Source of the DNA: Adineta vaga
Lineage: Eukaryota > Animalia > Rotifera
Direction of reading: 5' to 3'
Assembly: GCA_021613535.1 (NCBI GenBank)
Contig: CP075493.1
Coordinates: 11,780,001 to 11,844,000, forward strand
DNA length: 64,000 nt
The stretch's first letter is position 1. Every line of letters starts with the position of its first letter. The position numbers and the translations under genes are program-made. Shown one piece after another: positions 1-64,000 of this stretch. The notes under the pieces are model-generated. The model was given only the letters and a program-made list of their open reading frames with translations. It searched no databases and was not told where the DNA came from.

Positions 1-584
1 AATTCCATCAATATTCTATTTTACTCATATAAATTCATCTATATTAAATAAATATCTTTGTGTTCTTAATAATGATATTTTTTATAAATATCGAACATAT
101 GGTTTTAATATTATATTAGCAGGTATTTTACCAATACTTACAACTGTTATATTTGGATTATTAGTTTATAGAAATGTTCAAAATATATCTTATCGAACGG
201 TTCCACTTGTTCGACGTCAATTAGATCAACAATTAACAAATATGATTCTTACACAAATTATTTATATATTAATTGCTATTCTTCCATATACAATTGTAAT
301 TATATTAATAACTAATATAAATTTATCAAATCAACCGTATTAACAGCTTCATTTCAATTCGCCGAATGTTTTGGTGCAATGATTTATTATTCATATTTTT
401 CTGTAAGTTTTATTTGTTTTTATAAATGATTTTTGTTATTTTATAAATATAGGCACCATTTTATATTTATATTTGCGTATCAAAACGATTTCGTCAACAA
501 TTACTTCATGTACTCAGACGTCTATTTGGAAATTCTTGTTTCAAACTAAAACTAATCAATAATCAAGTTAAACAAGAAATTTAA
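1..584 (+). CDS. 3' part of an orphan rhodopsin-class (class A) GPCR, bdelloid-type; 5'-truncated by the window
   Basis: Manual translation gives ...ILAGILPILTTVIFGLLVYRNVQ...VRRQLDQQLTNMILTQ..., a frameshift near 335, a GT-AG intron at 403-452, then APFYIYICVSKRFRQQL (TM7/helix 8) and TAA at 582-584. Confidence 0.8.
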
Positions 585-870
585 ATCACTAAAATATAAA
601 GCAATTCTTTATCAATGTTGTCTCCTATATTTTGTCACCCTCACCCATCACAATTTTTCAAGACAAGCAAAATTGTTGTGTGACTACAATCATGTGTAGT
701 ATATATACGTACATTTTATATACAAAGCATACTGTCGTTATCGTTATATTATAGAACGAAAAACAAAACAATGATTCATAGATGTTGACGACTTTATAAG
801 TTGTCAAATAAGAATTGTGATGCAATTGATAAAAAAATTGAGTAAGAATTTATTTTCGTATAAACTTTAG

Positions 871-1992
871 ATGAAAATCTGTATAATGTTAGAAATAAAA
901 ACTGATGTATTAGAAATGAATAGTCCAGTCTTTATTCAATGGCAACAATGGGAAAGTCGAGTAGAAAAATGGTTAAACCAGTCCGACGATGATTTAGATT
1001 TGTTGAATACAACCTCTTCCGATCGAATCATTTTAACTATTTTAACCGTCAAATATCAGGTTGTGTATAGAAATTTATATCAAGAAAGTACTTCTCATAC
1101 GACAAAGAAGTCTGATGAACGTATATTCAATGTTAGACTTTCGAAAAATAGACAAGTACATGCGGAAAAGAAACGAGAACGTGATCAAGACAAATTGATA
1201 TTATTCAATCAGATCACAAGTCGTCTTTTAAGTTCAGAACATATGAGTGCTGAAACTTCATCAGAATGGAAAGAATTTAATCAATTATGTGACTGGCATG
1301 GTATCATATTTATGCAACGATTTAGAAATTGTTTACATCAATTCATAAGCAAATTGATAAGTATGACATCAGCATATCAAGAATTTATCGAAAAACCGAT
1401 TATGGTTTCACCCGTATCTGAAATTATCAATCAAGTTTATGAAACCAACAAAGACGATGAAATTTTTCTCAGTATTGATATCAAATCTGCGAACTTTTCT
1501 ATGCTGCAATATATCAATGTTATCGATGTTCATATGTATCCAACTTGGTCGGATTTTCTATCAGTTTTCGTTGGATCAAGACCTTTACTTATTCATAGCA
1601 AAAGATTTCGTATGGATTGTCTTGGTGACTTACCTGAACGTCGCAAACTCGATGCATTGTGGATATATTATATGGCTACTATGTATCAAATGGTTTTGTG
1701 TCGTTGTTTAACTGAAAAAAATATCGATATACGATGTGAAGCTTTAACTGGAGACGAGGTAGTATTTCATTTAGATAAAACAATCGATAGAGAAAAACTA
1801 CTTGATTTGGTTAAATATATAGAAGTTTGTCTTAACAAAGAAAGTCCTATCGTTAAATTTGTTGTTCAAGCATATCGTATTCGTGTGTTTCATTGGAAAG
1901 ACGAACATCTATGTTTTGCGCGAATATTTATTGATGAAAGTAAAGACAAGAAAACGAATGACGTCTTTACAATAAAACTTACGCACATGTAA
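871..1992 (+). CDS. Uncharacterised protein with polymerase-palm-like motifs (phage/giant-virus-like family)
   Basis: 373-aa intronless ORF with FLSIDIKSANF (motif A-like Asp), TWSDFL, SKRFRMDCLG and LTGDEVVF (motif C-like acidic pair). Confidence 0.55.
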   Translation: MKICIMLEIKTDVLEMNSPVFIQWQQWESRVEKWLNQSDDDLDLLNTTSSDRIILTILTVKYQVVYRNLYQESTSHTTKKSDERIFNVRLSKNRQVHAEKKRERDQDKLILFNQITSRLLSSEHMSAETSSEWKEFNQLCDWHGIIFMQRFRNCLHQFISKLISMTSAYQEFIEKPIMVSPVSEIINQVYETNKDDEIFLSIDIKSANFSMLQYINVIDVHMYPTWSDFLSVFVGSRPLLIHSKRFRMDCLGDLPERRKLDALWIYYMATMYQMVLCRCLTEKNIDIRCEALTGDEVVFHLDKTIDREKLLDLVKYIEVCLNKESPIVKFVVQAYRIRVFHWKDEHLCFARIFIDESKDKKTNDVFTIKLTHM

Positions 1993-3125
1993 AAGAAAAA
2001 AGATTCGTTATGTTTTCAAATAACATTGTAAAATATTGCAAGAATTCTTTTTGTTATTACTGCTCTGATCATAGTTATTCTACATGAAATAAATTCAATA
2101 CGTCAGTCGACAAATTGATCTGTACCAAATACGAATTGGGAAGTTCTCATACATTTGGTTTTTCTAGTCGAAAAAGGTCAGTCTATCCTATACTATCCTT
2201 CGAATGTAACTATTAATAGAAATCAATCCTATTCTATTTGTAAACGGGTACCTCATGAATATACATGTACATTAAATCTCAATATATATTAACACCACTC
2301 ATTCCTTTGCCATCAACTTCTCGACTAAAAAACGCTATAATTCAAGCTCAAAAAACTTGTTTATAAACTGAATACAACATCATCATCAAGTTTTCACTTT
2401 AAACAAATACTGAACAAGTTTTGTTCGAAAATTAGAAAAAGAAATTCGTTAACAAACTTCAAAGAAAATTACTACCTCAATTGATACTGTTCGTATTTGT
2501 TGTTTTCAAATCATAATTGGTTACAATATCATATTTAATTATGCTCAAGATTGTAATCATAATAATCCTTGTGTTGTTTGACGTGAATTAAACTATATTT
2601 AATAAAGTTGAAGCTGTAGGAAATATAGATTGAGGGTTACTATTTTCAAAATTCTACTCCGAGATTTTAATTTCTATTTAAAGATATTGAAAAGTAATGA
2701 AAAGCAGATACTTTTGATTGTGTAGTTTTATTGACCTAAGAATCAAAAGAAGAAAAGAAAGCTTACTGTTAATGTATATTGTCATGTTTCAGACAAGATG
2801 AATACGTCTAGAAATTCATGTTGAAGTAATTATTGACACATATATTTAATCAGAAGAAAAAGAGAAACAAGTTGTTTTAAAGTTTTTCACACTCTTTGTC
2901 TCATAGTGCCGTGAACGAACCACTTCCGCAGTAATATGCAGATTTCGTCTAAACAAAATTGTATACACTTCGGAAAATAACATCTCAAATAATAAATAAA
3001 CTTGAAAAATCCATCAAAATTTCCACAATTATCACCTACGATACTATGAGACACAAGGAAATCACGAACAAAATAAAATTTCTGAATTTTCATAGAAATT
3101 ACTACGTTCTGTAATCTAATTTTCG

Positions 3126-5239
3126 TTATATTTTAATGTAATACGTTAGAATGTCAAAATGATGTGATGCAATCTTTACAAAAAGAGGAAAATCATTTAG
3201 AGTAGTAGGAATATTATAGTATTGGCCACCTGGATAGATTTCTTTGGTATAATAATGTTGCCAGATGAAATTTTGTTCATTGAATTTTGGTAAGTAAACT
3301 GAACGTGATGTAGCTAGATATGTATAAACAGGAGCCACTAAATAATCTGTTCCAAACATATATTGATCTTCTGATTTATAAGTTTCACTATCATAATTAA
3401 AATCATAAAACATTGGACGTAGAATCGGTGTTCCATTTCGACTTGAAATATTCAAATGATATTCAATATAATCACGTAAAGATTCACGTAATTGAATTAT
3501 ATGTACAATTTGTGTGCTATATTTAAATAACCATACTTCATTATGACCACCAGAAAAACCGCATTCATTGTCTGGTAAAGGTGGATAGCGTTCACCATGT
3601 AAACGAAATAAAGGACAAAATGCTCCAAATTGAAACCATCGTACTAGTAATTCTTGAAATTCATCATCCAATAAATCAGCATGACGATAACCACCAATGT
3701 CTGTTGTCCACCAATAAATACCTGATAGAGCAACATTTTGTGCTACTTTTATTTGTTTTAACAATTCTTCCCACGATGAATCAATATCACCTGACCAGAC
3801 AGCTGCATTCAATCGATGACTTCCTATCCATGCTTGTCGACTGAGTGTAATGATGTCGTCTTCTTGTTCTTGTCTTATTCCATCCCAGATTGTTCGTTGA
3901 TGTTCTCTTGCCCATACCATTGCAATTTCATCATCATGCCGTCCATACCACCATTGTAAGCCAGGTCGACTTCTTTCCGGTTCATCTGCATCTAACCAAT
4001 AGATTTTAATACCATAATTAAAATAATTCGTCTTAATTTTATCCCAGATGAATTGTCGTGTTGCTGGATTGAATTGATCCGGAATATAAAGATTACCATC
4101 ATTTGTTGGTAGAGCACGTCCATTAGCACTATGAGTCAATAAACCTGTCATTTCCATAAACACAAAATTCTCAGACTTTTCATCGACATGAGGCCATATA
4201 GATACCATTACATTCATATTGTAGGCTTTTAATTGATTCATCATTTGTGGTATATTTGGCCAACATGTATTTTTAAATTTCCAATTGCCAATTTTCGTCC
4301 AATGAAACCAGTCGACACAATAACACTGACAGGAATTTGACGATCATAATAACCTTTGGCAACTTCTAATAGTTCTTGTTGAGTACGATAACGGTTTTTT
4401 GATTGCCAAAAACCTGAAGCAAATTGTGGTAATGGATTCGGATGACCAATAACATCCACATAATTTTTCATCAGAATAGGATAGAATAATGAAGAAATTG
4501 TTTCTTCTGCAGGTATAGTCGTTATCCATAAATCAAGTTGATGGGTAGCATTTGCTGTCCACATGATTTTTGTATCAGCTTGAACATCAAATGAACCGTA
4601 GCCTGGTTGATTCCAAAGAAATCCAAAACCTGACGTATGTATATACCATGGAATTGATATATCACCATTTGTTGGTGCAGTTGATGAAAAAACAAATGGT
4701 AAATGAAAATTATGATATGGTAATGTTAAATTATGACCATAATGATGTTGACCTAGGCCATATAGATATCCATTTTGAATATGAAGATAAATCAAAGATA
4801 ATTGATAAAGAGTGTAAATAGGTGAATAGATCGATGTAGGATATTTGTATGGTAAAAATGTAGTTGATTGTGTTTGCATAAGAATGAGTCCATCAGATTG
4901 ACGTTGAATTGCCCATGTTGTATTATCATCATTGATATAAAATTTTATATTACCATTGATAAATGTATTTTTATCTGATTGTTGACAGGCTTCTGTATTA
5001 ATGATTGGTTGCTCTGGAAGTAATGCTTGATAATCTGGTGTTTGTATAATTATGTCTGGACTAAGACGAATTCGAATACTATCAGGACCCCATGATTCTA
5101 CTTGTAATTGTTGTTGTAAACTATTTAAATAGATATTTTTAGTAAATATACAGGGTGATGTAGCATTAAATGAAATGAAATTTAGAAGAAGCAGTAAAAT
5201 GAACTGATAAGAATACTTGTAAGTAATCGATTTTAACAT
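3126..5239 (-). CDS. Secreted glycoside hydrolase family 31 (alpha-xylosidase/alpha-glucosidase-like), split by one frameshift near 4315
   Basis: Signal peptide; GFWQSKNRY; the frameshift restores VIVxDWFHW; catalytic WLDADEPE; WSGDI; WTTDIGG; RWFQFGAFCPLFRLHG; QYMFGTDYLVAP. Intronless. Confidence 0.92.
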
Positions 5240-6671
5240 TATGAATTGATTAAACTAAAATAAAAATAAAAATAAAAAAGAAAGTTTTACTTATTAGCTA
5301 TATAAAATGGAAGTCGTTTGTTTTGTGACTGAACGTTCAGAATTGTTCAATTTTTTATTACTAATTTAAGCTTTCTTTGTTTCAAATTTATTACTTATTC
5401 ACATACGTATATCAACTATGCTTCTTTTCGACGCATCGGTCAAACAACGGACAAAGAGAACGAAAGAAGAAAATGTAAGATAAATGTGTTTATATCATTA
5501 CTGATGCTATCTGAATTCATTGAACATATATTAGACATGAATAAATAAAAACAAACATATCTCCCTATAAGTATTACCAAATATAGTTCTTACTGCATGA
5601 CGATATGAATAGAGATCCTATTTTTCAAAACAACACTGTATCGATTAACTTACGATGTCTGTAATGTATTTCATGTCTCATCAGAAATTATACTTACTTA
5701 TTTGGATTGATCAATGTGAAGTCAAGAGCAGAACGACGCCATTGATAGTAAGATTGACTAATAGATAAGTTTTATCAATGCAATACTGTTTGTTGTTGTT
5801 GTTCATAAGTTAGAAGTCCATCATGAATATAATTCAATTTGATATTCAGATTGACCAAAAATGATCTGTTGAGTATCTTGTATTATTTTGAATAGTATTG
5901 ATAAACAATTCTCATATCTTGTACGAATAAGATATGACCAACTGTATATTATGAAATTTTTTGTAAAAACAATCAACAAATTGCAGATAGATTTTGAAGA
6001 TCTTTTGGTCATCTTTTTTCCAATGAACATTGCTGATGTTAACACGATAGTCATAGCATTTTTTTGTAAGCAATTGATATATTCACTATTGAGAATTTTT
6101 CTATTTTCTCTTCGGTACAAAATAGATCCGTCAAGAGTTACATTCATATATAAAGATGGTTTTTTTGTGCATTTAAACCATTTATCTATCTAGACGTGTA
6201 ATAACAATGATATGCAATATGAATATAAGACCAATACAATATACCATCATAAGGTAAACTCGGAAATCATGATACAGTCTTTTGAATATTCAAAGTAATA
6301 AATGTATAATTTGTAAGTTTTACGATCGAAAAAAATGATCGATATACTCCTTAAAAGAAATTTGTAGTTTGAGTGCAAAGATAGCACACTGTCAAGCTGG
6401 TGCTTCCTTTTCTTTCAAAACAAGAACGTGCACGAGTTGAATGCATGGATCGATGAGAAAATGCATTATTATTTAATGAGATCAACAACAAAAGGAAAAA
6501 AGAAATGAGAAAGCTTTGTATAATGCATATGCTATTCACATTAACACCATTTGCTACTTTTTTTTAAAATGATGATTAAAATGATTTATTTAAATGTCCT
6601 CGAAGTCAATATAAACGATTGTTTCAGTACAAAATACTATTACTTTCCATTTTCTTCTGATCAACCATACC

Positions 6672-9600
6672 ATGTCAGCCATTACTCTCGTCTTCTTAAC
6701 AATCTTCTTAATTGGTGGTGAAATTGGTGGATATGCTAGTGTAACAGGTAAGATTTATTGATGAACAAAAATATTCTTTTTTTGTTTCTCTCTAATACAT
6801 GAAAAAGGATCATTTTATTAATCTTATTATACTTACCATACACATATATTTATTTTTTAGCAACGGAACCAACATGTTCCAACTTTGGAGCATTGAAATA
6901 TTTAAATCAATATAATTTAATCACACTTGGAGATCTATCAACAAGTTCCGATGTTGAATATAAAACGCTTGTATGTGGTGCATTAAAAAGTAGTTCATCA
7001 GCCAATTTTGCCATTCATCTCGGCCAATCCGAAACAAGTCCATCAACTTCAGTACTTGAAATTGCTGAATCAATTACAGATGGAAACGCCCTGAATGTAC
7101 AAGTTGGAAGTGTAGCCGTTGGTAAATCTACAGACAAGATTGTTAAACAAGGAAATGTTCCTTACAAAGTAAACAATCGACAATTTAATATCAATGGTGG
7201 AAATCAAGGTGGACAAGTTGTGTGCGATTCACAATTGGCAGCTAAATGTGCACGTGTGAGTGAAGATTTGAAAGCTCTTTCATTAACTCTTTCAAAACGA
7301 ACACCAAATAATAATATCGTCTTTCCAACTAATCAACCTGGTCCACTCAATATTAATATAGGAACCAAAGATTCAGATGGATTTGCTTTTCTTACAGTTG
7401 CCGATGGCAATTCATTCTTTCATAACCAAAAAGTTCAACAAATTGAAATAAAAAATAATGTTCAAGCATCTTGGATTATCATCAATCTTGGTGGTAAAAC
7501 AATTTCATTTGATCAAGGAAATATTGTCGGAAGTTTGACACAATTAGATCCACGCTCACGTATTTTGTTTAACTTTTATGAAGCAGAACGCATCTCAATG
7601 CAACGAAATTTCATGGGTGCAATGTTAGCACCATTGGCTGCAGTTGATACTAATTCAAATATTGATGGTGCAACTGCTGTTCGATCATTGACAACGAATG
7701 CTGAATTGCACAAACCATTGTATGTTTTTCCATCATGCGCTAACGTCCAATCACCACCACCAACAACAACCACCACTACACCAAAGCCAACAACAACTAC
7801 CACCACTACTCCAAAACCAACAACTACAACAACAACCACCACTACACCAAAGCCAACAACAACAACCACTACTACTCCAAAACCAACAACAACAACCACT
7901 ACTACTGCAAAGCCAACAACAACCACTACTACTCCAAAACCAACAACAACAACCACCACTACTCCAAAACCAACAACCACAACAACAACCACCACTACAC
8001 CAAAACCAACAACAACAACCACCACTACACCAAAACCAACAACAACAACAACAACCACAAAACCAACAACAACTACCACCACTACTCCAAAACCAACAAC
8101 CACCACTACACCGAAACCAACAACAACTACCACCACTACTCCAAAATCAACAACCACCACTACACCGAAACCAACAACAACTACCACCACTACTCCAAAA
8201 CCAACAACCACAACAACAACCACCACTACACCAAAGCCAACAACAACAACAACAACCACTACTACTGCAAAGCCAACAACAACAACCACACCCACACCAA
8301 CAACAACAACAACAACAACTACAACCACTACTGAAGCTCCAACAACTACCGTTGAAGTACCCACTACTACTGAGCCAACAACTACTACTGAAGTACCCAC
8401 TACTACAGAACCAACAACTACAACCACTACTGAAGCTCCAACAACTACCGTTGAAGTACCCACTACTACTGAGCCAACAACTACCGTTGAAGTACCCACT
8501 ACTACAGAACCAACAACTACTATTGAAGTGCCCACTACTACTGAGCCAACAACTACCGTTAAAGTGCCCACTACTACAGAACCAACAACTACTATTGAAG
8601 TACCCACTACTACAGAACCAACAACTACTATTGAAGTGCCCACTACTACTGAGCCAACAACTACTATTGAAGTACCCACTACTACTGAGCCAACAACTAC
8701 TTGAAGTACCTAGTACTACAGAACCAACAACTACCACTCAAGCACCCACTACTACAGAACCAACAACTACCACTCAAGCACCCACTACTACAGAACCAAC
8801 AACTACCACTCAAGCACCCACTACTACAGAACCAACAACTACCACTCAAGCACCCACTACTACTGAACCAACAATCACCACTGCAGTTCCAACAATATCA
8901 ACAACAGTTACTACTAGTACTACTGAAGTACCAATTACAGTTACTGTAGCATCAACTACAGCAACAACAACCACTGAAAAAACAACGACAAAGACAACAG
9001 AACCAACTACAGTACAACTGCTAAGAGAAGTAAGATAGTAAAATATTGTAATGTTTGAATACATATGTTGAAATTAAACTGTTACCGTATGCAATTCTGG
9101 TGGTAAATGTGTTTTTGAAAAAGATTAAGGGAACAGATGTGATCAAAAACTTGTATAATAGACTATTTATAGACGAAATTCTATCATAACCCTCTTAAAT
9201 GACAAACTATTTTCGATAGTTTAATTTGATCAAATAGGACGAAATATCACTCCAGAAGTGGAACACTATTAATGATTATACTTTAAGAGTATCGTCCAAA
9301 GAATTATAGGACATCAAACATTTGAATTTACGTTTGATTGAGAATAGTCTGAATTTTCAATTATTTTTATTAGCTACCAAACGTGAAATAACTGAGAAAT
9401 CGTCAACCACACAAAGAACTCAATCACCTTCGACCGAACCACAAAATAACGGTACATCAACTACGACGAAAACATCAAGCACGCGTACGAATACACCTAC
9501 GGCTGTCACAACGAAGCTCACAACAGGTGAATATAATAAAAATGAACTGTTTGATGAATGAATCTGCTCATCATTTATGGAAAATAGTCTTACATGAAAT

Positions 9601-10281
9601 GTGACACTTTTGAAATCATTCTTTTCTTTCATTTCTTTTTAGCTAAACCTAAACCAACTAACAAAGGTTCATGTTCTCAATCTGATGAAAGTGATGATGA
9701 TAGTAGTGATGAAAATCACGATCGTTCATCGCCGAAACGTCAACGTTCAAAAGGTTGCAGTCGTCGTGTTCGTATCACTCGAGTAAGTATCAGAAACAAA
9801 ACGAAATCTAATTTATGATTGATTCTTGGAAAATTACCTAACTACTTATTTATTTGTTCAGATACTTTCGAGCACATCAGGTCGAGGTACCAGTGATCGT
9901 CGATGTGCTAAATGTGCTCTACGTTACATTAGTTTTACTGTCGTTCTCGAAGGAATTACACTTGATCAAATAACAAATCAATGTAATAAACGATATATGG
10001 AACATTTCAAACAAAGTGTCTCAAATCAAATTCGTAAATATCAATCAAATGGATTCAAATCAATGAGAATTACAAGTTTAAGCACAGATAAACCTAACAG
10101 CTTGATTGTAGAACTTCTATTCACTGTTACACCAAAATACAATCAACAAATTACTGTTGCTATACAACGTGCTCTCACTTCATTTCAAGTAATTAACTTT
10201 CTCGATAAAATCAATTCTATTTTGTCAATTTCTCTTTGTTTTCTTTTTTAGTTTGACCGTTTAGTTGACGACAAAGAATGA
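6672..10281 (+). CDS. Secreted mucin-like protein: choice-of-anchor A / ice-binding-like adhesive domain + Thr-rich stalk + C-terminal SEA-like domain
   Basis: Signal exon MSAITLVFLTIFLIGG at 6672 and intron 6748-6860. The domain has YNLITLGDL..SDVE, IIINLGG, ILFNFYEA, GAMLAPLA and NIDG..AELH. PKPTTT/EVPTTTEP repeats follow, with a frameshift near 8700, further introns near 9030, 9527, 9784 and 10188, and a last exon ending TGA at 10281. Confidence 0.8.
7760..8880 (+). repeat. Coding tandem repeats encoding the mucin stalk (PKPT5-9 units, then 33-nt EVPTTTEPTTT and QAPTTTEPTTT units)
   Basis: ACA/ACT/ACC-rich repeats directly visible, arranged as three successive repeat classes. Confidence 0.95.
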
Positions 10282-10776
10282 GAATATTGACAATCAATAA
10301 ACTTTGATGATCACATTATAATCTTTCTTCTTTGTTTTCTGCAATGAAAACAAAAGAATATTTTAAAATTATTCAATAAAGGGATTCCAAATTTCATAAT
10401 GGAATTACAGAAATGATCATATACATGTAATAATGATGAAAAAGTAAATGTACAAGTATCAAAAGATATCCGAACGAGAAAAATTCATTGATATCAGTAG
10501 TACTTTTCTGAGGGATTGGTGTGGATGTGAGCAGGATTATGATAAGAAAAGAAAACTTTCGCCCATTCTCCACACCATTTTACCTTATTATCTGAATCAT
10601 GAAGATGATTCATTTTGTTATGAAAATGTGTGCATATTTGCGTTAGAAAAACATAGAAACCTTAACCTTTTTCTATTCGTTTACTCGTTCTTTATTTTTG
10701 TTTGTTGGTCTTGGTGAATTCCAACATAGACAATGGCGTATATAAAAGTTGACGAATTTATTTTTTATTTACATCA

Positions 10777-12530
10777 ATGTATGACAACTCGTGTGCTTCA
10801 CTTCACACATTACCAGTCGAAATTCTTCATTGTATTTTCGATTATCTCGATATTCTAGCAATACTTTTATCGCTTCATAAAACTTGTCGACGATTAAGAG
10901 CAGTTGTTAATAACTATGATCGATATATCATTGATTTCAATCAAATAACATCATCCAATCTTCGACATATTTGTTATTCGATTAAACCTAGTCGAATTCA
11001 ATTTCTAACATTATCTCATTCGGCCGAAAGATGTGATAGACTTACTTTATTTAATTCATTGTTTCGAGTGAAACAATTTACGCATGTTCAAACTTTGACA
11101 TTGATTGAAATTAAAGAAACTCAATTAAGAAATATTTTAAAACATGTTGATATTTCGTCGCTTACTTCCCTTACAATTGATGCTAAACAGGAATCAATAC
11201 TGGATATCATGCGAGTTCAACAGCGACATATCTTACATCAATATTAATACGATCGAAATTGCGTAAACTGGTCTTAAATATTCCATCTGATCGAATCGAT
11301 AACGTTGAATATTTTGGCAAATGTTTAATTGAATATTTAGAGATTGGTGAATGTAAACATTTCAATCAGATCAATAGAATTCTTTGCTGTATGCCTCGAT
11401 TAAGTACACTTATTATTGGAACTTGTTTGATGAAATATATTGATCAGACTAATGTAGTAACTTTCGAACATATAAAGATGCTTGGACTTAAAAATCTGGG
11501 TATGACAATTGATCATCTTGAATCGTTTCTTCGAGTAATGCCTTCGTTAACACGTTTACAATTGAATGGTAATGGAAATTTTTTGGATGGACATCGTTGG
11601 GAAAAGTTTATTGCAAAACATCTACCTCTGTTGAATAAATTTCAATTCTGTTTTAATGAAAATCGAGTGAAACAATGGGATTTTCCAGATATGCAATCGA
11701 TCATTGAATCATTTCGAACAATATTCTGGTTAAATACAAAAAGATGGTTTGTTACTTGTGAATACAATCTATACTCACCAAAATCAATTCAACTCTATTC
11801 AAACTCTCTAGATGAATCGTCTCTCAAAACAAAATTCAAATCAAAAACAATCTCTGTGACGACATTTAAGGCAACAAAAGCCTACAATGATTCATTTATA
11901 ACGATCGTTTATGACAGAATTTTCTTTAATTTTACTAAATTAACATTAAATGATCAGCAAGAAATTAGTAATTATTCTTTATTTCGCAAAATGAAAAGAC
12001 TTGGACTCAAATTCGGTGCTGATCGACCTACCATTGATTGGATTTCATTTATTTCTAAGTGTGTTGATCTAACAACTATTGCGCGTATCATAATGACGGA
12101 CTCCGTAATTTTTAATAATCATTCGGACATATTTGTCGATATAAAACGTTTCCTTCGACAGGTATGCAAAATTAATTCACTTGTTATACATGATTCATCA
12201 ACGAACAAAAGCTTCTCTATGACAGCGAATATTATCCGTTCAATAATACCTTGTCATGTTCGATATTTAACAGTACCAATGAAGAATTTAGATGAAATTA
12301 AAATACTACTTGAACGTCAAACAAATTTAACATGTATAAAATTCTTTATCAATCAAACACAATGTTTGAATGATTTTAATCAATGGTTGAATACAAAGAC
12401 AAATGATATGTCGTATGAAATAGAAAATGGTTCATTAACTGTATGGATTAAGAAGAATCACAAGATTGAATCAAGTGAAATAACAGTTTCTAACAAACGA
12501 ATGAAACTATCTGACGATCGTTATGACTAG
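10777..12530 (+). CDS. F-box + LRR-like protein (bdelloid-expanded family), frameshift near 11200
   Basis: LHTLPVEILHCIFDYLD F-box; LDGHRWEKFI..LPLLNKFQF and FWLNTKRWFVTC family motifs. Confidence 0.85.
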
Positions 12531-12919
12531 TTAGTACAAACTATAAATCATAATGAATTTACTCGAGAATATTTGGTCGTTGTAAAAATGTACGACATAC
12601 TGATTTCTTTATATGATTGTTTACCTAGTAATGATAAAACCTTCACTTGAATAGTTATTTTGAGTTTAAATCTACATGCTTAGTTTTTAATAGAAACGTT
12701 TCGTTCCAAGGACACAGCAGTTATTTTTCTTTGTTTTTTTTTGTCAAGAAAAGATGCGCAGGCGATGAAATATTTTTCATCCACCTGTTCTCATTCTCAG
12801 CATATTCAACATAGATAGTTTATCATCCGATTTTTTAATCAAATATAATCAGTTAAACTGATTTTTATCGATCGTAAGATTCGAGTAACGTAAATTCTAA
12901 CGAGATTTTCTTTAGAAAA

Positions 12920-14140
12920 ATGAAATTGTCTCTTGTTTTAATATTTATCTATGGTTACCTTTGTCATGCTAATGACATTTGGTATCAAACCGATATGTCA
13001 ACAACTCTTGTTCCACCATTTCAAAGTGTATACACAATATTACAACAAAATATTATCAGTAGATTATCTACACTTGATTCAAATTCCTTACCAACCGATG
13101 AAAATACTTTGTCATCTATAACATCAATGTTTTATTGTGAAATTGACAAATTAATTAAAAATCTCGATGTTTCAGTTACAGCTAGTAACAATATTCGCCT
13201 CAAAGTTGATCAGAAATTGGCCAATATCGTTAGTGACATTCTAGCGAAAGAAAATGAAATTGCTCGTACTAACAATCAAATTCAAAATATGAACGGAAAT
13301 ATTCAATCGAAACAAGCACAAATCAATGCAGCTGAACAATCTGTTGTACAAGCTCAAAATTCCGTCAATGAAGCTCAAAATGCATTACAACGTGCTGAAA
13401 AAGAAGTTGAAGATGCAAAATTATGTACTGGCTTATTTGGTCGACGAAAACGTTTTCTTGGTAATGTCTGGAATTCAATTCAAAATTCTGTCTTAAAACC
13501 AATCGAATCAGCCGTTAATCAAGCTGGTAATGCGATTGGTTCAGCAGCCAATACCGTTGGTAATGCCATTGGATCGGCAGCTAATGCAGCTGGTAATGCT
13601 ATCGTTGATAATGTTGTCAAACCAGTTTGTAGTGTTATTAATTTTCAACAAGTTGACAATGCTATGCGAAATGTTGAAAATAAGAAAAATAATTTAGTTA
13701 ATGCTAGAAATCAAGTTCAGACATATAAAAATGATTTAAATTCCATGAAAAATGATTTAATTACGTTTAATGCACAATTATATAATTTTAATTATCAATT
13801 AAATCAATTAAAAAATTCCTTAGTTTCATTACCTAAGGAACAGCATATTATCTTAGCTATCCATCAAAAATTAACAAATATTGTTGGTTCAATACGATCG
13901 GCATTCAGTGGATCAACATCCTTTCTAAATTCCATGGCAACAATTATTGATTTCGATTTAATTACTTTACCATTAAATGCTGTTTATGATGAATTACAAC
14001 AAAATCAATTCATGGGATCGTTCAATATTGGTAAATTATCAGTTCAACAAGTAAATCAAGCAAAAACAGGTTTACAAGCATTGATTGCTGCAATGATCAA
14101 TGTACCCTTCGATATGGGAAATACACGTTGTTCTAATTAA
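12920..14140 (+). CDS. Secreted long coiled-coil protein with a furin-like site and 11-aa amphipathic repeats
   Basis: Signal peptide MKLSLVLIFIYGYLCHA. Two heptad coiled coils flank C..GRRKR/FLG..(AxNxxGNAIGS)x3..C. Intronless, 406 aa. Confidence 0.8.
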   Translation: MKLSLVLIFIYGYLCHANDIWYQTDMSTTLVPPFQSVYTILQQNIISRLSTLDSNSLPTDENTLSSITSMFYCEIDKLIKNLDVSVTASNNIRLKVDQKLANIVSDILAKENEIARTNNQIQNMNGNIQSKQAQINAAEQSVVQAQNSVNEAQNALQRAEKEVEDAKLCTGLFGRRKRFLGNVWNSIQNSVLKPIESAVNQAGNAIGSAANTVGNAIGSAANAAGNAIVDNVVKPVCSVINFQQVDNAMRNVENKKNNLVNARNQVQTYKNDLNSMKNDLITFNAQLYNFNYQLNQLKNSLVSLPKEQHIILAIHQKLTNIVGSIRSAFSGSTSFLNSMATIIDFDLITLPLNAVYDELQQNQFMGSFNIGKLSVQQVNQAKTGLQALIAAMINVPFDMGNTRCSN

Positions 14141-14631
14141 TCATACAATGTATTCGCTTTGTTTTCTTTTATTTCAAAATGTTTTTTTTGAAATAATAAA
14201 GAAAATAATCTAAAATCAATTAAAATCATAAAATCTCAGAATCCTCTCATCGACAAATAGTAGGTGCAATAGTTAGAGCAAGCTGTACTTCTCCTCATCA
14301 TCAAAAAATCGATTCAAATCAGATTTTTTACCGTTTCTTTTTACATGGGATATACCGTTTGACTCGTGATTTTATGTCAATTTGATTCTGTAGGGAAGAA
14401 AATAAAGGTAAATATTGATTATTATTCATCATAACGTCATTTCTTCGATTAGTTTTAATGTATTTTTTGTTGTTGTGCAAGTGTTTCGATAGTATAATTA
14501 CGTCATACATCCTTTCAAAATATTTATGATTTGAAGAATATTCTTCGCAAAGAAAACATGTGTAAATATAATGCTCACAAAAAATATGTTTTATTTTTAT
14601 TTTGTATTCTGTAAACAAGTTGATTTATGCA

Positions 14632-15539
14632 ATGAGCAAATCAAGAATGACAATCTGCACACCAATGATCTTCTTAGGTTCATCTTTTAAGTCAATGGAT
14701 CGGATAAATACAGACGAGATTTCTTCTCTCATTCGAACTGGTCAGCTAGAGATTAAAAATACTTTTATTCAAATCTATGAGAGTGAAGAAATACGCAATG
14801 CGTTCTCCTATCGTCAACATGGTTTTGAATATTGGCAATTGGAAGGTAGTATTCTCGACGCAGTGTTTCAAATGGCGAGAAGATCTAATGAGAGAGAAAA
14901 TCGAATCTTTCTACGACAGGCCATTGTTCCTTTAGTGATCGAATGGGGTCGTCGACAGAACTTTCAATTCAATGTCATGGTACCTGTGGACACGGTATAC
15001 AGAGATTCAAATCACAAGCAAAATAATAATGCTTTTGGTCCAGTATGTTTTGCTCATATCGATTTTTCCACTATAGATCTTATTGAAACATTTCTTCATT
15101 TTAAAAATACATGGAAAATTAATATTGAATTGGCTCTTGGTAGACAACCTCATACGCTGACAGATGAACAATATGCTAGTATTCATGTAGAAAAAATGAT
15201 AAATCTATGGATACCACTCTCTTCTTGTTCTACTAAAAATACGCTGGCCGTTATGGATTGTAGTTCATTTGGTCAATTTAATCAAGAAATACAACCGTAT
15301 ACTGCTATAAGAAAATCAGGTGATTATTTCACTGCATTAGGTTTGTATTCAAGCAGAACCATCGATGGATCAGTCAATCCGATATGAAACTAGGTGATGC
15401 AGTAGTATTTGATAGTTTAAAAACGCCACACTCTGCTGTATTAATTGATCGACCAGATGCTTTGCAAGAACATCGACAAAGTGTTGAAATTCGTGTTTTA
15501 TTTTTGAATGTACCTGCAGATCTTCTCACATTTGAATAA
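14632..15539 (+). CDS. CmcJ/NvfI/AsaB-like Fe(II)/2OG-type oxidoreductase, frameshift near 15350
   Basis: AHIDF (HxD) and INLWIPL..NTLAVMD. After the frameshift: HRW..DMKLGDAVVFDSLKTPHSA..RQSVEIRVLF, then TAA at 15537-15539. Confidence 0.75.
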
Positions 15540-15906
15540 GCACTGCTTTTGAATAGTAAAAAGAAAAACCCGTACCATATAGTTGATATGCTCAAATATC
15601 GACAAACTTCATTATTTCATAAGGTGAGAAAAAGAAAATCTTTTCATATAAGCTAGATAGAATTAATTATGTGAGTAGAGATCAAACAGGATAAATACAA
15701 CAGTAAAGCTGTAAAATTTTTAATTAAAGTTTTGATTTTACAAAAACTTGCTCTTTTTAAAAACCATCCGCTGTGAACAATATATAAATTTATATAGCAG
15801 TGTTTCATCGTACGTTAATTGAAAGATTCATCTGTATTACTGCACTGATTGTCTTTCACGCACATTTAGCGAGTTTACTTATGTAAATACAAAGAGGTGT
15901 TTTATA

Positions 15907-16864
15907 ATGAACGACGCAGATATTATTCGAATTTTTATTTTTGTTCGATTTATATTACATTTCATCAATATTATTGGATCATGTTTATATGCTCTACCAT
16001 TTTGCTTTATTCAATGATTTCGTAAACCAGTTCATCTTCTAAGTTTGAATGTATGCATAGCTGCATTGTGTTTCTCTATTTATTCTCTAATTTATCAAAT
16101 ATTGAATATATTTTATCCTACTCTATTCTGGTCTTCAAGATCATGTCTACCAATTACTTATATGCAAAATGTATTTATTTGGCAAGTACTTTGTGCCTTA
16201 TGTATAGTTTCAATCAATCGATATTGTATTGTCATGTGTAAAAACAAAGTCTTTTTTCAAACTATCAAATGGGCTGTGATATGTATCAGTGGTCAATGTA
16301 TATCTACGATATTGTTACTTACACCAATTTTTGTCTCGAATCCTGCTGTAAATAGAATTGAACTTAAATATTTCATCAAATTTTCTTGTTTTCTTCTTAT
16401 TTCTCTAGTCTTGCTTGGTCGTAGGTCTTGAGTTGGGTTATCGAATATATCTATTCATCATTACAATCATTATACCTTCAATAACATTTATTATTACGAA
16501 TAGTATCATTTTTGTCCATGTTCGAAGATCAACACGACTTGTTCAACCATTCAATAGCAAAGGTATTCAATCCTCCATTCTTAGTATTCGTGATGTTCGT
16601 TTATTGAAACACATTGTTTTTATGTTTGTCATCTTTTTTACTGGTTGGATTCCAATCTATGTCGTACGAATATTTAATGGAACTTCAATCGCTTTTTCAC
16701 CGGTTTTACACAATATTCTAGGAACACTACCAATTCTAGCCCTACTAGTAACTATTATCGATCTTTTCTCATTTAATCATGAATTACAAAAATATTTTAC
16801 TAGACAACCATTAATACGTCAAATGATTTCTTTAAGAAAATGTATTAGAAAATTCAAATCATAA
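15907..16864 (+). pseudogene. Orphan class A GPCR with an early frameshift and an in-frame TGA (16015-16017)
   Basis: HLLSLNVCIA, VSINRYC (DRY-like), intron 16348-16408, IIPSITFIITN..IFVHVRRS, RDVRLLKHIVFMF..GWIP, NHELQKY. Confidence 0.7.
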
Positions 16865-17024
16865 TATAATCCTGCACCACTTTGTGTCTACTGACATCTT
16901 TTCTTCTCCTTTTTCTATCGTTTGTTTTATCAAACCAATACTGCTTAAAGTACACACTGTCAAAACACGCATGAAAATACACTTTTTTTAAAATTTAGTT
17001 AAAAAATCTCCTTGTTTAGTATAT

Positions 17025-19983
17025 ATGAGTGTACCGAATATGGAAACAATTGAAAATTTGTATACAACAGAATCACTGTATCTTCCTTTGAAAATACTTG
17101 TTCTTCCGGAATTTCATCAAAATGTCAAGGATTTGAAGCGTAAAGCAAAAACATTATTGAAAACCTTGAAAGATGTAGCAACGTTTCATTTTGCTAATAA
17201 TACACAACTTTATCATAGTACAAATGACAGAAAAGTACAATCCCTTCCCACTTTCGATAATCAAAATCAGCAGTATTCAACGTTTCTTTACATTATCTTG
17301 ATCAGTTATGTAAATCAGCAGGACCTTTCAATGGTATCCTTGGCTTTGCAGTATGTAGTTTTATTTTGTTTTGTAAACGAAGCATGCATTATGTTTTCGC
17401 ATGTAGGAAGGAGCTTCGTTAGGTGGTATCATAAGTGGATTACAGCCATTGGGTAATATTTCATTTAATTTTGTTATTCTGATCTCTGGACTAGCTTCAC
17501 GAATTGAAGCTTATCAAGATTTAATGAAATCAATGTATATTAAAAATATATCTTCTCTACATATCTATGGAACGAAAGATGGTTCAAGCAATAATGAACG
17601 AACATTACAACTAGCAGCATCGTTTGAAAATTCAAAAATTATCATGCACCGAGGAAGTCGATTTACATCAAAAACATGGCCATATACTGAGATTAAAGAA
17701 TTTTTACTAGAACAGCAGAAGTTCTTTCGACGAAACTAAATACGTCCGCTAATAATTCATCCATGACATTAGATGAGAAGAACGAAGCAACTATCTTCCT
17801 CCGACAACGCAAACAGAAAGGAGTCGATTTATCGAGTTCTCCACGAAGAAACGATGGAGAATATGATTAACCATCTCGATAAGTATCTATTGGATGATGT
17901 TATGTCCCTTATTTGGTCGAAACGAACCAAATTTCATCGTAGTGAAACGAATGATGATCATAATAAAATGAACATACTGTTTTTCTATCATTGGATACAA
18001 GTGTATCTGAGAACACCAGATGAAGTTCTTTCGATGCATCTCAGTAAAATTCCCAAATATGGTGATTGGAGTGATTTGAAAAGTATCTATATATATGCTG
18101 ATCGAATGAAAGATACATTTCCAAGTGAAATAATATTGTTGGAAAAACTCAAACTAGCATGTGTTAAAATGATAGGTGATCAACTAAAACATGATTATGA
18201 AATTGTATTGAAACAATTAAAGAAAGATTCTGATGGAAAGATTGAATCAAGAAAAACTGAAAATCAGAATTGGATTAGTCTTTGTGTTTATGAAACTCCA
18301 CAAATCTCAAATAATCCAAAAGAAATAACAACGAGTAAGAATTCTTTCTTTATTCATTTTCCATTGTCTCATAATTGTAATCGATGATAATTTTTATTTA
18401 GTTATGGCAAAAGAAATTGCCGAATATTTACAATCATTATTCATAGAAAAAACTCAGGCATATCAAAATTATAGAACTATAATAATGACAATCCGTCGAC
18501 AATTAAAAACAACAGGATTGATTTTTCTTGAAGAACAAGTTGCATGGAAAGATCGACCACTATTCTGCACTCGACAACAACGAGAAGAATTTTTAGCTGC
18601 TACTCCTTCATCGAACGTTATACATCCTCAACCACAACCAAGTAAGTTTCTCTTTTGATAGTTTTCATACGAAATTGACATGTTATTCATTTAAGTTGTT
18701 CCATGTCTTTTGGAAGAACTTCAACCACTCTTAGAATATTTAACAGCAAATAAACCTGGCCCATCTGATGATAAGCAATCAATCGTATTTCCACGTGGCA
18801 CGATTATGTCTGGTGGACGATTAGATATGTGTAAACAAGCAGTAGGTCCTCAAGGAGTTCAACCACTACTCAATGCCATGAAACACAGTTCTACCGTTAC
18901 TCGCTTATTACTTGGTATGAACTTTTGAATCGTTTTTATCGGAACAAATGATCATTGAGATTATGTTTAGGAAACAATATTGTCGGACGACCAGGAGCTG
19001 AAGCTATATCTGAATATATTCGTTTTAATCCTAATTCGACTGTTGATACATGGTATATTGCTTGTAATAGATTTGATAGTGATAGTATTTCACTCATATG
19101 CGATGCTTTGGCTACTGATACAAAAGTAAAATCACTTTGGTTAAAACGCAATCCAATTCTACCTTCTGGAGTTGTTCATATTGCTCGAATGTTAACAAGC
19201 AATACTTATCTACAAACATTAGATCTTCTTAATACTGGCTTATTAGATCAAGGATGTGAGATTTTGTTCAATGCTTTAAAACTAAATCACACTTTAAAAC
19301 ATCTATACATTGATGGCAATGGTATCAAAAGTGGACAAACAATACGTTTATATTTTGAACAAAATTATAATCATTTAGAAACATTATATATGTCTTGTAA
19401 TAACTTAGGTGATGTAGGTTCATGTGAAATAGCAGCAGGACTCAAATATGATCAATGTTTAAGACGACTTAGTTTAGCATCAAATTCAGTTGGTTTCAAT
19501 GGTGCACGAGCTCTAGCGGATGTTTTGATTCATCATCCAACACTTCAACAATTAGATCTTGGGTTTTTGAAATCAACCACTCTACTTGGTGGTTTAGATA
19601 ATATTCTTAAAGATGATGGAGCAGCAGAAATTAGTCGACTAATTCAATTTAATCATCAAATTCGTTCTATTGATCTTACACGGAACGGAATATCACAACA
19701 AGGAGTAATACAATTAAGAGATGCTCTAAAAACAAATCATACATTAACATCATTAAAAGGAATATCATTCAAACAAATACATGATACAACAATCAAAAAG
19801 GAAATAAACTCAATGTTAACAGCAAACTTAATCGAATGGGGTAAACAAGTTCTGACTGCTGACGCTGATAATACTTCACAATTAACTACGAATGATTATT
19901 TAACAAAAGGAAAAGAATTGGACAATGCTGTCAATTATCCTGAACATATAACTGAAGTTACTAGTTATTATAGAATACAATAA
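17025..19983 (+). CDS. Multidomain protein: degenerate FSH1/OVCA2-like serine hydrolase + helical middle region + RNI-like (LRR_6) repeats; several frameshifts and introns
   Basis: LKILVLPEFHQN, spliced GPFNGILGFA^EGA, FVILISG, SLHIYGTKD; KIPKYGDWSDL; GRLDMCKQAVGP, LWLKRNP, LQTLDLLNTGL. Introns near 17351, 18335, 18641 and 18915. Confidence 0.7.
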
Positions 19984-20415
19984 TAATACAATCGTACGTT
20001 TTCATGAATTGAAAAATTGGATCAAAAATTTGTGATAAAAAAGAAAAATAAAGTTTGATTTTGTGAAAAACGTTTTACATAAATATCGATTATACTCATA
20101 AGACTTGTATTATATTTCACTTCGTAATTTCAGTAGGATCATGGTAGAAGCCTTCATTTAATTATCAATAGATTATAACTTTTGAAAAAAGTAAAAGCAA
20201 AACAAGTGCTTTTGTATTTTTTGTCTATGGCAATAATAACAAAGATTAGACAGGGGATATAAATACTGATATACATTGATATGAGTTAGATAAAACGGTA
20301 TCACCTCATCTAGAATGTAAGTAATTGCTTGACTCTTCGATAGTTTTCGAGAGCAAAAAGATGAAGAGAAAAAACGATTTAAATTTATATCCTTTATATT
20401 ATATAGAATCTGGCA

Positions 20416-21306
20416 ATGTGGATTCGTATGCAATTGGTGGTAATGGTGATTTTGCCTTTGATCACTTTTGGGCAACAATATGGAACGTGTACAGCAAGAA
20501 ATGGTCGTAAAGGTGAATGTATAAGCACTAGTAAATGTGCATCCAATAGTGGAGCATCAGATCCAGCAAATCTTTGTCCTGGTGATCAAACAATTCAATG
20601 TTGCACATATCGTACGTGCACAAATAGCAAAGGTGTGGCAGGTCAATGTCAACCCACCTCAACATGTACAGGAAGTTCTGATCCAGCCAATCTCTGTCCT
20701 GGTGGTAATAACATTCAATGTTGTACAACTGGTTCTGCTCCAACTGGTCCTAGTCCAAGTAAACCGATAAACACGATGCTTACAGGTTTAGCTGATATTC
20801 TTCGTGGTGCTGGTCTCAATGTTGTTGAAGTTGCTGGTTGGAGAACTCGTGGTCACGGTGTAATGTCATCCGTGAAGGGTATTGTTGTTCACCATACAGC
20901 CGGTCCAGCTTCAGGTGATTTTCCCTCATTGGCAGTTATTCGTGATGGTACTTCTAGCCTTGCTGGTCCACTCTCTCAACTTGGACTTGGCCGTTCAGGA
21001 ACTTGGTTTGTTATTGCTGCCGGTCGTTGCTATCATGCTGGTAGTACCCTTGATGATTCTATCTATGGAAATAATAACGCCATTGGTATCGAAGCTGAAG
21101 GAGTTGGTCTTCCAGCAACTGATAGTGGACATGGATATTGGCCCGAAGTACAATATCAAAGTTATCTTAGAGGTGTTAGAGCTCTCAAAAATGCTTATGG
21201 TGTTCCAACTGCTCGTGTACTCGGCCATAAAGAAGCAGCAGTACCAAAAGGTCGTAAAATTGATCCTAACTTTTCAATGGCTGAATTTCGTGCTCAACTT
21301 GGTTAA
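20416..21306 (+). CDS. Secreted N-acetylmuramoyl-L-alanine amidase (Amidase_2) with two N-terminal 6-Cys repeats
   Basis: Signal peptide; two C..G.C....C..CPG....CC repeats; LADILRGAGL.VVE..GWRTRGHG, HHTAG, HAG, IGIEAE, GHKE, KIDP. Confidence 0.92.
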   Translation: MWIRMQLVVMVILPLITFGQQYGTCTARNGRKGECISTSKCASNSGASDPANLCPGDQTIQCCTYRTCTNSKGVAGQCQPTSTCTGSSDPANLCPGGNNIQCCTTGSAPTGPSPSKPINTMLTGLADILRGAGLNVVEVAGWRTRGHGVMSSVKGIVVHHTAGPASGDFPSLAVIRDGTSSLAGPLSQLGLGRSGTWFVIAAGRCYHAGSTLDDSIYGNNNAIGIEAEGVGLPATDSGHGYWPEVQYQSYLRGVRALKNAYGVPTARVLGHKEAAVPKGRKIDPNFSMAEFRAQLG

Positions 21307-22002
21307 ATTGATGTGAATTTGTTCTTTTTTTTCTCTCTAATAATCTGTTGAATAGATAATGAATTCACTCGAACAATAGTTTTCATTTATATCGCCTATA
21401 CACATTGAAAGATACGAAGACTGCTCTTATACTGTTTTATTTAGTGTGAATAATTCATCACATTTTTGAATCAGTTTACAAAAGAAAAGAATAGTCAATA
21501 TACATATTACTGTATAAAATTTGAGTTTTGTACTCTATGATACCTGATGTATGGTATATCATTACCGATAGATGGTAGTGGATCACAATGAAATCCATAC
21601 ATTTGTGGTGAAATATTTTCTAAACGAATCATTCCAGTTCTTTCCATAGGTTGACCATAGGGAATAGTATTTGGTCCAAGAAGTAAATTCATGTCCATTG
21701 GAATATTGTAATATATAATAAAGTCCAACTGCAATAATGATTGATATGTAAAATAACAAGAATATACACGTAAATGTTTGTATATATATTGACAGAAAGA
21801 TGTATGAAAAAAATAAGAAAATTTATCATCAATCAATTGAAAGTTACACTATTCATTTTTATATTCTGCGTATATGACAATACAACATATTTACATATTT
21901 GATGAGACATGGGAAAACGTCATCATTCTTTATTTGTGCAATTAAACGCCTACAAATAATTACTTTTTTTTTATAATGATAAAAATATGAATTCTAACAA
22001 TG

Positions 22003-23098
22003 TCATATTTGAAAAAACATCCACATAGAAAGATCGATAACTGTATTAATTTGTTTTTTTTCAACAATTTTCATCGTATCAAATTCGACGATGATCAACC
22101 ATACAAATATTTTAATTGATTGTAAATCATTTTGTCTGATTAGAAATAAAACTTGACGATTTGATTCATCATAGACAGCTTGAACATCTTGAACAACTAA
22201 TCCTATAGGTGTTTTTAGAAGTAATATTTCTTCTTGAAATTCACTTGTATAAGGATTCATATAAAACATATAAATATCTTCAATAAGATCACCACGTAAC
22301 CATGTTAATAAAGCACGTTTTGTTTTCATATCATAGGTCATTGAAGTAGGACCACCACGTTTTGGCAAGGAATGAAAATCAACAATGATATCTTTTGTTT
22401 TTCCAACAAGATTCAAATCCATTTTTATATAATATGGACTATAATGACCAGCTTCAAGTCGTACACGAATATCAACAAGCCAATTTTCATCGGGATCAAA
22501 TATAGATGATTTATCAGGAAATCCATATTTTTGTGTATCTTGTTGTGTGTATTCTTGTATAAGATCTAGTGTTGTTGTATTATATTCTTCGATAGTTGAG
22601 TGGTTCGATTGATTTCACGTAAACCAAAAAGACGTTGACGACGTGAATCATAATGAAGATAATCAAAAATACCAGCATTTAGAATCCATGAACTTTGTGT
22701 ATATGTTTTTGTTAGAATGTCACATCTCAATAGAAGTAAACGTTGTACTGCAGCAGTACATTGTAAAGGTGTAATGATTGTTGATTGATTGTTATTTAAA
22801 ACAGCAACAGGACCAGATTGAAAACAAAATTGTTGTGTTTCATTACTAGTAGGAATGTGAAATGTGAAATTTGCATAATTATTAAATGCTGATGATTTTG
22901 GATCGAAGCTGTTGATAGATCCAGTATATGGAGGTCTATTGGATATGCAATTAAAGAAAGAGAAAACTATTTTTAAAAATGAAATGATATTTTCTGAATT
23001 CTTTACGCTAGAAACGATGGTTGAATAGCAAAATATGCAGTTGATGATGATAAAATAATATTTTGGAGCAATAGAAAAAGAAGTACGACTAACTTCAT
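22003..23098 (-). CDS. Secreted uncharacterised protein, possibly a beta-propeller
   Basis: Signal exon MKLVVLLFLLLQNIILSSTAYFAIQP from ATG 23098, a GT-AG intron at about 22937-23007, then coding sequence with YDSRRQRLFG, FDPDENWL and YDESNRQVLF repeats; contains frameshifts. Confidence 0.6.
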
Positions 23099-23367
23099 AT
23101 TAATGGAGCAAAATGAAGTAACTCTACTTTTTTTTACTCTATTTCAAGACATATTCTTATCTTACCGTGTGATAATATTTTTCTTTAACTAGTAAAGATA
23201 ACCACATGCAAGGTATTTATTTGATATTTGTCCTCAATTAAAAGACATTAGAAAAAAAGAACGAACTATTTTTATTAATTGTCAAAAACAAAATAACGTT
23301 GCTGAATATGAAGTAAAATGAATTATAGAAAGATCATTTGAGAGATACAGAAAAGAGAACTATTTTT

Positions 23368-24346
23368 CTAAGTATGATAAACTTCAGCAATGTGTTTTAA
23401 TTCAGTGAGCTGTTGTTCGAGCAGTGCAATATCTTTATCAATAGCTTCTAATGTCGCATTTTTTGATACCCATGTTTGAATGAGATCAGCGACAGATATG
23501 ATTACTGATATACCAAGAATTTGTCCACTAATTGTACTCGCTGTTTTTGCTCCCGTTGCCAAAGCATTACCTAATGATGGTAATTGTGCAATAATTTGTG
23601 ACCAGGTACCTAATGTTGTAGTTGCTTGAATAGCTTCAGCAAGTTGTAGAAAGTCAACTCCAGCTTTGGTAACTGATTGTCCAAGTGAATAAGCAGTAAC
23701 AAGCCATGTCGTAATATCTTTTAAATTTGATTCACACATTTGTAAAGCTAAGGAATCTTCGTGTAAGAGATCAATGTATTTCTTTTGAAGACGTTTTTCA
23801 ATCATACTTCCGGCAATTGTAGTTCCTAAAATCAATCAAGATAATAAATAGAAAATAATTGATTTGAATTCGATATTTACCAAGACTAGTAGCACTACCC
23901 GCAAGTAAAATTGGAACACCAGCAATAGGAAAGAAAAAACATAGAGTTCCACCAATAACAGATGCAGAATTACCAAATGTATTGGATATTTTACAATTTC
24001 GAATATGTTTAGCCATACTATTACGAAGTTTTTTCAATCCTTTAATTGTTGTTGCACGTTGTACAAGAAATATTTCTAATCGTTCAATTGTCGGAGGTTC
24101 AATCGTTTCTTGTTTAACAATTGTCGATTGTAATTCGATCAGTGTTGGATATGGTACAAATTTACGAAGAACATCAGCTATTCGTTTTTCTTCTATTTTA
24201 GTTTCGATTTCTAGTTCTTCAAATTGTGGAGCAAGATCATTTATAACTGCATGTATTGTGCTTTGAACATTGTTTTCTTCTTCAGATTTCGATGGAATTG
24301 GTATAACACCGACATTCATTAACGATTCCATTGCAAAACTAGACAT
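23368..24346 (-). CDS. Apolipoprotein L-like protein (two exons)
   Basis: IKGLKKLRNSMAKHIRNCKISNTFGNSASVIGG followed by the hydrophobic hairpin LCFFFPIAGVPILLAGSATSLG^TTIAG (intron about 23827-23880), and C-terminal GISVIISVADL + coiled coil. Confidence 0.7.
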
Positions 24347-25047
24347 GTTTTTAATAATCCAATATACAAGTAAATGAATACAATTTATTTTGTTATCGTT
24401 TTTAGATATAAGTATATATATATATATATATAAATACACAACGTGCGTGAATATTGACGAATGAATCAGAATGAAAATGATAACTATACACATGAATAAA
24501 CAATAATCTTTATTTTACTATGTGTAGGTTTCTTTTGTTCTTCATATAAATGAGCCATTATTCAAAAAAACGTAAGAAAATTGCACTCCTACCTATAGTA
24601 CACTCTAGAATACGAATGGTTTCACTGTATAATATATTATTTACTATCATATATGAGTCAGAGAAATCATACGATACGGAAACTTCTATTTTTTCTTTGT
24701 TTCTTAATGCTTCTAACGATATAATAGTATATCTCCTTGCTGCGTCCATTTAAGTCTCGTTCATCAGAGTAACAATGTTTCATTATATACGATTATAACT
24801 ATATGGATCTCTATTGAATTTAATTCCAGCAGTATTTATACATGATTACTCAATATTCTCATTAGTTGTATCAACAATTTTATCTGTATTATAATTTTTC
24901 ATTTGAAATGGAATTCTTATTTCCTAGGAAAAAAATCACCTTTTTAGTAATTGCAGAACGATTGTGCAATTACATATGTTACATGCAAGTATAAAAAGAA
25001 GAAACACATATTACTGTAACGAAAGATCCTATAGTGAGAGAAAAAAA

Positions 25048-27314
25048 ATGAAACTTCGATCCTCAAATCAAATTTATATATCTCGACATATTATCTTGGT
25101 ACTACAGATTTAGGTATAACTACGTCATTACTAACGAATTATAATGTTCCAACAAAAATTCCTGATCGTATTCAATTGAATCGCATCAAACAACAAGATG
25201 ATTTAGTTTTAATCGAATTAGGAACTCTGCTTACGTCCGATGAATGTGATGACATTCTTTCAAATGTCAATAAACAAACAATGGAAGATATGTCGGACAA
25301 ATATGATATTCAAACACGAAATAATTCAAGATTAATTGTAACCGATGATCGATTAGCTCGTACACTTTGGAGACGTTTAAAATTTGGTAATAAATTATCG
25401 AAATTGATTGCAAATACAAGACCATTAGGTTTCAATGTTCAAGGTCAGTGGGAATTGAATGGTGTGAATCCTGCTATGCGATTAAATAAATATCAAATCA
25501 ATCAACATTTTTCACCACATAAAGATGCACAATATGCTCCCAGTGGTGACGAACGATCATTGTTTAGTTTAATTATTTATCTTAATGATAATTATGAGCA
25601 TGGTCAAACTAAATTCTACTTTCCACAACGAACACCAACATCAGATACGAAAGGATTAACGATACGAGAAGAAATTAATGCTTATGGTGGATTACAAAAT
25701 GGATATGAATGTGTTACCATTCAACCAAAAAAAGGTCATGCGATTCTATTTACTCATAATCTGTTGCACGAAGCCATTGCACCGCATGGAACCAATGCAG
25801 AACGTTTTATATTGAGAACAGATGTTGTAGTCAAACGAAAAGAAAAACCATTGGGTTTTGCAGTATGTACAGAAGAGGAAGAAGATTACTTTGCATGTTT
25901 GAATTTCTTTCGTGAAGCTCAATCTAATGAACTAAAAGAACAAAATTCACATGTTATGTCGACAAATACAATTCAAACAGGAGAATTATATGAACGATCA
26001 TTATCAATTCGATATTGTTATCCACGATTGCTTGAATCGAAATCGAAAGAATCAATTCTATTAAACGATCAATTACCACCAGAAATGTGGTTGCATATTT
26101 TTAAATATCTACATGAACAAGATATGCAGAATTTTATCTTTGCATATCCTCAATTTCAACCATTACAACTCATCTGGCACGCTCAAGAAGTCAATCGGTT
26201 GAATACAGATCCAATACAATCAAAATTTATTCCGACAATTCAGGCAAAATATGGTAGTCAAACATTGTTTTGTTTTTCGGATGCTGATTTCTTCAACCAA
26301 AATGTCAATGCATGTTGTCGTGTTGCAGCTGTTTATGCTTTCTTCTTACTTGGACATGCAGAAGATTCTCAAACATATACTGTTCGATATGATCGAACAA
26401 CTGATCAAACATGTGAAGTAGACATGAAAAAACTCTTAGCCGATGCATTTTATAATCGAAATTGTTATGGTTCATTATATCGTGTTAAACAAAAAGATGA
26501 AAATAAACGAGAACCAATGATTGATTTAGATCATAGTGTTGATCGAACATATATGACAAATCGACATCAATCACAATTTATTGGACAAGATTTATTATCA
26601 AAACTTCATTTGGAAATCATTGATAAATCAAATTTAGCTGCTGAAATGGATTATTATAAAGATGATCATGAGATTGAGAAACATGTTCTAGCTTATGAAA
26701 GAAGAAATGCTTTATTTGATAGAAATGAAAAACTTGTTGATGAATTTCTGCATACTGGTGACGAGTCTTGGTATGACGAAATAGCATGTACAAAAAATCA
26801 TATATTAGGTTATCGTGAACATTTATTAGATCAAACAAAACAAGAATCGGGTACTGGCCTTTTTCGAATGTTATCTGCAAAAGATTATCTTTTAGATAGA
26901 TTATGCTTCTGTCCTCTTGGTGATTATAATATCAAGGAAGTTCGTAAAATAATTCAACTTTATAATCATCTTATATTTGATTTCAATACACATCAATTAT
27001 CAGTTGAGCGTTTGCCGGATAAAGCATCATCAATACATCAAAGTCGAACTCTGTTATCAAAATGTGTTGAATTATTACAGCAATCAGTACCAGCTGAAAA
27101 TCCTATCTCATATTATCGTGTTAATATTGAAAAATTAGCAGAAAAAACTCAAGGATTTAACCATGCATCATGCCAATGTTATCTTCCATCTGTTACAATC
27201 GATCAATTTTCATTTCTTGATTATACTTACTTATCTCATGTACATTTATCTGTTTCTCAGAACTCTAATAACGTCTTTGTTTTAACTACATATGGTGGTA
27301 TTGCTGCCCTTTAA
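25048..27314 (+). CDS. Prolyl-4-hydroxylase-like 2OG-Fe(II) oxygenase fused to an F-box-like motif and an unknown C-terminal domain
   Basis: LLTSDECD, RLNKY..FSPHKDA (HxD), SLIIYLND, GGQT-like motif, LLHEA, RFILRTDV, then QLPPEMWLHIFKYL. Probable start is ATG 25048 via an early frameshift. Confidence 0.8.
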
Positions 27315-28427
27315 TTAAGAATAAATATTTTCTCGAGAATATATACAATGAGAATGATTGTTAGGGTGTGGATGTGGATGGACATGGGATGTAAATGCGA
27401 ATGAAGAAGACATATCCCACCCCTAAGATGGAATATTAGATAATCTCATTAGTATATTCATTTTTCTAAGAAAATCATTATGTTCAATATTTTGTAATAA
27501 TTTTAAGTAAAACAAAACTATATTTATCGAAAATAGATATGTTGAGTTCGGCAATAACCAATTTCTTAACATTAACGGTAGGTATTTTATCAGTTATATA
27601 TGTTTATAATCAATCATGAGCTATCAATGTATTGATCTATTGCCAATTAAGAATGTATATTATGAATTGTTCTCAATAATACCAAATACAATTCGAGTGA
27701 TCTATTCTCCCATAACATCATCATATAATACCTATAAACCTACTCAACGTGTTTTGATTGAATCATTCATTTGATTTCTAACGGAAATACTTCGTTTTTT
27801 TATCAATACTTCATGAATAATATGAAACGTTTTCTCTTATATCTAAACAAAAGTAGATAAGAAACATACTCGCTATTCCTTTCTTTTGTGACTGATTGCT
27901 TGTAATAAATTATATACTTCATGATTTGAATAAATGATTGAAGAAAATTACAGAATCAACAAAACGACAAAAAAATTGATTTAAGACATGAAATTCATTA
28001 TACAGAAGGTATTCTAGTCGAGTCATTGTTGAACAGATTATGATATCGAAAATCGCCGACAAATTATATTATGTTTGAATATGAAAATTTTTGTTGAGAG
28101 CTAAATTTCATCTGCTTACTTGAGTTTCAGAGTATGACACATGCACAAATCAAATATTATTGAGAAAGAAACCAAATTAAATACTTGTCGACATGTTTAC
28201 AAGAGAACAGAATGATGTGAAAAAGCTCGGAAGTAAAGAAGAAATGTGTCAATGCTACTGGTACAGTACCGAATTTCGATAGTCATTAAAATCATAATTC
28301 TATTTTTACAACTGCGGAAAAAAATATTTATTCAATGATTCATTATTGTACCTTCCCTATAAATACAGCTGTTCCACTAAGATGTAGAACATAAACGAAG
28401 ATAGAAACAACAACAACAATAACAACA

Positions 28428-29408
28428 ATGACGAATAACTGGATGAATTTTTTCTTGACATTGGTAATTCTGTTCGTTGATGCGACATTAGCTCAAAATG
28501 GAGCGGACACAAGTGCTGGTATTAATAGCTTGGTAGTCATACGTCCACGATCGATGTCTGTCGATTTTTGGACAGCGGAAAGAATGAAAGCAGCCAAGGA
28601 ACCTGTTGCCGTTCCATCGGTAAACAATATGAATATCGGCCGTACTGTAGCAATACCGAGTGGTCCTTCAGTAACAGTTCCTGGTCGAAAACCCGATGCT
28701 TCTAGTCCATTAGGAAGAGTTCTCAACACTCGTGGTCTTCATGTAGCTACTACTGGACGAGTGTTTTGGTCATGTAGTAGCAATAGTCTAAGCTGTTGTT
28801 CTGCTAGTGTTGTTCCATCGACAAGTGGTGATGTTATTGTGACAGCAGGTCATTGCGTGTATGATACTACTGCCTTAAAATGGTTGATAAACTGCAATTG
28901 GATTTTTGTTCCAGCCTATTACAATGGTACTGCTCCTTACGGTCGATGGCCTGCGCGACAAGTAGCTGCTTTAAATTCATGGACGCAATCAAATCCAAAC
29001 TTTAATTATGATGTAGCATTTGTTGCTTTGTCATTAGTTAATGGAAAACATATCAATCAACTTACTGGAAGTCAATCATTAGGTTTCAACTATCCACGTA
29101 ATCGACCAACTTATGCATTTGGATATCCTGTTAATCTTGCTAAAGGCGAAGTTCTTCAATTGTGTACAGGAATACCAAGTGCTTCTAGATACACAGCAAA
29201 TAGTTATGTTGGTCAAGGATTATCCAATTGTTATATGACAGGTGGTTGCTCAGGTGGCCCATGGTTACAAAGTTTTAATGAATCAACTGGCAGTGGAGTT
29301 ACCTATTCAGTAAATAGTTTTACCTACTCACTAGCACCAAATACTATGAATGGACCAGTTTTTGATTCCAATATTCAAACACTTTGGAATTACATGACTG
29401 CCCGTTAA
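28428..29408 (+). CDS. Secreted trypsin-like (V8/glutamyl-endopeptidase-like) serine protease, actinobacterial type
   Basis: Signal peptide, propeptide FWTAERMKAA, catalytic triad TAGHC / YDVAF / GGCSGGPW, and APYGRW. Intronless. Confidence 0.92.
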   Translation: MTNNWMNFFLTLVILFVDATLAQNGADTSAGINSLVVIRPRSMSVDFWTAERMKAAKEPVAVPSVNNMNIGRTVAIPSGPSVTVPGRKPDASSPLGRVLNTRGLHVATTGRVFWSCSSNSLSCCSASVVPSTSGDVIVTAGHCVYDTTALKWLINCNWIFVPAYYNGTAPYGRWPARQVAALNSWTQSNPNFNYDVAFVALSLVNGKHINQLTGSQSLGFNYPRNRPTYAFGYPVNLAKGEVLQLCTGIPSASRYTANSYVGQGLSNCYMTGGCSGGPWLQSFNESTGSGVTYSVNSFTYSLAPNTMNGPVFDSNIQTLWNYMTAR

Positions 29409-30002
29409 TACCAGAACTCACACTGACTCAACTTTGATAATTCTGATTACGTGTGTTATTTTCTTATTAATTTGCTCATTTATATATTCTATTCCGGAAC
29501 ATTAAATTTTCCTATTTAATAAATCTTCGCTTGAACGATCTAGTTTGAAAAGTAATCAGTATATTCGAAAATAGTAAAGAAATAAGGCGAAGAATTACGG
29601 ACTATCGTTATTACCTCGTCTGCAATATTTCTAATGCTCGCTGTTAAAGTTGATGCTGCTCGTGATGAAAGAGAAATGTTCTATATTGCGGAATATAGAA
29701 TGACTGCTCCAACGGAATAGTTGAAAGTTGGAATAATCTAGTTATACTTAGATTTTTAAATCTCATTCTGATGTGAAAAAGCAAATATTCAGATATTGCA
29801 ATATCAATTATCAACACGTGTACAGAACATCACCTTTTTGTTATTACTATGTTATCACATTTTCAATTGCGTTTCTTCTATTATTCAACATATTTATATA
29901 AAGATTGGTAAGTTACTGATTAAACCTTGTATGGACGCCATATGAAATAAATTCATATTCTACATTTTATAGATATTATATTTTTGCTTACGTACTCCAT
30001 CC

Positions 30003-30454
30003 ATGGCGACTAGTAACACATCTGTATCGTATGAAATATTATCAAAAGTTCCTGTACAGGTGACAATAAATAATAAAGAATTTCAATTAGCAACATTTCT
30101 TTGGCGTGATTTTATGCCAAGAATCGTCCCTGATAACTATGTAGAAACGTCTTCAATTCCAGGCAGTCATCTCATAGCAAAACTTAAAATTAGTACCATT
30201 GATAATAGTGAATTTCCAAGTGATATTAAAGTTAATCGTGTATGGATAATTCTCAATAAGACACAAATTTGGGAAACATCTGTTCAAGAAGGAGAATCAC
30301 GAGTAGTGACAAATTCAGTTCTGAGTGTTAAGCAAGAAATGGTCCGAAATAGGGACCCAATGTAAATGTCGATGTTGTTGTGCAATTAACAAATATGGAT
30401 GGAAATAATGTTCTTTTACAAGCAAAACATGAAATTGTTCATCAAACATGCTAA
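30003..30454 (+). pseudogene. Small bacterial-type hypothetical protein with a frameshift (near 30330) and TAG at a probable Trp codon (30350-30352)
   Basis: FLWRDFMP..VWII..IWE, then in the shifted frame ARNGPK*GPNVNVDVVVQL..LLQAK..QTC, ending TAA at 30452-30454. Confidence 0.55.
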
Positions 30455-30463
30455 TTTTCTATA

Positions 30464-31564
30464 TTATTTGATTACTTTATCTAATTTAATTCGATTAAAA
30501 CGTGCATTTCTTTGCATAATATAAGTTGATTGTAAAAGAGTAGTAATCAATTCATTTTCAGCATCTGTTGACAATTTCCTTGTTGTAAGAAAAAACGTAT
30601 CACCAAGTCGAATTACAATTTTCGATAATAATGAAAACCATCGTAAATTAATTCGACGTATCTGTTCAATATCTTCATCACATTTTGAAACACGAATATC
30701 GATATCAATATGTTTTAATGTTGAACCAACATTGTAATTAAGAATGGAAGAAAAAAAATCGAAATCAAAACTTTTTCTTTCACCATAGGATTGATTAGGT
30801 TCATTCCATAGAAATTCTAATCGAGAAAGATTAGGCATTGATCGCAAGATAATCTCCAAGTCAGGACGAAGTTTTCGAAGTTTGACTTTAAAATGCGATA
30901 ATTTCTCATGTTTGATATACGATTGTGGATAAATATTTCGACTATTAACTTGTAAAATCGTTTCTAAATAGATTAAATTTGGTACATATGGAAGAATTTG
31001 AAACAATTGCACAATTGAACAAGAACCGATGTGCAGAGATTGAAGAGTTAAACATGATTGCATTTTATTTGAGATTGATGAATATATTTGTGGAATACAA
31101 CATGCAATTAAATATGGAAATGAATTTTTATCAAATAGAACTGACTTAAATGCATTATTATGAATCGTTAATTTTGTTAAAAATGGTAGATTTATTGGTG
31201 TTATCTCATCACATTGTTGATCAGTTGGAAGAGGTAAATGAAGTGAACGTAGATTAGGAAATGATAGAAGACTTATTTCATAAGATAAACATGATGGATG
31301 ACAATCAATCGAAAGATAAATAATTTGATGAGCAAAATAGTTCAAACATGCTTGCGAATCATGACTGTTATCATCATTGATAATATGAATACAAATATAA
31401 GTATCATTTAAAATATGATTGATACGTGAATTCAGATTGATAAAACCACGATAGAGATCGATTGGTTGAATAAATGAAAATAATTCTAAAAATAATTCAT
31501 CTGGAAATATTTCCAATGTCAATCGACGTTCAAACATAGAATTATTCATATTTGAAATTTGCAA
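30464..31564 (-). CDS. F-box + LRR-like protein
   Basis: LEIFPDELFLELFSFI..DLYRGFINLNSRINHIL F-box; FPNLRSLHL and MPNLSRLEF LRR-like units. Confidence 0.85.
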   Translation of the reverse strand: MQISNMNNSMFERRLTLEIFPDELFLELFSFIQPIDLYRGFINLNSRINHILNDTYICIHIINDDNSHDSQACLNYFAHQIIYLSIDCHPSCLSYEISLLSFPNLRSLHLPLPTDQQCDEITPINLPFLTKLTIHNNAFKSVLFDKNSFPYLIACCIPQIYSSISNKMQSCLTLQSLHIGSCSIVQLFQILPYVPNLIYLETILQVNSRNIYPQSYIKHEKLSHFKVKLRKLRPDLEIILRSMPNLSRLEFLWNEPNQSYGERKSFDFDFFSSILNYNVGSTLKHIDIDIRVSKCDEDIEQIRRINLRWFSLLSKIVIRLGDTFFLTTRKLSTDAENELITTLLQSTYIMQRNARFNRIKLDKVIK

Positions 31565-32101
31565 ACGAATTAATCAGTATGATAGTAAAAATGTCCTTGT
31601 TTTTGCTTCGTAGTAACCAATTTAGAAAAAACAAATAATTTCATAACACATGCGCAATTGTTTTTCGGTAACGTGAATAAATACTTAACATCATACTTTT
31701 TCTTTTACGTAAAGAACGAAAGAAAAAAAACGACGGTTTCTCTTAACGAAAGTCAATGACTAATAGTATAGATACGACACGGAATATCATACTGCAGAGC
31801 AGTGACTTATATTCACCCACACCCACACCGTTTCTAATTTTTATTATCTATAGTTTCGCTTGATAATGTAATTTCTAACTGTGATATGATTTTGACGTAA
31901 AGGAAACATTTCTTGCGGATACGCGTTTCCTCATTTTTAGTTTTAATCTATGCTTAACATCGTAAAAACCATATGTTATCTATTCTTTGATAATAGGAAA
32001 AACGCATTTAAAAATCACATTTTATTTCACATATGGAATAACAAAGTGACAGAACTGAGTTTTTTCCATAAAGTATCCATATACTCTCACTCGTTTCAGA
32101 A

Positions 32102-35100
32102 ATGTTTCTGATAGGAAAACTTCTTTGTTTCATTCGATTGAATTTAATCATTGCTTCGCTACAAATTAATCTTCATCTCACAGATGACACAAGTAATGAT
32201 GTTGCTTTTCAGCATCATTGTTTGTATATCCCTGTTTCGGTAGAAGATGAAATGTATCCTTTTCAAATTATTTCATATTGCCTATCGGAACAGACATTCA
32301 AATGGAATATTGAAGTAGATAATCATCATGAAAAATTTACTTTTATCGAACTCTACAAACGAAATATTACAAGTGAACAATTATACATGTGGTCAGCACC
32401 AATCGATGTTATTGAAGATTATCAATTATTTCTGAATCAAATCTTAGCATCAGATAATTCCCTAATGATCTCATCATCATCATCATCACAACGGTTCTAT
32501 AATTGTACATTACCAAGATTTGGTTCGTTATGTCAGTATTCATTAGATATCGATAATTCTCAATCGTTATCATTAAATGAATTAGTTAATAAATTCTATC
32601 AACAAGCTTATAGTCCGAAAACATTGACATGTTATACTCATTTAAAATGTAATCGTGGTTTAACGATGATGTGTCTTGATTGGACGGAAATATGTGATGG
32701 ATATATTGATTGTTTAAATGATGGAATCGATGAAGAAAATTGTTGGTCAATACAAATAAATCAATGTAGAGATGATGAATATCGATGTTATAATGGACAA
32801 TGTATCTCAAAGATCTTTGCTCGTGATAATCCATGGACTCATGAATGTCTCGATCTTTCAGATGAAAGTAATCATCAGTTTATGCCTCTTCCTTTATCCA
32901 GCGCTGCACCAACGTTCGTTACAGAAGATATCCAATGTTCAATCAAGCATCCAATGTTTAATATTAGACTTACAAGTTCTTGTGTATATGATCGTCAAAA
33001 TCTTTTAAGACAAATAATTTTATCACATACACCCAATTCATTTTCTGAAACATGTTGGTCAGCATTTCAATGTTTTAATCAAACGTGTAAACAAATAATC
33101 GACGATACATGTCCAGATTTGTTATTTGTACCATATGAAGCATTCATTTTTGGTCATATTCATTTACTCTACTTGAAAAAGTCTATTATGAATCTATCGA
33201 CGTCATTTTTACCTCAATATATTTGTTATAATGATCAACTTTGTCATGGATTTTTATCAAATGTAACTCTATTAAAATTTAATAATATAACATGTCGTCG
33301 TTTTGAAGATTTTCCATTAAAAACTCCTTTAATACCACATAAAAACTGGTTCGATCTGAATCTTCGACTTCTGTATGACCAACTGCATCATTGTAATACT
33401 ATTCTTTATGACAAACCATTCATTTGTAATAGTTCTACTATGTATCGATGTATTAAGTCGTCAAAATGTATTTCACAGTATCAACTTTGTGATGATATAT
33501 ATGATTGTGATTATAAGGATGATGAACAATGCTCTTTAACTAATGACATTTGTTCGATATATGATTCAATTTCACTTTTTAAATGTCCATTAATGAACAA
33601 ATGTATCTCACGAAAAAAAGTTCAAAATCGATATTGTGATTGTGGATTTGATGAGTTTGGATTATGTGAAGATGAAAGTTCGGTTACTCGTCATATAAGA
33701 GAACATATTTCATTTCCAACTATTTGTGATGGTTTTACTGAATTAAAACCTGTTCTTATCGATGGACGAAATGAAACTGATGAAACTGAATGTACCTATT
33801 GGCAATGTGATAATATATATACACGATGTAATGGTATATGGAATTGTTTGAATGGAGCTGATGAAGTGAATTGTCATTCATTTATCGAATGTCCATTAAA
33901 TCATCACCTATGTATATCACCTTCAACATATCAATTTATTTGTTTACCTTTGGAAAAAGCACATGATGGAAATATCGATTGTGTTGCTGGTATTGACGAG
34001 CCAAAGCTATGTCGAATGAATAACTATAAAGTACATGATTGGCAATTTTATTGTCAAGACAATCCTATTCAATCATGTACATCATTTAAGAGATTGTGTA
34101 GTGAAAAACAAAATTGTACGTATGGAAATCATGACGTACTATGCATAAATTCTGAACATATGAGTAGTTATCTCGCAACATGTGATAGCAAGTGGGTAAG
34201 AAATGCAACCAAGTTACAAAAGTTTCTTTGTCGAAGTTTTAATGATCAAAATAAAAATCCATTTGGATATTTTTCTCTAATGAACTTTCAACAATCCATC
34301 GAACATATCACTCCGAAAACTCGAATGATCGCAGTTGCTAAACCTCAGTATGCTCAACATTGCCATCGTGGCCTACCTTTACGAGTTTGGTTAACTAATA
34401 ATGACAAAAATTTAACTGAAAAAAATTGTCTTTGTCCACCAAGTTTCTATGGTGATATATGTCAATATCAGAATCAACGAGTGAGTCTTACTTTAAAATT
34501 TGAAACATATTCGAATTCTCGACAAACATTATTCGCTATGATTGTTTCACTTATTGACGATAGTTATGAACGAATTGTTCATTCCTACGAACAATTTACT
34601 TATCTTTATATCGGACATTGTCAAAAGAAATTCAATATTTATTTACTTTATTCAGCTCGACCAAAATCTCTAACAAGAAATTATTCAATTCATATTGATA
34701 TCTACGAAAAAATCTCTTTAGTCTATCGAAGTAGTCATATAATTCCATTACAGCATCCTTTCTTACCTGTACATCGTATTGCTCTTCAACTTCAAATTCC
34801 AAATTCAGACATATCATCTCAACATTGTTCAATTCATCAACACTGTATTCATGGTCAATGTATGAGCTATATAAATGATGAGGATAATAGTAGTTTCTGT
34901 CAATGTTATTCTGGATGGTCAGGAAAATATTGTACAATTCGACAATCATGTACATGTTCATCTGAGTCATTATGTATCGGTATGACAGCAACGAATCGAT
35001 CGATATGTGTATGTCCTCGAAATCGATGGGGTCCTCGTTGTCTTCTTCAAAGTACAAGTTGCCCATCAAATACATGTCTTAATCATGGTCAATGTATATC

Positions 35101-36790
35101 AATTGATGATAATATCATATCTGATCAACAATTTATCTGTATTTGTTTAAAAGGATTTCGTGGAAAACGATGTGAAATTATTGATTATAAATTAATTATA
35201 TCATTTCAAGAAAAAATTCCATTTCCACAACCGATATTAGTACATTTCTTTGAAATACGTAATGATAGTTCACCGATTAATGGTTCAACATTTAGAACAG
35301 TTCTTCCTTATCAAAAAACGATAACTATCTATTGGTCACATCCATTTCATATTGTGTTACTTGAACGTTCTGATCGAAATCTTTATTTAATTTCAGTTGA
35401 ACACATTTGGAATCAATCAACAAGTCTTGTTCGAACAATGAAATTTTCCAATCGTTGTCAACATATCAATGAAGTTTTCAATAAAACAATCACTCACTTG
35501 CATCTTCTTCGTCGTATTAAATATTATCATCTACCTTGTCAATCCAGTTCTCCGATCGTATCCTGTTTCTATGACGATACTCATTTTTGTTTATGCAATC
35601 ATTTCAATCATCATCGAGTGGCGAATTGTTTCGAATTTAATTTCACAATTAAACATAATTGTTATGATCAAAGTAGTTGTGAAAATCAAGCACAATGTAT
35701 TCAAGATCGATTTGTATGTCCACAAACATCAATATGTGTTTGTCCCAAATGTTTTTATGGTACACGATGTCAATTTAGTTCAAATTTATTTGATCTTTCA
35801 TTAGATACAATTTTAAGTTATCATATTCAACCACATGTAAATATTCTAAATCAATCTTCGATTATTCAAGTTAGTATTGTATTAACTTCGATTATTATTC
35901 TTGTCGCTTTGATTAATGGAATTTTATCATTCATTACATTTAAAAATAAAGAAACACAGAAGATTGGCTCAGGAATTTATCTTTATGCATGTTCAATGAT
36001 AACATTATTTGTTACTATAATTTTTACATTGAAATTTTCAATCTTTCTAATCGTACAAATCTCATCGATAACTAATCGAACATTTCTAATGTTTCAGTGT
36101 TGTTCCATGGATTTCTTCTTACGAATTGCTTTGAATATGAACCAATGGTTACATGCTTGTGTAGCTATAGAACGAATTATTACGATTATGAAAGGTACAA
36201 GTTTTAATATTCAAAAGAGTAAACAAATGGCTAGATATATTATCTTTGGTCTATTTGTTTTCATTTTAATCACATCGATACATGATCCTATTCATCGACG
36301 TTTATTATATAATGTTGATTTTGATGAAGAACAAGAAGAACGCATCTGGTGTATTGTAACCTATTCATCAAATTTACAAATATTTAATTTAATTGTTAAT
36401 ATTTTTCATTTTTTTACACCATTCTGTATAAACTTTCTTTCTGCGATAATCATCATGATAAAAACAGATCGACAACGTAAAAGAAATCAAACAATTCGAA
36501 CTTATTTAGAATTTATCTATAAACAATTTCGACGACATATTCATCTTGTTTTTGCTTCTATTCTCTTAACTCTTCTTGCAATTCCACGTTTAATTATTGC
36601 ATTAACATCAATCTGTTTAACATCGAATACAAATCCATGGTTAATTATTAGTGGATATTATATTTCACTTATCCCATCAATATTAACTTTTATTCTTTTT
36701 GTTATTCCATCGAAATTCTATAGAAAAGAATTTTATAAAACAATCGAACGTTTTCGACGAAAATTACAACATCAAATTCATCCTCTGTAA
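32102..36790 (+). CDS. Large LDLa-repeat / EGF-repeat class A GPCR (GRL101-like architecture, bdelloid-expanded)
   Basis: 1562-aa intronless ORF with a signal peptide, LDLa repeats (CLDWTEICDGYIDC..DEENC), EGF repeats (CLCPPSFYGDIC) and seven TM segments including ACVAIER. Confidence 0.92.
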   Translation: MFLIGKLLCFIRLNLIIASLQINLHLTDDTSNDVAFQHHCLYIPVSVEDEMYPFQIISYCLSEQTFKWNIEVDNHHEKFTFIELYKRNITSEQLYMWSAPIDVIEDYQLFLNQILASDNSLMISSSSSSQRFYNCTLPRFGSLCQYSLDIDNSQSLSLNELVNKFYQQAYSPKTLTCYTHLKCNRGLTMMCLDWTEICDGYIDCLNDGIDEENCWSIQINQCRDDEYRCYNGQCISKIFARDNPWTHECLDLSDESNHQFMPLPLSSAAPTFVTEDIQCSIKHPMFNIRLTSSCVYDRQNLLRQIILSHTPNSFSETCWSAFQCFNQTCKQIIDDTCPDLLFVPYEAFIFGHIHLLYLKKSIMNLSTSFLPQYICYNDQLCHGFLSNVTLLKFNNITCRRFEDFPLKTPLIPHKNWFDLNLRLLYDQLHHCNTILYDKPFICNSSTMYRCIKSSKCISQYQLCDDIYDCDYKDDEQCSLTNDICSIYDSISLFKCPLMNKCISRKKVQNRYCDCGFDEFGLCEDESSVTRHIREHISFPTICDGFTELKPVLIDGRNETDETECTYWQCDNIYTRCNGIWNCLNGADEVNCHSFIECPLNHHLCISPSTYQFICLPLEKAHDGNIDCVAGIDEPKLCRMNNYKVHDWQFYCQDNPIQSCTSFKRLCSEKQNCTYGNHDVLCINSEHMSSYLATCDSKWVRNATKLQKFLCRSFNDQNKNPFGYFSLMNFQQSIEHITPKTRMIAVAKPQYAQHCHRGLPLRVWLTNNDKNLTEKNCLCPPSFYGDICQYQNQRVSLTLKFETYSNSRQTLFAMIVSLIDDSYERIVHSYEQFTYLYIGHCQKKFNIYLLYSARPKSLTRNYSIHIDIYEKISLVYRSSHIIPLQHPFLPVHRIALQLQIPNSDISSQHCSIHQHCIHGQCMSYINDEDNSSFCQCYSGWSGKYCTIRQSCTCSSESLCIGMTATNRSICVCPRNRWGPRCLLQSTSCPSNTCLNHGQCISIDDNIISDQQFICICLKGFRGKRCEIIDYKLIISFQEKIPFPQPILVHFFEIRNDSSPINGSTFRTVLPYQKTITIYWSHPFHIVLLERSDRNLYLISVEHIWNQSTSLVRTMKFSNRCQHINEVFNKTITHLHLLRRIKYYHLPCQSSSPIVSCFYDDTHFCLCNHFNHHRVANCFEFNFTIKHNCYDQSSCENQAQCIQDRFVCPQTSICVCPKCFYGTRCQFSSNLFDLSLDTILSYHIQPHVNILNQSSIIQVSIVLTSIIILVALINGILSFITFKNKETQKIGSGIYLYACSMITLFVTIIFTLKFSIFLIVQISSITNRTFLMFQCCSMDFFLRIALNMNQWLHACVAIERIITIMKGTSFNIQKSKQMARYIIFGLFVFILITSIHDPIHRRLLYNVDFDEEQEERIWCIVTYSSNLQIFNLIVNIFHFFTPFCINFLSAIIIMIKTDRQRKRNQTIRTYLEFIYKQFRRHIHLVFASILLTLLAIPRLIIALTSICLTSNTNPWLIISGYYISLIPSILTFILFVIPSKFYRKEFYKTIERFRRKLQHQIHPL

Positions 36791-37124
36791 ACAAAACTAT
36801 ATCGATTTTAATAGAATGCGAATGTCAGCGACATAGAAAAAGTGCCTCAAACTCTCTCGATATTTCGTTTTTGTTTATGTCATATGGTAAAAAACAGAAC
36901 GTTTCTTGTTCTCTTACCAATCATAGATACGATGATCACATTATTTTAATCGATATAAACAAGCATGTTGTTTTCGCATGAAACCTAACAGAATATATGT
37001 TAACTTAAGTCCGTAGGAGTAATATATTTGTATGAAAGTGATATTAAATAACAAACATGTAACGAAAAAATAGAGAACTACTTTTAAAGATTAATCTATT
37101 TCGTAAACTATCTCTTAGTGAATA

Positions 37125-37605
37125 ATGATTGATAATCAAACACTTGTAGTTAATCCTTCTTTGTTCGCATTAATGTTATTTTCTACGATTGTTATTGCTC
37201 TTCTTTCAATTCGTTATCGCCCACACGAACTTACTGTAGTCATGATTATTTCACCTTTAATTGGTTCTCTGGTAACAACGAATTATAAGTGGGGCTATTA
37301 TGCTTTTAGTTGCGTGCAGCAATGCTTTAAATGTTTTGCAATATTATTATTGTTGTCTATACGAATGTTCTTTGGACTTTATATCCTATAGCATATGGAT
37401 TCTATATGAAGGTTTCTATGTTATTTCTGTGACTGGTGAAACGATTTCCTATGGTATACTCGATGTATTAATAAAACCTGCTTGTACACTTTTGACATTA
37501 TTTCTCTATCGAGATGTAACTATGGATGAATGGGGGTATTGGTACAGAAGCACGTTTAGAACGCTTACGACAACAACAAGAAAATTGACTATGCTACTCA
37601 TATAA
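37125..37605 (+). pseudogene. Truncated, frameshifted microbial (type I, fungal opsin-like) rhodopsin, helices D-G
   Basis: VMIISPLIGSLV..YKWGYYAFSC, LWTLYPI, EG..VISVTGETISYGILDVLIKP (DxxxK retinal-lysine motif). Helices A-C were not found. Confidence 0.7.
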
Positions 37606-38476
37606 TAATTTTAAGTCATTTGTTTTCACTTTGATCATGGAAATTCACTATCTATTTAAATGTTGTTTACTATAGTTTCTTATTTATTTTGACATTGATG
37701 TTTTATATCAGAAATGTCTACAGAGTGTTTTTTTTCTCTGGCGAACAAAGATATTCTATTTCATGTAACTGTAGATAATCAGAAAACAGGGCGATCGATA
37801 AAGGTCCAACAATATTTTTTTTATCTCAATGTACATCTAGATTATTACCTATTAAACATCGAACTAAAATAAAACCAAAATATCTAATATATTGGCAAGC
37901 ACACATATTTAAAGTTTGAATTAACCTATCTTTCACTTCTGAATATACCCTGCTATAGAAATGATTAGTGCAGAGCGAAAATATTGAGAATAAAACTGAA
38001 TATTAATTAGCTATAATATATATTATTTTTACTATTTTTCAATTTCTCCGAAGCCAAATATAACTATTCATAAATACGCTCTGCCCTGTGGACATCTCTT
38101 TTCTAATATACATATCATCTACAGTTTAAAAATAGAATGTTAGTCCTTTGTATCACTAAAGCAATGAATACATTTATGATTGAATACAAAACGGTCATAT
38201 CTTATATACTGTTTCAGATTTATAGCTATAGCAATTTTAATACAATTAGCAAAACTAATATCAGAGTGTAACATATATGCCACTTATTCATCTATACTCA
38301 CACTTTATGTCAGTGTGAGCCTAATTTAGCTTGGATCAAGAATTTCGCCTTGGGTGTCATCTTAAAGCTAGACTATGCACAGTATTTCAGAATTTCAACG
38401 AAGACTTGTTCAGTACTTAAGTAATTATATGTGTTAGTAAATAAACAGAAGCTTTTTCGTTGTGTTATAGTATCCA

Positions 38477-40585
38477 TTAATACAATTCAGCACTCGTGAG
38501 ATAACCGTTACGCCCACCAGTAACTAATACTATCCCATGTAATAAGATGGATTTTGTATGAAAACATCTTGGGATATTCATGTTTCCAGTCGTTGTCCAA
38601 TTACCTGTGGATAGATCATACAATTCTGTACTGGCGAGATAAGCACCGTTATATCCACCAGTAACTAACACTTTTCCATTTAACAAGATCGATGCTGTAT
38701 GATACTCTCGTGCAACAGCCATGTCTTTAGTTGTTGTCCAATTACTTGTTGTTGGATCATACAATTCAGCACTGGCAAGATAATTACCGTTATATCCACC
38801 AGTAACTAATACTTTTCCGTTCGCTAGGATGGATGCCGTATGATGCGCTCGTATGACATTCATGTTTCCAGTCGTTGTCCAATTACCTGTGGATAGATCA
38901 TACAATTCTGTACTGGCGAGATAAGCACCGTTATATCCACCAGTAACTAACACTTTTCCATTTAACAAGATCGATGCTGTATGATACTCTCGTGCAACAG
39001 CCATGTCTTTAGTTGTTGTCCAATTACTTGTTGTTGGATCATACAATTCAGCACTGGCAAGATAATTACCGTTATATCCACCAGTAACTAATACTTTTCC
39101 GTTCGCTAGGATGGATGCCGTATGATGCGCTCGTATGACATTCATGTTTCCAGTCGTTGTCCAATTACCTGTGGATGGATCATATAATTCAGTACTGGCC
39201 AGATAAGCACCGTTATATCCACCAGTAACTAATACTTTTCCGTTCGCTAGGATGGATGCCATATGATGCGCTCGCATGACATTCATGTTTCCAGTCGTTG
39301 TCCAATTACCTGTGGATGGATCATATAATTCAGTACTGGCCAGATAAGCACCGTTATATCCACCAGTAACTAGCACTTTTCCATTTAACAAGATAGATGC
39401 TGTATGAAGATATCTTGCGGTATTCATGTTTCCAGCCGTTGTCCAATTACCTGCGGATGGATCATATAATTCAGCACTTGCGAGATAACCACCACCACTC
39501 TGCCCGCCAGTAACTAATACTGTTCCATTTGATAAGGTGGATGCTGTATGGGAACATCGTGCAACAGTCATGTCTTTAGTTGTTGTCCAATTACCTGTTG
39601 TTGGATCATACAATTCAGCACTTGCGAGATAACCACCACCATTCTGCCCGCCAGTAACTAATACTGTTCCATTTGATAAGATGGATGCTGTATGATACTC
39701 TCGTCCAATATGCATGGTTCCTGTCGTTGTCCAATCTAAATAAGATCGACAGATAAGTAAATAAAACTTGGAACTAATGATATACTTCAGCTGTCTATCT
39801 ATTCAACATAAACTAACTAATCTCAAAAGTTTAACAAATCCTTCCTCGACTCTTACTAGTGCATGATCAAAGTTATATCGAAATTGAAAAATGATTCAAG
39901 TAGATAAGTTTTTTTTTACAAGTTCGTCATATTTAGACAAATCATTCAGAAGATCGTGTCAGAAATCGAAACATTCGAAGAATGCTAATATTTTATTGGG
40001 AGAATGCATGCTATAATCACCTCTCAACGAAGTCAGACTCGCGTGATTCATTCATACGTGCACTCTCAAACATAGAAAATCGATCGTTTTGAATTATTTC
40101 TTATCTCAACAAATCCCTGAGAATAACATGATATACATACTCCGAGGAGTGCTCATCGTTGTCAACGGATTAGCTGTTGTCTCTGTTGCTGCTTGTGTTG
40201 ATATTAGAGTAGAAGGACAAGCAATATTCGAATCTATCAAAAGTCAATCATTCTGACAATCGTCATAAAAAATTAGGTTACCTTGATTTTTTCGATGACA
40301 AATAACGCTCGCTTGAGTACTTCCGGCGAAGTAGATACGATCTAATTTACAGGATTCACTAAACAGTGAACAAGTCTGATTGTCATAGAAATAAACAGCT
40401 GTTTGACACTCCATTTCGTAAGAACATTCCCAAATACAAGATTGAATCGATGAGCTCATTGACATGTTCACATTTCGAAGAAAAGCGCAAGAAGAATCAG
40501 GTTGAAAGAATGCAGATCGATAAATTTCGGTTATTAGAATTGCGTTAATCGAAGAAATAATAAGTGAAGTCAAGAGAAAATACAT
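38477..40585 (-). CDS. Secreted PAN/apple-domain + kelch-repeat protein (3 exons)
   Basis: Exon 1 has a signal peptide and SIQSCIWEC..CQTAVY..CSLF (PAN). Introns 40234-40281 and 39736-40140 keep the frame. Nine kelch units R..HTAS.L.NGKVLVTGG..LASAELYDP..W follow. Confidence 0.88.
38576..39175. repeat. Near-perfect 282-bp tandem duplication (two kelch blades) inside the kelch gene
   Basis: The sequence from 38576 recurs at 38858 and 39140; protein repeats 5-6 are identical to repeats 7-8. Confidence 0.9.
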
Positions 40586-41203
40586 TTCTATATAGTAGTA
40601 TTCTGTGATAAGTGAAGCAAGTGTTAAATTGTATATTTATTACTGTTTGTTTCTTCGAAGCCGACGAGCAGTAAATTATTATTTGAGCCGAAAAATCACA
40701 TATTGACATATCAAGTTGTTCGACTTAGAAGACAACTTTTACTTTTTCAATTAAAATCAGGAAATAATTATAAACCTGTTTCTCGAGAATAATCAAACAA
40801 TAAAATAGTGATGTCAATGTTTGTCAATATTTGTTTACCACTTGCAATCATTGGATCGATTAAGAGCTAATTTGTTCAAGAAAATATCACATAATAATAC
40901 TTTCTTTTCAAAAAATTCTACTTTCTATCATTGACAGTAAGAGAGGAGTGAGATTATGGGTGTTGTCGTCATAGTAAGTGAAATCGATCACACATTCTCA
41001 CCCTCATCGTTTTCAATAGATGGTGTTTATACTTTGAAGCAAAACAAAAAAGGAAAGAAGTTTTTTTATAATGGTGCCGTTAACATAAACATAATTTTTT
41101 TCTACACAATCTGATGTAATTGCTCATCAGAATGACATATGTAATGCTCTTTCAAATAAATAAAAAAATACAAAAGAAACGTTGTTAAAAATATCAACAA
41201 GCA

Positions 41204-42175
41204 ATGGGAAATTGTCATCTTCAAACAAGATATTTATCTGGGACAATTTTGCAATACAATATTGTAAGGAATTCTTCGTCATATACGCCTTGGAAACCGA
41301 AAGATGATGAAAACTTAGCGATAACATTTGATCATTTAGTTGATCATATTCTATTACTTCGTCAAGTGATCGGTCAGCCAGAAATGATTCATGATGAAAA
41401 ATTATTAAATCATTCAATTAAAGAATATTGTCAAAAAATGGCTCGAGAAGAAATTCTAACAGAATATCGACAATCAAAACTTTCATTACCAATCTTGTGG
41501 ATTTGGCATTTACATCGTTTATATCCATTGACATATTATAAAGATTGTACTTCACAACTTCCAGATGGGCAATTATGCGATCCAAGCATTTCTTATTTTC
41601 CTTCGTTTGCCTCACGGCGGCAACGTAGTTATATGCCATTTTTTCCTTCAGTTGATTTAATTAAAGCTGCTCTTTGTCAAAAAACATTTCTTGACAAATT
41701 TAAAAAACATATTCTATATGCAAGTGACTTATCAAACATAGATCGTTCATTCTTTCCAATTATGGTTAACAACTACATATCATTTCTTCAGTTAGGTGAA
41801 GAAAATCAAATTCTTGTTCCAACTTTTGATATCGATCTAATTTGGCATACACATTTACGAAATCCAACACACTATCGACAAACTTCAATAGAATTATGTG
41901 GATTTGTTCTAAATCATGATGATACTATTAAAAAAGATATTCTAAAAGATGCTTATAAAAATACTGCTCAACGTTGGAATAATACCTACCATACTAATTA
42001 CGAACAAAATCATAAAACGACATTAGTAGTTAGTAGTAACAGTGGAGGGTGTGGATCAACTTCGTTTTCCATCACGAATATATGGCGCACATTATCTGAA
42101 TCTAACTATCATAACGATGGTAGTGATAGTGCTGATGACGGTGGAAGTGATTGTGGAGGGTGTAGTGGAGACTAA
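41204..42175 (+). CDS. Glycine-rich-domain-containing protein (GRDP/DUF1399-like)
   Basis: WIWHLHRLYP..Y..DC, DLIKAA..Q..F, LVPTFDIDLIWHTH..P..Y, LNHDDT, and a C-terminal GGCG/CGGCSGD tail. Confidence 0.8.
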   Translation: MGNCHLQTRYLSGTILQYNIVRNSSSYTPWKPKDDENLAITFDHLVDHILLLRQVIGQPEMIHDEKLLNHSIKEYCQKMAREEILTEYRQSKLSLPILWIWHLHRLYPLTYYKDCTSQLPDGQLCDPSISYFPSFASRRQRSYMPFFPSVDLIKAALCQKTFLDKFKKHILYASDLSNIDRSFFPIMVNNYISFLQLGEENQILVPTFDIDLIWHTHLRNPTHYRQTSIELCGFVLNHDDTIKKDILKDAYKNTAQRWNNTYHTNYEQNHKTTLVVSSNSGGCGSTSFSITNIWRTLSESNYHNDGSDSADDGGSDCGGCSGD

Positions 42176-42387
42176 TATTTAAGAAATTATTTGAATTCTT
42201 TGTTTTTCTTTTTCTTAATAACCAAACGAAAGATTCTTATCTTCTCTTACAGTAACATGTTAGACGCACCTTATGTGGAAAAAAAGAAGATATCATCTGT
42301 TTGATTTCGCTTATCTATTTAAAATAAAAGAATAGATTACTCGTACACTTTATTCACATATAACAGTATAGAAAAGAAAAAAACAAT

Positions 42388-43868
42388 ATGAATATTATCT
42401 ACTGGTTCTTTATTGTTGGGTTACTCGTTGTTGAAACGAGTTTTGCTTCTCGAGGATTTTCGTTTGAAAATCTCGGTAGTTTTTGTAAAAATGATACACC
42501 ACAAGGTACTCCAAATCTTCTTCCAATTGAAGTTGGTGCACCTCGATTGATTCGTCACATTGAAAATGGTTCACTCTATCAAATTGGTGTGGGTGATGAT
42601 CAAACATGGCTTGTACATGTTTGGGGTATAAATGGATATGATTATGGATTTGCTTATGGAACATTATTAAGTGAACAGATTACTCAATTTCTCCGAAAGT
42701 TTATGCATATTTTGAACAAGAAATCATCGAAAAACTTGAACATTTGAAATTACCTGAATGGTTTAAAGAAGTGATTGGGAAGAAAGGTTTGGCTTTTGCT
42801 TTAGATATCCAGAATTCATTAGTTGAGCCTTATATGGATAAAGAAATTTATGATGAACTTCATGGTATATCGGATGCCGCTAAAATTGATTATAAACTTT
42901 TATTACATATACATATGTTTGGAGAATTAACAAGAGGTAGAGAACGAAAAATATTGATAAGTATATGTTTATTTTAAATCAATATATTTTTAGCTCATTG
43001 TTCGTATTATGGCGCTTGGGGTAAAGCAACATTAGGTGGCAAAACACTTCAAATGCGTGCTTTTGATTGGGATATGCATGCCGGTTTACAAGACTTTCCA
43101 GTCATTACTATTTATCATCCACGTTCATCAAAATTAGGTCATACTTTTACTAATATTGCATGGGCAGGTAATATTTTATTTATAAATTCTATTTCTATTT
43201 TTCTAACAATCTTGTAATATGTAACAGGTTATATTGGTGTTTTGAGTGGTATGTCGTCGACATTATTAGGTATGACATCCATTGGTGTTGAAATGCCTGA
43301 TGATACATTTGGTGATGAAAGTATGTCTGGTCAACCTTTTATTTTCGCATCACGTTATATTTTACAATATTCTCAAACGGTTGATGATGCACTTTCATAT
43401 ATAAGTAATATTCGTCGAACATGCCGTTTAATCGTCGGTATTGCTGACGGAAAACTAAATACAGCACGTATGATTCAATATTCGCATTCGAAAGTAAACT
43501 TTTTTGATGATTTAAATTTACAACCAGCAGCTGAATGGCATCCAACGATTGCAAATGTTGTTTATAATGGCATGGATTGGTTATGTCCATCATATCAATA
43601 TAAACTTTATCAACAAATCATGGATCAATATGGTAAAATAACACCTGAATCAACCATTCAAAGTATTTCTGCTGTCGTCAAAACAGGTGATGTTCATGTA
43701 GCAGTCTATGATCTTACCGATAATGTCTTATATTTGGCTAACGGTGGAAGTCCTAATAAACAAGGACCTAGACCAGCTTATCAACGACAATTTAATAAAT
43801 TAGACCTCAAAATAGAATACGCTCGGACACAACCATCAATCAATGACATTGAACCTTTTTCGTCGTAA
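42388..43868 (+). CDS. Secreted Ntn-hydrolase, peptidase C45 / acid-ceramidase-like (Dictyostelium Dcd1-like)
   Basis: Signal peptide; YDYGFAYGTL; frameshift near 42690; introns 42937-42993 and about 43168-43227; nucleophile A-H-C-S..GAWGKAT..LQMRAFDWD. Confidence 0.8.
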
Positions 43869-45080
43869 ATGTTCAAAAATTGAAATCTGTATTCGAAGTA
43901 TTGAATAAATATCTTATTTTTAAAAAAATCAGTTTTATTCTAAAGTAATGAAAGGTTTTGAGAATTGTGTCTTCAATCATACATCACACCCACTCACACC
44001 GTCACACATGACATGAACAGATGAATTCCAGATTTTAGCTTCAGATGAACTGTCCTGAAAAGTCCTCTTCACAAATGAAAAGACGGTTAGTAAACTCAAA
44101 AAGACAAGTTGGAAACGAAAGTATTGTATTGTATGCATGATGAAAAACAAATAATCCATTCATTAATGTTAAATCGTAAGCATTAGTAACAATTCTCAAA
44201 CTGACGATTGCGAGAATTGTATTGGTAAAAGTAACGAAAAAGAAAAGCACAAATTCCACTTTTAATTGAAAGAATAATGAAAGAAACTTTGAAAAGTACG
44301 AAAACAAAAACAAAGATGACAAAACGAGAACACAAAGAAGTAGATGCATCGAAACAGGAATACATTTACTTTTTGTTGAAAAAACTTTCAACAATGAATC
44401 CAGTCTATAGTAAAGCTGACAGTTAAAATCAGCAAGGTATATTTACTACAGAAACTATACAAAATATCTATCAAACGTATTTTCTCGATAAAATAATTTG
44501 CACTATTTAGCCGTCGATCTGCATGTGAGATCTGTTTGGAAAAGAAACGATTTCATAGTTATTATTTAATTGTTATATTCGTACATCTACGAATTCAGGT
44601 GCTTTACGTGTGATTCTTTTCTGGCGATTAAACGTGTAGCAGTATTTTGCTTCTTTTCTTTTCTATTATTCCATTGTTTCTAAACGTGAATAAAACACTT
44701 TACTCTATATACCAATTGTGTTTTTAAAACGAGAACTTTTAATGTTACTTTTACTTTACCTTCTCTATTATTTGACTGAGTACTTTAACATTTCTGTCCA
44801 TCACATTACATTTTTGCTGTGTTGACGTCAGTCTTTTTTCATAAATAACATGGTATTCAAGATATTCGATTATTCACTTTGGTTATAAAAAAAAGCATAT
44901 GCCTCGATGTGTTTTGACAACAAGACAAATTTCTCTTTGTGAAATAAGTGTTTACTCCTTACGGGCACAGTTATTTTGCTCTTTTCTTCTCTTTGTTTTC
45001 ATTTCGGACACTGAACATATAAAAGCACTGTCATTCTATCGAGCTTCAATCCATTCTTTTCAAGCATTTCCTTGAAACAT

Positions 45081-47577
45081 ATGATGCGCGAAAGATTATC
45101 ATTCATCTTTTTGATAATTTGGATTTCAACCATTGAAGCGTCTCATTTTCGTGGCGGAACAATTACATGGTAAGTTATTACTAATATCGGTAAAGTTAAT
45201 TTTTCAACAAATATTCTGTAGGCGTCCATACAATTCTACTCCATCGGGTGCTACTACTCCTGTGATAGTTCGTGAACGATTTTCATGGCGTCGTAGTGCA
45301 TTTACATGTACTACTGCTACTATTGCTGTTCAGAATCCAATGATCGGTGATTTTGGATCGTTAGGTTGTGTGTCAGGCAATTGTGGTTCTTGGACAGGTA
45401 TGAACACACAGACATACTGCACTGATTTCAGTGCACCATTAGATGTTGCTTCTGGTGAATATTATCAAACATATACACTACCCATAAACATTGCATTCAG
45501 CATTTCATTCTCGTCCTGTTGCTGGTTTGGGACTCTTGTTATTGGATCTAATGGAAATTGGGCTATTGTAAGTCGAATTAATACTGCTATTAGACCAGAT
45601 GGTTATTTAAATACCAGTCCTATTGCTGTTTCTCTTCCTATTATTTACAAAGAAGTAAATATTCAGCATGTACATGTTGTTCAAATGGCTGATTTTGATG
45701 GTACTGATATCTTAAAATGTCGATGGTCAATTGGATCAACAGCAAATGTGAATGGATTTGATGAATGTAGTGGCTTATGTAATGGTGTCACTGGTGCAAA
45801 TCTTATTGGCTCAAATTGCACCATTGTATTTACGTTAACAGCAGTTAGTATGTATGTTGGAGTAGCATTACAAATCGAAGATTTCTATAATGCTGCAGCC
45901 CTGTCCGCAAATACACCAATGAGTTCGGTTCCACTTCAGTTTCTTTTCTATGGTTATGCAGCACCAGGTGGTTGTATTACTCCACCGGCCATTATTGGTA
46001 GTCGACCAAATCGAGGTATAAAATGATTTATTACAATAAATCTGTATTTATTTCAAATTATTTGTGTTCTTTTTAGCTTGCATTGGTGTTATGCCTGGTG
46101 ATAATATTACTGAATATGTTATCGTCCAAGTTTATTGTCCTGGAAAGAGTATTGTCGACTTTGTTTCTAGTGTACCCATTGGCATGACGAAAAGTGCTAT
46201 TCTAAATCCAAGCACTGGTCAGTACCGGTCAATAGTTATTTGATTTTGTATCTTTTCTATCTTATTCCTAGGTATCTATCATCTCGTTCTCAGTTGGATT
46301 CCAATTGCCAGTCAATATGGTCCACAGGGTGTTTGTATGGGAGCCATTGATAATACACAATTACAATCGAATCAATGGTGTATTACATTTCTCGTCGGAT
46401 TCAAATCACCAGATGTCATCAAACCAACCCTGGTTCAAGGTTCTGCTTCACCTATCGGAACTATTTTTAAAAATCATACTCTTTTCTCTATTCAAAGTAA
46501 TACTGATAATAGCAACAATTGAACGATAGCTTCAATTTAATGAATCCATCTTTTTTTGTTCTTAGCATCGATTTCTGTTAATCGTCCAACGCGTAATGGT
46601 ACTTTTATTTACTTTTGGGACTCTACTCTTGGCGGTACACTTGTTCAAAAATATGATTGTGGATGGGAACCTGAAGTAACCTATACTGGTTTCACTGTTG
46701 TCATTCGTTTTCCTGTTGCACCATGGATTGATGGCCATTTCTATTATGTTACATATGATAGTGGTATGTGTGCAGTTTTTACTTTTCTGTATCTCTCTCT
46801 CATCTCCGTATGATCTTTAGGTGTGGCAAGTGGAACAGAATTTTGTGGTAAGTAATATTATGCTTTGAAGTTAACGATTCCTACTGAAAAGATAAGTGAA
46901 GGTCCTGAATCTGCACCTAATAGCGATCCAACATTTTGGGTATTCAATATCTGGAATCCTGCTGTTTCATCGACAACAACAACAACAACAACTCCTTTCA
47001 CCACTGTTACAGTTACAACAAAACCAACATCAACAACCAGTATCAATACTTTAGTAAGATATATTGATCTTCTCTTTATACTTTTGATGATGATGATTAT
47101 TATGCATAGTTAACCACAACTGGAATTGTGATAACAACCACAGCACCAATTACAACGACAGCAACAACCTCCACTACTGGGCCCCCAACGACAGCTCGTA
47201 AGAAAACATTATTTTCATAAAGAAAAAGCATTTGTCTGTATATCTTCCATTGGTATTCTTTTCAAGCTGCAACAACTGCTGGTCCTACTACCTCTGGTGC
47301 AACAACTGAATCAACAGTTGCTGTCATGTATCCTAAAGATTTGGTAAACTTGTTGACCATTGTCATTTGTTATTTTATTGCAATCTTTTATATAAAATAG
47401 GAACTTGCTTGTTTACAACCCGTTGCGATGACGAATGCTATTCTTTTAGCAGTGATGATGCCGATTCAAGGTTTAGCCTTATATGCTACTTTCACAAAGT
47501 TGTCTAGCATATTCAATCCATCCAATATCAACTCAAAAGCAAGACACAAACAACGAATGAAACGAATTATGCATTAA
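45081..47577 (+). CDS. Multi-exon type I membrane / adhesion-like protein with an N-terminal SHFRGGTITW motif and a Thr-rich stalk
   Basis: MMRERLSFIFLIIWISTIEA-SHFRGGTITW, RPDGYLNTSP, DFDGTDILKCRW, VALQIEDF, PMSSVPLQF; about 9 short GT-AG introns; TM segment; TAA at 47575-47577. Confidence 0.75.
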
Positions 47578-47935
47578 TGAAAACATATTCTTACTCCTCT
47601 TTTTTTGTAATTTTGAGTGAATTGTATTTAATCCAGTGATTTATGTTTGAGAGTGCTTTTACATAGAAATCTTAAAATAAAGCTTTATTTTTATGATGAT
47701 TTTGGCATTACGTCTTTCAATTGTTTTATCGTTTGTAAAACTATCACCCCCACATGCCAACATATTGCTTTTTCTTCTATTCTTTCTCGATAGTATTATT
47801 CATTGTCGATAAAAAGTAACCAGCAAAAGAGAACACTATAAAAAAAAGCATCAGTCACTTTTTTTCCAACATTTCAATCACTTTGTACTTCATACTTCGA
47901 ACGACTTTCTCTTGCTAGGAAGAAGAAAAAAAAAC

Positions 47936-50174
47936 ATGCAGATGGATAGAATGCCTTCAAGAAAGAGTTTAGAAAATGCACTTGTTATTTGGCTTCATCC
48001 AACGAGTGATGATATCCAACAATCTATTGAACAATTACATCAAACTATTGGTCTCGTAGAGGTATTTAATGATGAAGAATCTTTTATTAATCATGTCGTT
48101 GATCTGCCTGATGAACGTATTCTATTGATTATTACAAAAGATCTTAGTGAATTAACAATTGAATTGATACGTCAATTACCACAAATTGATTCAATATATT
48201 TATATAATTCAAAGGATCAAACAAATTCAATTTCTTCTCTTCGAAAGTTTAAAGGTATTGCTCTCAATGATGAAACATTATATCAATTATTACGATCAGA
48301 TATTCGTCGTAATGAATATGATAATGTTACATTTAATCTAATTACTAGTGATTTATCAACATTTTCTAATGATCAATTCAATCGACAAGAAGCAGCATTT
48401 ATGTATACTCAATTATTAAAGGATATATTGATTGAAATGAAAGATGATAGTAAAGAAGAGTTGATTGCATTTTGTTGAGAACAATATGCTGATAATATTC
48501 GTGCATTACAATTTATTAATGATTTCGAAAAGAATTATCAATCAAATGAAGCAATAAATTGGTATACGTGAAAGTTTTCTTTATAAAATTTTAAATAAAG
48601 CACTTCGAACACAAAACATCGAAGTTTTATATAAACTTCGAACATTTATTCGTAATTTACATTTTCATCTAATTGAATGTTATCAACAGCAAAAGAATAA
48701 TTCATTCATATCAGTCGTATATCGTGGTCAACGTATGTCTAATAATGAGTTTGAAAAAATTCAAAATAACAAAGGTGGTCTTCTGTCTGTATCCAATTTT
48801 TTCTCGACAACTGAAGATCAATCATTAGCAATGATATATGCAGGTGTTACAAATGAGAAAGAAACTGCTATGGTATTTGAAATCTCTATCGAATTATCTT
48901 TAACTGATCAAACGAATCCTTTTGCTAATATACAAGAATTTAGTACTTTTGGAGAAGCCGAAAAAGAATGGTTATTTTCATTTGGTAGTGTTTTTCGCAT
49001 AGTTGATATAAAACAAAGTGAAAACAATCAACCATGGTATATTCATTTATTATTAACTAATGAATTCGATCAACAATTACAAATGATCACGGAACATTTT
49101 CGTAGTGATATTTCTCTTGGATTACTTTTACCTGTTCATTCTTTAGCGAAATTATCTTATAAAATGGGTGATTATTTACTTGCAATCGAATTTTATCGAT
49201 TAGCCTTAAAATTCGAATCAGCATCGCGAGGACAAATTATGATTCTCAAAGAACTTGGACAAACTTATGAACGTCTTGCTCTTTATGAGAAGGCATTCGA
49301 TTGCTTTAATATAGCACTTTCCATGCATGAACAATTGCATGAGAAGCAAAAGAATGATTATCATCGTTTAGCAGCAATCTATATTAGTCTGGCTACTATT
49401 TGTACAAACTTTAAACAAGATAAAAAACAATCTCTTGATTATTTAAATGAAGCACTACAGATTGAATTAAATCTTGAACAGTCAAATAAGGAAAATGTTC
49501 TCAATTGTTACAATGATATCGGTTTTATTCATTTTACAGAAAAAGAATATGATAGATCTCTTTTGAATTATCAAAAGGCTCTAGATGTATGTATGGAAAT
49601 ATATCCAGCAACTCATCCAAATATTGGCGTGATACATATGAACATGGGAAATGCATATCAAGCACAATCATGTTCGAAAGAAGCTTTAGAACATATGAAA
49701 AAATCCCTTGATATTCAACTTGCTTCTCTTCCTGCTGATCATCCTGATATTGCTAAATCATTTAATAATATATCCAGTATATATAATGCATTAGGACGCC
49801 ATAAGGATGCTTTGAATTATTGTGAAAATGCATTAAATATTTATTTGAAACGAATGCCACAAAATCATCCTAATCTTGCTATTTTATATAATAATATGAT
49901 CGCACTTTGCGATAAATTAGGTCAATTAGATGAATCATTAGATTATCGATATAAACAATTAGATATTTATGAAGCAACATTGCAATCTGATGATACGAAG
50001 ATTGGCATTGCATATAACACAATAGCTGCTACATTATCTTTTCTTCGACGCTTTGATGAAGCAGCAGATTATGCACTCAAAGCAGTAGAATTCACCACCC
50101 GAGTTTTTGGTACAAATCATCCTGCTACGGAAACTTGTGCTAAGAATTTGGAGGATATATTAAATCGTTCGTGA
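47936..50174 (+). pseudogene. Arginine-type (R-S-E) ADP-ribosyltransferase + TPR protein, with an in-frame TGA (48476-48478) and a frameshift near 48568
   Basis: LVIWL..; QEAAFMYTQLLKDIL; FC*EQY; WYT..SFLYKILNKALRTQ; YRGQ, FFSTT, EAEKEWLF; about 7 TPRs (HPDIAKSFNNI). Confidence 0.8.
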
Positions 50175-50898
50175 TTATTTCATTTCGTTCCAATTTTTTG
50201 GAGTAGTCGCAAATAAACTTTTACATCTTCTTTGAGACCAGTGTGGGGTAAACATGTTGAATGAACACTATAGTGATGTCATTCATCTACACTGACACTA
50301 TGAAATTTTACAGATTTATCTTTAAAAGATAAAGAGTCTTTTTATTCATTAAGTCGGTTTTTTTCTTCATATGAATAAAAGAAATGCAAATAACAAATAA
50401 AGAGCATACTCTGATTTACCGTACTCTATACATTCTTGAAGAGTAACAGCCAATACAAATTAAAAAGATATAAAAGGTGTATACTAATTACTATCGGAGG
50501 TACCCGATGCCGGTCCAGAACCTTTTAGACTAAAAATTTCATATGTCAGAAAACGACAGGAGATGCAGAGAGGATTGTAATTGAATTTTTTCATCTATCA
50601 TTACAATATATGCCATCATGCATATCTAAGATCAATCCAAATTCACCAGTTCTCTTACAGATCCCGTTCCAGCGCTATCTTAACTTCAGTTCGGACATAA
50701 AAAGCCTTAGAATTCGGATTAAACTTTCATCTATCGCGAATACACACATGTTCACAATAAAGCATGATAGTCCAACGAATATTGAGGGTGGACGTGAGTA
50801 TCTGACTTGTGAATCACTCTCAATTCCATGTAACATGCAATCAAATGAGCTGCTCGAAATTCGATTAAATTTCAGCCACCCTCACCCACACCCATCCT

Positions 50899-50930
50899 AT
50901 ATATATAGATAGATAGATAGATAGATAGAT
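50899..50930. repeat. (TA)n-(TAGA)n microsatellite
   Basis: The sequence atatatatagatagatagatagatagatagat is directly visible. Confidence 0.9.
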
Positions 50931-51173
50931 TGCTCAACAGAAGAAATATCGGAAGTATTACTAATAGTAGATCACATCACCTTTTTATTGACACTGCATG
51001 AATCATTTGGAGCAGAGCAACTATAGTATAGTATAGTAAAAAACGGAACTGAGGCAGTATATATATATATATATCGTACCTGTTATTTCTTCTGTTATCA
51101 TTTTTATTTCAGCGAAACTCAAAAGTGAAACTTACATATTATACGACTATAGTGAATTCTCTACACGCATATT

Positions 51174-53122
51174 ATGGCTCGTCGTTGGGTAGCAGTATCT
51201 GCAATAGGTTTTGCTGTGGTTGTGGCAATTGTGCTTGGGTTAATACCAGTTTACCTTCGAAAATCTAATAAGTCAGGTGAGTTTAGAAAATGAGCAGTCA
51301 TCCTCTTTCAATTGGACATATATTTTTTATTACGTCTGTTCCATTTTAGGAAGTATTACCGACTCACTGGACACATCATTAAATTCGCTTTCGATTTATC
51401 CCACTGGTTCATATAAAGCTAACATGGCTGAATTTACTCAATCGACGGAAACAAATCGTTCATTTCTTCCATTAAATCAAAGTTTACTAACTCAAATCGC
51501 TGCGATCGACAATAGTTCTTTTGTTTTCGAAGCTGGACGTGAACAATTTCTCTACTTTCGTGTATCTCAAGATGTATTTGTTCAACAACGAAGTACATTC
51601 AGTCTTAGTGGTATTGGAATACATTTTGGTCGTAAAAATGATAGCCTAAACGTTGTTCCAATTAATAATCAACAACAGTCATCCGCAGGAGTTACTATTA
51701 TTCCAACAAACCTTCCCGACAGATCAACATTAGTACGTATACGAATTGCCACTATGCCAACGATGTGTTCTCAAACAGGCATAGATGATTCATGTACAAA
51801 TGTCGAATATAGTGCTTATTTAATATTTGGAAAAACTCAACTGTCTAGTTCATCTATAATAAATCAAGCGAATGTGGCTTGTGGTGATATTTGTAGTAGT
51901 TCAGACAGTTACTTAGCTTGTTCAGCATTCTGTGGTGCTCAATGTGATGGAAATCAAGTTGCTGGTGCTGATACACCGGTATCGCGCCGTTATAATCTCG
52001 GTCGAAAATATAGTCAATTCAAATTTCAGTATGAGACCTACTCAATTCGAGATCGAATCAAAGTCTGGAATGATATCGAACTATTATTTGATAGTGGATG
52101 TGTAGGAACCCAAGGTGATAAAAGTACGTACTTGACGTTATCGAATAAAAACAATATACGTGTTGATGTTGAACCAAACTGTGCTTGTCAAAGTTTAAGT
52201 GGCTGTACAGGGCAGAATGGTATTTCACAGTTGTTTGTCCCGAAATGTGTTCGTCAAAGAATCAGAAAGCAAATAGTAGGGATACGGTGAAATTAAGCTC
52301 AGACGGTACGGAAATAACAAACGGTATGATATTATATATTACAGAAGATGCTGGCATGCCTTCTTTAGTCGCTTCATCGTGTGAAGCAGTTGAATGGGAA
52401 GTGCTCTTTAATTACCAAGCTAAATTTACAGGTGCATTGTCTTTTTCCAAGACACTTACTGGCCAATCATCCGATTCTTCATCGTTCGATATTGTTAGAT
52501 CTTTGCAAGGTGAAGTTATTGGTGGTGCTATTACAGCAAAATGGACTATTCTTGCCACGAAAGTTACTGGTGAAATTACCTTTAATATTCTTGGAAAACA
52601 ACCCACTACATACGCTATAATGAATTATATTGGAGCGCACATCCTCTATGGTATGCAAAGAATATAGCTGCACAGGAAAGTAACGGAGGAAAACAGTTTA
52701 ATAACGGCTATCCATTGTTCTCGGCTGCGCACGATAATGGATACGGCATTTATCAAATTACAAATCCATCTCCTACTTACAATGAAGTATGGAACTGGAA
52801 AGCAAATGTCGACAAAGGAATTCAAATTCTCAATCAGAAAACGAACGCCGCAATTACATGGATGAATGATCAACGTGCACAGGCCAGGCAACAAACTGGT
52901 AGAGATCAACCCGTCGATGATCATCGAGTTGGATCGAACTGTTTCTTTTCGGATAATAGCACTCGAACAATCGTAGATGCTGTAGCTATCAAACAATTTA
53001 ATGGAGCATCTGGTGGTAACTATTGTGCTTAGGATAATAGCAATGGCAAATGGAAATTTAATCCTCTGAACAATCGAGGTGAAAACTATGTTCTACTTGT
53101 ATGTAATCGAGTAGTTTTATAA
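51174..53122 (+). CDS. Type II membrane protein with a Cys-containing beta-rich domain and a C-terminal lysozyme-like (SLT/GH23-like) domain; frameshifts and a TAG at 53030-53032
   Basis: Exon 1 MARRWVAVSAIGFAVVVAIVLGLIPVYL; intron 51277-51349; FKFQYETYSIRDRIKV..LFDSGCVGT..VEPNC..WYFTVVCP; LWYAKNIAAQES..QF..GYGIYQIT..WNWKANVDKG..AIKQFNG..NYV. Confidence 0.65.
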
Positions 53123-53347
53123 GTTCTAACATTTCTGTGAAGTTATTTGTTTTTTTAAATTATTCAAGATAAAATAAACACATAAACTAACGAACTATAA
53201 TAATTCTTCCTTGAATGATTCTATCGTTTTCACTTCGACGAAAATCGATGGTAAAGTTCATCTATATATATTGTGCTATTCACCAATCAAATATTGATTA
53301 ATATCATCATGACAAGAAGAAAAACTTCGTTTTGAACTCAAATAGAT

Positions 53348-56300
53348 TTATTCACGTTTGATACTTAGCATTTTAGCAACAGATTTGTTTCGTTGTTGAC
53401 CTTTTAAAAAGTTAAATTGATATATTTCTGAATGTCCAGAAAATTGAATATCAGCGATGAATGATCCTTGTCCAGTACGATAAGACTGAAATGCTTGTTC
53501 GATCTGTTTTTCTGCCATTTGTTCATGACGTACCCAAGTATCGTCTTCATTGCAATAGAACCAATGACGATTATCTGATAATGTGCGCACTAGTCGACGT
53601 TCAATTGATCGTGAACATGATGTTCTTGTATTTGTCTGTTTATTTCGTTGAAAATCAAATTTATACACATCAGAAGTATCAGTTAGACAGGAACTTAAGA
53701 GTGGAGTTTCAATTTCAGTAGGTCCATCATATAATTTCCAATGTTGATAAACTTTCTCCAATATTTCATTCATAGTATCATTATAGGAATGAAATTGCCT
53801 ATTATGTTGTTGCCAATGCCATTGAAAAGGTGACATCCATAAAGATTCTATATCAGAATAATATGGTATTTCAGTCGGAAAAGGTGAGAGTTGTCGATGG
53901 ATAGCTTGTCCATAGGTAACAATGAGTACAGGTAAATTAAATGCATATGTCCAATCGATTGGATTGTTAACGACATAACAGAAGTGATCGATTTTTGTAA
54001 TTTGAGTACATCGAAGAATAAAAGCAATGATCATCTGATTAAATCCAGTGTGATTTCCTGCCTTTTTAGTATAAGTATCTGATATAATTGCAGATATTCC
54101 AAAGTATTCACCGGGACCATGAACTTGATTTAGCCGACGATTTGGATCAAAGCCATTTTGACAAATAGGAACAATGGATTCAGCAGGTGAACCATGATAA
54201 GCAAAGAATCCTTTGGCTAAATCTGGTGGAGACGAATGACCTAATATTTCGTTAGCTTTGTAGAAACGCAGTAATGCTTGGTATTCTTTTCTCAAATAAG
54301 GATTTTCATACATTTGACCGACTGGTCTTACAAGTGGATCGAAAGGCCAATTATTTTGAACAAATTTTTTAGCAGCAGAAAATACTTGAGATAAAAATGG
54401 ATGATGTTTCTTTTCCTCTGCGACTTGATCACACGTTCGCCCAATATGAAGTTCATCATCAATGACTTGACATCGAGGACATACATTTTGACCACACGTT
54501 AAACAAATTTGATAACTATTATTAAGTCGTATAAGTCCGTCACATTCGTCATTCGGGCAGAAGACTCGATCATCATCTTGATGGTTTGTTGTTAAATAAT
54601 GATGAATAGAACTTTTAAGTAAAGATAAATATAGTTGTTCATTATTATTAAAGATAATTTGAATATCACGAATATGAATATTTGATTGACAAGCTTTGCA
54701 TTGAAGAGGAAATGTATGAGATGTGGCAAGCGCTCGAGCAGTACATCGACAATAAGTATGTCCACAAATGCGAAAAAAACTAGTCGAAATCGATGATTTT
54801 TGTTGACAAAAAACACATCGACGTTCTTGTCGTTCTGATGTTCCAAATCGTATCGTACCATTGTCATCATCATCTTCCTCTTCATCAACATCACTTTCTA
54901 GATCATCAGTAGTAGCAGTTAGTTCGTTTAGAAGTTGAAGAACTTCACTTTCACAAGCTTTCAAGTCCATCGATGAAACATTTGGTTTACCAATGAGTGT
55001 AATTGTCGCTGTTTTACGATTAAAAGCAATTGAACAAGCTTTTGTTGACCATTTGGAAGTGATCTGTTGTAATTTAACAGATGCTGATTTTTGTTGACCA
55101 AAGAATGTTGCGACGGTTGCACTGAGCTCAAATTCATAAAAACGTTCATTGAAACTTTCTGAATAGTCAGCAATTTGTCGCATCAAACGTCCTTGAGATG
55201 TTTGTGGACCTAGAATTTCAATATTTGTCCAATATTTATTTGGATTAATCGCTAAGTCTAATTCTTTTGCCCATTTTTGTATTTCACCAACATCTTCCAA
55301 TTCACGAAATAATTGTTTCTGAAGTTCCGTATTCAATCGAATATTAATCGGTGCAAAGGTTTGTGCAAGCATGAATGCAGCTAAACTTGTTTTTTGAGGA
55401 TTTCCATTACTGAATATACAACGGCATTTGTTCAGATTGGACATACGTTTACACTTCACTTGTACATCGAATCTTTGACAAATACCATCGATTGTTTCTT
55501 CAAAGTTTGGATATAAATCTATGTGAGAAATGGTAACTGTTGCCGAACTATCAACGATCCATGGATATATATGAGAAGAGAATATTTGTAAAGCAGCTTC
55601 ACGACTAATAGTAGTGAGATGAAAAATATTTTTACTTAGAAAAGATGATCGATTGTTTCTTGCAAAAGGATCGTCATTTTTCGTTACACTAGTTCGAACA
55701 GGTTTTTGTTTTAGACCACTTTTACCCAAGATAGTTATTAAGAATATATTATTGCATAATTGCGAATTATAGATAGCTGCAGCTCGATCACGTTCTTCAT
55801 CATTATGAAATGTTATTTTTGCCCATCCACTTGCATTATTTTTTGTTCGTCCAACATATACAGATCTAGGAGTAGGTCCATTACAGTTGCGAAGACATTG
55901 CCGAAGAAAAGTTTCATTGGTAGTATTTGGTAAGGTATTTAATTTAATAAATGACGCTGTCTGAGCTTCTTTATTTGTTTGTACACATCGCATTATAATA
56001 TCAGCACCATATCGATCGATAATATCGTTCACAATGACATTCGATGGAGTCTGAATAACCAATTCTCGAGCCCAACTTTCTTTCTCACTATCACGATATC
56101 TTCCGAAACCATCTTCTTCAACAACCACATGATAGAAGGCATTTTTAGTAATGCACGTCGAAATGTATCTTCATTTTTGAAAATAAGAAATACATTTTTT
56201 TTCTCTATGTCACGTTTTGAATTATAAAAACCATGCGCTTTGATTTCATTCCATTCGATATCAATTATCTTTTTAATCCAATCTTTTAAAGTATTTATTG

Positions 56301-59300
56301 TTTGACAAGGAACATTTTGAAGATGAAGTTTTAATGCATCAGGCATTGTATTTATATGTGTACAAACTAAACCACTTTGAAAATTCGCTTTAATCGGTCC
56401 ACAATCAAACAGTTCATATGCATCAGATAGTTTTTTTAATACTTCATCGTAAGAGCTTTGCTACTATAGATACGATAGTCGATTTATCTGTTTCTAGGCC
56501 CCAAATAAAGAAACGACATTGAGATCGATCGTAGGATAGACAAACCATTTTGCCCACAGTTCTGATTTGAAAGTATTTAATTTTAAACGCAATTGATGAG
56601 CAAGTTCCCAACCGATATTGTTCAATGTCATTAAATTTTGTATAGATGATTGTGCTATGATATCGGATTTTAATATGGGATGAAGTCGTTCAGTAATATA
56701 TCTTCCCGATGGTAATTGAGTAATAGTCATTGCCACAAAATGTTGATAAAGCGCACGATCTGAATCTTTCTGTAGTTTCTGCATGAATACACTAGTATTA
56801 GTAATATTTGCACGAATATCAGTTGATATTAATCGAACACCTTCGATTGGTAATTGTGGAACAAGTAAATAGCCACACTGTTCAGGAAAGAGTTTAGCAA
56901 GACAATTACCTATGATATTAATTGCATCTTTTGATGTTTCATGACCCGGTTGAAGCCAAAATGTACTTTTGATTTGTTTGATAATAGTTTCACACGATGC
57001 ATCGACATGTTGAAGAACTTTATTATTTAAACTATTTTCGTTACTATGTCTCACTCGACATATACAAGATTTAATGAATTTGTTACATTTTGAGCATTTA
57101 CCTTGTATGTTTTGTCCACCAGCATTTTTCCATCGATCATAAACTGAATAAAAATGAAAAAGATCACTTTTATAATTACGTGCTTCAACAGCAATACGTT
57201 CTTTTGCTTCTTGTTTCTCTTCTTGTGTTGTACCACCCATGAAGAAAACCGAACCAGGTGCTGTAAAATTGTCACGATAGCAACAGCTTGATCTAATAGA
57301 TTCTTGTTTTCAGTATAAATATCTACAATAAAAGCACTCAAACGTGGATCAAGTCCAAGTTCAGTAAATAATTCGCCTCGTTTTGTAATAGTTTGTTCTT
57401 CAATGCATTTCAGTCGAGTGAGTAAATCAAGAGAATGCTGAATAGTATCACTTTGTGGTTGATCCATGAATGAAAAAGTTCTTGGATCGAACTTCAATCG
57501 TATGAGTTGTAAAAGAATAAGATCAAGTGATGATCGAAGAATTTCTGGTTCGATATTTGATCGTATTAATTCCTTATCTTCATATAAACGAATACAATGA
57601 CCAGATGCAGTTCGTCCAGCACGACCCATACGTTGATCAGCAGATGAACGCGAAATACGTACTGTTTCAATAACAGTCAAACGACGTTTCACATCATAAC
57701 GAGCTTCTTTTGCCAGACCAGAATCGATAACTAATCGAATATTTGGAATAGTCAATGATGTTTCAGCAACATTCGTACAGAAAACTACCATTCGTTTATC
57801 TACTTCATTAAATTTGATTACTTTTTCTTGATCTTCAGGTGACTGTGAACCGTAAAGTGGAAATGCAATGCAATCGTCAGGAAGTTTTGATCTGAATATT
57901 TTCAGTGCTCGTTCAATTTCACCTTGACCAGGAAGAAACACAAGTGTATGTCCTTTATGTTGCGGATAAAGTTCAAGAATCACAGGAACAATATGTGTTG
58001 TAATAAGTTGTTGATCGGAACAGTTCGATGGTGGTGGTTTTTCACTTTTGATAACAGGAAATACGCGACCTTCCACTTGCAAAGGTAAACTACTAGGACG
58101 ATCGAAAAACTGAAGAAAACGAGTTGGATCAATGGTAGCCGAAGCAATAACAACATAAAAATCATTGGGACGTTGTTTAAGTAACAATTTCGAAATACCA
58201 ATGACAATATCAGTATTGAGCGATCTTTCATGAGCTTCATCAACGATCAAGACACGAACATGTTTCAAACTAGGATCATGTTGACTTTCTCGAATAAGTG
58301 CAGCATCAGTCATGTACATAATATCCCTGCCGGGTACTCGAGTTGCATTACCACATTGGTATCCGATTGACTCACCAGGTGATTTACCATCATATTCTTC
58401 AGCAACACGACGAGCAAGAGATAATGCAGCTACCACACGTGGTTGAGTACAGACGACAAGTGAACCAAAATGTTCAGCAGCATATTGAGGTAATTGAGTA
58501 CTCTTTCCACTACCGGTTTCAGCAGTAACAATCAGAACACGTTCATGTTGAAGACGTTGACAAAATTCTTGTCGACAAGATAAAATTGGTAATTGAGCTT
58601 TCTGACGATTCTTTATTCTGTCATCGAAAGTTTTCAAATCTCTTTTTCTATCCTTTTGAATTTCATTTATCTCACCAGGATTCCATTGTGAATGATGAAG
58701 ACGAATACAATTACAATTCGAACATGTATCAGGTTGATCACACTGTGGTGAACGTTCCGGTGGATGATTGAATCGGCATGAAAGATCACGACAATCAACT
58801 CCAAGTAGACAAAGTAATGTAGCTCGTTCTGGTGGATGCAAACATAAACAACTGAGATTGGTACAGTTCTTTTGATTAGGACATGGTTGAGGTCGAGTAC
58901 GTGGATGCAACTTTGAACAGTTCCATTGCTCACATCTAGCGCGTAGAGGACATTCTACAGAACGTGTTTTCGGATGTAAATTTCTACAGGTTAGCTTTAC
59001 AGCGATTGCCATCACGACACTTTCCTTTTCGTTTAAAAGGATGAGTAGCTGTACAGTCATAATCATCACATTTCTCACCATCCATACAAGGATTCCATCC
59101 GTCAGGATGATCAGAAGTACAGTCGACGTTAAAACATTTTACACCATATTGGCATCGTTTTGATTTCGTATTCGTCGATTGATCCGAACCGATAGAATGT
59201 AACGAATTTATGGATAGACACGAATCACTGGTAGTACTACTTGCGTCATCAGATTCAACATTTTGTTCCTTCTTTGTTCCATCTTCTTCTGTCGCATAAG

Positions 59301-59899
59301 TTAGTCTATATTTCGAGTTTGTATACATCTTACGATTAAGTGGACGTCTATTTTGTGTATCTGACTTTTCGATAAAATTTCTCGTTGATGGCAGATCTTC
59401 AAGAAAATATTCTAGTGTCGTGATTTTATTGGAACAAATCAACTTACTTGATCTTTGCTCGTGTTGAAATCCATTTTGATTTTTATTGAAATAATGTACG
59501 TTGGGGTTTGTGATCATAGTAGATGATGATTTATTTGACAAATCATAAATTTTTTGTCTTAATCTAGGTTTTTTTAAAGGTTGATTAACTGGAAGACTCT
59601 TGAGATGTATAAGAATAAGAATCTGTTTCGTGACGTCTCGATGATGATACAATACATTTGATTCTACTTCCTAAAATTTCAGCTCCTGACCACTGACGTA
59701 CAAATTCAGTTGCATCCTCTTCATCTTGAAAATCATTGATCCATGCATAACGGGTATTATTATTATTATTGGAATTCTTCGGAATAAAGACTCGAGTTGG
59801 TGGTAAACGAAGTTCTTGAGCTAGTTCATTGTAAGTGATATATCCAGGAAGAAAAGGAATTCTCACACTCCATTTATCAGATGAATTATTTGAAGCCAT
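53348..59899 (-). CDS. Giant RRM - CCCH zinc fingers - DEAH helicase - RRM/KH-like - RING-IBR - PARP-type ART - 2xWWE protein (about 2100 aa once about 6 frameshifts are joined)
   Basis: KWSVRI..AWINDF RRM; tandem C-x5-C-x4-C-x3-H fingers; AETGSGKST, TQPR, DEAH, SAT, FLPGQ, TNVAETSLTIP, QRMGRAGR; RING CVFC..CGH.YC..CKAC; IBR CPNDEC..CLTC..CPRC..H..C; YHGS..GF..HGPGEYF; WHWQ and WFYC..W WWE domains. Confidence 0.85.
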
Positions 59900-60213
59900 T
59901 ATCTATGTATTCCAACAACTTCTAAAACTATCATAATTCTTTCTTGCTATTTTTTCACGTTGAATAAAGAACAGAACAGAATGAATCATAGAATGGTTAT
60001 GTGCCGTGGTAAATATTGGAAATTGTTCTGAAACAAACCTATTGAAAAATATAAAGATGTCACCACCAAAGTTTCTAGTAAAAACAAACTTTATTTCATT
60101 ATAATCAAGATAGAAAAAAAATCAAAATTTACTAAATCTTAAAAAATATTTTAGTTATTATCCACATTGATGTAATGCGTTTTTGAACTCAAGTGCAGTT
60201 TATCAGCAAAGAA

Positions 60214-62087
60214 TTAATCTATTTCATTGGACGCGTTTAGTGATAGTATCTGAAGTTGTTCTGGAATTATCCGATAAGATTGTAAAGCGTTAGCATCATT
60301 AATGTCAGGTTCAAAAGGATCTTGGTAACAATCATGTAATAAAAATAAAGAAGGAATTGATTTTGCCGCATTGATTGCTTCGTAAGTTAAATTCAAGCAG
60401 ATCTGTCCATGACATTCCTGTAGCTTAGGATTAGCAGCTTTGACAGATTGTAAACTCCCATAATTGAAAATGATGCTATCGATAGGACATATTTTAACTC
60501 CTAACTGTCTGCGAAGCCAATTAATGGCTATGAATATAGTATACCAGGTATCTTGGGCACAAATTAACATTTCATTTGTGACATGATCTACTGGTACCAG
60601 CAGAACTGTTCGAGTACCATCCATTGGAGATACAAGTTGGTATTTAGATTTGCTGATCATACCGAGTGGATTTCCAATGAATAGTGCACTGTTTGATAGT
60701 GCACCACAGACGATATTGAATTTCTTGTCTGCAGAAAGTATGTGTATCATTTCTTGACATTGTAAACCTTTTTCAACAGGTCTGTCTTCCACTTTTCTAG
60801 ACAAATTTTGAATGGTTTTGTCGACTTTTATCAGTTGATTTGAAGAAGAAACATTCTTAAAAATTGTATCAGTGTATACTGATGCTTGTGATAATCGTTC
60901 ATTCAGAGAAAGTAACGAGAGTACACGATCATACCAAGTAAGAGGATGATAATGCAAACTAAGACGAGCCTCGTTATCGTTCGTTATAGTTAGTTCAATA
61001 CGGTATGGTTCGCGATAAGGAATATCTTCATTATTGAATACACTACCAACAAATGTCTTTAGTAGGACTCGAGCTGAATCAGCTAAATCGAAGCATAAAT
61101 CCTCTGGTCTGTTGTCATCAAGATTGAAATGAAACACTGTATCATCTAATTCAAATATGGGATAATCGGTTTGAGCTAATTTTATTAAAGGAGAAGATGT
61201 TTCAGCATGTGTTGTCGGATGTAGATATTTGCAATCATTTAGTCTACAATGACTACCAGCATGACATTTTCCTCGACGTTTACGTGGATGATTTCTTGTG
61301 CATTCGTAGTTATTACATTTCTCGCCATCCATACAAGGACTCCATTCGTCAGGATGAGCAAAAGTACAATCTACTTTATAACATGTGACACCATTGATAC
61401 ACGGCTTTGATCTTTTATTCTTCAATTTAGTTGTACTTGCAAATATGGGTGTCATTGGATATTTTTCAGCGTGAGCAAGTTCACATTTCAGATTTGTACA
61501 TGAATCGTAATGAGAACATCGTTGATGACGATATTTACATTCGTTACTTCTTTCACGACATTTTCCTTTATTTGCATAACGACATAATGAATGTTTGTCT
61601 TCTGCAGTTCGTTGCTTCATTAAGTTTCTTGTAGATGGTAATTCTTCAAGTAGAAAAAAAAAATATTTTCTTCCAGTTTTCCATTACTATGAGGTACCTT
61701 ACTTGGTGTTTCTCGATGCGGAAATATGTTTCGATCACTGTTGGAATCAGAGACACTTAGATGATTTCGTGACGATTCGTTACTAAATGCTAGTGATTCC
61801 TGAGAAGAATGAAGAGTCGATTTCCGTTCATTTCTTGGTGGTGATGTAACGCATCTGATTCGTTGTCCTAAAACTACAGCTCTTGACCATTCACTGACAA
61901 ATGTAATTGCTTCTTCTTCACTATTGAAATCGTTGATCCATGCACACGTGGTATCGTTAACAGTTTTCGGAATAAAAACTCGTGAGGTTGATAAATGGAG
62001 TTCTTGTGCTAATTCGATATAATTGATAGATGTAGAAAGTGGAGAGATTCTTACACTCCATTTATTACGTGAATCTTCAAATCCCAT
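60214..62087 (-). CDS. RRM - CCCH zinc fingers - degenerate HIT-like domain protein (paralog of the 5' part of the adjacent gene)
   Basis: The 59-nt intron 61644-61702 joins the 155-aa and 468-aa ORFs in frame. Motifs: KWSVRI..AWINDF; CRYANKGKC..C.YRH; PCMDGEKC..C..HP; VLLVPVDHV..IFNYG..CHGQI. Confidence 0.78.
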
Positions 62088-62785
62088 TTTTGTTTTGTAG
62101 TTTTAATAATGTCAGAAAAGATTTGTCTAGAATTAAAGAGAAATCTAAAAAAAAAATAGTTACAACATAAACTGGTGAAACAAAGAAAGTAAAACGCAAA
62201 ATTTTACAGGGACAATATATTTTTCTTATTCTTACCTTAACGTTTATAGTATGACGATAGTGCAGAACGATAAAAAAATAGGCATGGTTATGGGTATTTT
62301 TGTTTTTATTCACATTGCTCGCGAAAAAAGACATTCTCAGTTGATCTACACACCCACGCACAAAATTTACCGCAAAAACTTTTTCCCCAGTATTTTTAGT
62401 CGCTCTAATACTCTCAAGTTCAAATCACCAGGATTTTCTCGTTATTTGTTGAAACGAAAGAGGCTACAACATTTCTATGTTCTTCGTTCTTCAATATAAA
62501 ATCTACGAAAGACAGCGATATTTTTTTTTCATTCCATTTTGAGTCATTCTCTCTCTTTCTCGTCAAGCTTCCTTCTGTTACACTTCTGGGTATTTTTTGA
62601 TAGATTGCCTATATAAAGAACTGGAAGAAAAACAATCAATTCATCTTTATTTTCTTTCGAGTAGAACATATGAAAAAAATACTTCTCAATGCATTGGGTG
62701 TTTTAGTTTTGTGTTTCTTTTTAGTATTATAGATTGAAAAGTTTTATTTAAAATTAGAAACAGTGATCTGGTTAATATTTGCAAA

Positions 62786-64000
62786 ATGGCAACAAATGTA
62801 AGTCGCATATATATATTTTAGAGAACATTGCCTAGAATTTATTTTCCGTTCATTTATAGCATATTGACGAATTCGATCTTAATCAACGTAGACGAAAAAT
62901 CTTCATACAAAATCTAAATCCAAATACAACAAAACAATCATTAGAAAACTATTTTTCAGCCTATGATTTTGAATGGGTTGCTGTTCCAAAAAATGATAAA
63001 GGTACGATTTCAGAGTCTTTTGCTATATAGAAGAGAGTGTTGACGAAACATATTACAAAACTTCTTCTTTTTTTTCACAGGATACAATCAATTACATGGC
63101 ATTGTTACATTTAAAAATAAAGAAAGTGTTGATGCTGTTATGGCACAGCGCATCCATCGAATTGACGATAAAGAAGTTTTCATCCATCGATCCGTTCCTA
63201 AACAAGGATCAGCTAAGGATAGTTATGGAATCAAGAAGCTGATTGTTTCCACCCACAATAATCAATCATTATTGTGCGAAGCAGATATCGAAAATCATTT
63301 CTCATCATACGGTAAAATATGTGATATTGTTACGTACAATAGTGTTGAAAACACGTGGACCATCAATTTTGATTAGTAAGTAACTTGTGCGTGCCTGCCA
63401 AAGTGATTCAATTGATATTGTACTTTTTTCATAGTTATGATTCCGTAGATCGAATTTTATTGGATGCTCCACATCGTATTGGGAAAATCGATGTGTATGT
63501 AAAGAAAGGTGATCGAACGATGACACGTAAACGATCACCCACACCAGGACGATCAGTAATACATGATAATAATAATACATTAGTAATGCCAAAGAAACCT
63601 GCCATGAAACAAGTAACAATAAGTATGCTTCTTTTTCATTTTCTTCAATGATTATATTTTCTCGATTTTCGATTTAGATAGTGAAGTTTCTTGTTTTAAA
63701 CTACCTAAAACGAGATACTGTATACATATAAAAGGTTTACCAAATAATATCGACTCCGAGATTTTATCACAAAACTTCGATTGGGATATCTGTGATTTAC
63801 TCATGGATACTTTATTCGAAGATGGAACTTCACAAACTCAATGTTGGCTGAAGAATGCTAATGATGAAAAAGAAGTGGACGATTTTATCAAGAGATGGAA
63901 CGAGAAAAAAATTGATGGATTAGTCATTCATTGTGAAAAAGAAGAAGATGAATTAGAATTATGTAATAAATTTCAATATGGTCGATGTGGAAAAAATGAT
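62786..64000 (+). CDS. Multi-RRM (hnRNP-A1-like) + divergent RRM + CCCH finger protein; 3'-truncated by the window
   Basis: MATN^; introns 62798-62859, 63002-63080, 63376-63434 and 63623-63677; RKIFIQNL, HGIVTFK..HRIDDKEV, IKKLIV..YDSVDRILL..HRI, YCIHIKGLP..CWLKN..FIKRWN..IHC, ELCNKFQYGRC. Confidence 0.8.

Follow-up and report, generated by a model that had tools for sequence, protein, structure and literature searches.

Do three neighbouring genes of the bdelloid rotifer Adineta vaga, each of which encodes an RNA-recognition motif (RRM) and CCCH fingers, form a modular RNA-sensing defence locus, or do they evolve independently? The genes lie in the window C1:11780001-11844000, that is, the whole 64,000-nucleotide stretch of DNA analysed here, in a genome of 100.8 Mb in six contigs. 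A preliminary description of this DNA had proposed a lineage-specific RNA-surveillance or antiviral locus, similar in architecture to ZAP and built by swapping effector domains on a sensor common to the three genes. In the present analysis, the swap is real in one of them, gene B, while the lineage specificity, the three-gene sensor, the conserved locus and the likeness to ZAP are not supported. We consider it fairly probable that genes A, B and C are three RNA-binding genes that evolve independently, and that A and B go back to an ancient event in which part of one gene was duplicated in tandem; we find no evidence that the three act as a co-regulated defence system. Features beyond the preliminary description are the frame breaks in gene A and its missing RING2, the dead catalytic triad of gene B, and the pseudokinase that gene C encodes past the window.

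Gene A (59899-53348, minus strand) has the layout RRM-7xCCCH-DEAH-RING1-IBR-(no RING2)-ART-2xWWE. Exon 1 (59448-59899) contains the ATG, the atypical N-terminal RRM (59639-59878) and a linker, and is short of 5 nt at 59593 in the reference. A phase-1 GT-AG intron of 51 nt (59397-59447), skipped in a contig of run X6, separates it from seven CCCH fingers of the form C-x5-C-x4-C-x3-H (58695-59154, with a reference indel at 58989), which are followed by a DEAH helicase core with intact Walker A and DEAH motifs (57609-58571; Pfam DEAD and Helicase_C) and by an HA2/OB-like part with a long middle region that includes a weak RRM match (54902-57608; reference indels at 57263, 56534, 56461-56462 and 56134). 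The C-terminal part consists of a RING1-like finger, recognized by motif, with an IBR (54431-54820; Pfam IBR), an ART/PARP-like domain (53915-54330, approximate boundaries; Pfam PARP) and two WWE domains with the stop codon (53348-53830; Pfam WWE in two stretches). The DEAH, IBR, PARP and WWE content described earlier is in this way confirmed by Pfam. A RING2 was sought in gene A and none was found; the IBR passes straight into the ART region, and RING2 is likewise missing in those homologs of gene A in which the IBR was located. By motif reading, the ART triad retains His and Tyr and has a Cys at the position of the catalytic Glu, as do the bdelloid homologs; the best PDB sequence matches of the domain are PARP15 and PARP10, and they are weak (E 0.03-0.1).

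The reference breaks gene A into six frames. Contigs of two independent Illumina DNA runs carry compensating indels at all six breaks, and an RNA-type run carries at least five of the six corrections among the matches listed; runs X6 and X15 were treated as RNA-type because their contigs skip introns. With the indel sizes corrected, the lengths, by arithmetic only, add up to 2169 aa in one open frame. The breaks are assembly errors. That gene A is a pseudogene is ruled out because all six breaks are absent from the independent-run contigs. As a consequence of the six breaks, the annotation of the locus is likely wrong.

In A. vaga, there are six complete copies with the RING-IBR-ART tail, gene A among them. 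This tail is common to 47 database proteins from Adineta, Rotaria and Didymodactylos, and the whole CCCH-DEAH-ART-WWE layout is present in a Picozoa protein. Because the architecture is kept across bdelloids and also occurs in Picozoa, the gene A family is old, and the claim of lineage specificity has to be dropped. Gene A is closest to homologs in A. steineri, R. sordida and R. magnacalcarata, with which it shares 64-75% identity in the RRM, the helicase and the C-terminal pieces at a dN/dS of about 0.3. A Pfam RING match is present in the homolog P0072, and the CCCH finger query of metagenomes returned three loci, every one of them helicase-type. Literature searches on the gene A architecture found no paper. 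The domains that gene A encodes, its number of copies and its changing neighbourhoods make a role in defence plausible, and this family with a helicase, half an RBR, an ART and WWE domains offers a natural testbed for the link from RNA sensing to ADP-ribose and ubiquitin in invertebrates without interferon.

Gene B (62087-60214, minus strand, spliced; I4U23_003857 of Adineta vaga, 604 aa) stands in tandem with gene A and, as described earlier, has a homologous N-terminus with an RRM and a CCCH array. The RRM in exon 1 (61703-62087) is 55% identical to that of gene A over 85 codons, and in the RRM tree it falls inside the branch formed by gene A and the paralogs nearest to it (support 98/89). 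The intron of gene B (61644-61702, 59 nt) is at the same position as that of gene A; both are GT-AG introns and, as the preliminary description had it, phase-1, and RNA-type contigs skip the two of them, in the case of gene B contigs of X6 and X15. Five CCCH fingers follow (61221-61584); the resemblance noted between the fingers of the two genes extends to the arrays, which have the C-x5-C-x4-C-x3-H form in both. The five include an N-terminal finger pair that gene A of A. vaga has lost and that is kept in R. sordida. The similarity between A and B stops after the fifth finger, and about 15 residues on, in the same exon, begins an unrelated two-repeat GalT-like HIT-fold domain (60214-61176). 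Thus, the fusion point lies near 61180-61220, inside exon 2, and exon shuffling is rejected as the origin of gene B because no intron is present at this point. A spliced RNA-type contig (60842-61950) crosses both the intron and the fusion point, and a DNA contig (60179-61950) also spans the fusion, which rules out a misassembly. Gene B is a true, expressed chimera in which a gene-A-type RRM and five fingers are joined to a HIT-fold domain, and the proposed effector swap is upheld.

Synonymous divergence between B and A is 0.66 in the RRM and 1.26 in the fingers, which matches or exceeds the dS of 0.45-0.89 between orthologs of A. vaga and A. steineri, and dN/dS of gene B against gene A and its orthologs is 0.25-0.47. 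The high dS, together with these ratios, indicates that gene B is an old duplicate under purifying selection. More generally, pairwise dN/dS over the RRM, finger and C-terminal parts is 0.17-0.50 and never above 1. Among the variants listed (40 of 105), 10 of 14 in exon 2 of gene B are non-synonymous, a share not significantly higher than the 7 of 17 in gene A (Fisher p 0.15). In the searches, genes A and C were used exon by exon or piecewise and gene B through its protein, I4U23_003857. Word-seeded searches, which also missed a Rotaria protein of 40% identity, found no full-length ortholog of gene B. Proteins at 40% identity escape such searches, or members with more than 50% identity are hidden in them, so that another Adineta could have an ortholog that went undetected. 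Gene B is a clean and datable new gene that couples an RNA-recognition module to a pseudo-enzyme and that selection has maintained in an asexual animal.

What is the domain that gene B acquired? Pfam searches with it and 19 relatives gave no HIT match, and the family is without a Pfam entry; the HIT-like nature assigned to it earlier is borne out by structure comparison. With a core model, the top 20 VIA structure matches are all HIT-fold (Z up to 7.1). The full model (pLDDT 84, pTM 0.85) matches both halves of GalT with a middling Z of 8.8 (rmsd 4.7, 189 aligned, model residues 1-285), and the fold neighbours include DcpS and aprataxin; identity in the structure matches is only 8-10%. A feature search with the gene B domain gave no informative match, and one with a relative, P0007, gave only HIT-like leads with scores under 0.8. 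Sequence relatives number 22 at E up to 0.001, and they come from bdelloids, Paraphysoderma, Phlyctochytrium and environmental sequences; many have an internal CCCH finger, which gene B lacks. In a viral structure library, two Sylvanvirus proteins are far above the rest, one with E 3e-16, TM 0.75 and 17% identity and the other with E 2e-13. Sylvanvirus is an uncultured giant virus from soil (PMC6243002). A search of IMG/VR by DNA pattern confirmed no member of the family. A two-repeat HIT-fold family with an internal CCCH finger is present not only in bdelloids, early-branching fungi and environmental eukaryotes but probably also in a giant virus. This unnamed family and the effector swap in gene B are new here.

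The triad of gene B reads HGQIC (codons 60411-60399), with Gln for the nucleophilic His and Cys for the third His, and a read variant at 60405 gives E instead of Q. The catalytic HxHxH/HxHxQ motif is therefore absent from gene B; it is intact in most relatives, including the one other member in A. vaga (C3:18.19 Mb), and replaced by HGQIS in Rotaria. Rotaria Silwood1 has two tandem stand-alone HGQIS copies, which group with gene B (SH-aLRT 96); neither an RRM nor a finger array lies close to them. Because the same dead domain stands alone in Rotaria, catalytic loss predates the fusion. Going by its motif, the HIT domain of gene B is catalytically dead. Some HIT proteins bind zinc and, by analogy with these, a structural zinc ion could be held by the conserved residues C424, C441, H482 and H540.

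How far is the sensor reused beyond gene B? A profile search of the A. vaga genome for the A-type RRM gave 12 strong matches. Seven are on helicase genes, six of them with the RING-IBR-ART tail; for the helicase gene at C3:13.51 Mb, no ART tail was detected in the stretch read, which ends before the far tail. Two matches are on ART-only proteins, which we take to be NEURL4-like by motif (one has a Pfam PARP match at E 0.02), one is an RRM-only exon just 5' of one ART-only gene, one is on a macro-PARP gene (C5:3.95 Mb), and the remaining one is gene B. By contrast, the RRM together with the fingers, present in seven copies in A. vaga, is coupled to a helicase in six and to a HIT domain in one. 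The A-type RRM is thus used repeatedly to cap the N-terminus, mostly of ART proteins. RRMs also head PARP14 and PARP10, which this use resembles.

Gene C is transcribed divergently from gene B across an intergenic region (62088-62785) that measures 699 bp from ATG to ATG in the sequence, in agreement with the distance of about 700 bp given before. Its 5' part (62786-64000, plus strand) encodes two canonical RRMs, an atypical RRM (63710-63943) and a first CCCH finger, with predicted introns at 62798-62859, 63002-63080, 63376-63434 and 63623-63677; a further 2.2 kb or so past the window adds the other finger, one more atypical RRM, a pseudokinase and a C-terminal domain. As the preliminary description stated, an atypical RRM precedes CCCH fingers, of which there are two, and it does match the A/B profile (hhalign 97.4%, E 1.3e-11; HMM E 1.5e-7). 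At 20% identity, however, it is distant, and in the RRM tree the gene C-type RRMs form a separate long-branch clade. The kinase fold has HQN for HRD, NFN and no DFG in place of the motifs of active kinases, and the paralogs mostly have HxN. At least eight copies of the kinase-like region are present at seven sites in A. vaga; the atypical RRM and fingers precede it at all seven, and no partner swapping was seen across them. A sensor common to all three genes is not supported, in view of the distance of the gene C RRM, its separate clade and its constant association with the kinase-like domain. Gene C belongs to a fixed-architecture RRM-CCCH-pseudokinase family, and its adjacency to A and B appears local to A. 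vaga.

The adjacency was also compared with other genomes. Neither a B-type nor a C-type gene is present within 10 kb of any of nine homologous helicase loci from other bdelloids and metagenomes, and the neighbours differ at all nine; the locus is not conserved. Within A. vaga, one of the seven gene C-type sites adjoins an A-type gene. Gene C is 0.7 kb from gene B, an adjacency that chance is unlikely to produce: the number of A-type/C-type pairs expected within 5 kb is about 0.007, by a post hoc estimate.

Beyond the gene structures, expression, ancestry, dead triad, fold and absent synteny described above, we infer the biochemistry of the three proteins and any immune role as follows. In gene A, the RRM and fingers would bind RNA, which the helicase would remodel. 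RING1-IBR could recruit an E2, and RBR-type transfer would be impossible without RING2. Because the catalytic Glu is absent, the ART would be a mono-ART or inactive, and together with the two WWE readers it might function in ADP-ribose signalling. The logic of such a platform would be comparable to that of PARP9-DTX3L and Deltex ligases. Gene B arose when the 5' part of a gene A ancestor, comprising the RRM, the intron and five fingers, was joined at the DNA level and within an exon to an already dead GalT-like HIT gene. Its product is most likely a non-catalytic adaptor or competitor that would bind RNAs like those of gene A, and the HIT domain may hold a nucleotide group, whether cap-like, adenylylated or nucleotide-sugar-like, and leave it uncleaved. 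The gene C product may be an RNA-binding pseudokinase scaffold. An immune role is plausible.

Several observations count against independent evolution of the three genes: gene C lies 0.7 kb from a gene with an A-type RRM against an expectation of about 0.007, the reuse of this RRM on several ART proteins fits a mobile sensor, and dN/dS is fairly high for conserved genes, with 10 of 14 exon-2 variants non-synonymous. The improbable adjacency and the RRM on ART-only and macro-PARP proteins would also be accounted for by a co-regulated defence locus in which one sensor serves three effectors, helicase-ART, HIT-like and pseudokinase, and B and C share a bidirectional promoter. The giant-virus fold matches of the HIT family speak for it too, as does the domain set: RRM, KH, macro, WWE and ART domains typify antiviral PARP14 and PARP9-DTX3L (PMC11251020, PMC12505956). 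The cluster is, however, unconserved at the nine homologous loci, the gene C RRM is only 20% identical and its family never swaps partners, two of three effectors are catalytically dead by motif, and pairwise dN/dS never exceeds 1, and we regard such a locus as unlikely. More speculative still, and in our view highly improbable, is that gene B acts as an integrated decoy, or trap, in which a dead member of an undescribed GalT-like HIT enzyme family, seemingly encoded by giant viruses too, is joined to the RNA-recognition part of a helicase-ART surveillance protein; it would capture the nucleotide product or partner of a pathogen HIT enzyme on RNA and pass it to gene A, with the pseudokinase of gene C co-expressed from the shared promoter.

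The genes might instead function in housekeeping or stress RNA metabolism, such as RNA-end turnover or repair after desiccation or radiation, unrelated to pathogens. DcpS and aprataxin as fold neighbours of the HIT domain, the CCCH finger that intact HIT-family members have of their own, and the stress response of the ADP-ribosylation genes of A. vaga (PMC12220480) all point in this direction. A patchy distribution, paralogs, variable neighbourhoods and giant-virus matches would nevertheless be unusual for housekeeping genes, and this explanation seems to us somewhat unlikely. Finally, gene B could be a near-neutral, decaying chimera with no current role, transcribed from a copied gene A promoter and so far kept open. 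It was found in A. vaga only, by word-seeded searches, its triad is dead, and the listed exon 2 variants are near a neutral ratio (10 non-synonymous, 4 synonymous). We find this quite improbable because the duplication is old (dS 0.66-1.26) and the 604-aa frame is nevertheless intact with dN/dS well under 1, all five fingers retain their ligands, and the HIT model is well folded (pLDDT 84) and keeps the candidate zinc ligands C424, C441, H482 and H540. Independent evolution of the three genes, with A and B related by duplication, is the reading that we retain.

Among known systems, gene A clearly resembles the Helicase (Plant I) RBR ligases, of which Arabidopsis DEAH11 and DEAH12 are examples. 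This subfamily is ancient and patchily retained (Marin 2010, PMC2904391). Gene A likewise has a DEAH helicase with RING1-IBR far downstream; unlike these ligases, it lacks RING2 with its catalytic cysteine and instead has ART-WWE-WWE, and its CCCH array precedes the helicase. Because RING2 is absent, gene A falls outside the subfamily. As in ZAP/PARP13 and PARP12, CCCH fingers, WWE and ART are combined in one chain; however, the order in those proteins is CCCH-WWE-ART, whereas gene A has DEAH-RING1-IBR-ART-WWE-WWE and an RRM, and genes B and C have neither ART nor WWE. Nor did Pfam find a ZAP-type finger model in gene A, giving only weak zf-CCCH_tandem and Nab2-type matches, and the ZAP-like architecture once suggested fails on both finger type and domain order. 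With PARP14, PARP10 and PARP9-DTX3L, gene A shares an N-terminal RRM on mono-ART proteins and the coupling of ubiquitin and ADP-ribose domains; those proteins lack its helicase and IBR, and we know of no rotifer equivalent of interferon induction. The H-Y-E triad of poly-ADP-ribosylating PARPs is altered in gene A, with Cys for Glu by motif reading.

The gene B domain, in turn, shares with the GalT branch of the HIT superfamily (GalT, ADP-glucose phosphorylase) a HIT fold that is repeated twice. It differs from HINT, Fhit, DcpS, aprataxin and GalT in its degenerate triad and in the internal CCCH finger of its intact relatives, and the models nearest to it are the uncharacterised Sylvanvirus proteins (TM 0.75). 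A further comparison is with integrated-decoy fusions (NLR-ID) and with conflict systems built on a constant sensor. Gene B shares with them the fusion of a dead enzyme domain to a receptor-like front end; it differs in that it occurs once and itself lacks any signalling or effector domain.

Within the A. vaga genome, the N-terminal RRM of the helicase-ART protein encoded by gene A also occurs in other domain contexts. On contigs C3 (3660242; locus L016) and C6 (13288-13289 kb; L017), an RRM of this type is fused to ART-only domains, with a tandem pair of RRM exons at the C6 locus. An RRM-CCCH-DEAH paralog lies at C3:13.510-13.513 Mb (L045); no middle region, RING-IBR or ART tail is detectable in this paralog, and it is either truncated or carries a different tail. 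Gene C, the RRM-CCCH-pseudokinase gene, has paralogs in a tandem pair at C5:4130-4136 kb (L056, L065), one of which retains HRD, has a DYG motif and may be an active kinase. Across all searches, the families of genes A, B and C yielded zero copies on contig C4, the homoeologue of C1, and the gene A/B/C locus on C1 may therefore be without an ohnologue.

In A. steineri, an RNA-binding gene is likewise divergent from a helicase-ART family gene: an RRM-NYN ribonuclease-like gene, unrelated to gene C, lies head-to-head with it at a distance of ~860 bp (L069:4583-9137). Directly downstream of gene A, a plus-strand gene in several frames with no assigned domains (window positions 51277-53032) was not detected next to gene A homologs. 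Elsewhere in the window, we read a bacterial-type amidase-like gene (20416-21306), a serine protease-like gene (28428-29408) and a GH31 glycosidase-like gene (3126-5239), all possibly horizontally acquired; the last is split over two frames, perhaps by a further assembly indel.

Gene B's dead-triad HIT domain belongs to an unnamed GalT-like family for which Pfam has no model. An A. vaga member at C3:18193367-18194176 (L023:1108-2052) has an intact triad (HAHVH). A gene read as E2 ubiquitin-conjugating enzyme-like (L024:6519-7082) lies between the tandem dead-HIT genes of Rotaria Silwood1. Two Sylvanvirus proteins are fold matches of this GalT-like family.

Follow-up and report, generated by a model that had tools for sequence, protein, structure and literature searches.

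A DEAH helicase–RING1–IBR protein of Adineta vaga with a predicted mono-ADP-ribosyltransferase and tandem WWE domains in the RING2 position

ZNFX1 combines an SF1 helicase, a zinc-finger array and a ubiquitin-pathway module, and acts on RNA in innate defence. Helicase-RBR proteins are also known, and the helicase (Plant I) subfamily of RBRs is of ancient origin (PMC2904391). PARP10, PARP11, PARP12, PARP14 and PARP15 MARylate RNA and carry CCCH, RRM or KH domains (PMC11088682), and the RING–DTC module of DELTEX ligases joins ubiquitin to ADP-ribose (PMC9527308). Two eukaryote-wide PARP surveys mention fusions with neither a helicase nor an IBR (PMC2964712, PMC4245714).

The gene described here lies in a window of 64,000 nucleotides, the whole stretch of DNA analysed, on an 18.1-Mb contig of the six-contig, 100.8-Mb assembly of Adineta vaga. 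Its product is best explained, on sequence comparison, as a relative of the DEAH11/12-type helicase-RBRs in which RING2 would have been replaced by a mono-ADP-ribosyltransferase (mono-ART) and a tandem WWE reader. A full-text literature search covering mostly papers outside subscription returned no description of a helicase–RING1–IBR–ART–WWE family, in line with an earlier note on this DNA, which did not recognise the architecture as characterised; family proteins stand in databases under automatic names only.

Domain organization and reading frame

The protein is composed, in order, of an RRM, seven Nab2-type fingers, a DEAH helicase, an RRM/KH array, RING1, IBR, a PARP-fold ART and two WWE domains. 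The features of the gene are as follows.

53348–59899, minus strand: whole gene, about 2167 residues by frame arithmetic, with one intron and six frame-shifting indels relative to short-read contigs
59657–59887, minus strand: N-terminal RRM (Pfam RRM_1, E 0.002), matching residues 19–99 of a paralogue
59397–59447, minus strand: in-frame 51-nt GT..AG intron, skipped in a contig of run X5, ends checked
58695–59154, minus strand: seven Nab2-type C-x5-C-x4-C-x3-H zinc fingers (motif scan; Pfam zf-CCCH_tandem/zf-CCCH_2)
57612–58523, minus strand: DEAH helicase core, motifs I, Ia, II, III, IV, V and VI intact, dN/dS 0.18–0.23 against paralogues
56140–57611, minus strand: helicase C-terminal region (HA2/OB-type tail and linker), from comparison of the family profile with the DEAH12-like profile (probability 99.9)
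55610–56065, minus strand: RRM pair, one nested in the other (model pLDDT 93; RRM matches to 4e-18; Z 8–10)
54917–55558, minus strand: three KH-like alpha/beta domains (secondary structure; Foldseek matches to KH proteins)
54689–54817, minus strand: RING1, C3HC4, all eight ligands present, second zinc loop C-x2-C
54431–54559, minus strand: IBR, C6HC (Pfam), ligands fully or almost fully conserved across 56 relatives
53903–54403, minus strand: PARP-fold ART, with His 54196, Tyr 54106, Cys 53980 at the inferred third triad position and a short acceptor-side loop
53591–53833, minus strand: WWE domain 1 (Pfam; DTX1 tandem WWE, 2e-14)
53354–53569, minus strand: WWE domain 2, which has diverged to some extent here (Pfam; family alignment)

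The earlier note had read the gene as a helicase-RBR-type fusion with a DEAH core, and its domain order is borne out by Pfam (Helicase_C, 1e-13; DEAD, 1e-8; WWE, 5e-16 in two stretches; IBR, 7e-5; PARP, 6e-4); that description was incomplete, to which the seven Nab2-type fingers, the RRM/KH array before RING1 and the 51-nt intron are added here. All motifs of a DEAH/RHA helicase were found, namely I (58523–58497), Ia, II (DEAH, 58241–58230), III (SAT), IV, V and VI (57635–57612). The helicase C-terminal region, which shows a weak HA2_C match in a paralogue, contains assembly breaks at 57263, 56534 and 56461, and the third Nab2-type finger straddles another at 58989. The KH-like domains match the KH fold of PCBP2 (Z 8.5) and are colinear with the KH region of DEAH12-like proteins. 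The gene was searched in pieces, and an intact paralogue served as query for full-length searches.

In the assembly the gene consists of six open pieces. Short-read contigs from three studies carry compensating indels of 1–5 nt at all six breaks, located at 59593 (+5), 58989/90 (+2), 57263 (+1), 56534 (+1), 56461/2 (−1) and 56134 (+1), and a fourth run, guessed to be RNA, has the indel at the only break that it covers. With these indels, frame arithmetic carried out segment by segment, without joining sequence, gives zero internal stops and about 2167 residues after removal of the intron. Run X5 is probably RNA, because it skips this intron, and one of its contigs spans 58565 to 55213, crossing four breaks. 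The gene is thus real and transcribed, with one frame for one polypeptide, as the earlier note had inferred while proposing that short reads be used to polish it. Two paralogues hold the whole chain in single intronless frames. Against two paralogues dN/dS is 0.18–0.49 across every domain, indicating purifying selection. We infer that the breaks are consensus errors of a collapsed diploid assembly, which fits the substitution differences found within about 10 bases of most of them. Introns as the cause of the breaks were ruled out, the paralogue DNA alignment showing 1-nt gaps and the sole intron being in frame; a pseudogene or separate genes were rejected, though with a slight chance left for a broken second haplotype, on the single-frame paralogues, the indels of the three studies and the stop-free frame arithmetic.

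Several neighbouring genes in the window were also noted. A tandem gene immediately upstream (60214–62087, minus strand) carries the same RRM and Nab2-type fingers (tblastn 3e-16 and 1e-25), followed by an orphan domain of about 330 residues that is HIT-like by eye and has a weak paralogue at C3:18193694; this C-terminal domain had no match in Pfam, PDB or Atlas. A divergent gene running from about 63570 past the window end (L032 4304–6728, plus strand) combines pieces of RRM-like, CCCH and kinase-like type and adds to the cluster a third RNA-binding module, here joined to another effector. A bdelloid-type ART-like gene with TPR repeats, assigned by eye, lies about 3 kb from the helicase–ART gene (47912–50174, plus strand). 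Further away, a long Thr/Pro-rich repeat frame following a collagen-binding/choice-of-anchor-like N-terminal domain (by eye; 6893–9038) is possibly secreted and mucin-like or foreign, and three intronless genes look bacterial or fungal by eye: an N-acetylmuramoyl amidase-like gene (20416–21306, plus strand), a trypsin-like serine protease (28428–29408, plus strand) and a GH31-like glycosidase (3126–5239, minus strand).

An ART–WWE–WWE module in the RING2 slot

From the helicase tail to the IBR, profiles are colinear with those of DEAH11/12-type helicase-RBRs, comprising helicase tail, RRM/KH array, RING1 and IBR (probability 95.9–99.9, with 95.9 for the RRM/KH array), which upholds the kinship with Arabidopsis DEAH11/12-type fusions suggested by the earlier note. 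Outside the family, these proteins provide the nearest helicase relatives (37–40% identity). In the helicase tree the ART-bearing family forms a clade of its own on a long stem (support 100), next to the DEAH12-like RBRs, a sister placement with an SH-aLRT of only 82 and a thin outgroup. A. vaga has both types, its intron-containing canonical helicase-RBR with intact Rcat (C4:9224373–9229426) coexisting with six ART-type copies. Unlike DEAH11/12, the window protein lacks Rcat, has ART–WWE–WWE there and bears N-terminal Nab2-type fingers.

The RING1 and IBR domains are both present. The eight RING1 ligands are kept in 53–55 of 56 family rows, the nearest solved structures of RING1–IBR are HOIP (4e-10) and HOIL-1, and comparison with the DEAH12-like RING1–IBR gives an hhalign value of 99.0. 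A profile built from 14 DEAH12-like Rcat domains gave zero RING2/Rcat matches in the six frames of window positions 53000–60200 and reached no more than 18 bits in other family members, whereas it scored 76–86 bits on its own members and 45 bits on the canonical A. vaga helicase-RBR in raw six-frame DNA. The missing RING2 of the earlier note therefore stands, and because the defining Rcat, with its catalytic cysteine, was tested and is absent, the protein is not an RBR ligase. A reading of the zinc domain as a degenerate Rcat was rejected: the DEAH12-like IBR aligns far better (99.0 versus 78.3), and a Tyr stands at the position of the Rcat catalytic Cys.

The ART starts at the position where Rcat starts in DEAH12-like proteins, as judged by profile comparison, and ART–WWE–WWE stands exactly in the RING2 slot. 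The motifs YHGS (54199), GEYF (54112) and CYVV (53980), from which a PARP-like domain had been proposed, are accompanied by a PARP fold in the AlphaFold model (mean pLDDT 87), with Z scores of 13.5 for PARP12 (rmsd 2.7 over 139 residues), 13.4 for PARP15 and 13.2 for PARP14; the nearest structures are the mono-ARTs PARP12, PARP15, PARP14 and PARP10. The fold and the triad His and Tyr are those of an ARTD/PARP protein. The NAD+-pocket residues His, Gly and Tyr do not vary across 56 relatives, and the Ser and second Tyr are kept in 55. The third triad strand reads C-Y-V-V here versus L-F-V-V in PARP15, and a conserved Cys apparently stands in place of the Glu, giving a putative H-Y-C triad; this Cys occurs in 53 of 56 fusion members at a position set by strand order and the PARP15 motif match rather than by residue-level superposition, and I, Y, A or M are frequent there in ART-only matches. 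H-Y-C is absent among the listed human ART triads (PMC11088682). Because the Glu found third in poly-ARTs (PARP1/2, tankyrase) is absent, the protein is not a poly-ART and the domain is probably of the mono-ART type, as the earlier note had suggested.

The nearest structures belong to the clade 3 mono-ARTs (PARP10/12/14/15), which together with ZAP (PARP13) share with the window protein the ART fold and His/Tyr motifs (Z about 13) and the presence of CCCH-type fingers, RRM/KH and tandem WWE in one chain. Clade 3 has an H-Y-I/L/Y triad and a C-terminal catalytic domain, whereas the ART here is internal with WWE after it, has Cys at the inferred third position, is about 30 residues shorter, with a much shorter loop preceding the third triad strand than in PARP15, and is fused to a helicase and RING–IBR. 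The two WWE domains, likewise correctly noted earlier, have DTX1 and ZAP as nearest structures. This copy departs from consensus at conserved residues of the ART loops and WWE domains (G241N, G259T, R387S, P393S, R473H and R495L in the numbering of alignment A1). DELTEX ligases (DTX1–4, DTX3L/PARP9) are alike in their tandem WWE, nearest in DTX1 (2e-14), and in a RING beside an NAD+/ADP-ribose-binding module; the window protein differs in the RBR origin of its RING and in having its own helicase and ART, and the DELTEX-defining DTC domain had no Pfam or structure match in it. ZNFX1 is similar by analogy only, in its helicase, zinc-finger array and ubiquitin-pathway module, and differs in its SF1 helicase, its ligase chemistry and its lack of an ART.

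Copies and relatives of the gene

The A. vaga genome contains six copies of the ART-bearing form. At C5:3.42 Mb a paralogue has the complete chain in a single intronless frame of 2207 residues; those at C1:14.77 Mb (2044-residue frame) and C5:0.23 Mb (1717-residue frame, without WWE) join helicase and ART. Two further paralogues are split in the assembly, once at C5:2.38 Mb and several times at C1:2.22 Mb, and the helicase part alone is found at C3:18.58, 13.51 and 0.79 Mb, the last fragment adjoining a long SecA-like helicase-domain frame.

Among rotifers, intact homologues occur in Adineta, Rotaria and Didymodactylos. Outside rotifers the family was found in Vermamoeba, Pyxidicula, Pelomyxa, Mastigella, Aphanomyces, Lagenidium, Pedospumella, Mallomonas, Paulinella, Chilomastix, Carpediemonas, Kipferlia, Namystynia, Picozoa and Hydra, so that groups with relatives comprise amoebozoans, stramenopiles, metamonads, Paulinella, a diplonemid, Picozoa, Hydra and a sponge. 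In Hydra the gene consists of one 5520-nt frame and lies on a chromosome of 61 Mb; at a locus that clusters with the sponge Ephydatia the ART-bearing form is spread over two frames and lacks WWE, and gene models of Macrostomum span the helicase–KH part. The family thus spans at least six eukaryotic lineages, patchily, and because of this span and the six genome copies the window gene is an old design, not a peculiarity of its locus. The interpretation in the earlier note held for the polypeptide, its kinship, the slot and the probable mono-ART type; the family and the six copies were missing from it.

Domain numbers vary from 0 to 14 fingers and from 1 to 7 IBRs per protein, several members having 4–7 IBRs. 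In about 14 protist members the C terminus is a nucleotidyltransferase whose GGxVRD..DxD motif is intact, and one begins with a 3'-5' exonuclease (row P0241). The nucleotidyltransferase-ended rows (P0018, P0050, P0051, P0054, P0056, P0227, P0239 and others) have a head of the poly(A)-polymerase/CCA type.

A bdelloid-specific invention is ruled out by the relatives across protists, Hydra and the sponge. In a rapid LG+G4 tree, built after omitting 14 rows, a single clade of the intronless animal copies was rejected (AU p 0.008), and simple vertical inheritance of one animal orthologue was rejected with animal monophyly by the same value. Repeated gene transfer from protists is likely from these sequences, with ancient paralogy followed by losses as a possible alternative.

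Possible roles of the protein

The protein may be a single-chain RNA-surveillance effector, scanning RNA and mono-ADP-ribosylating, most likely directed against foreign (viral or mobile-element) RNA; we regard this as an even call, least secure where it assigns a role in defence. Single-stranded RNA would be bound by the fingers, RRMs and KH-like domains, and the DEAH motor would move along it or remodel it. Using NAD+, the ART would attach a single ADP-ribose to the end of an RNA, to bound proteins or to itself, and the WWE pair would bind this mark or adenine nucleotides, concentrating more enzyme. The RING1–IBR, presumably incapable of RBR transthiolation, would serve as a dock or scaffold for E2~Ub or ubiquitin, linking the mark to turnover. 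This proposed recruitment is the weakest step of the reading: no linchpin after the last RING1 cysteine is conserved among the 56 relatives, and no acceptor cysteine domain for ubiquitin was found in the protein. By analogy, the best explanation is that the protein would work like ZAP/PARP12-type sensing, PARP10/14-type marking and DELTEX-type reading in one chain.

The nucleotidyltransferase and 3'-5' exonuclease fusions of protists imply that added effectors are nucleic-acid-directed. Patchiness, six copies, variable finger and IBR numbers and intronless animal copies that do not form a clade are features typical of conflict genes. The kept NAD+-pocket residues, the mono-ARTs as nearest structures, the MARylation of RNA by PARP10/11/12/14/15 and the expression of the C1:14.77 Mb paralogue, which falls rather than rises in desiccation and radiation contrasts, also favour this reading. 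Since dN/dS is below 1 in every domain, there is no direct sign of an arms race. Because H-Y-C is not among the human ART triads, the ART may bind NAD+ without transfer.

A housekeeping role in RNA or ribosome quality control, in which stalled or damaged ribonucleoproteins would be cleared with an ADP-ribose mark instead of ubiquitin, unrelated to infection, is conceivable but on the whole unlikely. It agrees with descent from a helicase-RBR lineage of ancient origin (PMC2904391), with purifying selection and with the constitutive, low-level expression of a paralogue, but sits poorly with the patchy distribution, the expanded copy number, the shuffled domains and the probable transfer of genes, and with the retention in the same genome of a separate canonical helicase-RBR with intact Rcat.

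DELTEX-like chemistry is distinctly doubtful. Here the ART fold and WWE domains would only hold NAD+ or ADP-ribose, and RING1 would let E2~Ub discharge onto ADP-ribose, RNA or the active-site cysteine, the module replacing Rcat functionally. The exact fit of the ART in the Rcat slot, the RING1 and IBR zinc ligands kept across the family, and the Cys in 53 of 56 fusions, a position often I, Y, A or M in ART-only matches, would suit this chemistry, for which the DELTEX RING–DTC gives a precedent (PMC9527308). The second RING1 loop is the short C-x2-C in 37 of 52 parsed family rows versus C-x4-C in 6 of 9 DEAH12-like rows, and the long RBR loop keeps E2~Ub open, blocking direct transfer (PMC5462532); HOIP, however, is a transthiolating RBR despite its C-x2-C, the linchpin is not conserved, and the model, with a pTM of 0.51, does not fix the inter-domain geometry.

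It is very unlikely that the window copy is a broken allele or decaying gene whose paralogues carry the family function. Six frame-shifting differences in the assembly, departures from consensus in the WWE and ART loops and 22 non-synonymous against 16 synonymous listed variants would be expected of such a copy, and because short-read contigs drop rare variants, a broken second haplotype could escape notice; yet three independent studies have the frame-restoring form at six of six places, most breaks lie as expected of collapsed-diploid consensus errors, a spliced contig exists and dN/dS is well under 1. That the protein belongs to the bdelloid repair toolkit, as a PARP responding to DNA damage or desiccation, is hardly tenable: irradiation or rehydration raises the expression of many A. 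vaga PARP genes (PMC10809525), but the accessory domains are all of RNA-binding types, the family occurs in organisms without such a lifestyle, and the single traced paralogue was not induced, being expressed (mean 60) and down in seven of seven listed desiccation/radiation contrasts (PMC10809525 supplement), data that belong to the C1:14.77 Mb paralogue, traced by its annotation and ZZ-finger neighbour, and not to the window copy.

A fuller version of the RNA-surveillance reading, to which we give little credence, is an undescribed, ancient, horizontally mobile RNA-defence machine. In it the H-Y-C ART would take both the place and the role of Rcat, one chain would find RNA, cap or mark it with ADP-ribose and couple ubiquitin to the mark or via the active-site cysteine, and the fused nucleotidyltransferase would tail RNA in protists.

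Each domain is known; in their combination the ubiquitin chemistry of Rcat is apparently swapped for ADP-ribose chemistry on the same RNA-binding chassis, with a predicted ART that has a cysteine at the Glu position. The swap is kept across at least six eukaryotic lineages. It would provide a single-chain test system for how RNA sensing is coupled to mono-ADP-ribosylation and to ubiquitin, functions divided in mammals among PARP9, PARP10, PARP12, PARP14, ZAP and DELTEX proteins, and the gene family is a candidate for RNA defence in protists and bdelloids.
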